Assembly (NCBI GenBank): GCA_963756895.1
Contig: CAVWPI010000010.1
Coordinates: 16,649-80,648, forward strand
Length of the DNA stretch: 64,000 bases
Origin: an uncultured Actinomycetes bacterium
GTDB taxonomy: Bacteria; Actinomycetota; Acidimicrobiia; IMCC26256; DASPTH01
Direction: 5' to 3'
Part shown: one piece after another, positions 1 to 64,000 of the stretch
How positions within the stretch are numbered: the stretch's first letter is position 1
Layout of the letters: each line of letters opens with the position of its first letter
Translations under genes and position numbers: made by a program
The notes under the pieces: generated by a model
What the model saw: the letters and a program-made list of their open reading frames with translations, nothing else
Database searches by the model: none
Told to the model about the DNA's origin: nothing

Positions 1-708
1 GTCGTCAACCTCGCGATCCTCGACAACGCGCTCGAGGAGATCGACTGGATCATCGAGCACGGCGCCAAGGTCGTCCTCATCCGGCCCGCACCGGTCACCA
101 CGCTCTACGCGACGCGTTCGATGGCGTTGCCCGAGTTCGACCCGTTCTGGGAGCGCGTCGTCGAGGCCGACCTGGTCGTCGGCATGCACGCGTCCGACAG
201 CGGCTACCAGCGCTACATCAACGAGTGGGAGGGTGTGCCCGGCGGTGAGATGCTGCCGTTCAAGGACGGCTCCGGCTTCGCCGCGCTGAGCACCATCGGC
301 CACCGGGCGATCGAGGACACCATCGCCGCGGTGATCGGCCACGGATTGCCCACGCGCTTCCCGACCATCAAGATCCTCCCGGTCGAGAACGGCAGCCACT
401 GGGTGCGCCCGTCGATCGAGCACTTCAACCAGGCCTACGAGCTCCAGCCCCAGCTGTTCGAGGAGCACCCGGTCGACGTGCTGAAGCGCAACGTCTGGAT
501 CCACCCGTTCCACGAGGAGGACCCGCAGGGCCTCATCGACCTGGTCGGCGTCGACCACGTGTGCTTCGGTTCGGACTACCCGCACGCCGAGGGCATGTCC
601 GACCCCATCACCTACGTCGACGACCTCGAGGGCCTCTCCGAAGAGGACCAGGCCAAGGTCATGGGCGGCAACCTCGCCGGACTGATGAACGTCGGCGTTC
701 CCGCCTAG
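1..708 (+). CDS. amidohydrolase-2 family metal-dependent hydrolase, 5' end outside the window
   Basis: The frame of listed ORF 121..708 stays open back to nt 1 (VVNLAILDNALEEIDWIIEHGAKVVLIRP...). The C-terminal CFGSDYPHAEG motif is typical of PF04909-type amidohydrolases. Confidence 0.7.
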   Translation, partial: VVNLAILDNALEEIDWIIEHGAKVVLIRPAPVTTLYATRSMALPEFDPFWERVVEADLVVGMHASDSGYQRYINEWEGVPGGEMLPFKDGSGFAALSTIGHRAIEDTIAAVIGHGLPTRFPTIKILPVENGSHWVRPSIEHFNQAYELQPQLFEEHPVDVLKRNVWIHPFHEEDPQGLIDLVGVDHVCFGSDYPHAEGMSDPITYVDDLEGLSEEDQAKVMGGNLAGLMNVGVPA

Positions 709-783
709 GCACGCGCCTGACCCGGGTGCGGCGATCCCGGACCCGGGTACTGTCGCTGGGTTCGACCGGGGGGTGGTTCGTCC

Positions 784-3261
784 ATGGCAGAAGGTCCGCT
801 CGAGGGACTGCGCGTCGTCGACCTGTCGACCACGCTCACCAGTGCCACCGTGAGCGGCTTGCTCGCCGACTTCGGCGCGGACGTGATCGCGGTCGAGCCA
901 CCGGGTGGAAGCCCCCTCCGCTCGCAGCCTGCGTTCCCGTTCTGGGGTCGCGGCAAGCGCAGCATCGCGCTCGACCTGTCGGCGCCCGCCGACGCCGAGG
1001 TGGCGCGGTCGCTCGCGACCGGCGTCGACGTCGTGCTCGAGACGTTCCGCCCGGGGGTCGTCGAACGGTTCGGTCTCGGGTACGACGCCCTCGCGCCGGT
1101 CAACCCGCGACTGGTGTACGCGTCGGTCACCGCGTTCGGGCGCACCGGCGAGCTCGCGGACGTGAAGGGCTACGAGGGCCTGGTGATGGCCCGCATGGGT
1201 GGCCACGATTCCATGGGTGTGATCGTCGAGCGCCCCGGGCCCGCGTTCTGCGCACCGCCGATCACCGCGTGGAGCGGTGCCCAGACCGCGTTGCACGGCA
1301 TCCTCGCCGCGCTCTACGAGCGCGAGCGGAGCGGTCGCGGGCAGCGCGTCGATGCCACGCTCGTGCAGGGCTTCGCCGCCCACGACACGTGGAACGCGAT
1401 GATCCATCACATCGCGCGCCAGTACCCGGAAGCATTCTCCCAGGCCGGCCTGGCCGACGAGGGCGCGTCGGTGCCGAACAACTCGCTGTTCTTCCGACTG
1501 CTCGTCGCGCTGTCCGCCGACGGGCGCTGGCTCCAGTTCTCGCAGACCACGCCGCGTCTGTTCGAGGCGTTCATGCGCGTGCTCGGGCTCGACTGGATGT
1601 TCAGCGACCCGAAGTGGAAGACCGTGCCCGACTTCGACGACGTCGAGCAGCGCACCGAGTACTACGAGCTGATGCTCGCGGCGGTGCGTTCGAAGACCGC
1701 GGCCGAGTGGCAAGCGGTGTTCGACGACGAACCCGACGTGTGGGCCGAGATCTTCCGGCACGGCAGCGAGCTGCTGGACCACCCGCAGATGGTCCACGAC
1801 CGCGCGGTCGTGCGCATCGACGACGCCGCCCTCGGCACCATCCGCCAGCCCGGTCCGCTCGCGAGCATGTCGACCACGCCGGGCGTGATCACCGACAGCG
1901 CGCCACAGCTCGACGAGCACGGCACCGCAATCCGAACCGAGCTGGTGCGCGCCGAAGCCGCCCCCGGGTCGACGCCCGCGGCATCCGAGACCGGCTCGGC
2001 CGCGGCCTCGACCACACCGTCGACCGCGCCGCTGGCCGGCGTCACCGTGGTCGAGCTCGGCACCTACTTCGCCGCGCCGTACGGCGCCACGCTCCTCACC
2101 GACCTCGGCGCGCGCGTCATCAAGGTCGAGCAGCTCGACGGTGATCCGATCCGGCACGTGATCCCGTTCCCCGAGGTGGGCGCGGTCAAGGTGCTGCAAG
2201 GCAAGGAGTGCATGGCCGTCGACATCCACTCCGACGAGGGCCGAGCCATCGTGTCGGATCTGGTGCGCACCGCCGACGCCGTGCTGGTCTCGTTCCGGGC
2301 CGGCGTGGTGGAGCGCCTCGGCCTCGATCCCGAGTCGCTCCTGCGGGTCAACCCCGAGCTCGTCTACCTCAGCGCCCCCGGCTATGGCGTCGACGGTCCG
2401 TGCGGTCACCGCCCCGCCTTCGCACCCACGATCGGCGCGGGCGCCGGACTCGCGATGCGCAACCTCGGTGCGTCGGCGCCCGACGGTCCCGAGCTCGACG
2501 TCGAGGTGGTGAAGCCGGCCGCGTTGCGGATCGCCCAGGCCGCGATGTCGGTGGCGCACGCCGACGGCTTCTCCGCGCTCGGCGTCGCCACCGCGCTGTT
2601 GCTCGGACTCGTCGCCCGCGACCGGGGCGCACCGGGTCAGGCGATGCAGACGTCGATGCTGCGCACGATGTCGCACGTGCTCGTCGAGGACATGGTCGAG
2701 TACGACGCCTGCCAGCCCCGCCGCACCGCCGATGCCGGCCTGCACGGTCTCGGCGCGCGCTACCGGCTCTACGAGACCGCCGAGGACTGGGTGTTCCTCG
2801 CCGCGCCGTCCCCGTCGGAGTGGGACGCGCTCACCGCCGGGCTCCTCCCCCATGTCGACCTCGCGGCCGACGCGCGCTTCGCCGACGAGGCCGCGCGCGT
2901 CAGGCACGACGACGAGCTCGCCGAGGTGCTCGCCACCGCGTTCCGGGCGCAGGGCGCATCCGCGTGGGAGGAGCAGCTGCTGGCGCGCGACGTCGGCTGC
3001 CTGCGCGTCCGGCACGGATCCGCCGACCGGCAGATGTTCGTGGAGGGCAGCATGGGTGAAGCGAAGGGTTGGGTCACCGAGGTGCCGCACCCCACGTTCG
3101 GCACCGCCCCGCGTCTGATGCCCCTCGTCGACTTCTCCCGCTCCACCACGGTCGTCGGCACCAGTGCCCTCTGCGGCACCCACACCGAGGCCGTGCTCCA
3201 CGAGCTCGGTTACGACGCCGATCGTCTGGACGAGCTGCGCGCCGCCCGCGTGATCAACTGA
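784..3261 (+). CDS. tandem-fused family III (CaiB/BaiF) CoA-transferase, two complete domains in one 825-aa chain
   Basis: Single uninterrupted ORF. The family III N-terminal signature occurs twice: LEGLRVVDLSTTLTSATVSGLLADFGADVIAVEPPGG at the N-terminus and LAGVTVVELGTYFAAPYGATLLTDLGARVIKVEQ mid-protein. Confidence 0.8.
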   Translation: MAEGPLEGLRVVDLSTTLTSATVSGLLADFGADVIAVEPPGGSPLRSQPAFPFWGRGKRSIALDLSAPADAEVARSLATGVDVVLETFRPGVVERFGLGYDALAPVNPRLVYASVTAFGRTGELADVKGYEGLVMARMGGHDSMGVIVERPGPAFCAPPITAWSGAQTALHGILAALYERERSGRGQRVDATLVQGFAAHDTWNAMIHHIARQYPEAFSQAGLADEGASVPNNSLFFRLLVALSADGRWLQFSQTTPRLFEAFMRVLGLDWMFSDPKWKTVPDFDDVEQRTEYYELMLAAVRSKTAAEWQAVFDDEPDVWAEIFRHGSELLDHPQMVHDRAVVRIDDAALGTIRQPGPLASMSTTPGVITDSAPQLDEHGTAIRTELVRAEAAPGSTPAASETGSAAASTTPSTAPLAGVTVVELGTYFAAPYGATLLTDLGARVIKVEQLDGDPIRHVIPFPEVGAVKVLQGKECMAVDIHSDEGRAIVSDLVRTADAVLVSFRAGVVERLGLDPESLLRVNPELVYLSAPGYGVDGPCGHRPAFAPTIGAGAGLAMRNLGASAPDGPELDVEVVKPAALRIAQAAMSVAHADGFSALGVATALLLGLVARDRGAPGQAMQTSMLRTMSHVLVEDMVEYDACQPRRTADAGLHGLGARYRLYETAEDWVFLAAPSPSEWDALTAGLLPHVDLAADARFADEAARVRHDDELAEVLATAFRAQGASAWEEQLLARDVGCLRVRHGSADRQMFVEGSMGEAKGWVTEVPHPTFGTAPRLMPLVDFSRSTTVVGTSALCGTHTEAVLHELGYDADRLDELRAARVIN

Positions 3262-3289
3262 CCACGAGACCACCGATCGAGGAGCCAGC

Positions 3290-4526
3290 ATGTCGTACTC
3301 GGAACTCCCCGCCACTGAACCCGACGCGCCCGACAGCTTCGAGATCTTCAGCCTCGACCCCGAGTCGAGCCGTCACCCGCAGGGGATGTACCGCACGCTG
3401 CGCGACAGCGGGCCGGTGCTCGCGCTCGACGGGATGGGGCACATCCTCACCACCAAGGAGGCGGCGCTCGAGGCGTTCCGCCAGCCCGAGGTGTTCTCGT
3501 CGGCGGCGACCGTCGACGCCCTCGCGATGGGCTCGGTGCGCCCGCTGATCCCGCTGCAGATCGACCCGCCCGACCACGTGAAGTACCGCAAGATCCTCGA
3601 CCCGTTGTTCGCGCCCCGCCACATGGCCGCGCTCGAAGCGCCCGTCGCTGCGCTCGTCAACGACCTGATCGACGGGTTCGTCGACCGCGGCGAGTGCGAC
3701 TTCTCGGCCGAGTTCTCGGTGCCCCTGCCGTCGCAGGTGTTCCTCACGCTGCTCGGCCTGCCGCTCTCGGATCTCGACCTCTTCCAGAAGATGAAGGACG
3801 GCATCATCCGGCCCGACCACGTCGTCGGCAAGCCCCGCGACCACGCCGACACGCTGGCGTACCAGAACGAGATCGGTGCCTCGATCTACGACTACTTCAA
3901 CCACGTGCTCGACGAACGCGAGCTCGAGCGACGGGACGACCTGCTGAGCCGCTTTCTCGATGCCGAGGTCGACGGGCACCGCCTCACGCGTGAGGACATC
4001 CTCGACATCTGCTTCCTCTTCTTCATCGCCGGGCTCGACACCGTCGAGCGCGTCCCTCGACTGCTTCTTCGGCTACCTGTGCGAACACCCCGAGCAGCGG
4101 TCGCAGCTGGTGGCCGACCCGTCGTTGGTGCCGTCGGCGGTCGAGGAGCTGCTGCGCTGGGAGACGCCGGTCGGCGGCATCATGCGCGTCGCCACCGCCG
4201 ACGCCGAGATCCTCGGCTGCCCGATCAAGCAGGGCGACACGGTGAGCATCAGCCTCGGTTCGGTCGACACCGACGAAGTCGCGCTCCCCGACGCCTACGA
4301 GGTGCGCTTCGACCGCGAGGTGAACCCGCACAACGCGTTCGGCGGCGGCGTGCACCGGTGCCTCGGCTCGCACCTGGCGCGCCTGGAGCTGCGGGTCGCG
4401 CTGCGCGAGTGGCACGCCCGGATCCCGGAGTACGCGGTGAAGGACGGACACGAGCTCGTGTACACCCCCGCGATCCGCTCGCTCGACACCTTCCCCATGA
4501 CGTTCGTCCCGGTCACGGCTCGCTGA
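3290..4526 (+). pseudogene. cytochrome P450 interrupted by one extra base near nt 4046 (true pseudogene or sequence error)
   Basis: The N-terminal 252 codons lie in the frame of ORF 3290. The C-terminal part lies in the frame of ORF 3960..4526, with ExxR (EELLRWE) and the heme loop FGGGVHRCLGSHLA. The I-helix reads FFIAGLDTV/SASLDCFFGYL only if one base at about 4046 is skipped. Confidence 0.8.
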
Positions 4527-5082
4527 CGGCCGGTCCGGAAGGTTCGGTGACCGGCTCGTCGGCCTCGTCGGTCTCGTCGGCATCGACGTCGTAGAGCGCG
4601 GTCGTACCTGCGTGCGGGGCTGCACCCGGGGCGTAGCCGCGGAAGCGCTCGGTCGCGCCGACCACCTCGCCACCGAGCTCGATGAGCCGCTGGAGCAGCT
4701 GCTCGCGGATCGTCGACAGCTCGTCGATCTCGCGCTGGATCGCGTCACGCTGCCGCGTCGCCTCGTCGATGGTGCGCTCCGCCTGATCGGAGGCGCCGCT
4801 GGTCGTGGCCTCGGCGTCGGTGCGGGCGCGCTCGCGGATCTCTTCGGCCTCTTCGGTCGCGAGCTGCAACATCGCCGCCAGCCGCTGCGAGATGCCCGCG
4901 GTGGTCGGTGACGACGCCAGCTCGCGGCGGCACTGCGCCAGCGCCGACTCCGCCCGGCCCGCGAGGTCCTCGGCCTGGACCCCCTGGGCTCGCAACCACG
5001 CGACGTATTCGTCGACCTCGGCGCGGTCGTAGCCCCGGAACGTGTGGGCGAATGCAGGCGGTTCCTGCTCCTTGATGTTCAT
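4513..5082 (-). CDS. DivIVA-domain coiled-coil protein
   Basis: An internal ATG at 5082 is preceded by GGAG. The N-terminal FRGYDRAEVDEYVAWL is the DivIVA-type motif, followed by a long Glu/Arg/Ala-rich coiled-coil region and an acidic tail. The longer 239-aa version in the track has an implausible N-terminus. Confidence 0.6.
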   Translation of the reverse strand: MNIKEQEPPAFAHTFRGYDRAEVDEYVAWLRAQGVQAEDLAGRAESALAQCRRELASSPTTAGISQRLAAMLQLATEEAEEIRERARTDAEATTSGASDQAERTIDEATRQRDAIQREIDELSTIREQLLQRLIELGGEVVGATERFRGYAPGAAPHAGTTALYDVDADETDEADEPVTEPSGPAVSEP

Positions 5083-5191
5083 GTCGTCACTCCACGGGAT
5101 GGGGTGGAACTGTCCCGCCTCGACAAGACCACTGGCTCGAGCTCGGTGCGTTGCTTGTGCCTGCCCGGCCATCACGTTACGTTGCGCCGCG

Positions 5192-5947
5192 ATGCCTCGC
5201 CGCCTGTATCTGCACGAGACCGTGAACATCATCGGTCAGGGCCAGTACGAGTACATGGAGCACCTCTGGAAGGACCCGGTGCTGCGCATGCCCGACATGT
5301 TCGGGTTGCAGGGTTCGTTCTACGTGTGCGCGGCGGGCGGCGGGCACTGGCCCCAGGTCATCAACATCTGGGACGTCGGTTCGCGGGGCTGGAAGGGATG
5401 GGCCGCGAACGTCGACCGCATGAACCTGAAGCGGCGCAAGGCGTTCTACGGCGAGTGGTGGGACGAGGCGGCCAAGTGGCGCAGCGGCGGCTTCGACCGC
5501 CTGTGCGGAGCGGTGCCCGGCTGCCCCACCAGCGAGGAGCTCATGGCCGCGGCCGTCCGGGGCACCCTGTTCGTGCACGAGGTGCTCACGGTGCGCCCGG
5601 GGACGGCGCTCGACTTCCTCGCCGCTGTTGCCGAGACCCGCGTCCCGCTCATGCGGGAGTACGGCCACGAGGTCACCGGCCTCTTCGAGGTGCAGTCGAA
5701 CCAGCACGAGGTCGTGGTGGTCTGGGCCACCGACATCCCGTCGCAGGTGCGGCTGCGCCAGAACCGCGACGCGGCCCGCGGCCTGGACGACGATGGCGAG
5801 GCCGACGACCGGCTCGTCGCGTGGGAGCGCACCGCGGCGGAGTTCGTCACCGGTGGCGACACCCACGTGATGACCCCGCTCCCGCGTACCGTGTACGGGC
5901 CTCCCGACTGGGAGGACGCATCGCTCGAGGACTGGCTGGAGACGTAG
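5192..5947 (+). CDS. hypothetical protein, possibly NIPSNAP-like
   Basis: 251 codons from ATG 5192 with high third-position GC. Recognition by eye is weak (two dimeric alpha-beta-barrel-like halves). The upstream 50 codons of the listed ORF overlap the divergent promoter region. Confidence 0.4.
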   Translation: MPRRLYLHETVNIIGQGQYEYMEHLWKDPVLRMPDMFGLQGSFYVCAAGGGHWPQVINIWDVGSRGWKGWAANVDRMNLKRRKAFYGEWWDEAAKWRSGGFDRLCGAVPGCPTSEELMAAAVRGTLFVHEVLTVRPGTALDFLAAVAETRVPLMREYGHEVTGLFEVQSNQHEVVVVWATDIPSQVRLRQNRDAARGLDDDGEADDRLVAWERTAAEFVTGGDTHVMTPLPRTVYGPPDWEDASLEDWLET

Positions 5948-5952
5948 ACGAC

Positions 5953-6756
5953 ATGGCCATGAAGACCGAGTTCGAGACCCTCCTCTACCGCGAGGAGAAC
6001 GGGGTCGCGTACGTCACCCTCAACCGGCCCGACGTGCAGAACAGCTTCGACTACACGATGATCGACGAGCTGGCGGCGCTGTGGCAGGGGCTCCGTTCGC
6101 ACGACCCCGTGCGGTGCGTCGTGCTCACCGGCGCCGGCGACCGGGCGTTCTGCACCGGCAACGACCGCAGCACGATCCCGTTCGACGTGAAGTGGGACCC
6201 GTACACCTACGACGACCCCGGCTTGACGATCGGCCCACGCGTCAACCGCATGTGGAAGCCGGTGATCGCCGCAGTGAACGGCACCGCCGCGGCCGGCGCG
6301 TTCTACCTCCTCGGTCAGGTCGACTTCATCATCGCCGCCGACCACGCCACGTTCGTCGAACCGCACGTCACCTACGCCATGCCGGCGGTGTACGAACCGA
6401 TCGAGGCGCTGGCGAAGATGCCCTTCGGCGAGGCGATGCGCATGGCCCTGCTCGGTACGCACGAGCGCATGTCGGCGAAGCGAGCCCACGAGATCGGGTT
6501 CGTCACCGAGGTCGTGCCGTTGGAAGAGCTGATGGACGCGGCCACGTGGGCGGCCGAGGCCATCGCCGCGCAGCCGCCGGCGGCGATCCAGTCGACCCTG
6601 CGCACGCTGTGGGCCGCGCGCGACATGTTCCCGTCGCAGGCCACTGCGCTCGGGAACACGTTCCTCCACCTCGGCATGGACGCCGACAAGGAGAACCTGA
6701 AGGAAGGCGAGGAGGCGTTCGCCAACCGCCCGCGCACCAAGCCGCGGGTTCGCTGA
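5953..6756 (+). CDS. enoyl-CoA hydratase/isomerase (crotonase) family
   Basis: VAYVTLNRPDVQNSF, VVLTGAGDRAFCTGND and KPVIAAVNGTAAAGAF motifs. ATG at 5953, 5 nt after the upstream stop. Confidence 0.85.
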   Translation: MAMKTEFETLLYREENGVAYVTLNRPDVQNSFDYTMIDELAALWQGLRSHDPVRCVVLTGAGDRAFCTGNDRSTIPFDVKWDPYTYDDPGLTIGPRVNRMWKPVIAAVNGTAAAGAFYLLGQVDFIIAADHATFVEPHVTYAMPAVYEPIEALAKMPFGEAMRMALLGTHERMSAKRAHEIGFVTEVVPLEELMDAATWAAEAIAAQPPAAIQSTLRTLWAARDMFPSQATALGNTFLHLGMDADKENLKEGEEAFANRPRTKPRVR

Positions 6757-6772
6757 ATCGAGGAAGCGCTCG

Positions 6773-7579
6773 CTACTGCTGCGCGAGCTGCACCTCGGCC
6801 AGGAGCTCGTTGACCGCGTCGGCCGACATCATCGGCCCCGGCGGCACGATGGTGAGCTCGGGGATGGTGAGCTTCGGGTGCGCGAGCAACATGGCGACGA
6901 ACTCGGCGATGGTGCGACCGAGGTCGTCGGACTCCATATGGTTCTGGTAGATCACACCCGCGGCGAGCCACTTCGGGAACAGCGCGCCGGCGTGCTCGGC
7001 GTCGAAGTCGCGGGCGAAGTCGGTGCCGAGCGTGTCGCCGACCGCCATGCACACGAACCGCTTGTCGGGGCGCTCCATGCGCCACGACCGCACCGTGCGG
7101 TCGAGCGCGGCCTTGCTCGCGCCGTAGGACGCGAGGCCGTGGTGACCGCCGCCGACCGTGATCGACGACAGGAAGATGATCGGACCGTTCTCGGGGATGT
7201 GGTCGAGCGCGGCCTGCGCCACGAGCGCCGGCGCGATGGCATTGGTGGCGATGACGTCCTGCCACGTGTCGGCCGACACCTCGTCGAGCGGCGCCAGCGG
7301 TGACACCGCGGTGGAGAACACCAGCGCGTCGATCCCGCCCATGGCCTCGACCGCTTCACCCACGATGCCCGAGCAGCGCTCGGGGTCGCGCACGTCGGCG
7401 GCGATGCCGGTGCCCGTGCCGGCGGTGGCGACGACTTCCTCGAGCTTGTCCTCGCTGCGCCCGACGACCGTGATGTCGGCACCCGCGCTCGCCGCCGCGA
7501 TGGCGGTGCTGCGCCCGATGCCCGACGAGCCGCCGACGATCAACAGCTTCTGGCCCTTCAGGTCGATGGCGACGCTCAC
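6773..7579 (-). CDS. short-chain dehydrogenase/reductase (SDR)
   Basis: GTG start at 7579 overlaps the thiolase stop (GTGA). IVGGSSGIGRSTA Rossmann motif and YGASKAAL catalytic motif. Confidence 0.75.
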   Translation of the reverse strand: MSVAIDLKGQKLLIVGGSSGIGRSTAIAAASAGADITVVGRSEDKLEEVVATAGTGTGIAADVRDPERCSGIVGEAVEAMGGIDALVFSTAVSPLAPLDEVSADTWQDVIATNAIAPALVAQAALDHIPENGPIIFLSSITVGGGHHGLASYGASKAALDRTVRSWRMERPDKRFVCMAVGDTLGTDFARDFDAEHAGALFPKWLAAGVIYQNHMESDDLGRTIAEFVAMLLAHPKLTIPELTIVPPGPMMSADAVNELLAEVQLAQQ

Positions 7580-8745
7580 AAGGCCTCGATGATCAGCGCC
7601 GAGCCCATGCCGCCGCCCGCGCACATGGCGAGGAGACCATGCGTCTTCCCGCGCCGACGCAGCTCGTGGGCCATGGTGACGACCATGCGGGCGCCCGTCG
7701 CCGCGATCGGGTGACCGAGGCTGCACCCGCTGCCGTTCACGTTCACGATCGTCGGGTCGAAGCCGAAGGTGCGGATCGCGGCGACCGGCACCGAGCAGAA
7801 CGCCTCGTTGATCTCGACCAGGTCGATGTCCTCGACGGTGAGACCGGCGCGCTGGAGCGCCTTCGGGATCGCCACCGTCGGGCCCATGCCGGTGCGCGCG
7901 GGCTCGACGCCCGCGTTGGCCCACGACACCACGCGCGCCAGCGGGCGGAGCCCGTGCGCGTCGGCGAAGGCGCCGCTGGTGAGCACGAGCGCGGCGGCGG
8001 CGTCGTTGATGCCCGACGCGTTGCCCGCAGTGACCGTCGGGTTGTCGAGCTCGGGGTGGATGGGCTTGAGCTCGGCCAGCGTCTCCACGGTCACGCCCCG
8101 GCGGGGGTGCTCGTCGACCTCGAACCTGCGGGCCATGCCCTCACGGTCGAGGTACTCGACCGCCACGATCTCCTCCTCGAAGGCGCCCGAATCGATCGAG
8201 GCGATCGCCTGGCCCTGGCTGTACGCCGCCCACTCGTCGACGTCGCGCCGGGTGAGACCCATCTCGCGGGCCGTGTTCTCACCCACGGTGATCGACATGT
8301 CGAACGCCGGCACGTCGGGCGTCTCGGGGTGGCTCGGCGACATCCACATCTGCGGCTCGCCGCCGGGCTGCGCCATCCACGACTGCGGAGCCGAGCTCGA
8401 GCTCTGCGTGCCGCCGGCGACGACAACCGTGTCCATGTCGGCCTTGATGCTGCCGGCCGCGAGCTGCACCGCGCTCAACCCCGACGCACAGTGCCGGTTG
8501 TCGGCGATGCCGGCCACATCGGCGAGACCGAGGACCACCGCGGTGTGGCGGGCGATGTCGCCCCCGCCGTAGAGCGACTCACCCAGGACGATGTCGTCGA
8601 TGTCGGCGGCGTCGATGCCCGAGCGCGAGACGGCCTCCCCCACCGCGATCTCGGCGAGGCGGAAGGCGTCGACATCGACGAGCGATCCCTTGCGAGCCCG
8701 CCCGATGGGGGTGCGGGCGGCGGCGACGATGACTGCTTCGGTCAC
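7576..8745 (-). CDS. acetyl-CoA C-acyltransferase (thiolase)
   Basis: 389 aa. Active-site region NRHCASGLSA, NEAFCSV, C-terminal GCSLGHPIAATG and CAGGGMGSALIIE. Confidence 0.9.
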   Translation of the reverse strand: MTEAVIVAAARTPIGRARKGSLVDVDAFRLAEIAVGEAVSRSGIDAADIDDIVLGESLYGGGDIARHTAVVLGLADVAGIADNRHCASGLSAVQLAAGSIKADMDTVVVAGGTQSSSSAPQSWMAQPGGEPQMWMSPSHPETPDVPAFDMSITVGENTAREMGLTRRDVDEWAAYSQGQAIASIDSGAFEEEIVAVEYLDREGMARRFEVDEHPRRGVTVETLAELKPIHPELDNPTVTAGNASGINDAAAALVLTSGAFADAHGLRPLARVVSWANAGVEPARTGMGPTVAIPKALQRAGLTVEDIDLVEINEAFCSVPVAAIRTFGFDPTIVNVNGSGCSLGHPIAATGARMVVTMAHELRRRGKTHGLLAMCAGGGMGSALIIEAL

Positions 8746-8815
8746 GCTGGCTCCTCGAGTGCGCGAACAGGGTGGCCAGCCACTGTAACGCCGGCCGTCG
8801 TTCGGGTGCCCGTGC

Positions 8816-18064: not shown

Positions 18065-18927
18065 TTGAGCTTGAGGACGCGCTCCGCGTTCTCCTTGAGG
18101 AACTTCGGCCACACGTGGTCGCGGAAGGGCACGTCGACCATGTCGCCCATGATGCGATCGAGGGTGAGCCCCATCGGGAAGTAACCCGCGTAGATGATCT
18201 TGTCGGCGCCGCGCGTGTTGGCGTAGTCGATGATCGCCTTGGGGTAGTGCTTCGGCGCGAACGCACTGGTGCAGTAGTGGAGCCCCGGCCACTTGAGCAT
18301 GAGCTTCACCGCGAGGTCCTCCCACGGTTCGCACCCGTGACGGGTGACGAACACGAGGTCGGGGAAGTCGTACATCACGTCGTCGATGTACTCCACCTTC
18401 TGCGGGTCCATCTTGAGACGCGGGCCGGGCACACCGGCGTTGACGAACACCGGGATCCCGAGCTCCACGCACTTGGCGTAGACCGGGTACATCTGCGGCG
18501 CGTTGATGCGGATCTGCGGGAAGAGGCCGCACGGGAAGATGTCGACGGCGCGGATGTCCCACTGCTCGTGGGCGGCGACGATGCGGCCGAGCGTGCCCAT
18601 GATGTCGTTGGGGTCGACGCTCAGCGCGGCGACGAAGCGGTCGGGGTGCTCCTTGAGCGCGCGCTCGGAATTGCCGCTCCCGATGCCGATGAGGCCCCGT
18701 TCGATGTTGTGCTTGTCCATCTCGCGCAGCGTGACCGCGACGGGATCCTCACCGGACTTGTTCTCGTCGGGGACGTCCTTGAACATGTACTCGACCGGGA
18801 ACTCGTACTCGTCCTTGGACTGCGAGTCCTTCGTCTGCTTGGTGATGAACTCGTACAGCTTCTTCTTGTCCTCGATCGGGAAGCTGATCATGCAGTCGAT
18901 GATCGGGACGTCGGTGGGCATCGCCAT
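18061..18927 (-). CDS. amidohydrolase-2 family protein
   Basis: 288 aa, intact. TIM-barrel amidohydrolase-like sequence (IIDCMISFP.., VFVNAGVPGP, VFVTRHGCEPW). Confidence 0.7.
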   Translation of the reverse strand: MAMPTDVPIIDCMISFPIEDKKKLYEFITKQTKDSQSKDEYEFPVEYMFKDVPDENKSGEDPVAVTLREMDKHNIERGLIGIGSGNSERALKEHPDRFVAALSVDPNDIMGTLGRIVAAHEQWDIRAVDIFPCGLFPQIRINAPQMYPVYAKCVELGIPVFVNAGVPGPRLKMDPQKVEYIDDVMYDFPDLVFVTRHGCEPWEDLAVKLMLKWPGLHYCTSAFAPKHYPKAIIDYANTRGADKIIYAGYFPMGLTLDRIMGDMVDVPFRDHVWPKFLKENAERVLKLK

Positions 18928-18954
18928 GGGTGGAGCCTCTCCCTGCTACGTCGC

Positions 18955-19878
18955 TCAGTTGGCTGGCCCGAAGACCATGCCGCGGTGGCGGGTCTGGAAC
19001 AACTCGGTGGCCATGGTCATCCCGAGCTTGTCGGCGTCCCACGGCTTTCCTTCGCAGCTGACGTCGGCCCGCTCGTACCAGCCCCCCATCCAGATCAACT
19101 TGTCGTGGATCACACGGATGACCTGGCCGGTCACGTAGTCGGACTCGTCGCTGGCCAGCCACGCCACCACCGGCGAGCTGTTCTTCGGGTCCATCGGGTT
19201 CCACTCGCCCTCGGGCACGTCGTTGGGCTCGAACGCGTCGCCGGACCCCGGCATCGTCGCGGTGATGCGGGTGAGCCCGGCGGGACCGATGCAGTTCACG
19301 GTGACGTTCGAGCGGTAGAGCTCCTGCGCCAGCGTGAGGGTGAGCCCGACGATGGCGGCCTTGGCGGTGGCGTACCCCGTCTGCCCGAAGTTGCCGCCGA
19401 GACCCGCGCCGGAGGTCGTGTTGATGATGCGCCCGTGCAGCGAGTCGTCGGTCTTGGCCCGATCGCGGAAGTACTTGGCCGCGAAGTGCGACGTCGACCA
19501 CGTGCCCCGTACGTGCACGCGCATCACGAGGTCCCAGTCGTCCACGGGCATGTTCCAGATCGCCGCGTCGCGCACGATGCCGGCGTTGTTCACCAGGATG
19601 TCGAGCTGGCCGAAGCTGTCGATCGCCTGCTGCACGAGCTCGCCGCACTGGTCGTGGTCGCTGACGTCGCCGTAGTTCGAGACCGCCTCGCCACCAGCGT
19701 CGACGATGAGTTGGACGGTGTCGTCGGCGGCCTTGCCGGCGCCCTCACCGCGCTCGCTGCCACCGAGGTCGTTGACCACGACCTTGGCGCCGAGCCGGGC
19801 CATCTCCATGGCGTGGCCGCGGCCGATGCCGTGGCCCGCGCCGGTGACGATCGCTACCTTGCCGTCGAGCAGCCCCAC
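18955..19878 (-). CDS. SDR-family oxidoreductase (extended C-terminus)
   Basis: GKVAIVTGAGHGIGRG, NNAG, YATAKAA. Confidence 0.85.
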   Translation of the reverse strand: MGLLDGKVAIVTGAGHGIGRGHAMEMARLGAKVVVNDLGGSERGEGAGKAADDTVQLIVDAGGEAVSNYGDVSDHDQCGELVQQAIDSFGQLDILVNNAGIVRDAAIWNMPVDDWDLVMRVHVRGTWSTSHFAAKYFRDRAKTDDSLHGRIINTTSGAGLGGNFGQTGYATAKAAIVGLTLTLAQELYRSNVTVNCIGPAGLTRITATMPGSGDAFEPNDVPEGEWNPMDPKNSSPVVAWLASDESDYVTGQVIRVIHDKLIWMGGWYERADVSCEGKPWDADKLGMTMATELFQTRHRGMVFGPAN

Positions 19879-19909
19879 GGCTCCCCCTGTGTCTCTCGAG
19901 TGCGTGTTT

Positions 19910-19944
19910 CTGACGAGTCGTCAGGCGGCGGATTGTATATTCCG
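19910..19944 (+). promoter_or_regulatory. divergent promoter region: perfect palindrome CTGACGA-G-TCGTCAG (19910..19924) plus conserved core GATTGTATATTCCG (19931..19944) holding a TATATT -10 box 7 nt before GTG 19949
   Basis: Read directly from the sequence. The same 14-mer recurs at 29075..29088 (minus), 10 nt before GTG 29067. Confidence 0.45.
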
Positions 19945-19948
19945 CCTC

Positions 19949-21568
19949 GTGAGCACCCACATCCACCGCTCCCTCGAAGGGCTCCCCGAGACGGTCCCGG
20001 GCGTCGTGCACCGCGCCGCCGGCCTCTGGCCCGACGACGAAGCGGTCGTCGACCGCGACACCAGGCTCAGTTTCGCCGGGCTCGACGCCGCCGTGCGCGC
20101 CGCGGCCAAGGCGTTCGTCGCCACCGGCCTGCAGCTGGGCGACCGTGCGTCCGTCTGGGCCCCGAACATGCACCAGTGGATCGTCGCCGCACTCGGTCTG
20201 TACTCGGCGGGCGGCGTGCTCGTGCCGCTCAACACCCGGTTCAAGGGCACGGAGGCCGCCCACGTGTTGCGCACGTCCGGCGCGCGCTTCCTCTTCACCG
20301 TCACCGACTTCCTCGACACGAACTACGTCGAGCTGCTCGACGACGCCGGCGCGCGTGACCTGGTCGAGGAGATCGTGATCCTCGAGGGCTCGGTGCCCGA
20401 GGGCACGCTGAGCTGGGACGGCTTCCTGGCCCGCGGTGCGACCGTCGACGACGGCCCCTCCCTGGACGAGCAGGTCGAGCAGCGCGAAGCGTCGCTCACG
20501 GGCGACACGATGTGCGACATCATCTTCACGTCGGGCACCACCGGCGCACCCAAGGGGGCAATGCTGCGCCACGGCGCCAGCGTGCGCCTGTACGACTCGT
20601 GGGCCGAGGTCGTAGGGCTGCGTCACGGCGACCGCTACCTCCTCATCTACCCCTTGTTCCACACCGCGGGCCTGAAGTCAGGCCTGCTGGCGTCGCTCCT
20701 CAACGGCGTCACGCTGCTCCCCCACCTCGTGTTCGATCCGCAGACGGTCATGGAGACGGTGCGGTCCGAACGCGTCACCATGCTCCCCGGGCCACCGGCG
20801 ATCTACCAGACGATCCTCAACACCGACGTCAGCGAGTACGACCTGTCGTCACTGCGCCTCGCGGTGACCGGCGCCGCCGTCGTCCCGGTCGAGCTCGTGG
20901 TCAAGCTCCGCCAAGACCTCGGGTTCGACTCGGTCGTGACCGGCTACGGCCTCACCGAGACGACCGGCACCGTCGCCATGTGCCGACATGACGACGACCC
21001 CGAGATCATCGCCCACACCTCTGGGCGGCCGCTCCCCGGGATCGAGATGAAGATCGTCGATGTCGACGGCAACGAGGTGCCTACGGGCGAGCAGGGTGAG
21101 ATCGTGACGCGCGGCTACCACGTGATGATCGGCTACTTCGAGAACCCGCAGGCCACCGCCGAGACCATCGACGTCGACGGTTGGCTGCACACCGGTGACG
21201 TCGGGTACGTCGACGCGCAGAGCAACGTGACCATCACCGACCGCATCAAGGACATGTTCATCGTCGGTGGGTTCAACGCCTACCCCGCCGAGATCGAAGG
21301 GCTGATGCTCGAGCACCCGGATCTCGCGCAGGTCGCGATCGTGGGCGTGCCCGACGAGCGGATGGGCGAGGTGGGCATGGCGTTCGTCGTGCCGACGATG
21401 GGCCACGTGGTCGACCGCGACGAGGTGCTCGCGTGGGCGCGCGAGCACATGGCCAACTTCAAGGCGCCGCGCTACCTCGAGGTGGTCGACGCGCTCCCGC
21501 TCAACGCCAGCGGCAAGGTGCTCAAGTTCGAACTGCGCGCCCGCGGCCGCGAGCTCACCTCGTCCTGA
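19949..21568 (+). CDS. acyl-CoA synthetase (AMP-forming)
   Basis: IIFTSGTTGAPKGA, GYGLTET, WLHTGDVG, NASGKVLK. GTG 19949 gives a probably leaderless transcript. Confidence 0.85.
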   Translation: MSTHIHRSLEGLPETVPGVVHRAAGLWPDDEAVVDRDTRLSFAGLDAAVRAAAKAFVATGLQLGDRASVWAPNMHQWIVAALGLYSAGGVLVPLNTRFKGTEAAHVLRTSGARFLFTVTDFLDTNYVELLDDAGARDLVEEIVILEGSVPEGTLSWDGFLARGATVDDGPSLDEQVEQREASLTGDTMCDIIFTSGTTGAPKGAMLRHGASVRLYDSWAEVVGLRHGDRYLLIYPLFHTAGLKSGLLASLLNGVTLLPHLVFDPQTVMETVRSERVTMLPGPPAIYQTILNTDVSEYDLSSLRLAVTGAAVVPVELVVKLRQDLGFDSVVTGYGLTETTGTVAMCRHDDDPEIIAHTSGRPLPGIEMKIVDVDGNEVPTGEQGEIVTRGYHVMIGYFENPQATAETIDVDGWLHTGDVGYVDAQSNVTITDRIKDMFIVGGFNAYPAEIEGLMLEHPDLAQVAIVGVPDERMGEVGMAFVVPTMGHVVDRDEVLAWAREHMANFKAPRYLEVVDALPLNASGKVLKFELRARGRELTSS

Positions 21569-22479
21569 GGTTCCGCTCGAGGGTGGCCTTGCCGTCCGTC
21601 GCGGTGACGGCGCCGACGATCTCGGCGGCCGCGGCGGTGTCGTCGCGCAGGTAGCGGTTCCAGAACGACGTCGTGGTGGCGTCGACGACGGTCGAGATCG
21701 AACTGCGCGGCACCTCGAACGGTGGTGCGTGCCGTTCACCGTGCAGCGTGACGAACCACTTCGGCGGCGCGAGCTGCGCGTACGCGGCGCGGCTGTGGCG
21801 GTAGCCGGTGTCGGCATCACCGTGGAGCAGCAGCACCGGCACGTCCTGGTGCTCGTACCGTCCCGACGGGAGCGGATCGTGCACCCCCGACATCACCACC
21901 GCCGCCCGGATGCGCCCGTCTTCGCAACAGGTGTGCGAGATCAACGCGTAGACGGTGAGGCCGCCGAGCGACATGCCCGCAGCACCAACGGCGTCGGGAT
22001 CGATGTCGAAGTCGGCGGCTCGGTCGAGCACGTGGTCGAGCACGTAGCGCGCGTCGGCTGCTTGCAGCAGCACCTCCGAGCGCAGCGCCTTGCCCTGCTC
22101 GTCCTTCTTCGTCTCGGGGAGCTTCGGCGCCGCCACCACGTACCCGGCCGCGACCCACGCGTCGAGCAGCGGCGCGAGCGAGTCGGGGGATCCGTCGCGC
22201 CCGTGCAGGGCGAGGATGACCGGACAGCGGTGCGGTGGCGACCGCGGAGGGGGTCCGCACCTGGGTGACGAGGGTCCGGCAGCGCCCCTCGACGCGGTGC
22301 GCGAACGTGAAGTCGGTGCGCGTGCTGCCCTCGCTCGCCGCGACCGGAACTCCCGCGGCGGGTCCGTCGGTGCACGAGGTGGCGGCGAGACTGTGCGTGA
22401 CCGGCAGCAACGCGCAGCACATCCCGACGGCGAGCGCGAGCAGGACGGCAGCCACCACCACTCTGGAACGGGCACGCAC
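21555..22479 (-). pseudogene. secreted alpha/beta hydrolase (dienelactone-hydrolase/PAF-acetylhydrolase-like) with a frame break in a 5-base G run (22249..22253)
   Basis: The signal-peptide-like N-terminus MRARSRVVVAAVLLALAVGMCCAL is in one frame. The catalytic part PVILALHGRDGS...GAAGMSLGG (nucleophile elbow GxSxG)...LLLHGDADTG is in the next frame. Confidence 0.65.
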
Positions 22480-22534
22480 GGGGTCGAACGTAGCGACGCC
22501 GCCTGAGAACCAGCCGAGATCAGGGCCTGCTCGA

Positions 22535-23446
22535 TCAGGGAGCCGACAGCAGTGCCTTCGGGACCAGCGTGTCGAGCTCGGCCAGGCTCCACGGCGGGTT
22601 CACCCGGTGGTCGCCCCGGTAGATCGTGCGCTCCACCTCGTAGCGGTTCCAGACGCCCACCGCACCACCTGATGCGTGGAACACCTCGCCGGTGACGCCG
22701 CTCGCCTCGTCGGTGCACAGCCACGCGACGATCGGCGCCACGTACTCGGGCGGCGGGGTGTTGACGTACGACTCCCAGTCGGCATCGGAGATCAGCTCGT
22801 CGGCCCGCAGCTGCTCGAACATCGGCCGCGTCACCGCGTGGAGCCGGGTGGCGCCGCCGGGCGCCAGGCAGTTGGCGGTCACCCCGGTGCTCTCGTGTTC
22901 GAACGCAATCGCGCGCGTCATGGAGATCACCCCGCCCATCGCGGCGGCGAAGATCGGCTGCCCGAGCAGTCCGGTCGCGCCGTGCGACGTCGTGGTGACG
23001 AGCCGGCCCCAGCCGCGTTCGATCATCCCCGGGAGCGCCGCACGTGCCAACCAGAACTTCTGGTGCAGGAACAACGACATGAACCGCTGGTATGTGTCGT
23101 CGTCGGCTGCGAGGGTGCCGTCGATGATCGCGCCGGCGCACCCCACGACGATGTCGAGCTGGCCGAACTCGTCGACCGCGGTCTGCACTGCGGCCGCGCA
23201 CCCGCCGGGGTCGGCGACCGAGTCGTAGTTGGCGGTGGCGCGGCCACCCGCGTCACGAATGGCCGCGACCGTCGAGTCGGCGGCGGCCGAGCTGCGCCCC
23301 TGCGCGTACTCGTCGGTCCCGAGGTCGTTGACCACCACGGTGGCGCCGTGACGTCCGAGTGCCTGCGCGCACGCCTGCCCGATGCCGTTCCCGGCCCCGG
23401 TGACGAGCGCGACCTTCCCCTGCAGTCGATCCGAGCTGGCGGTCAT
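22535..23446 (-). CDS. SDR-family oxidoreductase
   Basis: GKVALVTGAGNGIGQA with an extended C-terminal domain, similar in layout to 18955..19878. Confidence 0.85.
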   Translation of the reverse strand: MTASSDRLQGKVALVTGAGNGIGQACAQALGRHGATVVVNDLGTDEYAQGRSSAAADSTVAAIRDAGGRATANYDSVADPGGCAAAVQTAVDEFGQLDIVVGCAGAIIDGTLAADDDTYQRFMSLFLHQKFWLARAALPGMIERGWGRLVTTTSHGATGLLGQPIFAAAMGGVISMTRAIAFEHESTGVTANCLAPGGATRLHAVTRPMFEQLRADELISDADWESYVNTPPPEYVAPIVAWLCTDEASGVTGEVFHASGGAVGVWNRYEVERTIYRGDHRVNPPWSLAELDTLVPKALLSAP

Positions 23447-23569
23447 GGCGCGGAGCGTACGACCTACGCTCCGCCGGTGCCGCCCCTGCTGTTCGTCCTC
23501 ATCTCACCTGGGGCTTCGGCGGCGCGTGGCACTGGCTGCGCGTGAAGCCGCGACTGCGCTGACGCCGCG

Positions 23570-23860
23570 TCAGCCCTGGACGATCTCGCTGGTCTGCATC
23601 ACCGGCTGGATGTCGGTGTAGTTGGCGACGTCGGCCATGATCGCTCCGGTGCCCTCGGCACCCATGGCCTCGCCGATGGCGTCGGTCGACGGGAAGAAGA
23701 AGTGCACCGCGGCCTCGTACGGGCCGTTGACGCCCTTGTCGATCTCGACGCGCTCGACGCCCCAGGTCGACACCGCGAGCGGGACGTGCTTGTCGCGGTA
23801 GTAGTCGTGGTCGAACTTCGCACCTTCGGTCTTCGGGTACAGCACGCTGAGTCGGATCAT
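23570..23860 (-). CDS. EthD-family protein
   Basis: 96 aa from ATG 23860: MIRLSVLYPKTEGAKFDHDYYRDKHVPL is the typical EthD N-terminus. Confidence 0.7.
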   Translation of the reverse strand: MIRLSVLYPKTEGAKFDHDYYRDKHVPLAVSTWGVERVEIDKGVNGPYEAAVHFFFPSTDAIGEAMGAEGTGAIMADVANYTDIQPVMQTSEIVQG

Positions 23861-23880
23861 GGCGGGGAGTCTCGCGGCGG

Positions 23881-25383
23881 TCAGGTTGCCCGCGCGCCCA
23901 TGGCGACGAGCTCGCGCAGGAGCACCTTGCCCACCTCGCTGCGGGGCAGGGCGGCGAGCGCCTCGAAGCGTGCGGGGACCTTGTACGGCGCGAGATGCTC
24001 TCGGCACAGCGCCTCGAGCGCAGCGGTGTCGACCGATGCGCCCGCACGCGGCACCACGAACGCCCACGGCACCTCGCCCAGACGGTCGTCGGGGATGCCG
24101 GCCACCGCACACTCGGCCACGTCGGGCGAGAGGCGGATCACCTCGGCGACCTCCTCGGGGAAGACCTTGAGGCCACCGCGATTGATCATGTCGGAGACGC
24201 GACCCTCGATCCAGAGGAACCCCTCGTCGTCGACGCGGCCGAGATCGCCGGTGTGGAACCAGCCGTCGACGAGCCGGCCGTCCATGTCGTCACCCGCCGC
24301 GCTGCGCTCCTCGATCATCGGCGTGCGCACGAGGATCTCGCCACCGACTCCATCACCGTCGGCCTCGCTGATGCGCAGCTGCACGTTCTCGTGGGCGCGG
24401 CCCACCGCACCGAGGTGGGTATCACCGAACTCCTTGGCGTCCTGCGCGCTCCAGCCGACGATCTCGCCCCCGATCTCGGTCTGCCCCCATCCGTTGAGCA
24501 CGAACACACCGAACCGATCACGGAAGCGGCGGGCCTGCAACGGCGACAGGGGTGCCGTGATGCTGCGCACGTACTTGAGCGGCGCCAGCGAGGTGATCGA
24601 CTCGTCGTCGGCGAGCATCGTCATCGCCGCCGGGGGCAGCACCGTGGAACGCAGCTGGAACCGCTCGACCAATCCGGCGAACGCGGCGGCGTCGAAGCGG
24701 TCCATGATGATCACGGCCGCGCCGGCGCGGAAGGCGAAGACCACGTTGTAGATGCCGGCCCACAGCGACAGCGACGTCGGAATCAGGTTGGGCATCGGCA
24801 TGCGTTTCGGTGTGTCGGTCTTGGGCGCGTCCGAGCTGCTCGTGGCGCCACCGCGCAGCGTGCCGAGCACGCCGTCGATGAGACCGAGCACGTTGTCGTG
24901 CACCAGCGGCACCGGCTTGGGCCGTCCAGTCGTGCCGGAGGTGAACGAGATGGCGGCGACGCCTGCCGGCGACGGCGGCGCATCGACGTCGAGGGGACCC
25001 GGCGCATCCCACGTGCCGTCACCCGTCGCGAGCACGACCGGCACGTCAACGATCCTCGCCGCGTCAACGGGGAGCGTGAGGATCGCCGCAGGGCGGTCCT
25101 CGTCGATCACGTGCGCGAGCTCGTCGGCCGAGAGGCGCGGGTTGAGCGGCACGTACACACCACCGGCGAACCAGATGCCGAACAGCGCAGCCACGATGTC
25201 GGGCCCGTTGGGCAGCATCACCCCCACCGCCTGACCCGACTGCAACCCACCCGTGCGCAGCAGCGCGGCCAACGCCTCGGCACGGGCGCGCAGCTCGGCG
25301 CGAGTGATCTCCTCGGTGGTCGTGTAGACCGCGACCGTCGTGGCGTCGTCGTCCCGTGGGTCGAGGACGTCAGCGAGGTTCAC
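23881..25383 (-). CDS. acyl-CoA synthetase (AMP-forming)
   Basis: GTG 25383 overlaps the upstream stop (GTGA). ISFTSGTTGRPKPV, GWGQTE, WFHTGDLG, SEVGKVLL. Confidence 0.85.
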   Translation of the reverse strand: MNLADVLDPRDDDATTVAVYTTTEEITRAELRARAEALAALLRTGGLQSGQAVGVMLPNGPDIVAALFGIWFAGGVYVPLNPRLSADELAHVIDEDRPAAILTLPVDAARIVDVPVVLATGDGTWDAPGPLDVDAPPSPAGVAAISFTSGTTGRPKPVPLVHDNVLGLIDGVLGTLRGGATSSSDAPKTDTPKRMPMPNLIPTSLSLWAGIYNVVFAFRAGAAVIIMDRFDAAAFAGLVERFQLRSTVLPPAAMTMLADDESITSLAPLKYVRSITAPLSPLQARRFRDRFGVFVLNGWGQTEIGGEIVGWSAQDAKEFGDTHLGAVGRAHENVQLRISEADGDGVGGEILVRTPMIEERSAAGDDMDGRLVDGWFHTGDLGRVDDEGFLWIEGRVSDMINRGGLKVFPEEVAEVIRLSPDVAECAVAGIPDDRLGEVPWAFVVPRAGASVDTAALEALCREHLAPYKVPARFEALAALPRSEVGKVLLRELVAMGARAT

Positions 25384-26180
25384 GGGGCCCAGCGGGGTTC
25401 GCGCTTCTCCGCGAACGCGAGGGGGCCCTCGGTCTGGTCCGGATGACCCCACATCGAGACCAGCTGCTGGGCGCCGGCGCGACATCCGTCGGTGAGCCCG
25501 TGCTCCAGCGCACCCCACAACGCCTTCTTGGTCGCGCGCATCGCAGCCGGCGAGTTCTTGGCGATGGTCTCCCCCAGCTGCTGCGCCACCTCGCGGAGCT
25601 GGTCGGGCGGGTCGACGATCTGCGAGATCATCCCGAGCTCGTAGGCACGCTCGGCGTTCATGCGCTCGTAGCGCCCGACGAGGGCCATGCGCATGACCGC
25701 CTCGAACGGCATCTTGCGCAGCAGTGCGATCGCCTCGATCGCGACCACCTGCCCGACGGACACGTGGGGATCGAAGAACTCCGCGTCGCTCGCCGCGATC
25801 ACGATGTCGGCCTCGGCCACCCAGTGGAACGCGCCGCCCGCGCAGATGCCGTTGACCGCGGTGATCACCGGCTTCTGCACGCCCTGCTGCCAGGCGGTGA
25901 AGTGGAGGTCCCAGTTCTCGACCGACTCGCGGTAGCGCTCCATGCCCATGCCGTCGGTGGCGAGCTCCTGGACGTCGACCCCGGTCTGGAACGCGCGGCC
26001 CTCGCCGGTGTGCACGATCACCCGCACCTCGGGATCGGCATCGAGCTCGAGCCACGCGTCGGCGAACTCATCGCGCATGTGGCTGCTCATCGCGTTGAGC
26101 TGCTCGGGCCGGTTGTTGATGAGCCAGCCCACCGGTCCGTGGCGCTCCACGAGCAGGGTGTCGAATTTCGAGAAGGTCAC
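25380..26180 (-). CDS. enoyl-CoA hydratase family (paralog A)
   Basis: GTG 26180 overlaps the upstream stop (GTGA). PVGWLINNRPEQLNAM, VIVHTGEGRAFQTG, PVITAVNGICAGGAFH. Confidence 0.85.
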   Translation of the reverse strand: MTFSKFDTLLVERHGPVGWLINNRPEQLNAMSSHMRDEFADAWLELDADPEVRVIVHTGEGRAFQTGVDVQELATDGMGMERYRESVENWDLHFTAWQQGVQKPVITAVNGICAGGAFHWVAEADIVIAASDAEFFDPHVSVGQVVAIEAIALLRKMPFEAVMRMALVGRYERMNAERAYELGMISQIVDPPDQLREVAQQLGETIAKNSPAAMRATKKALWGALEHGLTDGCRAGAQQLVSMWGHPDQTEGPLAFAEKREPRWAP

Positions 26181-27007
26181 GTGCTCGTCTCCCACTCGGG
26201 CGCTCGCTTCTCCGCGAACGCGAGCGGACCTTCGGTCTGGTCGGGGTGGCCCCACATGTCGACGAGCTCCTGCGCACCGGCACGGCACGCGTCGGTGAGG
26301 CCGTGCTCCAGCGCGCCCCAGAGCGCCTTCTTGGTCGCGCGCATCGCGGCCGGCGAATTCTTCGCGATCTTCTCGGCCAGCTCCTGCGCCGCGTCGCGCA
26401 GACCGTCCGGCGGGTCGACCACCTGCGAGATCATCCCGAGCTGGCGGGCCCGCGTCGCGGGCATGCGTTCGGACCGACCGACCAGCGCCATGCGCATGAT
26501 CGGTTCGAACGCCATCTTGTGCGACAGCCCGACACCCTCGTAGGACATCGCCTGCCCGAGTGACACGTGCGTGTCGAAGAACGTCGCGTCGCCCGCCGCG
26601 ATCACCACGTCGGCGTCGGCGACGAAGTGGAGTCCCCCGCCGGCGCAGCTGCCGTTCACCGCCGCGATCACGGGGGTCCACACCTGGTTGTGCCACGCCG
26701 TGAACCGGAGCTCGGCGTCACGGGTTCGGCGCGACTGCTCCGTCATCGCCTCCTTGTCGCGACTCAGTGCGGCGACGTCGAGGCCGGTCTGGAAGTTGCG
26801 ACCGTTGCCGGTGTTCACGATGACGCGCACGTCGGGGTCGTCGTCGAGCTCGCGCCACGCTTCCTCGAGCTCGGTCATCATCCGCGCGTCCATGGCGTTG
26901 CCGACGTCGGGCCGGTCGAAGATCAACCAGCCGACCGGGCCGAGCCGTTCGACTTCGAGCCGCTCGTACACGTCAGCGGCCGCCGAACTCGGGAGATCGC
27001 TTCTCAC
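26177..27007 (-). CDS. enoyl-CoA hydratase family (paralog B)
   Basis: PVGWLIFDRPDVGNAM, VIVNTGNGRNFQTG, PVIAAVNGSCAGGGLH. The alternative start GTG 26971 would remove the 35-nt overlap with the upstream gene. Confidence 0.8.
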   Translation of the reverse strand: MRSDLPSSAAADVYERLEVERLGPVGWLIFDRPDVGNAMDARMMTELEEAWRELDDDPDVRVIVNTGNGRNFQTGLDVAALSRDKEAMTEQSRRTRDAELRFTAWHNQVWTPVIAAVNGSCAGGGLHFVADADVVIAAGDATFFDTHVSLGQAMSYEGVGLSHKMAFEPIMRMALVGRSERMPATRARQLGMISQVVDPPDGLRDAAQELAEKIAKNSPAAMRATKKALWGALEHGLTDACRAGAQELVDMWGHPDQTEGPLAFAEKRAPEWETST

Positions 27008-27791
27008 CGAACGCCCGCAGACCTTCGCGGAAGTCGTCGCTGCGGGACGAGAGCTCCATCGCGAACGCCTCGTTGCGGAGGTGCTCGTCGATCGGGGTCG
27101 TCGCGCCGACGTGCAGGAGCCACTTCGCGAGCCCGAGACCCACGGTGGCGCTCTGTGCCAGCGTGGCGACCAGCTCGGCCGCGGCGGCGTCGAGCTCGGC
27201 GACGGGCACGGCGCGATGGATCATCTGCCACTCGGCCGCTTCGGCACCGTCGACGACGCGACCGAGGTGGATCATCTCGCGGGCGCGCACGTCGCCGATC
27301 CGACGGGGCAGCAACCACGTGGCGCCGCTGTCGGGCGTGAACCCGCGGTCGACGAAGGGGGCCCAGAAGCGGGCGTCGGTGGCGGCGACGGTGAAGTCGG
27401 CGGCGAGCGCCAGGTTGAGGCCGATGCCCGCAGCCCATCCCCGTACCGCGCACACCACCGGGACCTGCACCGAGCACAGCAGCGGGATCAGGCGGTGCGC
27501 CTGCGACGGCAGGCGACGCTGGATGCTGCCGGCACGCGGCTTGCTCCCCGATTCCTTCGCCTCCTGGTTGCGGGCCACCCAGTCGAAGCCGGAGCAGAAG
27601 TGCTCACCCGCGCTGGTGATGAAGATCGCCCGCACCGCTTCGTCGCGACCCGCGAGGTCGACGGCGTCGATCGCCGCATACACCATCGTGTCGTTGAGCG
27701 CGTTGCGCTTGTCCGGCCGCGCCAGTCGCAGCGTGAGGACGCCCTCGGCCAGCTCGACGTCGAGACCCTCGACGGACTCGTAGGGGCTCAT
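26973..27791 (-). CDS. enoyl-CoA hydratase family (third, divergent copy)
   Basis: ATG 27791 is preceded by GAAGGA. VLTLRLARPDKRNAL, IFITSAGEHFCSGFD, VPVVCAVRGWAAGIGLN. Confidence 0.8.
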   Translation of the reverse strand: MSPYESVEGLDVELAEGVLTLRLARPDKRNALNDTMVYAAIDAVDLAGRDEAVRAIFITSAGEHFCSGFDWVARNQEAKESGSKPRAGSIQRRLPSQAHRLIPLLCSVQVPVVCAVRGWAAGIGLNLALAADFTVAATDARFWAPFVDRGFTPDSGATWLLPRRIGDVRAREMIHLGRVVDGAEAAEWQMIHRAVPVAELDAAAAELVATLAQSATVGLGLAKWLLHVGATTPIDEHLRNEAFAMELSSRSDDFREGLRAFGEKRSPEFGGR

Positions 27792-27801
27792 CCGCCGTCC
27801 T

Positions 27802-29067
27802 TCATCGGGCGCTGAACGCGTCGCTGATCGCGACCAGCGAGGACTCGAGGTCGGTGCCGGGCGGATCGGGCAGCCGGACGGCCCCGCGGTCGCGTGACGG
27901 GAGGAGGATGGTGGCGGTGCCGGGCGTGGTGACGGTCCCGCGCTGGTTGGTCGCCGCGAGCTCGAGGTCGACCGCGGGGCGGTCGCCGTCGGCGAGGTAC
28001 TTGCGGGTGACGGTGCCGGTGAGGTGGTGGACGTCACCGACGTAGTTGAACCCGCGGAACGAGCACTCGAGCTTCCAGAGCCAGGCGTCGTCTCCCATCC
28101 AGTCGGTGCACAGGTGGATCAGCCACGTCTCGCGCATGCGGCCGTAGTCGTACGTAGTCGGGTTCCCGGCGTTGCGGGCCCACGCGGGATCCCAGTGCAC
28201 CCGTTGCATCACGTCGGGAACGCCCTGGTCGTCACGATGGAAGAACCGCGGGATCCGGCGCCGGTTCGCGACCCCGAGTCCGAGCGGCTTGACGTCGTAG
28301 AGGCCCATGCCCATGCCGACGTGCCAACACACCATGTCGGTGACCAGCATCGGGCCCTTCACCATCGGGCCCACCGGGTCACCCTCGTCGACGTCTTCCC
28401 AGAACCGCGGCTCGGTGCCCCGCCGGCGGTACGACGCGTACTCGGCGTCGAGCTCCGCGATCTGCTCCTCGGTCCAATGCGCCGGTTCGATGGCGTCGTA
28501 CTTCTTCTTCTCTCTCGCCTTCTTGCGCTCGGTGCGGATCATCAACCGGTACTGCCCCGACAACACCGTGCCGTCATCGTCGCGGAACACGTTCGCCGAC
28601 CACTCGTGCACCGCCCGCCCCGCGAACTCCGACGACTTGTCGAGCACCGCCACCATCGCATTGCGACGCCACACCCGACGGTCGGGCCGCAACGGCGCCC
28701 ACCACTCCCGCGCCGACGCGGAGTAGAACGCGTGCACCCCCCGCAACGGATCACCCTTCATCAGGTCGCGCTGGTCGTCGGGGACCGCGGTGACCTCGTC
28801 CTCGCCGATCAGGCTGTCGCCTCCCACCAGCGGAGGAGGCGCCAACGGACCACCCCACACGCTCGCAGCCGCGTAGTCGGGATCAACCCACAACGGGTTG
28901 TCGTCGCCGTAGCTCTCGGCCACGATCCGGAACGCATCCGTGTTCGGCCGCAGATAGTGCGGACGACGCGTCCACGGCTCCGCCACCCCCACCCGAGCCC
29001 GCAACCGGGCCACACCTTCATCGGTGATCTGGGGCTCGCTCGTCGCGTCTCTCGTCGTGCTGGTCAC
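27802..29067 (-). CDS. double hot-dog (FAS1-like dehydratase N-domain plus MaoC-like) acyl dehydratase/hydratase
   Basis: 421 aa with two hot-dog-like halves. This is my recognition of the MaoC-N/MaoC layout and is not verified by search. GTG start at 29067. Confidence 0.6.
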   Translation of the reverse strand: MTSTTRDATSEPQITDEGVARLRARVGVAEPWTRRPHYLRPNTDAFRIVAESYGDDNPLWVDPDYAAASVWGGPLAPPPLVGGDSLIGEDEVTAVPDDQRDLMKGDPLRGVHAFYSASAREWWAPLRPDRRVWRRNAMVAVLDKSSEFAGRAVHEWSANVFRDDDGTVLSGQYRLMIRTERKKAREKKKYDAIEPAHWTEEQIAELDAEYASYRRRGTEPRFWEDVDEGDPVGPMVKGPMLVTDMVCWHVGMGMGLYDVKPLGLGVANRRRIPRFFHRDDQGVPDVMQRVHWDPAWARNAGNPTTYDYGRMRETWLIHLCTDWMGDDAWLWKLECSFRGFNYVGDVHHLTGTVTRKYLADGDRPAVDLELAATNQRGTVTTPGTATILLPSRDRGAVRLPDPPGTDLESSLVAISDAFSAR

Positions 29068-29074
29068 AGGAACA

Positions 29075-29090
29075 CGGAATATACAATCTG
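29075..29090 (-). promoter_or_regulatory. second copy of the GATTGTATATTCCG promoter core (TATATT -10 box 10 nt before GTG 29067)
   Basis: The reverse complement of 29075..29088 is identical over 14 nt to 19931..19944. Confidence 0.45.
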
Positions 29091-29138
29091 CCGGCTCGGA
29101 CCACCCGGGCCCGCATCCCGCATCGAGCTGGAGCTCCC

Positions 29139-29972
29139 GTGACTTTTTCCGACGAGTTCGACGGCGTCCGCTTCGACGTCGCCGACGGCATCGCCACCAT
29201 CACCATCGACCGACCCGAGTCCGGCAACGCGCTCACGTCCGCGCAGCGCGTGCGCATGGGCGAGTGGTTCGCCCGGGCCGACGAGGACCTGGCCATCCGC
29301 TGCGTGGTCCTGCAGGCGACCGGCCGGTTCTTCTGCACCGGGGCCGACCTGAGCGGGGGCACCAACATCCCGGACGCTCCCGAACGACCGGCCGACGCCC
29401 CCGACGAGGTGATCGGTGACCGGCGCCGCATGATGCTGCGGGGCGCGATCAAGACGGTGAGCGCGATCCTCGACTGCGAGGTGCCGGTCATCGCCAAGGT
29501 GCAGGGCACCGCGGCGGGCATCGGCGCGCACCTTGCGTTCGCGTGCGACCTGGTGATCGCGTCGGAGAACGCCAAGTTCATCGAGGTGTTCGCCCGGCGC
29601 GCACTGACCGCCGACGGCCTCGGCACGTGGCTGCTCCCCCGCCTGGTGGGCCTGCAGCGGGCCAAGGAGCTGATCTTGCTGGCCGAGGACATCACCGCGC
29701 AGCGCGCCTACGAGATCGGCCTCGTCGCGCGGGTGGTTCCTGCCGACGACCTCGACGCCACCGTCGCCGCCATGGCCCGCAAGTTGGCCGACGGCCCCAC
29801 GCGCGCACACGCGGCGAACAAGTGGTTGCTCAACCGCTCGTTCGACGTCGACCGCGCCACGTTGGCGCAGGAAGAGGCATGGATGGTCGACCTCATGGGC
29901 CACAGCCTCGACAGCGCGGAAGGCGTCAACAGCTTCATCGAGAAGCGCGAACCCAAGTTCCGCGGGTACTAG
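29139..29972 (+). CDS. enoyl-CoA hydratase family
   Basis: IATITIDRPESGNAL, VVLQATGRFFCTGADL, VIAKVQGTAAGIGAHL. GTG is preceded by GGAG. Confidence 0.85.
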   Translation: MTFSDEFDGVRFDVADGIATITIDRPESGNALTSAQRVRMGEWFARADEDLAIRCVVLQATGRFFCTGADLSGGTNIPDAPERPADAPDEVIGDRRRMMLRGAIKTVSAILDCEVPVIAKVQGTAAGIGAHLAFACDLVIASENAKFIEVFARRALTADGLGTWLLPRLVGLQRAKELILLAEDITAQRAYEIGLVARVVPADDLDATVAAMARKLADGPTRAHAANKWLLNRSFDVDRATLAQEEAWMVDLMGHSLDSAEGVNSFIEKREPKFRGY

Positions 29973-29985
29973 GGGCGAGCGCGGC

Positions 29986-30546
29986 ATGGCCAAGGTGAGC
30001 TACGTGACGAACGTGTCCCTCGACGGGTACATCGAGGACGCGCAAGGCGGGTTCGACTGGACCGCGCCGAGCGACGAGTACTTCGCCTTCATCACGGAGC
30101 TCGTGCGCCCGGTCGGCACTTGGCTCTACGGACGGCGCCTGTACGAGACCATGGCGGTGTGGGAGACCGATCCCACCCTGGCCGCCCAGTCGGAGCTCCA
30201 GGCCGCGTTCGCGCACGTCTGGCGAGCGGGGGAGAAGGTCGTCTACTCCACGACGTTGGAGACCGTCTCGACCGCGAACACGCGGCTCGAGCGCCGCTTC
30301 GACCCGGACGCGGTCCGCGCCATGAAGGCGTCCGCTGCTGGTGATCTGACCGTCGGCGGGGCCGCCCTCGCGGCGCACGCGTTCGATGCCGGGTTGGTCG
30401 ACGAGTGCCACCTCTTCGTTGCTCCGGTGCTCGTCGGTGGAGGCAAGCCCGCGTTCCCCAGCGACGCCCGCGTCCAGTTGGAACTGCGGGAAGAACGCCG
30501 GTTCGACAACGGCGTCATGTATCTCCACTACGGCACCACGAGCTGA
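29986..30546 (+). CDS. dihydrofolate-reductase-like (RibD C-terminal domain) family protein
   Basis: VSLDGYIEDAQGGFDW...LYGRRLYETM...DECHLFVAPVLVGGGKPAFP. Confidence 0.75.
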   Translation: MAKVSYVTNVSLDGYIEDAQGGFDWTAPSDEYFAFITELVRPVGTWLYGRRLYETMAVWETDPTLAAQSELQAAFAHVWRAGEKVVYSTTLETVSTANTRLERRFDPDAVRAMKASAAGDLTVGGAALAAHAFDAGLVDECHLFVAPVLVGGGKPAFPSDARVQLELREERRFDNGVMYLHYGTTS

Positions 30547-30557
30547 CGGCGACGCGC

Positions 30558-31271
30558 TCAGCTGTCGACGGCGAACATCCCGCGTGACGCGAGGAGCTTG
30601 ATCACCAGGTTGCCCTGGTCGGTGAGCAGCGTCACGCACGCGTCGGCCGCGCGGTCGGCGTCACCGGCCTCGATGGCATCGACGATCGCGCTCGTGCCCT
30701 CCTGCTGCGTGGTGCCGCTCCCCGGCACGAGGCGAAAGAAGTTCCCCGGCACCACCGTTGACATGTTGCGCATCACGCTGCCGAGCCGCGGCGAGCGGGC
30801 GGTGGCGAGCAGGGTGCGGAGGAACGCGTCGTTGGTGTCGTGCAGCTCCTCCGGTGTGCTCGCCGCAGACAGCGCGTCCTGCGCGGCGCGCAGTCGCGCA
30901 CGGGCGTCGGGTGTGGCGCGGTCGACGGCTCGGCGTGCCGCCAGGCCGTAGACGAGGCCCAGCAGCTCGTAATGATCGCGCAACGCGTCCTCGTCGAGAC
31001 CGTGCACGAAGGCGCCGCGGTGCGGGGTTATCGTCAACCACCCCTCGCGGTCGAGGGCGATGATCGCCTCGCGCACCGGGATGCGGCTCACGCCGAGCTG
31101 GCGGGCGATGTCGTCCTGGTGGACGCGATCGCCCTGGCGGAGCTGTCCGTTGAAGATGAGCGTCCGCACGTGGATCGCCACCAGGTCACCGCTGCTGGGA
31201 CGGTCGATGAGCGGCACCGGCGAGAACCCGGCCGCCTCGTCCGGCGAGGAGGGCTCCTGCTTGGCGGCCAC
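30558..31271 (-). CDS. GntR-family regulator, FadR (FCD) subfamily
   Basis: GDRVHQDDIARQLGVSRIPVREAIIALDREGWL wHTH followed by an all-helical FCD-like C-domain. GTG 31271 has TAACGT 6 nt upstream, so the transcript is probably leaderless. Confidence 0.85.
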   Translation of the reverse strand: MAAKQEPSSPDEAAGFSPVPLIDRPSSGDLVAIHVRTLIFNGQLRQGDRVHQDDIARQLGVSRIPVREAIIALDREGWLTITPHRGAFVHGLDEDALRDHYELLGLVYGLAARRAVDRATPDARARLRAAQDALSAASTPEELHDTNDAFLRTLLATARSPRLGSVMRNMSTVVPGNFFRLVPGSGTTQQEGTSAIVDAIEAGDADRAADACVTLLTDQGNLVIKLLASRGMFAVDS

Positions 31272-31332
31272 GTGTATACGTTATGCGGATCAGGCCGCTA
31301 GGTCCTTCAGGCCTGCCCCTCGGGCGGGCACT

Positions 31333-32484
31333 TCAGGCGATCGCGCCCGCGTCCCGCAGACTCGACACCTCGGTGGCGCCGAAGCCGAACTCGGCGAGCA
31401 CCGCGTCGGTGTCGACGCCCGGGTAGGCGTAGGAGTCGCCCGCCTCGGGCACGGTGCGACTGAACCGCGGCGCCGGGGCGACCTGACGGCCGCCGTCGGG
31501 CGTGGGGACGAAGAGGTCGCGGGCGACGTTGTGCGGGTGTTCGTGCGCCTCACCGAAGCGGTAGACGGGCGCGAAGCACACGTCGGTGCCCGACAGCTGC
31601 GCCTCCCACTCGGCGCGCGTCTTGGTGCGCACCGCGGCGGCGATGCGCTCCTTCATCTCGGGCCAATGCGACCGGTCGTACTCCGCGGGCAGGTCGTCGC
31701 CGGCGATGCCGAGTTGCTCGAGCAGTTGCGCGTAGAAGTGCGGCTCGATCGGCGCGAGCGTGACGAACCGGCCGTCGGCGGCCTCGTACACCGAGTAGAA
31801 CGGCGAGCCCCCGTCGAACAGATTCGTGCCGATCTCTTCGGTGTGCATGCCCGACGCGGCCATGCCGTAGAACACCGAGAAGATCGACGCCACGCCGTCC
31901 ACCATCGCCGCGTCGACGACCTGACCCTTCCCCGAACGTTGGGCCTCGAACAGCGCGCACACGACGCCGTACGCGAGGTGCAGGCCACCACCGGCGAAGT
32001 CGCCGAGCACCTGGAGCACCGGTACGGGCGCACCGTGGGGCGCGCCGACGGATCCGATGGCGCCGGTGATCGACTCGTAGTTCAGCGAATGCCCCGCGCG
32101 GTGCGCGAGCGGGCCGTCCTGCCCCCAGCCGGTGAGTCGTCCGTAGACGAGCTTGGGGTTGCGCGCGAGTGCGGCGTCGGGTCCGACACCGAGGCGTTCC
32201 GCCACACCGGGCCGGAACGACTCGAGCAGGGCGTCGGCGCGCGCGGCGAGCCGCAGGACGACCTCGACGCCGTCGGGGTGCTTGAGATCGACACCGATCG
32301 AACGCCGGCCGCGGTCCCACTCCGAGAACCCCTTCGGCGGGTCGGGTGGCGTGGCGGGCACCTCGCCGGCGCGGTCGACGCGGATCACGTCGGCCCCCAT
32401 GTCGGCGAGCTTCAGCGTGCCGAACGGCAGAGCGCCGAGGCCGGCGAGCTCGACGATGGTGACGCCAGTGAGAGGACCGCTCAT
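31333..32484 (-). CDS. family III CoA-transferase / alpha-methylacyl-CoA racemase-like
   Basis: LTGVTIVELAGLGALPFGTLKLADMGADVIRVDR. 383 aa, single domain. Confidence 0.85.
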   Translation of the reverse strand: MSGPLTGVTIVELAGLGALPFGTLKLADMGADVIRVDRAGEVPATPPDPPKGFSEWDRGRRSIGVDLKHPDGVEVVLRLAARADALLESFRPGVAERLGVGPDAALARNPKLVYGRLTGWGQDGPLAHRAGHSLNYESITGAIGSVGAPHGAPVPVLQVLGDFAGGGLHLAYGVVCALFEAQRSGKGQVVDAAMVDGVASIFSVFYGMAASGMHTEEIGTNLFDGGSPFYSVYEAADGRFVTLAPIEPHFYAQLLEQLGIAGDDLPAEYDRSHWPEMKERIAAAVRTKTRAEWEAQLSGTDVCFAPVYRFGEAHEHPHNVARDLFVPTPDGGRQVAPAPRFSRTVPEAGDSYAYPGVDTDAVLAEFGFGATEVSSLRDAGAIA

Positions 32485-32560
32485 GGAGCGGTACGGTACG
32501 GCCCGCGCACAGCCACCACCAAGCATCGAGCCACACAGCACCGACATCAGGGGGAACGCG

Positions 32561-33319
32561 ATGAGCGACGGACGCTTCGACGGGAAGGTCGCGCTGGTCA
32601 CCGGCGCCGGTTCGGGCATCGGCCGGGCGGTCACCGTCCGTCTCGCCACCGAAGGTGCCGACATCCTCGCCCACGACCTCAACGGTGACGCGCTCGCGGA
32701 GACCGCCAAGCTCGTGGCCGAGGCCGGGGCCACCGTCACCACGCGCACCGGCGACATCAGCAGCCGCGACGAGTGCGTCGCCACCGTCGCCGCGACCGTG
32801 GAGCAGTTCGGCGGCCTCGACGTGCTCGGCAACATCGCCGGCATCGCGCGCGCCGAGCACTTCCCCGACGTGGAGGAGCGCGCCTATCGCCAGATGATGG
32901 GCGTGAACGTCGACGGCTGCTTCTTCCTCGCGCAGGCCGCCATCCCGCACCTGCTCGAGCGCGACGGCAACATCGTGAACATCGCGTCGAACGCCGGCCT
33001 CATGGGGCAGGCCTACACCGTCGCCTACTGCATGACCAAGGGTGCGATCGTGCAGATGACGCGAGCGCTGGCCATGGAGTACTCGAAGGCGCCGTTGCGC
33101 GTGAACGCGATCGCGCCGGGCGGCGTCGACACGTCGCTGAGCCGCAACTTCCAGATCCCCGAGGACCTCGACTTCGAGCTCATGGCGCGGTACACCGGCT
33201 TCCGTTCGATGGGCTCCGCCGACGACATCGCGGCGATGTTCGCGCTGGTCGCGTCCGACGAGGGCCGCAGCATCCACGGCGCGATCCTCTCGGTCGACCG
33301 CGGGATCACCGCCGGCTGA
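32561..33319 (+). CDS. SDR-family oxidoreductase
   Basis: GKVALVTGAGSGIGRA, NIAG, YCMTKGA. ATG is preceded by GGGGGAA. Confidence 0.85.
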   Translation: MSDGRFDGKVALVTGAGSGIGRAVTVRLATEGADILAHDLNGDALAETAKLVAEAGATVTTRTGDISSRDECVATVAATVEQFGGLDVLGNIAGIARAEHFPDVEERAYRQMMGVNVDGCFFLAQAAIPHLLERDGNIVNIASNAGLMGQAYTVAYCMTKGAIVQMTRALAMEYSKAPLRVNAIAPGGVDTSLSRNFQIPEDLDFELMARYTGFRSMGSADDIAAMFALVASDEGRSIHGAILSVDRGITAG

Positions 33320-33340
33320 GCGCTCGCCGCGTCGCCGGCT

Positions 33341-34456
33341 TCACGAGGCCGGCGTCGAGGCGCGGGCCTCGGCCAACCGCCGACGCACGCGGTACGACGG
33401 ATCGTCGGGCGCGAGCTGCTCGGCGCGGGTGAACGCGTCGGCCGCCGCGACGTCGTCACCGAGCGCGAAGCGAACCAGGCCGAGGAGCCCCCACGCCCAC
33501 TCGCCGAAGACGCGTTCGTCGTACGACACTCCGGTGGCGATGATGGCGTCGTCCCCGAGGTCGACCAGCCAGTCGAGCGGTTCGAGTGCGTCGCGGGGTC
33601 GACCGGTGGCGAACGCGAGTCGGGCTGCCGCGAGCTCGAGCGTCGGCGTGCGCGAGAACTGCTCACGCGCTTCGGCGACGAGCACCTCCAGCTCGTTGTC
33701 GATGACGCCGTTGGCGAGCAGGTGGTGCACGAGGTCGACATAGAGCAGCCGGTCGTCGGGATCGACCACATCGCGCACGCGCGCCTGCGCGATGCCCCGC
33801 TTCCACGTGTCGACCGCCCGTTCGCCGTCACCCGAGGCCTGATAGATCCGGGCCAGGTGGTCGTAGACGAACGGTCGGTCGGGGTCGTGGGCGATCTCGG
33901 CGACGAGCAGGGGCTCGGCGCGCACCCGCTCGTCGGACCGAGCGCCGTCGTCACCGAGGCGGTGGATGGTGAAGGGGTCGAAGGTCTCGATCTCGAGCGC
34001 CGCGGCGTGCGCGGCGGCATCGATCGCCGGTGCGACGGTCTCGTGGATCCGACCGACGAAGCGGATGTCGGGGCGGTTGCGCCACAGGCGGTACTGCCGG
34101 AACGGTGTCCACCCCGGCCGGGGGACGAACCGCACCTGCAACGCGACGTACGGGTCGGCGCGGGCGAGGAACTCGCGCGCTCCGCCCAAGTCACCGCGCA
34201 CCACTTCGTCGGCGTCGACGGTGAGGACCCAATCGCCGGTCGCGAGGTCGAGGCCGCGGTTGCGCGGGGCGGCGAAGTCTCCCTGCCACGGCTCGTGCGC
34301 CACCACCGCGCCGTGCTGCTCCGCGACCGCCAGCGTGCGCTCGATGGACCCCGTGTCGACGACCACGATCTCGTCGACGAGGCCCGTCAGCGAGGTCAAG
34401 CAGGCGTCGAGGGAGTCGGCTTCTTCGTTGACGATGATGGCGGCCGAAAGCGACAC
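33341..34456 (-). CDS. family 2 glycosyltransferase fused to a TPR-like C-terminal domain
   Basis: VSLSAAIIVNEEADSLDACLTSL...VVVDTGSIERT...DADE (the DxD region), then helical repeats. GTG 34456. Confidence 0.65.
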   Translation of the reverse strand: MSLSAAIIVNEEADSLDACLTSLTGLVDEIVVVDTGSIERTLAVAEQHGAVVAHEPWQGDFAAPRNRGLDLATGDWVLTVDADEVVRGDLGGAREFLARADPYVALQVRFVPRPGWTPFRQYRLWRNRPDIRFVGRIHETVAPAIDAAAHAAALEIETFDPFTIHRLGDDGARSDERVRAEPLLVAEIAHDPDRPFVYDHLARIYQASGDGERAVDTWKRGIAQARVRDVVDPDDRLLYVDLVHHLLANGVIDNELEVLVAEAREQFSRTPTLELAAARLAFATGRPRDALEPLDWLVDLGDDAIIATGVSYDERVFGEWAWGLLGLVRFALGDDVAAADAFTRAEQLAPDDPSYRVRRRLAEARASTPAS

Positions 34457-34506
34457 CGCATCGGATCGTACTCGCCTGCGCGCGTGGCGGCAGGTCCCCG
34501 GGCGGG

Positions 34507-36925
34507 TCAGCCGGCGACGGGCGGCGTGGTCTCCAGGATGCCGGCTGCGAGCAGGCGGTCGATCTCCTGGTCGTCCCGTCCGAGCAGCCCCCGGGCGATG
34601 GTGCGGGTGTGCTCCCCCAGCTCGGGAGCCTGGTGGACGTCGGGTCCCTCCATGTGCTCGCCGCGGAACGCGGCGCCGTCGAGCCAGAGCGGACCGACCC
34701 CCGGTTGGTCGATCTTCACCGCGAAGCCGCGCGCCGCGAACTGCGGGTCGCTCACCTGTTCCGCGCCCGTGAGCATGGGCGCGCCCGGGACCCCTTCGCG
34801 CTGGCAGCTCGCGGCGACGTCGTCCTTCGTGCGGGAGACGGTCCACTCGCCGATGCGCTCGTCGAGCTCGTCGGCGCGCCGCGGCGACCCTCGGCGGTCG
34901 CGAGGTCGGCGTCGCCCGCCCACGCCGGATTGCCCATCGCCGCGACCAGTCCCTGCCAGTCGGCATCGTCGCGGCACGTGATCGCCGCCCACTGCTCCTC
35001 GCCCGCGCAGCGGTAGAGACCCCACGGCGCGCCGACCTCGCTGCGGTTGCCCATCGGGACGACCGAGCCCGCGGTCACGCTCTCGGCGGCGATGAGGTCG
35101 CCGAGCATGCCGACCACGGTCTCGACCTGCGCCACCTCGACGTGCACCCCGTGGTTCACGCCCCGCGCGCGCGCCCGACCAGTGCTGCCAGTGACGACAC
35201 CGCGCCCAAGCAGCCGGCCACGTGGTCGGGGTAGATCGACGTCGATCCCGCAGGCGCATCGGTGTCGGCGTAGTTCCAGAGGTGCACGAGACCACCGGGC
35301 GGTTGGGTGCTCGGGCCGTAGCCCCGCCACCACGACCACGCGCCGTGCGAGCCCATCAACTGGCTCGACACCATCACCAGGTCGGGGTTCACCGCCTGCA
35401 ACGCGTCGAAGCCGATGCCGAGCTTGTCCATCGTGCCGGTCGAGTTGTTCTCGACCACGAGGTCGCTGCGTGCGGCCAGCTCGTGCAGGATCGCGACGCC
35501 CTCGGGCGTCTTCGCGTTCACACCGAAGCCGAGCTTGCTGCGACTCGACGACGCGAACGAGGGGTTGGTCTCCCCCCCGAGCTGGAGGCGCATGAAGTCG
35601 GTGTAGGTGCGGGACTCGATCTTCATCACCTCCGCGCCGTACTCGGCGAAGCGGCGGCCGACCTCCACCCCGACCGCACCGTGACCGAAGTCCATGACCC
35701 GCAGGCCCGCGAGCGGGAGCCCTCCGAGTGGTCGTCCGTCGACCGCGGCGCGCGTCGGCTCGGCGTCGCCACGAGATGCACCGAGGTCGGCGAACACCGC
35801 GTCGGTGTGCTCCCCCACCGCCGGCGGTGGAGCGTCGGGGCCCGCGCGCACGCCGTCGACCTCGAAGAAGCCCGACGGGATGGGCGCGGTGACGCCAGGC
35901 GCCACCTCGCGCTCCACGAGGGTCTGGCGCGAACGGAAGTGCTCGTTGGTGATGATGTCGGAGGGGGTCAGCGCGGGCGTGCACACGATGCCGCGCTTCT
36001 GCGCCTCCTCCGACACCTCCTCCATGCTCATGGTGGCGAAGTGCGCCTCGAACAGCGGGTTGAGCACGGTGTCGGCGATCTCGCGGCGCGCCATGAACCC
36101 GTCGAACGCCGGGTCCTGCAGGTAGTCGGGTTCGCCCAGCCACTCGCGCATCGCGTGCCACTGGCGGACGCTGAGGATGATCAGCCGCACGTAGCCGCCC
36201 TTGCAGGCGAAGATCGGGTAGATCGGTCCGTTGCCGAAGCGCACTTCACCGGCGGGGAACCCGGCTTCGATGCGCGCGGTCGCGTTGGGCAGCGCCCAGT
36301 CGGCGATCTGCGCGATGGCCTCGTTGGTCGCCACCTCGACGAATTGACCGGCACCGGTCTGCTCGCGCTGGTAGAGCGCGCACAACAGGCCGAACGCGCT
36401 CGTGACCGATGCGGCATCGTCGACCAGGTGGCCGGGCGGGAAGATGGGGGTGCGCTCGGGCACGCCGGCCTTGAACGCGATCCCGCCGGTGGCAGACAGC
36501 GTCGCGCTGGTCGCGACCCAGTCGGCGTACGGACCGTCGAGTCCGTACGGCGTGAGCGCGCCGACCACGAGGTGAGGATGGCGGGCCGCGAGGTCGCGGG
36601 TGTCGAGACCAGGCGCGAGCTCGACCTGCGACGTGACCAGGACGTCGGCGTGCGCGAGCAGATCGTGGAAGCGTCCGACGTCGGCGGCATCGTCGGTGCC
36701 GGCGAGGTCGAGCACCACGCTGCGCTTGCCCGCGTTGCGCACCGCGAACGCCAACGACACGCCGTTGCGCACGGGTGCCAGGCGGCGCGACGGCGAGCCA
36801 CCCGGCGGCTCGACCTTGACGACGTCGGCGCCGAGGTCACCGAGCAGGCGGGCGGTCAGCTCCCCGCGTTCGACGGTGCAGTCGACCACGCGCAGGCCGG
36901 ACAAGGGCAGTGCTTGTTCGCTCAT
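34507..36925 (-). pseudogene. second tandem-fused family III CoA-transferase, with two frame breaks (about 35162 and about 34880)
   Basis: LSGLRVVDCTVERGELTARLLGDLGADVVKVEPPGG and LAGLRVMDFGHGAVGVEVGRRFAEYGAEVMKIE lie in one 602-codon ORF. The last roughly 200 codons are spread over two further frames (..VNHGVHVEVAQVETVVG.. and ..ADELDERIGEWTVSRTKDD..ILETTPPVAG*). Confidence 0.75.
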
Positions 36926-36969
36926 CGGGGGCATCTCACCACAACCCGGCCGGGCCGCGCGCAACCGGC

Positions 36970-37518
36970 CTAGTGGTGGTCCTCGGTCGCGGCAGTGAGG
37001 GTGAGGGTGGGGGCCGGGTGCTCGGGTTCCGGTGCGCCCTTCACGGTCTGCTGGATCCAGCTGACGACCGCACCGTTGTCATATGTCTGGACGGCCTTGA
37101 ACGTGAGCTTGTTGGGCTTGGTCGGCAACGGGCCGGCCGACACGGTGAACAGGTCGAACTGACCGGGCGCGAGCCCTCCCGCGGTGGCGGTCCAGGTGAT
37201 CTTCGACACCGCCTCGGTGATCTCGCCGTCGTCGGTCACCACCGGCTTGGCCAACGTCGTCTTCTCGACCGCCGCCTCCCAGCCCGCCATCGGCTGGTAG
37301 CTCACGAACGCGATCGGGTACTTCGCGGGGAACGTGACCTCGACCTTCACCGTGTTGGCGTCCTGCTCCTCGTTGGGCACGTTGAAGCTCAAGACCTGGA
37401 ACCCGCCCTTCGGCGCGCTCGACGGGGTGACGCTCACGTGCGCGGCGGCGGGCAACGTGCCCAACGCCACCAGTCCCGTGACCAGCGCGGCGAGCGATGC
37501 CAGACGGATCTTCTTCAC
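36970..37518 (-). CDS. YcnI-family (DUF1775) secreted copper-binding protein
   Basis: Signal peptide, then a mature N-terminus HVSVTPSSAP (His brace). C-terminal HH. Confidence 0.75.
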   Translation of the reverse strand: MKKIRLASLAALVTGLVALGTLPAAAHVSVTPSSAPKGGFQVLSFNVPNEEQDANTVKVEVTFPAKYPIAFVSYQPMAGWEAAVEKTTLAKPVVTDDGEITEAVSKITWTATAGGLAPGQFDLFTVSAGPLPTKPNKLTFKAVQTYDNGAVVSWIQQTVKGAPEPEHPAPTLTLTAATEDHH

Positions 37519-37581
37519 GGATGTCCACCCCTCTTGCGGTCGATGTCGAGGATGAGTCGGCCGGAGGCGCGGAAAAGTTCC

Positions 37582-37902
37582 CTAGTGCCGGAGGGTGAGG
37601 AGACGGCCCGATTCGGCGACGTCGAACACCTGACGGATCGAGGCCGCCGGCGACTTCACCGTGAGCGCGATCCCGTGCTCCTCCGCGAAGCGCCACGCTT
37701 CCACCAGCACCGCGACGCACGACGAGTCCACCAGCGCGAGGTCGTCCATGTGGATCGCGATCGTCGCCGGGTGCTCCTTCGCCAACGTGAGGAGCTGGTT
37801 GCGGAACTGCCCTGCCGAGCGCCGGTCCATCTCGCCGATCACCTCGATGTCGACGTCACCCGCATGACGGGCGATGGAACAGGAGAACACCGTCTGCGCC
37901 AT
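37582..37902 (-). CDS. STAS-domain anti-sigma-factor antagonist
   Basis: 106 aa from ATG 37902. The DLALVDSSCVAVLVEA region has the conserved phosphorylatable Ser context. Confidence 0.7.
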   Translation of the reverse strand: MAQTVFSCSIARHAGDVDIEVIGEMDRRSAGQFRNQLLTLAKEHPATIAIHMDDLALVDSSCVAVLVEAWRFAEEHGIALTVKSPAASIRQVFDVAESGRLLTLRH

Positions 37903-38048
37903 GTCGAGGCCCCCTGACCGATGCGTTCCCCACGCCCGGGGACCGCGCACGAGCTGGTCAACGGCGCGCGGCGCCCGTTCCTTGACGGTTTCCCCCGGGA
38001 CCGGCGGCCACGTGTGACCGACGACACCGGGCGTGCTGGACTCGGGGC

Positions 38049-38639
38049 ATGGACGGCGAGCAGCCCGGCATCCGGCGAGTCCCATTGAGTCCCGAGCGCT
38101 ACGACGACCGGTGGCAGGCACTGGCCGCGACCGGCGCCGATGTGCACGGCGAAGCCGGCCTCGTCACCGCGCTGGTCGGACCCCCAAGCCGGGTGCTCGA
38201 TGCGGGATGCGGCACCGGGCGGGTCGCCATCGAGCTCGCCCGGCGGGGTCACGAGACCGTCGGGATCGATGTCGATCCGGCGCTGCTCGACCGGGCGAGG
38301 GCCAAGGCGCCCGATCTCGCCTGGGAACTGGGCGACCTCGCCACGCTCCCCGACACGACCGCACCCGGCCCCTTCGCCGCCGCGGTGCTCGCCGGCAACG
38401 TCATGATCTTCGTCGCCCCGCGCACCGAGGCCGCGGTCCTCGCCAACGTCTCGGCTCGCCTCGCACCCGGCGGCCTGGTGATCGCGGGCTTCCAGCTCAC
38501 CGGTCGGTTGGCGCTGGCGGACTACGACGACATCGCGGTTGCGGCCGGTCTCGTGGCGGTCGAGCGGTTCGCGACCTGGGACCGACAGCCGTTCGTCGCC
38601 GGCGGCGACTACGTGGTGACGGTCGACTCGAAGCGGTAG
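38049..38639 (+). CDS. class I SAM-dependent methyltransferase
   Basis: RVLDAGCGTGRVAIELARRG (motif I) and LAPGGLVIAGF. Confidence 0.8.
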   Translation: MDGEQPGIRRVPLSPERYDDRWQALAATGADVHGEAGLVTALVGPPSRVLDAGCGTGRVAIELARRGHETVGIDVDPALLDRARAKAPDLAWELGDLATLPDTTAPGPFAAAVLAGNVMIFVAPRTEAAVLANVSARLAPGGLVIAGFQLTGRLALADYDDIAVAAGLVAVERFATWDRQPFVAGGDYVVTVDSKR

Positions 38640-39295
38640 CCCATCCCGGGCTCGGTGTGGAAGTAGCGCGGCCGGCTGGGCTCGGGCTCCAGCTTGCGGC
38701 GGACGTTCGCCATGTGGACGCGCAAGTACGCGGTCTCGTCGTGGTACTCGGGGCCCCACACCTCTTGGAGCAACTGGCGCTGGGAGACGAGTTTGCCCTC
38801 GTTGCGCACGAGGACCTCCACCATGTGCCACTCCGTCGGCGTGAGCCGCACCTCCTCGTCGCCCCGATGCACGCGCTTGGCGCTCAGATCGATGGTGAAG
38901 TCGGGGGTGGTGACGACCGGCGCCTCCTCGGCGGGTGCGGCGCGCCGGAGCGCGGCGCGCAACCGGGCCAGGAGCTCATCCATGCCGAACGGCTTCGTCA
39001 CGTAGTCGTCCGCGCCCGCGTCGAGCGCAGCGACCTTGTCGGGTTCGCCGTCGCGCACGGACAGCACGACGATGGGAACCGTGCTCCAACCGCGCAGACC
39101 CCTGATCACGTCGACACCGTCGATACCCGGGAGACCGAGGTCGAGGATCACGACGTCGGGGTGGTGGCTGGCGGCCAGCGTGAGCGCGTGCTCCCCGTCG
39201 GGCGCAAGGTCGACCTCGTACCCGCGGGCGCGGAGGTTGATCCCGAGCGCGCGCAGGATCTGCGGCTCGTCGTCGACCACCAGCACGCGGGTCAT
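38609..39295 (-). CDS. kdpE: OmpR-family response regulator KdpE
   Basis: MTRVLVVDDEPQI..DVVILDLGLPGIDG..SVRDGEPDKV receiver domain plus a C-terminal winged-helix output domain. ATG overlaps the kdpD stop (ATGA). Confidence 0.9.
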   Translation of the reverse strand: MTRVLVVDDEPQILRALGINLRARGYEVDLAPDGEHALTLAASHHPDVVILDLGLPGIDGVDVIRGLRGWSTVPIVVLSVRDGEPDKVAALDAGADDYVTKPFGMDELLARLRAALRRAAPAEEAPVVTTPDFTIDLSAKRVHRGDEEVRLTPTEWHMVEVLVRNEGKLVSQRQLLQEVWGPEYHDETAYLRVHMANVRRKLEPEPSRPRYFHTEPGMGYRFESTVTT

Positions 39296-41803
39296 GCGGC
39301 ATCCAGGCTGATCACCATCGTGACTCCGCCCCCGGGCGTGTCCTCCACCGCGATCCGGCCGCCCATCGCCTCGACGAAGCCGCGAGCCACCGCCAGCCCG
39401 AGGCCGACGCCGCTGCCGTTCGACCGGTCGCCCATTCGCTGGAACGGCCTGAACACGTCGTCGCGCCGCGCCATCGGGATTCCCGGACCTCGGTCCACCA
39501 CCTGCAGCTCGACACGGTGCTGAGCCACACATGCCTCGATCCGGACGCGCGCGGTGGCCGGCGACCACGCGGATCGCGTTCTCGACCACGTTGGCGATGG
39601 CGCGCTCGAGCAACGCGGCGTCGGCGCGCACACGCGGGAGCGTCTCGTCGACCCCGACGTCGACCCGATCGGCATGCGTCAACCCGGCGATGGCGATGGG
39701 CAGCACCTCGTCGAGACCGACGTCGCGCATCACGAGCTGCAGCGCACCGGTCTGCAACCGGCTCATGTCGAGCAGGTTGCCGACGAGGTGGTTGAGACGG
39801 TCGGTGCCTTCGTCGATGGTCTCGAGCAGCTCACGCGTCGCCCCCGGCGTGAAGTCGACGTCACGTTGCAGGAGGCTCGTGACCGACGCCTTGATCGACG
39901 AGAGAGGTGTCCGCAGGTCGTGGGAAACCGCCGCGAGCAGCGCGGTACGCAGCTCGTTCGCCTCGGCCAGGCCCTCGGCGCGCTCGGCGTCGGCGCGCAG
40001 TTCGCGCTGCTGCACCGCGATCGCCACCTGGCCTGCGAACGACCTGAGCACCTCGCGGTCGTCGTCACTCAGCGTCTCACCCGACAGGACCAGCACCTCG
40101 GAACCGTGCAACGGCACCACGACGTCGGCGTCGTCGGGGCGCGTCGGCGCGGCGTCCCCAGCCGCCGCGAGCACCGTCCACGTGTCGTCGGGCTGCTCAC
40201 CGAGCACCGCGACCTGCCGGGCGTCGAACGCCACCTGGAGCTGGCCGACGAGCTGCGGGAGCGGGTCCTCCGACGCGGAGAGGGTCCCGCTCAGCGCGGC
40301 GAGGGTCTCGGCCTCGGCCCGCGCCCGCGCCGCGTCGGCGGTCCGACGCGACGCGGTGGCCACGAGGAAGCTGACGACGCCCCCCACGAGCAGAAAGATC
40401 ACCAGCGCGACCAGGTTCTCGCCCTTGGAGATCGTGAACTCGTAGTACGGCGGCGTGAAGAACCAGTTCGCGAGGAGGAAGCCCGTGAGCGCGCACACGA
40501 ATGCAGGCACGAACCCGCCCAGCGCCGCGACCACCACCACGACCAACAGGAACATCAAGAGGTCGCTCGGTAACGAGAGTGCGTCGCGCACATTCGACAG
40601 CACGAGCGTGAGGAGCGGCGGTGCGAAGATCGCCAACGTCCATGCGATGATCCGACGACGCGGCGACAACGCAGCTCCGCGAGGCCGTCGGCGAGCCACC
40701 TCGACCGCCTCGCGTTCCTCGTCGTCGCGTTCGGGGTCGGACGAGATCACGTGCACGTCGATGTCGCCCGATGCCCGAAGCACGTTGTTGATCACCGAGC
40801 CGCGGAGCAGGTGGGTCCAGCGCGATTGTCGGCTGGCACCGAGCACGATCTGCGTCGCGTTCTCGGCCCGAGCGAACTGCACCAGCGTGCCCGCCGGGTC
40901 GGCGCTGGCCAATTCGTGGTACTCCCCGCCGAGCTCCTGCAGGAGCGCGCGCTGCAGGCCGAGCGCGTCACCCGCGGTGCCGCGCAAGCCGTCCGCGGAG
41001 CGCACGTGGACGCCGAGCAGCTGGCTGCGGGCACGCGCGGCCATGCGCGCCGCCCGGCGGATCACGTCGTCGCCGCCCGGCGCGCCCGTGATCGCGACGA
41101 CCACACGTTCACGGGTCTCCCACGGACGCGCGATCCCGTGTGTCTCGCGGTACACGGAGAGCGCTTCGTCGACCCGATCCGCGACCCACATCAGCGCGAG
41201 CTCCCGCAGCGCGCCAAGGTTGCCCTCGCGGAAGTAGTTGGCCAGCGACGCATCGACCTTCTCGGCCGGATAGATGTTGCCATGTGCCATCCGCCGCCGC
41301 AGCGCTTGCGGCGTCATGTCGACGATCTCGATCTGATCGGCCGCCCGAACCACGGAATCGGGGATCGTCTCGCGTTGCTTGATGCCCGTGATCTCCTCGA
41401 CCACATCGTTCATCGACTCGAGGTGCTGCACGTTCACGGTCGAGATCACGTCGATCCCGGCCTCGAGGATCTCCTCGACGTCCTGCCAGCGCTTCTCGTT
41501 GCGCGAGCCGGGCACGTTGGTGTGCGCGAGCTCGTCGACCAACGCGACCTCCGGCTTGCGCGCGATCACCGCGTCGACGTCCATCTCCTCGAACTGCGCG
41601 CCGCGGTGGCTCATCACGCGCCGGGCGATGACCTCCAGATCACCGATCTGGGCCTGGGTGTTCGGTCGCCCGTGGGTCTCGACGAACCCGACGACGACAT
41701 CGGTGCCTCGACTGTCGCGCCGACGGCCCTCGTTGAGCATGGCGAACGTCTTGCCCACGCCGGGCGCGGCGCCGAGGTAGATGCGGAGCGTCCCTCGCGC
41801 CAT
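39292..41803 (-). pseudogene. kdpD: sensor histidine kinase KdpD with one extra base at about 39568, immediately before the ATP-binding domain
   Basis: The N-terminal KdpD domain (GAAPGVGKTFAML), the Usp-like region, the DUF4118 TM block and the H-box AAVSHDLRTPL are all in one frame. The N/G1/G2 boxes (ENAIR|WSP..., VVDRGPGIP, GSGVGLGLAVARG) are in the frame of ORF 39292..39675. Confidence 0.85.
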
Positions 41804-41820
41804 GACCCGAGCCTACGGTG

Positions 41821-42444
41821 TCACTTCGAGGCCGACAGTTGGTCGAGCGCCCGGTTGAGCGCGAGCACGTTGACCGTCTGCTCGCCGAGGACGCCCAGCG
41901 TGCGATCCGACGTGTTGTCGTCGATCGCGCGTCGCACCGACCCAACGCTGAGGCCGCGTTCGCGTGCGACGCGTGCCGCCTGCAGCCGGGCGTTTGCCAC
42001 CGAGATGTCGGGGTCGAGGCCAGATGCCGACGCGGTGACCGCGTCGACGGGGACCTCGACGCCGGCTGCGAGACCGTTGAGCTCTCGGTACGCGATCACC
42101 CGGTCGACCACCAGCTTCAGGAAGTCGGGATTGGTCGGGCCGAAGTTCGAGCCGCTGCTGTAGGTCGGGTCGTAGCCCCCCTTCGTGTCACCGGACGCCC
42201 CGAGGGCCGCCGACGGCCGTGACTGGAAGTACTTCTCGATCGGCGTACCTTTCGCGTCGGTGAAGGACTGGCCGATCAGCGACGACCCGATCTTCTGGCC
42301 GTGCTGCTCCACGATCGAGCCTTCGGCCTTCTCGTGGAAGGCGAGCTGTCCGATGGCGGTGATCGCGAGCGGGAACACGAGCCCGAAGAGCACGGTGAAC
42401 ACCACCATCGCGATGACGGCTGGGACGAGTTGGCGACGCATCAC
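41821..42444 (-). CDS. kdpC: K+-transporting ATPase subunit C
   Basis: N-terminal TM helix, then [10 protein letters not shown] and [11 protein letters not shown] motifs. The start overlaps the kdpB stop. Confidence 0.9.
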
Positions 42445-44498
42445 TTCACCCCCAGGGCAGTGAGCACCATATCGATGAGCTTGATCCCGATGAAGGGTGC
42501 GATCACACCGCCTGCTCCGTAGATCAGGAGATTCCGGCGCAGCAGCTGGGCGGCGCCACTCGGGACGAACTTCACGCCGCGCAGCACGAGCGGGATCAGC
42601 ATCACGATGATCAAGGCGTTGAAGATCACGGCCGAAAGGATCGCCGACCGCGGGCTCTGCAGGTCCATCACGTTCAGATCGTTGAGGACGCTCACGCTCG
42701 CGAAGCCCGCGAACATGGCCGGGATGATGGCGAAGTACTTCGCCACGTCGTTGGCGATCGAGAACGTCGTCAACGAGCCGCGGGTGATGAGCAGCTGCTT
42801 GCCGATCTCGACGATGTCGATGAGCTTCGTCGGATCGGAGTCGAGATCGACCATGTTCCCAGCTTCCTTCGCCGCCTGGGTGCCGGTGTTCATGGCCACG
42901 CCGACGTCGGCCTGGGCGAGCGCGGGCGCGTCGTTGGTGCCGTCGCCGGTCATTGCGACCAGGTGGCCGCCGCGCTGCTCGGCCTTGATCAGCTCCATCT
43001 TGTCCTCGGGCGTCGCCTCGGCCAGGAAGTCGTCGACCCCGGCCTCCTGCGCGATCACCGCCGCGGTGCGCGGGTTGTCACCGGTGATCATCACTGTCCG
43101 GATCCCCATGCGTCGGAGGTCGGCGAAGCGCTCGGCGATGCCGGGCTTCACGATGTCCTTGAGGTAGATCACACCCAGTGCCCGAGGCGTCGTCCCGACG
43201 CCCGACTCGGCCACCACGAGCGGCGTGCCGCCCTGCGCCGAGATCGAGTCGACGGCGTGGCCGAGTTCGGGCGAGACGGTGCCGCCCTGCTCCTCGACCC
43301 AGCGCCGCACCGAGTCGGCCGCGCCCTTGCGCACCGAACGACCGCCGATGTCGACGCCGCTCATGCGGGTCTGAGCGGTGAAGGCGATGAGCTCGGCACC
43401 GACGAGCTCGCGCTCGCGCAGACCATAGCGATCCTTGGCCAGGACGACGATCGACCGTCCCTCGGGCGTCTCGTCGGCCAGGCTCGACAACTGGGCCGCA
43501 TCGGCAAGATCCTGCTCACGCACGCCGTCGACCGGGAGAAACGCGTCGGCCTGCCGGTTGCCGAAGGTGATGGTGCCGGTCTTGTCGAGGAGCAGCGTGG
43601 CGCAGTCGCCGGCGGCTTCGACGGCGCGACCGCTCATCGCGAGCACGTTGCGGCGCACGAGCCGGTCCATGCCCGCGATGCCGATGGCCGAGAGCAGGCC
43701 GCCGATGGTCGTCGGGATCAGGCAGACCAGCAGCGCGACCAGCACCACGACGCTCTGCTCGGCGTCGGCGTAGATCGCGAACGGCTGCAACGTCACGGTC
43801 GCCAGCAGGAAGATGATCGTGAGCCCGGCCAACAGGATGTTGAGCGCGATCTCGTTCGGCGTCTTCTTGCGTTCGGAGCCTTCGACGAGGGCGATCATCC
43901 GGTCGATGAACGTCTCACCGGGCCGCGCGGTGATGCGCACCACGATCTCGTCGGAGAGGACGCGGGTGCCGCCGGTGACAGCCGAGCGGTCGCCGCCCGA
44001 CTCCCGGATCACTGGTGCGGACTCGCCGGTGATCGCCGACTCGTCGACGCTGGCGATGCCCTCGATGATCTCGCCGTCGCTCGGGATCACTTCGCCGGCG
44101 GCGACCACGACCTCGTCGCCGAGGTCGAGCGCGGTGCTCGGCACTTCCTCGAGGAGGTCGCCCACGCGACGTCGGGCGACCGTCTCCGCGCGCGTCTTGC
44201 GCAAGGTGTCGGCTTGGGCCTTGCCCCGGCCCTCGGCCACGGCTTCGGCGAAGTTGGCGAAGAGCACGGTGAACCAGAGGAAGAGCGCTACGAGGCCGGC
44301 GAACACGTTCTCGTCACGCGAAGACGTGCCCAGGTCCTTGAAGAAGAGGATCGTGGTGAGGACCGATCCGACACCGACCACGAACATGACCGGGTTCTTC
44401 ATCAGGGTCCGCGGGTTGAGCTTGAGGATGCTGTCGCCGACCGCCCGCTTGAGGATCTCGGGTTCGACCAGCTTGCGCTTCTCGTCGGTCATCGACAT
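42441..44498 (-). CDS. kdpB: K+-transporting P-type ATPase subunit B
   Basis: DKTGTIT phosphorylation site, [22 protein letters not shown]. Confidence 0.95.
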
Positions 44499-44510
44499 CA
44501 GCTCCGGTGC

Positions 44511-46229
44511 TCAGTGCAGGATCTTGAGCTGCTCGACGATGGGGCCGAGCGCCAGGGATGGAAGGAAGGTGAGGGCGCCGACGATCACGATCACGCCGAT
44601 CACCAGTACGACGAACAGTGGAGTGTGCGTCGGGAACGTCCCCGCCGACGGTGGCACCCGCTGCTTCCGCACCAGCGAACCCGCCAGCGCGAGCGTCGGG
44701 ATCATCAGGAAGAAGCGTCCGAACAGCATCGCGATCGCCAGCGTGCTGTTCATCCAGGCCGTATTGCCCGTGAGCCCGGCGAACGCGGATCCGTTGTTGT
44801 TGCCGGCCGAGGTGAACGCGTACAGCAACTCGCTGAAGCCGTGAGCGCCCGGGTTGAAGATCGACGTGTCCTTGACCGACCCGACGAACAGGGAGCCCGC
44901 GGTGAACCCGAGCACGACCAGGGGCATCACCAGGATGTAGATGGCGACGAGCTTCACGTCGGAGGCCTGAATCTTCTTGCCCAGGTATTCGGGGGTTCGC
45001 CCAACCATGAGGCCGGCGATGAACACGGCGAGGATCGCCATCACGAGCAGACCGTTGAGCCCGACGCCGACACCTCCCGGGCTCATCTCGCCGAGCTTCA
45101 TGTTGACCATGGCGACCAGGCCACCGGCCGGCGTGTAGCTGTCGTGCATCGAGTTGACCGAGCCGTTGGAGGTCCCTGTGGTCGACGATCCCCACAGCGC
45201 GGACGCCGCCGCGCCGTTGCGCAGGTCCTTGCCCTCGAGGTTGCCGCCCGGCGACGTTCCCGTCACCGTCTGGGTCACGCCTCGCGCGTCGAGCTTCTCG
45301 TTCCCACCCGTCTCGAGGTACTGGAGGGTGATCGCGGCACCGAACCAGAGGACGGCCATCACCGCAGCCACGGCGTAGCCCTGGCGCTTGTCCTTGACCA
45401 TTCGCCCGAAGGTGAACGCGAGGGCGAACGGGATGAGGAGGATCGAGTAGATCTCGAGGAAGTCGCTGAGCTTCGTCGGGTTCTCGAATGGGTGCGCGGA
45501 GTTCACGTTGAAGAAGCCGCCACCGTTGGTGCCGAGCATCTTGATCGACTCCTGGCTGGCCACGGGCCCGCCCGGGATCTTCTGCGTGGCACCGGCAACG
45601 GTGTGCACGTCGGTGAAGCCGTGGAGGTTCTGGATCACGCCCGTAGCGATGAGCACGACTGCGAACAGGAACGCGACCGGCAGCAGGATGCGCAGCGCAG
45701 TGCGGATCAGGTCGACCCAGAAGTTGCCGACGGTGCGGTGCCCGGCCCGGGAGAGTCCCCGGATCAGCGCGACCATGACCGCCATTCCGGCCGCGGCGGA
45801 CACGAAGTTCTGGACGGTGAGTCCCACCATCTGCGTGAGGTGACTGAGCGTGGCCTCGCCGCCGTAGTTCTGCCAGTTGGTGTTGCTGACGAAGCTCACC
45901 GCCGTGTTGAACGCGAGCGCGGGCGTGACGTTCACCATGTCGGTCGGGTTGAACGGCAGCTCGCCCTGGAATCGCTGCATCGCGTAGAGCAGCAGCACAC
46001 CGACGACGCTGAACGCGAGGAACGACAGCGCGTAGGTGTTCCAGCGTTGCTCGCGCTCCGGATCGATGCGGCAGAGCCGGTAGACGAACCGCTCGACGGG
46101 GCCGAACACACGGTCGAGCCGCGAAGGCCCACCTTCGTACACGTCCGCGATGTAGCGGCCCAACGGCGGCGCGGTGACCGCGAGGAGCACCACCAGCGCG
46201 ATGAGTTGACCCCACGCCGCGAAGGTCAT
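44511..46229 (-). CDS. kdpA: K+-transporting ATPase subunit A
   Basis: 572-aa polytopic protein with [10 protein letters not shown] and GTNGGGFFN selectivity-filter-like motifs. Confidence 0.95.
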
Positions 46230-46318
46230 CAGAACCGCTCGGGGAACAGGAGGGCAGCGAACAGGTAGACGGCCAGCAGCACGGCGAGGATCAACCCGAC
46301 GACGTTCTCGGCGTTCAT
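46229..46318 (-). CDS. kdpF: K+-transporting ATPase subunit F (29 aa)
   Basis: [29 protein letters not shown] is a single TM helix. Its stop overlaps the kdpA ATG. The 63-aa version in the track has an Arg-rich artefactual N-terminus. Confidence 0.75.
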
Positions 46319-46467
46319 CGGCCGACGACCTCCGCGGGCACGTCGGCGACGGTGTCGCCGAGGAGGTCGTGCTCGTCGGGTCCGATGATGCGGTCGCATC
46401 CCCACACCAGCGCCATGCACAACGCGAAGAACGCCAACACCGTCACCACGACCAACACGTCAGCCAT
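46315..46467 (-). CDS. unlisted 50-codon single-TM ORF translationally coupled to kdpF
   Basis: ATG 46467 is preceded by GAGAGG 7 nt upstream. [52 protein letters not shown] at the third position in about 46 of 50 codons. The TGA overlaps the kdpF ATG (ATGA). Confidence 0.45.
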
Positions 46468-46694
46468 GCTCGGACCTCTCGCTTCTTCCTCGGAACCCCG
46501 ACGGCGTTCGACTGCCGCCTCGAACCGGTATACGGCGGCGACACGCCTCCGAACATGGTCTTGATGCCTTCTTCACACGCGGTCCGCAAAGTTTCACGCC
46601 GTCATTGCGCAAGCCCCGTCAAGGTCTCGGGGATACGCGTCAAGAGAGCATCAAGACCCTTGGAGACGGTGGCGGACGGCGGTATACCGGAGAC

Positions 46695-47453
46695 ATGACG
46701 CGTCGCACTCCACTCCCCGACGACGCCGCTCGAGCTGTCGGTTTGGCGATCGCCGCCTTCGGCCCGTTGCTCGTGTCCGGCGTCCTTGTACCGTTCCGTG
46801 ACGAGCTCGCGGCCGCGAACGTGGTGCTCGTCTTCGTCGTCGTCGTGGTGCTCGCAGCCGCGGCCGGCACGCGCGTCAGTGGGGCACTCGCAGCGATCGT
46901 CGCAGCGATGTCGTTCGACTTCTTCTTCACGCACCCCTATCAGTCGCTGAAGATCGACAGCTCCGACGACGTGGAGACCACACTCCTCTTGCTCGCCATC
47001 GGCCTGCTCGTCGCCGAGATCGTCACGTTCTCGCGCCGCCACCGACGGGCGTCAGAACAGCGCGGCGACGAGATCTCTCGCCTGCACCGGGTGGCCGAGC
47101 TCGTGGCGTCCGACTCCGACGCCGAAGATGTCGTGCTCTCGGTGCAGGCTGAGTTGATCGGCCTGCTCTCGTTGCGTGACTGCCGGTTCGAGACGCCGCC
47201 GTTCAACTCCGAACTGCCGGTGCTCGAGCGCAACGGAGCGATCGCCGGTGACCAGCATCACTGGATCGGCGGTGAGTACACCCTGCCCCAGCAGGGAGCG
47301 GCGATCCCGGTGCTCGGGCGCGGCCAGAGCTTCGGTCGACTCGTGCTCGTCCCCGACCTCTCCGTCGGCGTCTCACTCGAGCGGCGACTCGTGGCCGTCG
47401 CGCTCGCCGATCAGCTCGGGGCCGCATTCGCCGCCGACGCGCCGGCCGCCTGA
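46695..47453 (+). CDS. DUF4118 (KdpD-type membrane domain) protein with a GAF-like C-domain and no kinase core
   Basis: FRDELAAANVVLVFVVVVVLAAAAGTRVSGALAAIVAAMSFDFFFTHPYQSLKI matches the KdpD TM-domain pattern (compare kdpD ..LLANWFFTPPYYEFTI). The 252-aa protein ends without an H-box. Confidence 0.6.
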   Translation: MTRRTPLPDDAARAVGLAIAAFGPLLVSGVLVPFRDELAAANVVLVFVVVVVLAAAAGTRVSGALAAIVAAMSFDFFFTHPYQSLKIDSSDDVETTLLLLAIGLLVAEIVTFSRRHRRASEQRGDEISRLHRVAELVASDSDAEDVVLSVQAELIGLLSLRDCRFETPPFNSELPVLERNGAIAGDQHHWIGGEYTLPQQGAAIPVLGRGQSFGRLVLVPDLSVGVSLERRLVAVALADQLGAAFAADAPAA

Positions 47454-47456
47454 CGG

Positions 47457-47822
47457 CTAGAGCAGTCCCGCCAGCGCGAACCCCGCGGTCGCGGCGACCA
47501 GCCCGAGGCCGACGCTCCCCAGCGCGTTCACGAGCGCCGCGCGCGTGGCCCCCGACTCGAAGAGGCCGAACGTGTCGTAGGAGAAGGACGAGAACGTGGT
47601 GTACGCGCCGATGAAGCCGGTGCCGATCACCGTGCGGACGTCGGGGTCGAGGCCCTGGTAGGTCACCAGCCCGACGAGTGCCCCGAGAGCGAACGCCCCC
47701 GACACGTTCACCACCACGGTGCCGTACGGGAACCGCGATGCGGTCCGCGACTGCACCAGCTCGTGGACGCCGTAACGCCCGAGCGCGCCCAACGCTCCCG
47801 CCAGCGCGACGAGACCGAGCAT
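47457..47822 (-). CDS. crcB: fluoride channel CrcB/FluC (copy 2)
   Basis: 121 aa. GTVVVNVSGAFALG and GFIGAYTTFSSF motifs. ATG overlaps the upstream stop by 1 nt. Confidence 0.85.
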   Translation of the reverse strand: MLGLVALAGALGALGRYGVHELVQSRTASRFPYGTVVVNVSGAFALGALVGLVTYQGLDPDVRTVIGTGFIGAYTTFSSFSYDTFGLFESGATRAALVNALGSVGLGLVAATAGFALAGLL

Positions 47823-48229
47823 CAGTCGTCCTGCTCCGGGTCGAACGCGGGTGTGGGCCGGCACGTCACCGCGCGCGCGACCTGGACGCCGAGCGCCACC
47901 GCGACGAACCCCGCGACCAGGCTGACCACGAGGTACAGCGCAGCCGTGCCCGTGCGGCCGTCACGCGTGAGCAGCACGCTCTCCACCATCCAGGTCGAGA
48001 ACGTGGTGAGGCCGCCACAGAAGCCGACGGCCGCGAACGCGCGGAGTGCGCCGGTGGATCCGCGCGTCTCGGCCAGCACCACGATCACGACCCCGAGGAG
48101 GAGCGAGCCCACCACGTTGGCGGTGAGCGTCGCCCACGGGAACCGGCCGCTCTGCACCGGCTCCGCGAGTGCGAGCTCGTACCGCGCCACCGTACCCAGC
48201 GCACCTCCGACCGCCACCGCGACGAGCAT
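47822..48229 (-). CDS. crcB: fluoride channel CrcB/FluC (copy 1)
   Basis: ATLTANVVGSLLLG and GFCGGLTTFSTW motifs. The start may instead be GTG 48247. Confidence 0.8.
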   Translation of the reverse strand: MLVAVAVGGALGTVARYELALAEPVQSGRFPWATLTANVVGSLLLGVVIVVLAETRGSTGALRAFAAVGFCGGLTTFSTWMVESVLLTRDGRTGTAALYLVVSLVAGFVAVALGVQVARAVTCRPTPAFDPEQDD

Positions 48230-48263
48230 CCAGGTGCGGTGCTCCACGGTCACGCCCGCGACG

Positions 48264-49835
48264 CTACGCGCCCAGGATCTCGTACTCGCTGATCTCGCGT
48301 GCTTCTTCCTCGTCGTCGTGCGACGGGAACTCGTCGTGACCGTGGGCCGGGAGGAACCGCCAGGCGATGATCGCGGCGAAGACGATGATCGCGGCGGCGA
48401 TCGGATACGTGATCCGCATCGCGTCGACGAACGCGTCGCGGGACAGCTGCACCAGCGCGTCACCCTGCTTCGCCGGCAGCTGCGCGGCCAGGTCGAGAGC
48501 ACGACCCACCGAATCGTGGAGCGCCGCTCTCGACGCGGTGGTGAGGTTGGCAGCCTTGTCGGCGTAGTGGTGATAGGCGGCAAGGAACACGCTGCCGATG
48601 ATGGCGACGCCCAGCGCGCCGCCGGTCTGGCGCGTGGTGTCGTTGATCGCCGAACCGACCCCGGCCCGGCTCGGCGGCAGCGACCCCATGATCGATTCGG
48701 TGGCGGGCGCCGAGGTGAGCCCCAGTCCGACGCCGAAGAGGAAGCGCACTGCGCACCCGCCGACGAACGACGACATGATCATGTCGGACGCGTAGCAGAG
48801 CATCGCGAGCGCGGCGACGAGCAAACCCAGCACGACGACCCACTTGGTTCCCCACCGGCGCACGAGACGAGGAGCGTTCGGCGACACCACCATCATGGCG
48901 ATGGCGACGGGCATGGCGAGGAGGCCGGCCTCGAGCGGAGAGTACCCGAGCACGAACTGGAAGTACTGGATGAGGAGGAACACCGAGCCGTAGAGCGCGA
49001 ACGACGTGAGGGTGAGCACACTGGACGCGGCGGAGAACCGCGGATTGCGGAACACGCGCACGTCGATCATCGGCTCCTTGGCCCGCATCTCCCACAGCGC
49101 GAACACGCCGAGGAGCGCCAACCCCGCGAAGAACGACGCCACGACCTCCGGGGCGGTCCAACCCTTGTCGGGCGCCTGGATGATCGAGTACAGCAGCGCC
49201 ACCAGCGTGAGGACGGAGAGCAGCGCGCCGACCGGATCGAGGGGGCGGTTGTCGGGGTCGCGCGACGACGGGATGTAGAAGTAGCCGAGCACGAGGGCCA
49301 ACGCGCAGATGGGCACGTTCACGAAGAAGACCGAGCCCCAGTAGAAGTGCTCGACCAGGATCCCCCCGAGCATCGGACCGAGCGCGACGCCGATCCCCGA
49401 GACCCCCGCCCAGACCCCGATGGCCTTGGCTCGTTCGCGCCCCGTGAACGTGTTGGTGAGGATCGACAGCGTGGTCGGGAAGATGAACGCGGCGCCGATG
49501 CCCATGAGCCCACGCGCGAAGATGAGCATCTCGGGCGAGTTCGCCAGCGACGCGAGCCCGGAGAACCCGCCGAACAGGAGCAGGCCGAACGTCAGGGCGC
49601 CCTTGCGGCCGTATTTGTCGCCCAGCGCGCCGGCGGTGAGCAGCAAGCTCGCGAACACGATGACGTACGAGTCGATGATCCACTGGAGATCGGAGCCGCT
49701 GGCGCCGAGGTCGCGCACGATCGTGGGCAACGCGACGTTGAGGATCGAATTGTCGATCGTGATGATGACGAGCGACATGCAGAGGACGGCCAGCGTGTAC
49801 CAACGACGTTCGTAGGCCTTCTCCGCGCTGAGCAT
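48264..49835 (-). CDS. MFS transporter, 14-TMS DHA2 (EmrB/QacA) type
   Basis: LGDKYGRKG (motif A region), 14 predicted TM segments, ATG 49835. Divergent from a TetR gene. Confidence 0.85.
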   Translation of the reverse strand: MLSAEKAYERRWYTLAVLCMSLVIITIDNSILNVALPTIVRDLGASGSDLQWIIDSYVIVFASLLLTAGALGDKYGRKGALTFGLLLFGGFSGLASLANSPEMLIFARGLMGIGAAFIFPTTLSILTNTFTGRERAKAIGVWAGVSGIGVALGPMLGGILVEHFYWGSVFFVNVPICALALVLGYFYIPSSRDPDNRPLDPVGALLSVLTLVALLYSIIQAPDKGWTAPEVVASFFAGLALLGVFALWEMRAKEPMIDVRVFRNPRFSAASSVLTLTSFALYGSVFLLIQYFQFVLGYSPLEAGLLAMPVAIAMMVVSPNAPRLVRRWGTKWVVVLGLLVAALAMLCYASDMIMSSFVGGCAVRFLFGVGLGLTSAPATESIMGSLPPSRAGVGSAINDTTRQTGGALGVAIIGSVFLAAYHHYADKAANLTTASRAALHDSVGRALDLAAQLPAKQGDALVQLSRDAFVDAMRITYPIAAAIIVFAAIIAWRFLPAHGHDEFPSHDDEEEAREISEYEILGA

Positions 49836-49872
49836 CGGCGCTCCGTGTGCTCCCCTGCCCCCGCTGCTAGTA

Positions 49873-49888
49873 TTAACCGTCCGGTTAA
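49873..49888. promoter_or_regulatory. TetR-type operator TTAACCG-TC-CGGTTAA
   Basis: Perfect 7-2-7 inverted repeat in the 78-nt MFS/TetR divergent spacer. It is the only AT-rich element there. Confidence 0.55.
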
Positions 49889-49913
49889 CAACTTTACCTG
49901 CTGGAGCGGCGAC

Positions 49914-50499
49914 GTGGCAAACCGCGATCCCGAGGCCACGAAGGCGAAGATCCTCGCGGCGGCGGTGCGCGAGTTCTCCGCCAAGGGCATCTCCGGCGCC
50001 CGCGTCGACGCCATCGCGACCCGGGCGGGCGTCAACAAGCGGATGCTCTACTACTACTTCGAGTCGAAGGAGGGGCTGTTCCGGGAGATCCTCCGCCGAC
50101 GGCTCGCCGAAGGCGCGGCGAAGCTGCAGGCGAGCAACGTGGCCGATCCCGACCGGCTCGCGGAGCGCACCGCACGCCTCCCCGGTCAACGCGAGTACAC
50201 GCGCCTCACCATGTGGGAGGCGCTCGAGACCAATCCCGACCGTCCCGTCAACGAGGACCTGCGGCGCGGCGCTCTACGACGACTGGGTCGAGGCCGTGCG
50301 CGAGGAGCAGCGCGCCGGCAACGTCCCCGACGATCTCGACGCCGCCCAACTCGTGCTCAGCGAGGTGTGCCTCACCATGGGCCCGTTCCTGCTCCCCCAG
50401 CTCACGCAGCTCGTCACCGGGAAGTCGGTGAAGGACCCCGAGTTCCTGGCCGAGCGTGATGCGTTCCTGCGCGCGCTCGGGAAACGCCTCGCGTCCTGA
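49914..50499 (+). pseudogene. TetR-family regulator with one extra base at about 50268
   Basis: The N-terminal HTH (KILAAAVREFSAKGISGARVDAIATRAGVNKRMLYYYFESKEGLF) is in the frame of ORF 47763. The C-terminal ALYDDWVEAVREEQRAGNVPDD...LRALGKRLAS* is in the frame of ORF 50296..50499. Confidence 0.75.
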
Positions 50500-50520
50500 A
50501 GGAGCTCCGACCTCGCCGAA

Positions 50521-51525
50521 TCAGACTTCGGCGGTGTCGGCGTCGGCCGCGCCTTCGAGCAGGGATCCCGGCGTGGGACCGCCCACCTGCTTACGGAAGG
50601 AACGCAACGTGTAGCCGGTGAGCACCGCCGCGCCGACCGCCCGGGCCGTCGCCGAACGCGGCAAGCCCAACATCGGTGCCAGTTCGCCGAAGTACTCCCC
50701 CGGGCCGGCCTTGTGCAGCAGTTCCTCGGTGTCGTCGTCGCGCTCGCGCAGGAGCTCGATCTCACCCTCGTCGATCATGTACACGAGATCACCGTGATCG
50801 CCTTCGCGGAACAGCACCTCACCCGCCGCGAGCTCGACGCGCTCCGGGGGACGGTCGGTCGTGGCGGCGCGCGGCGTGAGGTTCACGATCTGGTCGGCGA
50901 GTGGCACGAGGCGGTCGTCGTGGGTGGCGACCACGACCAGTCGGCCCGAGTCGGCGAGGTTGCGCAACAGTCGGATCACGCCTTCGACCTGGAGGTAGTC
51001 GAGGTGGGCAGTCGGTTCGTCGGCGAGGAGCACCGGCGGGTCGTGCGCGAGGCCTCGTGCGATGGCGACCCGCTGCTGCTGACCACCCGACATGTCACCG
51101 GGGAGGTGCTGCGCCCGATCGGCGAGGTCGACGGTCGCGAGCAGCTCCTCGGCCCGCGCGCGCGCCTTGGCCTTGCTCCACTTGGCGGCCCGCAAGGGCA
51201 CCTGGACGTTCTCCGAGGCGGTCAACGCCGGCAGCAGGTTGAACGCCTGGAACACGACGCCGACGGTGTGCCGGCGGTACTGGGTGAGCGCGCTGCCGGA
51301 GAGCCCGACCACTTCGGTGTCGACGACGGTCACGCTGCCCGACGCGGGCGTGAGGAGCCCGGCAATCACCGACAGCAGCGTGGTCTTCCCGCAGCCGCTC
51401 GCGCCGAGCAACAGCACGAGTTGGCCCTCGCCGGCTTCGAGCGAGAGGTTCGAGATCGGGCGCACGACGTAGCCGCCGCTCGAGTACTCGATGGTCAGGT
51501 CCTCGATGCTGAGCACGACTCTCCT
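50521..51525 (-). CDS. ABC transporter ATP-binding protein (MacB/LolD type) fused to a C-terminal cyclic-nucleotide-binding (CAP effector) domain
   Basis: GTG 51525 is preceded by GGAGGAG. Walker A GASGCGKTT, signature MSGGQQQRVAIA, Walker B VLLADEPT. The C-terminal 90 aa read GEVLFREGDHGDLVYMIDEGEIELL...GPGEYFGELAPMLGLPRSATARA. Confidence 0.85.
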   Translation of the reverse strand, partial: RRVVLSIEDLTIEYSSGGYVVRPISNLSLEAGEGQLVLLLGASGCGKTTLLSVIAGLLTPASGSVTVVDTEVVGLSGSALTQYRRHTVGVVFQAFNLLPALTASENVQVPLRAAKWSKAKARARAEELLATVDLADRAQHLPGDMSGGQQQRVAIARGLAHDPPVLLADEPTAHLDYLQVEGVIRLLRNLADSGRLVVVATHDDRLVPLADQIVNLTPRAATTDRPPERVELAAGEVLFREGDHGDLVYMIDEGEIELLRERDDDTEELLHKAGPGEYFGELAPMLGLPRSATARAVGAAVLTGYTLRSFRKQVGGPTPGSLLEGAADADTAEV

Positions 51526-51544
51526 CCGAAGATGCGGCCGGGGA

Positions 51545-52564
51545 TCAGCCGAAGGCCAGTGCCGGGTCGACACCCACCGCGCGCCGCAAGCCGACCAGGC
51601 TCGACGCGACCCCCGCGATCGCCGCGATCACCGGGAGCGCGATGTACGTACCGGTGGAGATCTCGGTGTTCATGGGCACGAAGCCCTTGATGAGCAGCGT
51701 GAGCAGCGCGGCGACCGCCGCGGATGCCACCGAGACGATGACGGCCTGGGTGACGAGGCCCGAGAAGATCGACCGACCCTGCACGCCGATTGCCTTCATC
51801 ACCGCAAAGTCGCGGGTCTGCTCGAGCACGGTCATGTACACGATCGATCCGATGATCCCCACGGCGATGAGCCAGAGGAGCACCCGGAGGAAGTCGATGG
51901 TGCCGGTCGCCTGCTTCAACGGGCGCCCGAGGTCGGCTTCGGCCTGCGAGTTGGTCAGTGCTCTGAACCCGTCGGGCACCGAGCTGGGCAGGCGCTCGGT
52001 GAGCAGTGCGGACGCGAGGGGCTGGCCAGCGTACGTCAGGTCTTGCGCGTCCTCGAGGGTGACGACCGCAGTCGGCGAACCGGCGAAGATGGTGCGCCCG
52101 GAGTAGGTGCCGACGACCTTGAAGGCTTTGCCGAGGTCGAGCGTGTCGCCGACGTCGAAACCGAGGCTCTCGTCGACGACCACCTCGCCCGAGCGCTTCG
52201 GATCATGACCACTCGTCGCCTTGGGGCCGAGCCCGCCCGGTTCGACGCCGAACACCATCACGTCCTTGCTGCCGTGCGGGACGCGGGTCATGGCCATCGC
52301 CACCACCTCACCGCCACCCTGCACGTCGCTCTTCACCGCGGCAGGCGCGAAGACCTTCGAGTTGCTGAACGGTCCGGCTGCGCTCGTCGGTACGACCCAG
52401 CCGCCCGCACCGAACGAGTCGACGCTGCGCGTGATCTCGGACTTGAAGCCACCGCTCACACCCGAGAGGATCAGCGCGATGGCGAACACCAGGCTGGTGG
52501 CGAGGATGGCGATGATGAACCGCCGGCGCCGGAACTGCAGGTCCCGCCATCCGATGTAGAACAC
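51545..52564 (-). CDS. FtsX/MacB-type ABC transporter permease
   Basis: GTG 52564 lies 7 nt after the upstream stop and is preceded by GGGGAGTAGAGG. One TM helix, an extracytoplasmic domain of about 210 aa, then three C-terminal TM helices (FAVMKAIG region). Confidence 0.8.
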   Translation of the reverse strand: MFYIGWRDLQFRRRRFIIAILATSLVFAIALILSGVSGGFKSEITRSVDSFGAGGWVVPTSAAGPFSNSKVFAPAAVKSDVQGGGEVVAMAMTRVPHGSKDVMVFGVEPGGLGPKATSGHDPKRSGEVVVDESLGFDVGDTLDLGKAFKVVGTYSGRTIFAGSPTAVVTLEDAQDLTYAGQPLASALLTERLPSSVPDGFRALTNSQAEADLGRPLKQATGTIDFLRVLLWLIAVGIIGSIVYMTVLEQTRDFAVMKAIGVQGRSIFSGLVTQAVIVSVASAAVAALLTLLIKGFVPMNTEISTGTYIALPVIAAIAGVASSLVGLRRAVGVDPALAFG

Positions 52565-52571
52565 GCAGCCT

Positions 52572-55500
52572 CTACTCCCCTGCTGCCTGGTCGAGCTCGG
52601 CCCGGACTGCTTCGACACGGCGCTCGATCGACACGCCTTCACATCGTGCGGCGAACGCCAGCGCCTCGGCGAGGTCGAGCTCGGCACGCTGACGGTGGCC
52701 GGCGTGGTTGCGACGCGTGAGCATCTCGGCGCGCTCCACATGGGTGCGACCCGCCCAGTACACCGCGCCGAACCGCTCGCAGCGTTCGAGCGCGAGCTCG
52801 AACGCTGCTTCGGCCTCATCGTCCCGACCGAGCAATCCGAGGAGGCGAGCCACCGGCCGTGCCACCGGATGCGGCGCGATCGCGTGAATGAACGTCATGC
52901 GGTCGGCGTACGGAGACATCAACTCCAGGAGCGTGGCCGCTCCCTCGCGGTGCCCGAGGCCGACGGCAACGTCGGCGAGATCCTCCAGCGACTGCAGACG
53001 AGACAGCATCTCGTAGTTGAATCCCGATGCCCGCTCGCGCTCGAAACGCTCGGCTGCTCCCGCGAGGTCACCAGTCTCGAAGAGCAGGAGGATCACGGCG
53101 ACGCGCAGCGGTTCGATTGTGGGCATGGACTCGGCGGCCTCGATGAAGAAGTCGGCGAGCTCGTCGAAGCGTCCCTCGATCATCCTGAGGCTGAAGAGCT
53201 GTCCGCCGTAGCTGCCGATCCCCGGCCCGATGCCCGCTGATGTGGCCAGCTCGAGCGCCATGTCTACGAACGACTCCGCCGCGGCCAAGTCACCTTCGAG
53301 CGTCGCGAACGCAGCGTGGTCGATAAGGACCTGCCATCGCTGGTACGGGAGGCCGAGCGCATCGGCGCGCTCCACCACATCGGTGAATGCCTCGCGGCTG
53401 GCGTCGGCGTCGGCGCGCATGACGAGCACCTCCAGGTGCTGGTACGCGGCGACAAAACCTTGCAAACGGTCGCCGACCCGATCGGCGAGCTCGACCGCCG
53501 TGGTTGCAGCTTCAGCGCGTCGGCCCAGGTCGTCGTCGTCGAGGCACACGGTCCACACGGCGTTCAGGACCTCGAGGAGCGTTCGGTCGTCCTGAAGGGT
53601 CCTTGCGAGGTCGACCGCACGCTGAGCGGTGTCGGTGCGCTCGACCAGATCGCGAGCGTCGAGCTCCAACGACAGGAATGCGAGGAGCCGGGCGGCAGCA
53701 CTGCTGTCGGGATCGACCCGTTCGAGCGCTGCTCTCAGCGTGGCGATCCGCTCGACATCGAAGTCGTAGACCTGCGTCGTTCGAGCGAGTGCAAAGGCGA
53801 CACGGACGAGACGCTCATCGTCGTCGGCTCCGCGAGCCAGCTCCGCCGCCTCGACCAGGGTCTCGCGTTCCTCAGCCAGACCGGCCAGCTGCTGCGCGGT
53901 GCCGAGACCGATCAGGAGGTCACACCGCACGAGGTCCTCACCTGCGAGCTGACGTTCCTGGAGCTCGAGTGCCTGCGAGAACCAGCGCACTGCGTCGAGG
54001 GGCGCGAGTGCGTTCAGCGCCGCGTCGCCGGCGAGCCGCGCGTATTCGATGGCCTTGGCTGCATCTGCGGGTTGCGTCGCCACCAGCCAGTGGTGCGCAA
54101 GCTCGGCGACGGGCGGCGCGTGCTCGCCGGTCATGGTCTCGAGCGCCTGCGCGATGCGCTGGTGCAGGCGTTGGCGACGGGTCGCGCTGAGGTCCTGGTA
54201 GAGGGTGTGTTCGATCAGCGCGTGCTCGAAACGGAAGCGACCCGGGAGCTCCCCGACCTCGGTCACCAGCGCGGCGGTGACCGCCTGCTCGAGCACGTCG
54301 AGCACGTCGTCCTCGCGTTGGTCGGCGATCGCGCTGAGAACCTCGAGATCGAACGTCCGGCCGATCACTGCGGCCATCGAGAGGAGCTTCGCCACGTCGT
54401 CGCCCAGACGATCGACACGCCGCATGACGACGTCGCGCACGCTCCCGGGCAGGCTCATGTCGTCGAGGTCGATGCTCAACGAGTACTGCCCGTTGTCGTC
54501 GAAGACGATGGCGCCCGTCTCGTAGAGGTGGCGGAGGAGCTCACCGGTGAAGAACGGGTTCCCGCCCGTCTCGCGGTACAGCGCGTGCGCGAGCAGCACG
54601 CCGTCCTCCGGGAGCTCGTAGCCCGCGGCACCCTCCACGAGCGCGAACAGCTCCTGGTCGTCGAGGCCGCGGATCGCGAGCCGGGTGACCACCGGCTCGC
54701 GCCGGAGATCGGCGAGCACCGGCGTGAGCGCGTGATCGCGCGTCAGGTCGGTGTCGCGATAGGTGCCCACGACCAGGAGCGGCGGTGGGTTCGCAGTCGA
54801 GATCGTGTGCCGGAGCACCTGGAGGCTGGCGGCGTCGGCCCACTGCAGGTCGTCGAGCACCAGCACGACCACTTGGTCGCGGGCGGCGTCGCGCAGCAGC
54901 GCGCACGTCGCTTCGAGCAGGACGTAGCGGTCACCGTCGGCGTCGCCCGATCCTCCGTCGGGCTCCGCGGTCGGCACGCGGCGCGCCAGCGCAGGCACCA
55001 GTCGCGACAGCGCGGCACCGTGCTGCGCGACGTGGTCGTCAAGCAGCTGCTGGGGCGCGTGCTCGACCAGGTGCGTCAGCGCGTCGATCCAGGGCCGGTA
55101 CGACACTCCCATGCCCTCCGAGCACTGCCCGAACAGCACAGTTGCCCCGTCGGCATGGAGGGTGCGCGCCACTTGCGCGGCGAGCGTCGTCTTGCCGATC
55201 CCCGGCTCCCCCTCGAGCAGCACGACCTCGGGGTGGCCCTCGGTGCGCGCCCGCTTCGCCGCGTCGAGCGCGGTCGTCAGCTCGTCGCTGCGACCGAAGA
55301 AACCGAAGAGCCCCTCGGTCGCGGTCCCGACGAGGCGCGACGGGATCGGGATGTCGCCGGCGACCGCTTCCGGCTCCCACCGGACCTCGACCGCGGGCAT
55401 CGGGTCGGGGATCCCCTTGAGCTCGAGCTCGCCGACCGACGCGTACTCGTGGGTGCTGTGGCGACCCACCATCGCCCGCAGGAGCTCGGTGGTGAGGATC

Positions 55501-55883
55501 TGACCGCCGTTGGCGCGATCGCACAGGCGGGCGGCTTCGACGACGCAGTCGCCGAAGTAGTCACCCGCTTCCTCGACGGCCTCGCCCATCGAGATGCCGA
55601 CCCGCAGCTCGATGGGTTCCTCGCCCCGGCGGTTGTGGCGCTCGATGCCCTGCTGGATCGCCGCCGCGCACGACAGCGCCCGGCTGGGACCCGTGAACAT
55701 GAGCATGATGCCGTCACCGGTGGTCTTCACCTCGATGCCGCCGGTCGCCTCGGCTGCGCCCCGGAGGATGGCGAAATGGGTCTGGCGGAGGCTCTCGGCG
55801 GCGTCCGGACCGATGCGGGAGGCCAGCGCGGTCGATCCCACGAGGTCGGTGAAGAGGAACGTGGCCGTGATCGGCGTGCTCAT
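52572..55883 (-). CDS. class III adenylate/guanylate-cyclase domain, STAND/AAA P-loop NTPase and TPR-like repeat protein (1103 aa)
   Basis: FLFTDLVGSTAL and KTTGDGIMLMF cyclase motifs, Walker A LLEGEPGIGKTTLA, Walker B-like VVLVLDDLQWAD, and a long helical-repeat C-terminus without an HTH. Confidence 0.85.
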   Translation of the reverse strand: MSTPITATFLFTDLVGSTALASRIGPDAAESLRQTHFAILRGAAEATGGIEVKTTGDGIMLMFTGPSRALSCAAAIQQGIERHNRRGEEPIELRVGISMGEAVEEAGDYFGDCVVEAARLCDRANGGQILTTELLRAMVGRHSTHEYASVGELELKGIPDPMPAVEVRWEPEAVAGDIPIPSRLVGTATEGLFGFFGRSDELTTALDAAKRARTEGHPEVVLLEGEPGIGKTTLAAQVARTLHADGATVLFGQCSEGMGVSYRPWIDALTHLVEHAPQQLLDDHVAQHGAALSRLVPALARRVPTAEPDGGSGDADGDRYVLLEATCALLRDAARDQVVVLVLDDLQWADAASLQVLRHTISTANPPPLLVVGTYRDTDLTRDHALTPVLADLRREPVVTRLAIRGLDDQELFALVEGAAGYELPEDGVLLAHALYRETGGNPFFTGELLRHLYETGAIVFDDNGQYSLSIDLDDMSLPGSVRDVVMRRVDRLGDDVAKLLSMAAVIGRTFDLEVLSAIADQREDDVLDVLEQAVTAALVTEVGELPGRFRFEHALIEHTLYQDLSATRRQRLHQRIAQALETMTGEHAPPVAELAHHWLVATQPADAAKAIEYARLAGDAALNALAPLDAVRWFSQALELQERQLAGEDLVRCDLLIGLGTAQQLAGLAEERETLVEAAELARGADDDERLVRVAFALARTTQVYDFDVERIATLRAALERVDPDSSAAARLLAFLSLELDARDLVERTDTAQRAVDLARTLQDDRTLLEVLNAVWTVCLDDDDLGRRAEAATTAVELADRVGDRLQGFVAAYQHLEVLVMRADADASREAFTDVVERADALGLPYQRWQVLIDHAAFATLEGDLAAAESFVDMALELATSAGIGPGIGSYGGQLFSLRMIEGRFDELADFFIEAAESMPTIEPLRVAVILLLFETGDLAGAAERFERERASGFNYEMLSRLQSLEDLADVAVGLGHREGAATLLELMSPYADRMTFIHAIAPHPVARPVARLLGLLGRDDEAEAAFELALERCERFGAVYWAGRTHVERAEMLTRRNHAGHRQRAELDLAEALAFAARCEGVSIERRVEAVRAELDQAAGE

Positions 55884-55961
55884 CCCCGCCCCGCTCGGCT
55901 GGTGTGCATTCGCCCTCGCCCCGCGCGCGCCGCTGAGCGATCGCCCAGCGCGTTCCGCACC

Positions 55962-55990
55962 TTTCTACCGCAAGCGCACGGTGTAGACAA
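55962..55990 (-). promoter_or_regulatory. candidate promoter of the cyclase operon (TTGTCT-17 nt-TAGAAA)
   Basis: Hexamers read on the minus strand, about 79 nt upstream of ATG 55883. Based on pattern only. Confidence 0.25.
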
Positions 55991-56066
55991 GTAACCACTC
56001 AGCGCGCGGTAAACTGCCCCGGTCGACCGATGGGGCCCGTTTTGCGAAAGTGGGCGCAAATGGGGC

Positions 56067-57266
56067 CTAGAGCGCGGCCTTCTCCAGGATGTGGATGCCG
56101 CACGACGAGCCGAGGCCGATGACGTGGGCCATGCCCACCTTTGCGCCCTCGATCTGGCGGTCACCCGCCTCACCCCGCAGCTGCGTGGTGACCTCGAACA
56201 CACCGGCCGCGCCGGTCATGCCGATCGGGTGGCCTTTCGAGAGCAGGCCACCGGACACGTTGACCGGCGTGGTGCCGTCGCGCCACGGCGCACGCTTGTC
56301 GATGAACTCGCCCGCACCGCCGGGCTCGCAGAGGCGCAGGTTGTCGTAGTGGATGAGCTCGGCGGTGGCGAAGCAGTCGTGCAGCTCCACCAGGTCGAGG
56401 TCTTGCGGACCGACGCCGGCGAGCTCGTAGGCCTTGTCGGCCGCGTTGCGCGTGAGCGTGTTGACGTCGGGCTGCGACTCGCCGCCCTCGCTCCACGGGT
56501 CGCTGGTGAGCACCGAGGCGCTCACCTTCACCGCGCGCTTCTGCTGCTCGAGCGACAGGGTCTTGAGCTTCGACTCCGATACGAGCACGATCGCCGCGGC
56601 ACCGTCACCGGTGGGGCAGCACATCGGCAGCGTGTTGGGATACGAGATCACGCGGGCGTCCATGATCTCTTCGAGCGTGAACACCTTGTTGTACTGCGCA
56701 AGCGGGTTCAGTGCCGAGTGCTCGTGGTTCTTCTGCGCGACCTTGGCGAACTGCTCGAAACCGACGCCGTCGTTCTTGTACGCGTACTCCATTCCGGCCT
56801 GGCCGAAGACCGCGGGCATGGTGCCGGAGCCGAGCCAGCCGTCGACCGGCATGACGCCGCCGAAGCGGCCCTCGGGCTCGAACTTGTTGGCGCCGCCCCG
56901 CGCCGAGTTCCCGGCGAGGAGGCCCATCTTGCCCATCTGTTCCGCGCCGATGGCGAGCCCGAAGTCGGCGTTGCCGGCCTGGATCTCGAGCAGTGCGGTG
57001 CGCACCGCGGTGGCGCCGGTCGCGCACACGTTCACGACGTTGTAGATCGGGATGCCGGTCTGACCGATCTGCTTCGCGACCGACTGCCCGATGCCGCCCA
57101 TGTTGAACATGCTCCCGGCGGCGAGCACCTCGATGTCGAAGATGCTCACGCCCGCATCGTCGAGGGCGTTGAACGTCGCCTCCGCGGCAAGGTCGATCAC
57201 GTCCTTGTCGGGGTAGCGACTGATCTTGGTCATCGAGGCGCCGAGCACCCAGACGGATTCACCCAT
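56067..57266 (-). CDS. SCP-x/lipid-transfer-type thiolase
   Basis: VCATGATAV (Cys nucleophile region), CCPTGDGAAA, GHPIGMTGA. Paired with an upstream DUF35 gene. Confidence 0.85.
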   Translation of the reverse strand: MGESVWVLGASMTKISRYPDKDVIDLAAEATFNALDDAGVSIFDIEVLAAGSMFNMGGIGQSVAKQIGQTGIPIYNVVNVCATGATAVRTALLEIQAGNADFGLAIGAEQMGKMGLLAGNSARGGANKFEPEGRFGGVMPVDGWLGSGTMPAVFGQAGMEYAYKNDGVGFEQFAKVAQKNHEHSALNPLAQYNKVFTLEEIMDARVISYPNTLPMCCPTGDGAAAIVLVSESKLKTLSLEQQKRAVKVSASVLTSDPWSEGGESQPDVNTLTRNAADKAYELAGVGPQDLDLVELHDCFATAELIHYDNLRLCEPGGAGEFIDKRAPWRDGTTPVNVSGGLLSKGHPIGMTGAAGVFEVTTQLRGEAGDRQIEGAKVGMAHVIGLGSSCGIHILEKAAL

Positions 57267-57306
57267 GGGAACGTCCCTTCCTAGTGCCAGTTCTCTGGCT
57301 GGAGTG

Positions 57307-57705
57307 TCAGACCGGTTCGAAGCCGAAGACCACGGCCTCGGTGCCTTCGTCGTCCGTACCGGCGACGAACGTCGTGAGCTTCACCTTCATTCCGAGCGTC
57401 ACGTGCTTCGGGTCGGGCTCGATGTTGACGACGTTGGCCTTCACGTCGCCGCCACCGTCGAGGTCGACGACCGACGACACGTAGGGCACCGGTACGCCGG
57501 GGGCCGCCTGGTGGACGATCGCGAACGAGCGCACGACCCCGGTGGTGCCGAGCACCTTCTTCGTGAACTCGCGGTTCGCGCAGCGACCGCACGCGTTGCG
57601 CCGGTCCCAGAAGAGGGCACCGCACTTCGTGCACTCGTTGGCTTCCAGGTGTGGTTCACCGCCGTCGAGGACGAGGTAGTCGACGATCGGGATCTGGTTC
57701 GCCAT
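57307..57705 (-). CDS. DUF35 (zinc-ribbon plus OB-fold) acyl-CoA-associated protein
   Basis: CTKCGALFWDRRNACGRCANREF is a four-Cys ribbon, followed by an OB-fold-like beta region. Confidence 0.8.
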   Translation of the reverse strand: MANQIPIVDYLVLDGGEPHLEANECTKCGALFWDRRNACGRCANREFTKKVLGTTGVVRSFAIVHQAAPGVPVPYVSSVVDLDGGGDVKANVVNIEPDPKHVTLGMKVKLTTFVAGTDDEGTEAVVFGFEPV

Positions 57706-57751
57706 CGGTTGTCTGCTTCCCCCGGAGAGTCAATGATGCCGGCGACCGACG

Positions 57752-59776
57752 CTACCCCGTGGGTCCGGTCCCGACCACCTCCGGGGCGTCCAGGTGAGGG
57801 TCGTCGAGCAAACCGTCGTGGGTCCGGTCGGGGTCGGTCTCGAGGTGCGCGATCCAGGCCTCGAACATCTCCGCGTAGCGGCCCCCGGGGCGGTGCACCA
57901 GCTCCTCGTGCGATCCCAGCTCGATGATCTGGCCGTCGTCGACGACGGCGATGCGGTCGGCCCGCATCGCGGTGGACAGCCGGTGGGCGACGATGATCGC
58001 GGTGCGGCCCTCCAGCACCGCGTCGAGCCCGGCCTCCACCTGGGTCTCCGACTTGAGGTCGAGGTTCGACGTCGCTTCGTCGAGCACGAGCACGCGGGGC
58101 GACGCGAGGAACGCCCGGGCCAGCGCGATGAGCTGGCGCTCGCCCGACGACAGGGACACGCCCCGCTCGTGGACCGGGGTGTCGACGCCCTCGGGCAGCC
58201 GGTCGATGAGCTCGCTGAGGCCCACCTGTGCGACCGCGTCGATCACCTCGTCGTCGGTGGCGTCGGGTCTGGCGAAGGCGATGTTGTCGCGCATGGTGCC
58301 CGCGAACAGGAACGGCTCCTGCGGCACCACCCCGAGCTGGCGCCGCAGCGAGTCGATGGTGATGCCGCGCAGGTCGTGGCCGTCGATCGCGACCATGCCT
58401 TCCGTCGGGTCGTAGAAGCGGGTGACGAGCTTGGCGATGGTCGACTTCCCGGCGCCCGTGGGTCCGACCAACGAGATCGTCTCCCCCGCCGCGATCTCGA
58501 GGTCGACCTCGTGGAGCACCGGCTTGGCCGGGTCGTACGCGAACGACACGTGCTTCAGCGAGACCGCGCCCTCGATCGGCGGCAACGGCACCGCGTCCTC
58601 CGCCTCCTCCACGGTCGGATGCGTCTCGAGCAACTCGTCGAGCTTGGTGATCGCGGCCTGGCCCTGCTGGTACAGGTTGTACTGCTGCACCAACGACTGG
58701 ATCGGGCCGAAGAACGAGTTGAGGTAGAGGATGAACGCGGCGAGCGCGCCGACGGAGAGCGTGCCGTCGCGCACCATGTTGCCGCCGATGAGGAGCAACG
58801 CGGCCTGGCCGAGCAGCCCGACGAACTCGGTGCACGCGCCGTAGGTCGCCGCGATCTTCGCGGTGTGGTCGTTGGCGTCGCGGTAGACCCCGGTGACGTT
58901 GCGGTGCTGCAGCACGTTGTGCCGCGCCCGGTTGAACCCGGTGACGACGCGCACGCCCGACAGGCTCTCGGAGAGGTCGCTGAGCACGCTGGCGATGCCG
59001 TCGCGGACGCGGTTGTACCCCTTGTCGGACGCCGACCGGAACCACAACGAGAGCCCAGTGACGATCGGGACGATCATGAGGAGCGTGAGCAGCGTGAGCT
59101 CGACGTTGTAGAAGAAGAGCACCGCCGTGACGATCACCATCGTGAGGCCCTGCAGCGCGAACTGCGGGAGCCCGTCCTGCAGCAGCTGCTGGAGCGACTC
59201 GATGTCGCTCGTCATGCGGGTCATGATCACGCCGGCCTTCTCGTCGGTGTAGTAGTCGAGCGAGAGGCGTTGCAGGTGGGCGAACGTGCGGACGCGCAGT
59301 TCGAACATGACGCGCGACGCGACGCGGCCGGTGGTGGCGACGCGGGCGCCGCTCGCCAGCGCCGACACCACGACCGCAAGGATGGCGAGGATCCCGATGA
59401 TCGTGAGCGCGGTCCAGTCGTGCGGCGTGATGCCCTCGTCGATGCCCAACTTGACGAGAGCCGGTCCCGCCTGCACACACAGCGCTTCCATGAGGATGAA
59501 GAACCCCGAGAGCGTCATCATCCGGCGGTGCGGCCGCAGCATCCGGCGCAGGCTGACGCCGGTCTCCTTCATGCGGTGGGTGAACGAGCTGTCCGACGCC
59601 TGCCAGCGGGGGTCGCCGGTCAGGTCGGGTTCGTCGGCCAGGAGCTTCTCGACGCCCTGGCGCATCTCCCACGGGATCCCCGCGAACGGCAGCCCGTTGC
59701 CCGGGTTGCCGGGCGAGCCCCCGACCGCGCCGCCCATCGGCGCGCCGCCCGTCATGGTGCCCCCGCCCCAAGCCAT
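57752..59776 (-). CDS. ABC exporter, fused TMD-NBD half-transporter (partner 2)
   Basis: Six-TM domain, Walker A GPTGAGKST, signature LSSGERQ, Walker B VLVLDEATS. ATG overlaps the upstream stop. Confidence 0.9.
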   Translation of the reverse strand: MAWGGGTMTGGAPMGGAVGGSPGNPGNGLPFAGIPWEMRQGVEKLLADEPDLTGDPRWQASDSSFTHRMKETGVSLRRMLRPHRRMMTLSGFFILMEALCVQAGPALVKLGIDEGITPHDWTALTIIGILAILAVVVSALASGARVATTGRVASRVMFELRVRTFAHLQRLSLDYYTDEKAGVIMTRMTSDIESLQQLLQDGLPQFALQGLTMVIVTAVLFFYNVELTLLTLLMIVPIVTGLSLWFRSASDKGYNRVRDGIASVLSDLSESLSGVRVVTGFNRARHNVLQHRNVTGVYRDANDHTAKIAATYGACTEFVGLLGQAALLLIGGNMVRDGTLSVGALAAFILYLNSFFGPIQSLVQQYNLYQQGQAAITKLDELLETHPTVEEAEDAVPLPPIEGAVSLKHVSFAYDPAKPVLHEVDLEIAAGETISLVGPTGAGKSTIAKLVTRFYDPTEGMVAIDGHDLRGITIDSLRRQLGVVPQEPFLFAGTMRDNIAFARPDATDDEVIDAVAQVGLSELIDRLPEGVDTPVHERGVSLSSGERQLIALARAFLASPRVLVLDEATSNLDLKSETQVEAGLDAVLEGRTAIIVAHRLSTAMRADRIAVVDDGQIIELGSHEELVHRPGGRYAEMFEAWIAHLETDPDRTHDGLLDDPHLDAPEVVGTGPTG

Positions 59777-61719
59777 CAGTCCACGTCCCGCATCTCGCCG
59801 AGGTCGGCGTCGAGCACGCGCGACCGTTCGACGTCGGCGGCGGCGACCGCGTCGAGGTCGGCGTCGGCGTCCCCGTCGTGGAGCTCGAGGTCGGCGTCGG
59901 GGTCGGCCTGGGCCAGGATCTCGGCGTAGCGCGGCTCGGTCGCCAAGAGCTCGGTATGGGTGCCCTCAGCGATGACCCGACCGCCCTCGACCACCGCGAC
60001 GCGGTCGGCCAGGCTGATGGTCGACAACCGGTGGGCGATGATCAGCGTGGTGCGATCGACCATCAACTCGCGCAGTGCTTCGTGGATCTGCTGCTCGATC
60101 TGCACGTCGATCGCCGATGTGGCGTCGTCGAGCACGAGGATCGGCGGGTTCACCAGCAGCGTGCGGGCGATCGACAGTCGCTGGCGTTGTCCACCGGAGA
60201 GGGTGAAGCCGCGCTCGCCCACCACGGTGTCGTAACCGTCGGGCAGGGCGCGCACGAACTCGTCGGCGCCGGCGGCGATGGCCGCCGCGACCACGTCGTC
60301 GAACGACGCGTCGGGTCGGCCGTACGCGATGTTGTCGCGGATCGACACCGAGAACAGGAACGGCTCGTCGAGCACCATGCCGATGTGGTGGCGCAGGCTC
60401 GGCAAGGTCAGGTCGCGCACGTCGTGGTCGTCGACGCGCACAGCACCACCCGACGCGTCGTAGAAGCGAGCGAGGAGCCGTGAGGCCGTCGACTTACCAC
60501 TGCCGGTGCGTCCGACGAGGGCGACGGTCTCCCCCGGTCGGACGTGCAGCTCGAAGTGGTCGAGCACCGACGTGCCGTTCGCATACCCGAACGACACGTC
60601 GTCGAAGTGCACGTCGCCACGGCATTCGACGAGATCGACCGCGCCCGGACGGTCGACGACGTCGGGCTGCTCGTCGAGCACCTCGTAGATGCGCTGCGCC
60701 GACGCCGAGGCGCGCTGACCCATCATCAGGATCATGCCGAGCTGACGGAACGGCGGCTGGAGCATCAGCACATAGGCGTTGAACGCGATGATGTCGCCCA
60801 CTGTCGCCTGGCCGTTGATGGCGAGGTACCCACCGTAGAACAGCACGATGGCCTGCCCGAGGCGGGGCAGGTTCTCGAGCAGCGGCGACCACTTGGCCCG
60901 GATGTCGGCGTCCTTGACGTTGGCCCACTCGGCCCGCAGCGCGGCACCCGTGAGGTGCTGCAACTGCAGATCCTCGGCCGCGAACGACTTGACCACGCGA
61001 ACGCCGTTGATGTTCTCGTCGACGACGGTGGCGACGTCGGCCAGGCGCGACTGGATGAGCCACGACACCGGGAACATCTGCTTCCGCATGCGCACGCCCA
61101 CGATGTAGACGAACGGCATCGTCGACATCGTGACCAGCGCGAGCGGCACGTTGATCGACAGCATCTCCGCGAAGGCGAGGACGGCGACGCTGCACTGCAC
61201 GAGGATCGACGGCGCGAACGTGAGGTACATCTGCACGGAACGGATGTCGGAGTTCGCGCGCGAGATCAGCTGGCCCGACTGCACGCGGTCGTAGAACGAG
61301 AACGACATGCGGCTGAGGTGCTCGTACATGATGTTCCGCAGGTCGTATTCGATGCGGTACGCCGTCTTGAGCAGGTAGTTGCGCGAGAGGTACGTGAGCA
61401 CGAACCGGATCGCGGCGAGCACGGCGATGACCGTCACGAAGTATTCGAGCGACTGACCGGTGGACTTGCCCAGCGCGTCGATCGCCTGCCCGACCTCGTT
61501 GGGGATCTGCACCTGCACCGCGAGGCCGATGAACGAGGCGAGCAGCGAGAAGCCGAACATCCACTTGTGGGCGAGGACGATCGGGCGCATCCGCTGGATC
61601 CACGAACCGCCCTTGTCGGGGCCGATGTGCGCGCGCGGCGGCGGGTAGTTCGGGGTGACGCCGACGGGCACGAACGGCGACGTGACGTCGGCGCCGAACG
61701 CGCCCATCTCGATCGTCAC
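59776..61719 (-). CDS. ABC exporter, fused TMD-NBD half-transporter (partner 1)
   Basis: GRTGSGKST, LSGGQRQRLSIA, ILVLDDATS. GTG 61719 overlaps the MarR stop (GTGA). Confidence 0.9.
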   Translation of the reverse strand: MTIEMGAFGADVTSPFVPVGVTPNYPPPRAHIGPDKGGSWIQRMRPIVLAHKWMFGFSLLASFIGLAVQVQIPNEVGQAIDALGKSTGQSLEYFVTVIAVLAAIRFVLTYLSRNYLLKTAYRIEYDLRNIMYEHLSRMSFSFYDRVQSGQLISRANSDIRSVQMYLTFAPSILVQCSVAVLAFAEMLSINVPLALVTMSTMPFVYIVGVRMRKQMFPVSWLIQSRLADVATVVDENINGVRVVKSFAAEDLQLQHLTGAALRAEWANVKDADIRAKWSPLLENLPRLGQAIVLFYGGYLAINGQATVGDIIAFNAYVLMLQPPFRQLGMILMMGQRASASAQRIYEVLDEQPDVVDRPGAVDLVECRGDVHFDDVSFGYANGTSVLDHFELHVRPGETVALVGRTGSGKSTASRLLARFYDASGGAVRVDDHDVRDLTLPSLRHHIGMVLDEPFLFSVSIRDNIAYGRPDASFDDVVAAAIAAGADEFVRALPDGYDTVVGERGFTLSGGQRQRLSIARTLLVNPPILVLDDATSAIDVQIEQQIHEALRELMVDRTTLIIAHRLSTISLADRVAVVEGGRVIAEGTHTELLATEPRYAEILAQADPDADLELHDGDADADLDAVAAADVERSRVLDADLGEMRDVD

Positions 61720-62147
61720 TTGTCGCGCTCCAGGCGCGCCTCGCGGTTGCGGTCGAGCGCCAGGTTCCAACCGTCGAGGCCGGTGGGGGCGTCGTCGAAG
61801 AAGGCCGCGATCTCGTCGAGCCGGACCTCGGCGGCGGCGTCGGCGGCGGCCAGCAGCTTGGCGCCGTCGCGGGTGAGGAGGAGGGTGAGTCGACGGCGGT
61901 CCTCGGGGTCGGCCCGGCGCTCCACGAGTCCACGGCCCACGAGGCCGTCGACGACCGCGGTCACCGACGGCGGGCTCACCGCCAGCCGGCGGGCCAGCAC
62001 CGACGACGCGGTCGAGCCCTCACCGAGCAGGGCGAGGACCCGGTACTGCGGCAGGGACAGGTCGAGTGGGGCCAGCGCCACCTCGACCTGTTTGGCCAGG
62101 CGGGCGACCGCGCGGGCCGCGCCCGTGATCGTCCGCGCCGGGCTCAC
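61716..62147 (-). CDS. MarR-family regulator, first gene of the ABC exporter operon
   Basis: LSLPQYRVLALLGEGSTASSVLARRLAVSPPSVTAVVDGLVGRGLVERRADPEDRR. Confidence 0.8.
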   Translation of the reverse strand: MSPARTITGAARAVARLAKQVEVALAPLDLSLPQYRVLALLGEGSTASSVLARRLAVSPPSVTAVVDGLVGRGLVERRADPEDRRRLTLLLTRDGAKLLAAADAAAEVRLDEIAAFFDDAPTGLDGWNLALDRNREARLERDK

Positions 62148-62163
62148 CGTCGACCACCCGGCC

Positions 62164-62209
62164 GTCGTTCACCGTCACATCGTTCACCGACACATCGTTC
62201 GACGGCCAC
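62164..62209. repeat. three tandem 15-16-nt direct repeats upstream of the MarR gene
   Basis: GTCGTTCACCGTCAC / ATCGTTCACCGACAC / ATCGTTCGACGGCCAC, lying 17-63 nt from GTG 62147. Confidence 0.6.
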
Positions 62210-62303
62210 ATGGTTAGGGTATCGAAGGATCTCCCGGTCGCCCCAGGTTCGCGGGGTCGCCCAGAATGGCAGCGTGGGCAGGGGCAGGGCGGGCACGGGC
62301 AGG

Positions 62304-63034
62304 GTGGAGACGCGCGGGACGCTGCTCCTCACGGGCGCTCGCGGTCTGATCGGTCGCGCGATCACGCCCCGCCTCGAGCGCGACGGTTGGCAGGTCAGGC
62401 CCTTCGACCTCGCCGACGGCGACGACCTGCGGGATCCCACCGCGGTGCGAGACGCCGCACGCGGCTGCGTGGCATCGTGCACGCCGGCGCCATCCCGAAC
62501 GACTCCCAGGGGACTGCGGCGGACATCCTCGTCACCAACGTGGGCGGCACGTGGCACGTCCTGCTCGCCGCGCAGCAGGTTGGGATGCGACGGGTCGTGT
62601 CGTTCTCGTCGATCCAGGTGTTCGGGTGTTCGGCCGGCGAGGGCGAGCCCGACTACCTGCCGATCGACGACGACCACCCCCGCCGGGCCGCGCGGCCGTA
62701 CGGGAACTCGAAGCGCCTGGGCGAGGACCTCTGCGACGCGTGGAGTGCACAGACCGGCATCCCGACGGTGACCCTCCGACCGCCGACCGTGCTGGGCGAG
62801 GAGCCGTTCGGGCGCATCGATCCCGGGGACTTGGAGCGCCGGGCGTTCGTCCACGTCGACGACGTCGCCGACGCAGTTGTACGCGCCGTGACCGTCCCGG
62901 TCGACGGTCACCTGACACTGCTCCTCAGCGCCACCGGCGACATCGACGCCGGCCGCGCCCGTGAGGTGCTCGGTTGGAAGCCGGTGCGTGTGCGCTCCCG
63001 CCGCCAGCAGCTCCGCCGCCTCCTCCGACGCTGA
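62304..63034 (+). pseudogene. NAD-dependent epimerase/dehydratase with a frame break at about 62470
   Basis: LLLTGARGLIGRAI (GxxGxxG) is in the frame of ORF 62274. GIVHAGAIP...YGNSKRLGE (YxxxK) is in the frame of ORF 62210..63034. The start may instead be 62274. Confidence 0.7.
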
Positions 63035-63053
63035 GCGCGAGACTGTCCCCGCC

Positions 63054-63135
63054 GCGAGCGTGGCGGAACCGGCAGACGCGCCAGGTTTAGGTCCTGGTCC
63101 CGAGAGGGGTGGGAGTTCGAGTCTCCCCGCTCGCA
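63054..63135 (+). tRNA. tRNA-Leu, anticodon UAG, class II with a long variable arm, CCA not encoded
   Basis: Acceptor GCGAGCG/CGCTCGC plus discriminator A. D-arm GTGGCGGAACCGGCAGACGC is almost identical to E. coli tRNA-Leu. Anticodon stem CCAGG/CCTGG with loop TTTAGGT. T-arm GGGAG-TTCGAGT-CTCCC. Confidence 0.9.
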
Positions 63136-63434
63136 CAAGGGTTGTGAGGTGGCTGGAAGTCCAGCGGACTATCCCACTACCTAAGTTTCGACGTGCGTCC
63201 TTCTCACACCGGTCCGCGGTGCTCGCTCCATGACCGTCAACTGCGCACAGATCAGCGACGCGTGAGAGCGGCGGCACCCCATGCGCGAGATGTGTCGATC
63301 GAGGCGGCCGTTGGAGGTACTTCCGTGAAGGTTCGGCGTGTTATGTGCGCGGTTGGCAAGCGTGAGATCCCCTCTGTAGGCGCGGTCGCGAGTGCCGACC
63401 GGAGCTTGCGCATCGGTATCAGGAGGCCCGTGCA

Positions 63435-64000
63435 TCAAATGCTGATGACGACCTTGCCTCGCGCGCGACCGTCGCTCACGTACCGGATGGCCACGGGGAC
63501 ATCGCCGAGTGGGTACGTCTTGTCGATGGCAGGAGTGACTTTGCCGGATTCAATGAGTTCCCTGAGCACCACCAGGTCTGCGGAGTTCTCCGACGATGCC
63601 AGCGTGCCGAGCTTCTGGCTCACCACCAACGACAACAAGAGCGCCCGGATCTGGCGGTCGAACCCACCAAGCCACCGTCCATCGGTCTCGCCCCCGACGA
63701 TGACGAGCCTCCCTGTCGTGGTGAGGGCTCGACGGAGCTGCGACAGCCGACGGTTACCGCCGATGTCGAGGATCACGTCGTAGCGACGCTTCCCATCGGT
63801 GAAGTCTTCGCGCGTGTAGTCAACGATGTGGTCAGCCCCGAGGGCTCGGACCATGTCCATCTTCGCGGTGCTGCACACACCCGTGACTTCAGCACCGAAC
63901 GCCTGGGCGATCTGCACCGCGAACGTCCCCACGCCTCCCGACGCGCCGATGATGAGCACCGTCTGTCCCGCCTTGACCTTCGCTTTGTCGCGCACTGCCT
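63435..64000 (-). CDS. zinc-type alcohol dehydrogenase/quinone oxidoreductase (MDR) family, N-terminus outside the window
   Basis: LIIGASGGVGTFAVQIAQAFGAEV cofactor motif. The frame remains open to nt 64000. Confidence 0.8.
   Translation of the reverse strand, partial: AVRDKAKVKAGQTVLIIGASGGVGTFAVQIAQAFGAEVTGVCSTAKMDMVRALGADHIVDYTREDFTDGKRRYDVILDIGGNRRLSQLRRALTTTGRLVIVGGETDGRWLGGFDRQIRALLLSLVVSQKLGTLASSENSADLVVLRELIESGKVTPAIDKTYPLGDVPVAIRYVSDGRARGKVVISI

Follow-up and report, generated by a model that had tools for sequence, protein, structure and literature searches.

Layout of the locus

The window, as we call the whole 64-kb stretch of DNA that was analysed, comes from what has been called a soil actinomycete. 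It carries three minus-strand genes in tandem, ORF1, ORF2 and ORF3, spaced by 7 nt and 19 nt. These coordinates and gaps, already given in the original prediction, were correct on re-checking the sequence, and the four motifs that it had quoted are all found in the translations of ORF1 and ORF3. The features are listed below.

55884..56066, minus strand: 183-nt intergenic region 5′ of ORF1, candidate promoter of the unit (alignments with relatives)
52572..55883, minus strand: ORF1, predicted class III adenylyl cyclase with STAND NTPase and TPR-like solenoid, 1103 aa (Pfam, AlphaFold, Foldseek)
55413..55865, minus strand: cyclase catalytic domain of ORF1, aa 7-157 (alignment to Ma1120)
54189..55301, minus strand: STAND nucleotide-binding/oligomerisation module of ORF1, aa 195-565 (Pfam AAA_16, AAA_22, nSTAND; secondary structure of the model)
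52581..54185, minus strand: TPR-like helical-hairpin solenoid of ORF1, aa 567-1101 (about 28 paired helices in the model)
51545..52564, minus strand: ORF2, FtsX/MacB-type (type VII) permease, 339 aa, GTG start (Pfam FtsX)
50521..51525, minus strand: ORF3, MacB/LolD-type ABC ATPase with C-terminal cyclic-nucleotide-binding domain, 334 aa, GTG start (Pfam, model)
50590..50838, minus strand: cNMP-binding domain of ORF3, aa 230-312 (Pfam; aligned to PKA RI-alpha CNB-A)
50638-50691, minus strand: phosphate-binding cassette FGELAPMLGLPRSATARA, ORF3 aa 279-296 (alignment to PKA RI-alpha CNB-A)
49914..50496, plus strand: TetR-family gene, frameshifted near 50255-50269, tail-to-tail with ORF3

The junction between ORF1 and ORF2 reads TAG aggctgc GTG. 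Shine-Dalgarno-like sequences precede the starts of ORF2 (AGAGG) and ORF3 (GGAGGAG), and a GC3 of 0.86-0.89 in the three ORFs supports their being coding. Judged from the sequence, the three genes likely form an operon, because the gaps are tiny, a terminator search of the unit found none and the convergent TetR-family gene comes right after ORF3, setting the 3′ limit of the unit. The TetR protein of a close relative (L083), used as a tblastn query, matched this gene in two pieces lying in different frames. At the other end, the 183-nt region upstream of ORF1 is partially conserved in alignments with relatives; its promoter role stays putative, because a sigma-70 consensus was sought there and not found. 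ORF1 lies between a thiolase gene and the FtsX gene.

The permease and its ATPase

Pfam recognizes an FtsX domain in ORF2 (aa 228-332, E 3e-9). Hydropathy gives four hydrophobic helices (about aa 16-38, 224-246, 268-293 and 305-325), with about 185 aa forming an extracytoplasmic domain. The protein aligns over its full length with the HrtB-like chain 7w78_B of the HrtBA haem exporter (PDB 7w78; E 7e-10), matching it in size and topology, with a sequence similarity that is weak (42 bits). The FtsX part of the proposed FtsX/MacB assignment is thus secured by Pfam, while MacB_PCD was not detected by Pfam in ORF2 itself but does appear in its orthologues.

ORF3 combines ABC_tran (aa 25-173, E 2e-34) with cNMP_binding (aa 230-312, E 1e-18), the latter beginning some 10 residues past the ATPase domain. 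In its model (pLDDT 90.5, pTM 0.82) the nearest folds are the nucleotide-binding domains (NBDs) of YbbA, MacB, LolD and HrtA, with a TM of about 0.85-0.88 to the targets. Type VII ABC systems of this kind (HrtBA, MacB, LolCDE, YbbAP) use mechanotransmission to expel substrates from the membrane or the periplasmic side. ORF3 differs from them in that the top matches are all confined to an NBD of about 215 columns and none covers its cNMP domain. All ABC motifs are invariant in 81/81 family members, as are the cassette residues G280, E281, R290 and A292. Both the fusion of a MacB/LolD-type ATPase to a CAP-type domain and the intact cassette, as first proposed, have therefore held.

Pairs of this kind are known from Mycobacterium tuberculosis, where Rv2563/Rv2564 and Rv0072/Rv0073 each combine a MacB-like four-helix permease with a 'GlnQ-like' ABC ATPase, with no function assigned (PMC7761784), and the domains listed for Rv2564 include the cNMP domain PF00027 (PMC4886424). 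ORF2 and ORF3 resemble both pairs, the H37Rv proteins being compared by published description, and ORF3 shares 55-58% identity with Mycobacterium homologues. Rv0072/Rv0073, the precedent initially cited, stands as a permease/ATPase pair, in which Rv0073 probably also carries a cNMP domain. In essentially all of about 80 species-level loci the ABC-cNMP gene is immediately preceded by FtsX, and about 90% of 80 such loci have no adjacent cyclase. The sampled mycobacterial loci likewise have no adjacent class III cyclase, whereas here a cyclase-STAND-TPR gene lies 7 nt upstream. Across the loci, the immediate neighbours of the pair are highly varied, spanning 93-95 Pfam families. As far as gene order tells, the FtsX/ABC-cNMP pair is a self-contained, autonomous and conserved two-gene module.

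The cyclase

Pfam finds in ORF1 a Guanylate_cyc domain (aa 7-157, E 6e-12) and an AAA_16 domain (aa 195-372, E 1e-29), upholding the initial calls of a class III cyclase and a P-loop STAND module. The latter has a Walker A motif GEPGIGKTT at aa 225 and a Walker B motif LVLDD at aa 341, followed by helical and winged-helix parts. No TPR domain was detected by Pfam in ORF1 itself; TPR_12 matches are present in its homologues. In the AlphaFold model (pLDDT 87), helix-hairpin repeats span aa 567-1101, and Foldseek matches the model to the STAND-TPR structure 6mfv: the repeats that had been foreseen are there, over about 535 aa and not 650. This solenoid is presumed to be a sensor.

Multidomain mycobacterial cyclases such as Rv0386, Rv1358 and Rv2488c associate a cyclase, an ATPase, TPRs and a LuxR HTH. 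ORF1 shares their order of domains, with a class III cyclase at the N terminus, then a STAND-type P-loop NTPase and then helical repeats. It is unlike them in its canonical Lys/Asp substrate pair, in the absence of a C-terminal LuxR HTH (Pfam found no HTH domain, in line with the expected lack of a DNA-binding C-terminus) and in belonging to an HTH-less subfamily of about 1100 aa. This absence had been viewed as a peculiarity of ORF1; it is in fact normal for the family, the HTH-less cyclase-STAND-TPR form being common in databases and dominating the list of ORF1 homologues. The family is very large, with several paralogs on some contigs.

The closest solved relatives of the catalytic domain are the cyclase domains of Ma1120 from M. 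avium and of Rv1900c (E 1e-23; TM 0.9 and rmsd about 2 Å by Foldseek). In Ma1120 the catalytic domain stands alone, in Rv1900c it is joined to a lipase-like domain and in ORF1 to STAND-TPR. With residue roles taken from the Ma1120 study (PMC4215837), the alignment assigns D13/D57 to metal binding and K53/D108 to adenine specification, together with R119; each of the five is retained by 116 or more of 118 homologues. The position of the canonical transition-state Asn is occupied by V115, and by Val or Ile throughout the family. Ma1120 has the same Lys/Asp pair and also lacks this Asn, having Ala164 instead; it is an active cyclase, and introducing Asn abolishes its activity (PMC4215837). From its residues, the ORF1 domain looks like an ATP-using enzyme.

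Presence and absence of the cyclase gene

Across six syntenic genomes (DNA identity 80-89%) the FtsX/ABC-cNMP pair is intact in 6/6. Three of them have a complete ORF1, one has only its N-terminal half and two have none, so that among the five closest relatives three lost ORF1 wholly or by half yet retain the pair. The full cluster is shared by L083, whose ORF1 is 77% identical, and L015. In L001 the stretch that is gone, the C-terminal half, is exactly the TPR-like solenoid. L087 and L002 have no ORF1. L002, which nests within the ORF1-carrying genomes, retains some 55 nt from the 3′ end of ORF1 as well as the 183-nt upstream region, now immediately 5′ of FtsX. ORF1 was lost at least twice independently inside this shallow clade, whose DNA divergence does not exceed 18%, leaving the pair unharmed. 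Its next-nearest homologues (60-63% identity) stand alone, and the pair was found at 0/80 metagenome loci with ORF1-family genes. In this lineage, the cyclase is an optional add-on to the exporter pair.

Interpretation

We think it somewhat probable that the locus encodes a cAMP-modulated type VII exporter, recently and facultatively joined by a cyclase gene. ORF2 and ORF3 would form a 'mechanotransmission' ABC exporter, akin to MacB or HrtBA and of the Rv2563/64 kind. Binding of cAMP at the cNMP domain may alter the closure of the two ATPase domains on each other, in a manner resembling control by the regulatory domains at the C termini of MetN, ModC and MalK; this would shift ATP turnover and so tune, post-translationally, the extrusion of an envelope or outer-leaflet substrate. 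ORF1 would be a soluble adenylyl cyclase in which a STAND NTPase with a TPR-like sensor carries the catalytic domain. Cyclases of class III require a dimer for activity. A ligand or protein bound at the sensor might trigger nucleotide-dependent oligomerisation, bringing cyclase domains together to make cAMP. With ORF1 lying 7 nt upstream and probably transcribed with ORF2 and ORF3 from one promoter, producer and receiver of cAMP would be made together. The two-gene transporter could respond to any cellular source of cAMP, the coupling to ORF1 being facultative.

The adjacency might instead be neutral, ORF1 being a scattered paralog that landed between the thiolase and FtsX genes and shares with the pair only the global cAMP pool. 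The large, paralog-rich ORF1 family raises the odds of such an event, and the solitary 60-63% homologues, the 0/80 count, the losses that leave the pair unaffected and the diversity of the pair's neighbours all fit. Yet cyclases occupy 7/154 slots adjoining the pair against 8/887 farther ones (odds ratio 5.2, p 0.003, a figure that counts related loci as independent and becomes only borderline when they are collapsed to separate events), and their counts fall with distance as 7, 2, 2, 2, 1, then almost none. The adjoining cyclases are of five architectures (STAND-TPR, CHASE2, FHA, tandem and other), in differing orientations and on several separate branches of the ABC tree, and upstream of the pair no family is more frequent than Guanylate_cyc, which ties for first place. 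On the other side, the neighbours in L026 and L036 that resemble ORF1 share only 42.5% identity with it, a value typical of paralogs. ORF1-family cyclases also adjoin other cNMP receivers in 5/80 loci and, here, the 7-nt gap implies co-transcription. On these neighbourhood data cyclase adjacency is not random, and we regard the neutral account as unlikely. The survey suggested at the outset thus cuts both ways: the adjacency recurs in unrelated arrangements, and most loci do without it.

That last point weighs on the idea, put forward in the original prediction, of a 'hard-wired' and 'private' circuit, in which ORF1 would be the dedicated ligand source gating ORF2-ORF3, obligate and insulated. 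Tight spacing, a conserved cluster in L083 and L015, and the presence of the sole cyclase (ORF1) and the sole cNMP domain (ORF3) of the 64-kb window within one unit speak for it. However, most related genomes lack the adjacency, which the prediction itself had named as grounds against it; ORF1 was deleted at least twice beside a pair that stayed intact, cAMP is freely diffusible, and no evident scaffold or interaction domain joins ORF1 to ORF2 or ORF3. An obligate circuit is quite improbable.

Slightly less probable again is a dead pseudo-cyclase, with ORF1 serving only as STAND scaffold or regulator, or else a cNMP-like domain in ORF3 meant for dimerisation or another ligand. Some CAP-family domains do bind ligands other than cyclic nucleotides, and Val or Ile replaces the canonical Asn across the ORF1 family. 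Against this, the metal Asp pair, the substrate pair and the Arg are nearly always kept, Ma1120 is active with Ala at that same position (PMC4215837), and the cassette Glu and Arg that contact the cAMP ribose and phosphate are invariant in 81/81. Finally, the locus might be a Pycsar-like anti-phage system, in which STAND-TPR would sense a phage protein and the cyclase would make a cyclic nucleotide for an ABC/FtsX pair that damages or remodels the envelope. The combination of a cyclase with a cNMP-domain effector recalls Pycsar, STAND-TPR proteins often serve in phage recognition, and PADLOC gives a weak match to PycC (26 bits, ORF1 aa 5-80). This reading is very improbable: that match stems from general similarity among cyclases, the residues that select the substrate form a Lys/Asp pair of the adenine type, the effector pair is common at loci that have no cyclase, no PADLOC model matched ORF2 and the window neighbours are housekeeping or transport genes, with no defence island.

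Under the favoured reading, that of an exporter with a facultative cyclase, the locus is a modest variant of already annotated families. In another clade, an AfsR/SARP-type STAND-TPR gene lies directly downstream of the pair. Regulators of this type have the same AAA_16 and TPR chassis as ORF1, with a DNA-binding output (Trans_reg_C and BTAD) in place of its cyclase.

Layout of the cluster

Three genes follow one another on the minus strand of the window, a region with a G+C content of about 70%. The original prediction described them as a cyclase-STAND-TPR / FtsX / ABC-cNMP cluster, and the cluster is real: its open reading frames, its two narrow gaps and its Pfam domains are accurately annotated.

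Features of the cluster and of its downstream side
52572-55883, minus strand: ORF1, cyclase-STAND-TPR protein
51545-52564, minus strand: ORF2, FtsX permease (339-aa form)
50521-51525, minus strand: ORF3, ABC ATPase with a cNMP-binding domain (334-aa form)
49914-50496, plus strand: TetR-family gene, tail-to-tail with ORF3, with a frameshift near 50255-50269
47822-48253 and 47457-47864, minus strand: small tandem ORFs resembling CrcB (fluoride channel), the Pfam check covering 47457-47864

A GC3 of 0.86-0.89 in ORF1, ORF2 and ORF3 indicates that all three are coding. Seven nucleotides separate ORF1 from ORF2 ("...GAG TAG aggctgc GTG...") and 19 separate ORF2 from ORF3 ("...GGC TGA tccccggccgcatcttcggaggagagtc GTG..."), with a Shine-Dalgarno-like purine run in both gaps. 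The short starts of ORF2 and ORF3 are favoured because alignments with homologous permeases begin at residue 1-6 of the 339-aa form, and because the starts of homologous ATPases differ from that of the 334-aa form by a few residues. A longer ORF2 (ATG at 52819, 424 aa) was dropped on account of these permease alignments.

Within the 64 kb, ORF1 is the sole cyclase and ORF3 carries the sole cNMP domain. Upstream of the unit lie a thiolase, a ChsH2-type OB-fold gene, two ABC exporters and a MarR gene; downstream are an MFS gene, the CrcB genes (two of which are also found in relatives such as L087), a DUF4118 gene and KdpABC. The TetR gene sets the 3' end of the unit. It is a frameshift-split homologue of the intact TetR gene of the related contig L083, which makes it a pseudogene unless the split arose in the assembly. 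For the adjacent MFS gene the probable start is 49835 and not 50189, the longer frame crossing the antisense of the TetR gene. Consensus promoter and terminator scans across 50000-56500 gave no match, and a search for CRP sites (TGTGA-N6-TCACA, with at most 2 mismatches) gave matches below chance expectation, with zero in the region upstream of ORF1. Just past the thiolase stop, two relatives have a GC-rich hairpin of at least 14 bp (L083:5869-5907 and L002:8806-8837; z -5.9 and -6.6). In the window, at about 56000-56040, this hairpin is degraded (z -0.4), so that it cannot serve to place the 5' end of the unit. It is possible that it acts as a terminator or an operator, and that its loss permits read-through into ORF1.

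The cyclase-STAND-TPR protein

Pfam recognises in ORF1 a Guanylate_cyc domain (aa 7-157) and an AAA_16 domain (aa 195-372), together with nSTAND matches. An AlphaFold model, built with an alignment of 60 sequences (pLDDT 87), gives the following arrangement.

Parts of ORF1
aa 1-170: cyclase domain, alpha/beta (model)
aa 225 and aa 341: Walker A and Walker B of the P-loop NTPase (motif positions)
to about aa 565: helical and winged-helix parts (model)
aa 567-1101: about 28 paired helices (model)

This order (NTPase, helical and winged-helix parts, C-terminal repeats) fits that of STAND NTPase/TPR sensors of the MalT/AfsR type, and Foldseek, when given the whole chain, places the STAND-TPR protein 6mfv first and Apaf-1 next. 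As originally predicted, the protein ends without a DNA-binding domain: Pfam and NCBIfam find no HTH, and the modelled helical repeats run to the C-terminus, while regulators of the Rv0386 type end in a LuxR-type HTH. The missing LuxR domain is nevertheless ordinary, since nearly all the 7311 scored matches of the family are proteins of about 1100 aa without HTH. ORF1 is a typical member of this HTH-less cyclase-STAND-TPR family.

The catalytic domain superimposes on those of Rv1900c and Ma1120 with a TM score of about 0.9 (Foldseek). Alignment to Ma1120 identifies the metal-binding residues D13 and D57, the adenine-specifying pair K53/D108 (K101/D157 in Ma1120) and R119. Of the canonical transition-state Asn-Arg pair, only the arginine is present, V115 standing at the Asn position. 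In all 118 homologues this position is occupied by Val or Ile, and the catalytic residues are kept in at least 116 of the 118. The absent asparagine is no sign of inactivity, since Ma1120, an active adenylyl cyclase, has Ala164 at this very place and loses its activity once Asn is introduced (PMC4215837). Conservation of the catalytic residues makes of ORF1 a probable ATP-using cyclase.

The exporter module

ORF2 has four hydrophobic segments and ends in an FtsX domain (Pfam, aa 228-332); its extracytoplasmic loop measures about 185 aa. Among solved structures the HrtB-like permease 7w78_B comes closest, with a full-length match (E 7e-10), and MacB second. MacB_PCD is not detected in it at E <= 0.01; the same family, PF12704, is recorded in the orthologous permeases of L087, L088 and two JGI contigs. 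In ORF3, Pfam finds ABC_tran (aa 25-173) followed by cNMP_binding (aa 230-312), and the top NCBIfam matches are DevA, FtsE, LolD and MacB, each under its equivalog cut-off. The nearest folds to its model (pLDDT 90.5, pTM 0.82) are YbbA, MacB, LolD and HrtA in Foldseek; these matches span about 215 columns, which correspond to the ATPase domain, and all of them leave the cNMP domain uncovered. Judging by permease topology and ATPase subfamily, ORF2 and ORF3 would form a type VII (MacB/FtsX-type) ABC transporter.

The cNMP domain aligns best to domain A of PKA RI-alpha, with the cassette FGELA...PRSATA. The Gly, Glu, Arg and Ala of this cassette are invariant in all 81 members of the ORF3 family, as are the Walker A, Q-loop, signature, Walker B and H-loop of the ATPase. 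In a functional CAP/PKA-type domain one would expect the cassette to contain Gly-Glu together with Arg-(Ser/Thr/Ala)-Ala, a pattern that ORF3 shows.

ABC ATPases with a cNMP domain have been annotated since about 2000. Rv0073 is probably one of them, in which case the Rv0072/73 module would be of the same type as the pair formed by ORF2 and ORF3. Rv2563/64 and Rv0072/73 have both been described as MacB-like, with an uncertain function (PMC7761784). Rv2564 carries a PF00027 domain, and Rv2561, a DUF2652 protein, is its predicted cyclase-like partner (PMC4886424); this lead was abandoned, as in ten Mycobacterium loci the genes lying upstream show no DUF2652 domain. In the literature searched, no paper gives a ligand response or a substrate for cNMP-domain ABC ATPases such as Rv2564. 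Systems of the Rv2563/64 type, with ABC_tran, a C-terminal cNMP_binding domain and an FtsX gene directly upstream, have the very layout of ORF2/ORF3. The window pair is a typical member of this family, the comparison being made with homologues at 55-58% identity from Mycobacterium MAGs and isolates.

Fate of the cyclase gene in close relatives

Besides the window, the set of close relatives comprises five contigs that are syntenic with it on the flanks and about 80-89% identical in DNA sequence.

State of ORF1 in the close relatives (positions are those of the window)
Window: intact
L083: intact, protein 77% identical
L015: intact
L001: 52573-54204 missing, which is exactly the TPR half of ORF1
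L002: 52606-55947 missing; a remnant of about 55 nt left from the ORF1 3' end, conserved upstream region retained
L087: 52571-56067 missing; no remnant of ORF1

In L002 the retained upstream region of ORF1 now lies immediately 5' of FtsX. Trees of both flanks place L087 as the outgroup, with L002 nested together with L083 and L015. They imply one of two histories, a single gain of ORF1 in the ingroup or a loss in L087, followed in either case by at least two degradations within the ingroup. The FtsX and ABC-cNMP genes are intact in all close relatives, and the two-gene module is autonomous. In three long-read contigs (L001, L015 and L004; ENA / Microflora Danica) many genes are broken by frameshifts, probably through assembly errors, and their gene-level identities to the window are underestimated for this reason. 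Frameshift errors of this kind cannot explain the large deletions in ORF1.

Neighbourhoods of the two partners

Seen from the transporter, a genome scan with ORF3 gave 80 species-level loci at 55-69% identity, in Acidimicrobiia, Mycobacterium and other Actinomycetota. Their genes were called by six-frame codon log-odds, a GC3-based caller having been dropped because it gave antisense ORFs and often missed the ABC gene. FtsX immediately precedes the ATPase gene in essentially all 80 loci. The other immediate neighbours of the pair are highly diverse (93-95 Pfam families); among these, Guanylate_cyc is the joint most frequent family upstream and AAA_16 the top family downstream.

Cyclase genes beside the FtsX/ABC-cNMP pair
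L015: cyclase, layout as in the window
L026 and L036: cyclase-STAND-TPR, downstream, co-directional
L079: cyclase-STAND-TPR, divergent
L003, L004 and L005: CHASE2-cyclase, divergent
L014: tandem cyclase domains, divergent
L088 (extra look-up): FHA-Guanylate_cyc, 8030-11010, convergent with the ABC-cNMP gene
L169 (extra look-up): CHASE2-cyclase

Two further contigs (JGI, sample 3300047160) have no cyclase beside the pair. Of the 154 gene slots adjacent to the pair, 7 hold a cyclase, compared with 8 of the 887 slots farther away (odds ratio 5.2, Fisher p 0.003), a statistic that overstates independence since the loci are related. With slot distance the counts fall as 7, 2, 2, 2, 1, then about 0. 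The types of adjacency sit on separate branches of the ATPase tree, and their cyclases differ both in architecture and in the way they are oriented, so that more than one or two independent events are likely. In L026 and L036, the neighbours resembling ORF1 share just 42.5% identity with it. Association of cyclases with the FtsX/ABC-cNMP module is recurrent, in a minority of loci.

Seen from the cyclase, the homologues that are 63% and 60% identical to ORF1 stand alone. When ORF1 served as the single query, a metagenome scan yielded no relatives, and an alignment-based rerun supplied 80 loci encoding proteins of its family: none has the FtsX/ABC-cNMP pair, and five have some other cNMP-domain gene beside the cyclase (L100:5881-7005, L119:255-1361, L142:9430-10116, L148 at about 9400-10043, and L103:3978-4385). 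These five comprise two proteins of about 370 aa with an acyltransferase-like N-terminus and a C-terminal cyclic-nucleotide-binding domain, two CRP/FNR-like regulators and one 136-aa cyclic-nucleotide-binding protein.

A cyclase-gated exporter?

The original prediction saw here a private, hard-wired second-messenger circuit. Its own test, conservation of the adjacency, goes against these two adjectives: recurrent as it is, the arrangement is absent from most related genomes, near relatives included. What survives is weaker. The best reading is that producer and receiver are functionally matched and co-expressed in the lineage of the window. The TPR sensor would detect an intracellular cue and drive STAND oligomerisation, joining the cyclase domains of ORF1 and thereby activating them. 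The cAMP made by this cyclase, presumably co-transcribed with the exporter, would bind the cNMP domain fused to the ATPase of ORF3 and modulate the ATP-driven mechanotransmission of a type VII exporter. We consider it possible, though less likely than not, that this is the first tractable case in bacteria of a second messenger acting directly on the gating of an ABC transporter, through an ATPase-fused cAMP domain and a co-transcribed, STAND-activated cyclase.

Chance adjacency of ORF1 and the pair is still a serious rival to this matched producer and receiver, because the ORF1 family is rich in paralogs. Three of its members (P0168, P0171 and P0174) lie on a single contig of 24,770 nt, pointing to local expansion and to a higher background of fortuitous neighbours. 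A Pycsar-like defence role is unlikely: Pycsar joins a pyrimidine cyclase to a cNMP-domain TM/TIR effector in a defence context, whereas ORF1 has an adenine-type substrate pair, the cluster is surrounded by genes for thiolase, MFS, CrcB and Kdp, the PADLOC match to PycC is partial (26 bits) with no model matching ORF2, and the defence reading is rejected because the PADLOC matches are merely generic to P-loop and cyclase domains.

The cluster is a variant arrangement of known, uncharacterised families, and what is new is modest: a tight operonic junction, and cyclases of differing sensor domains recruited beside one transporter. Judging by the wider survey, the transporter may be a shared output to which sensory cyclases of different kinds are attached. 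If direct gating by matched cyclases holds true, independent recruitment of CHASE2, FHA and STAND-TPR cyclases would mean one output with lineage-specific inputs, and a post-translational second-messenger layer on envelope export in Actinomycetota, mycobacteria included. If it does not, the cluster is just another neighbourhood of two large gene families. Its value is that of a test bed, rather than of a surprise in itself: a compact producer-receiver operon comes with natural variants in which the cyclase is intact, truncated or deleted, and this series could put direct cAMP gating of a type VII exporter, an old question, to the test.

Other neighbours of the module

The FHA-Guanylate_cyc gene of L088 also adjoins a Ser/Thr protein kinase, which hints that here the cyclase next to the transporter takes a phospho-dependent input. 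In one Acidimicrobiaceae clade (L023, L024, L042, L058, L060, L063 and L077; about 11000-14700, plus strand) an AfsR/SARP-type regulator, made of Trans_reg_C, BTAD, AAA_16 and TPR, lies directly 3' of the pair and is followed by one or two small cNMP-binding genes. It has the STAND-TPR chassis in common with ORF1, but a DNA-binding output instead of a cyclase. Finally, the pair adjoins gltB, encoding the large subunit of glutamate synthase, in at least two JGI contigs (sample 3300047160) and possibly also at L007:3655-8127, a curious adjacency in view of the former naming of Rv2564 as "GlnQ", and one which may be a coincidence.
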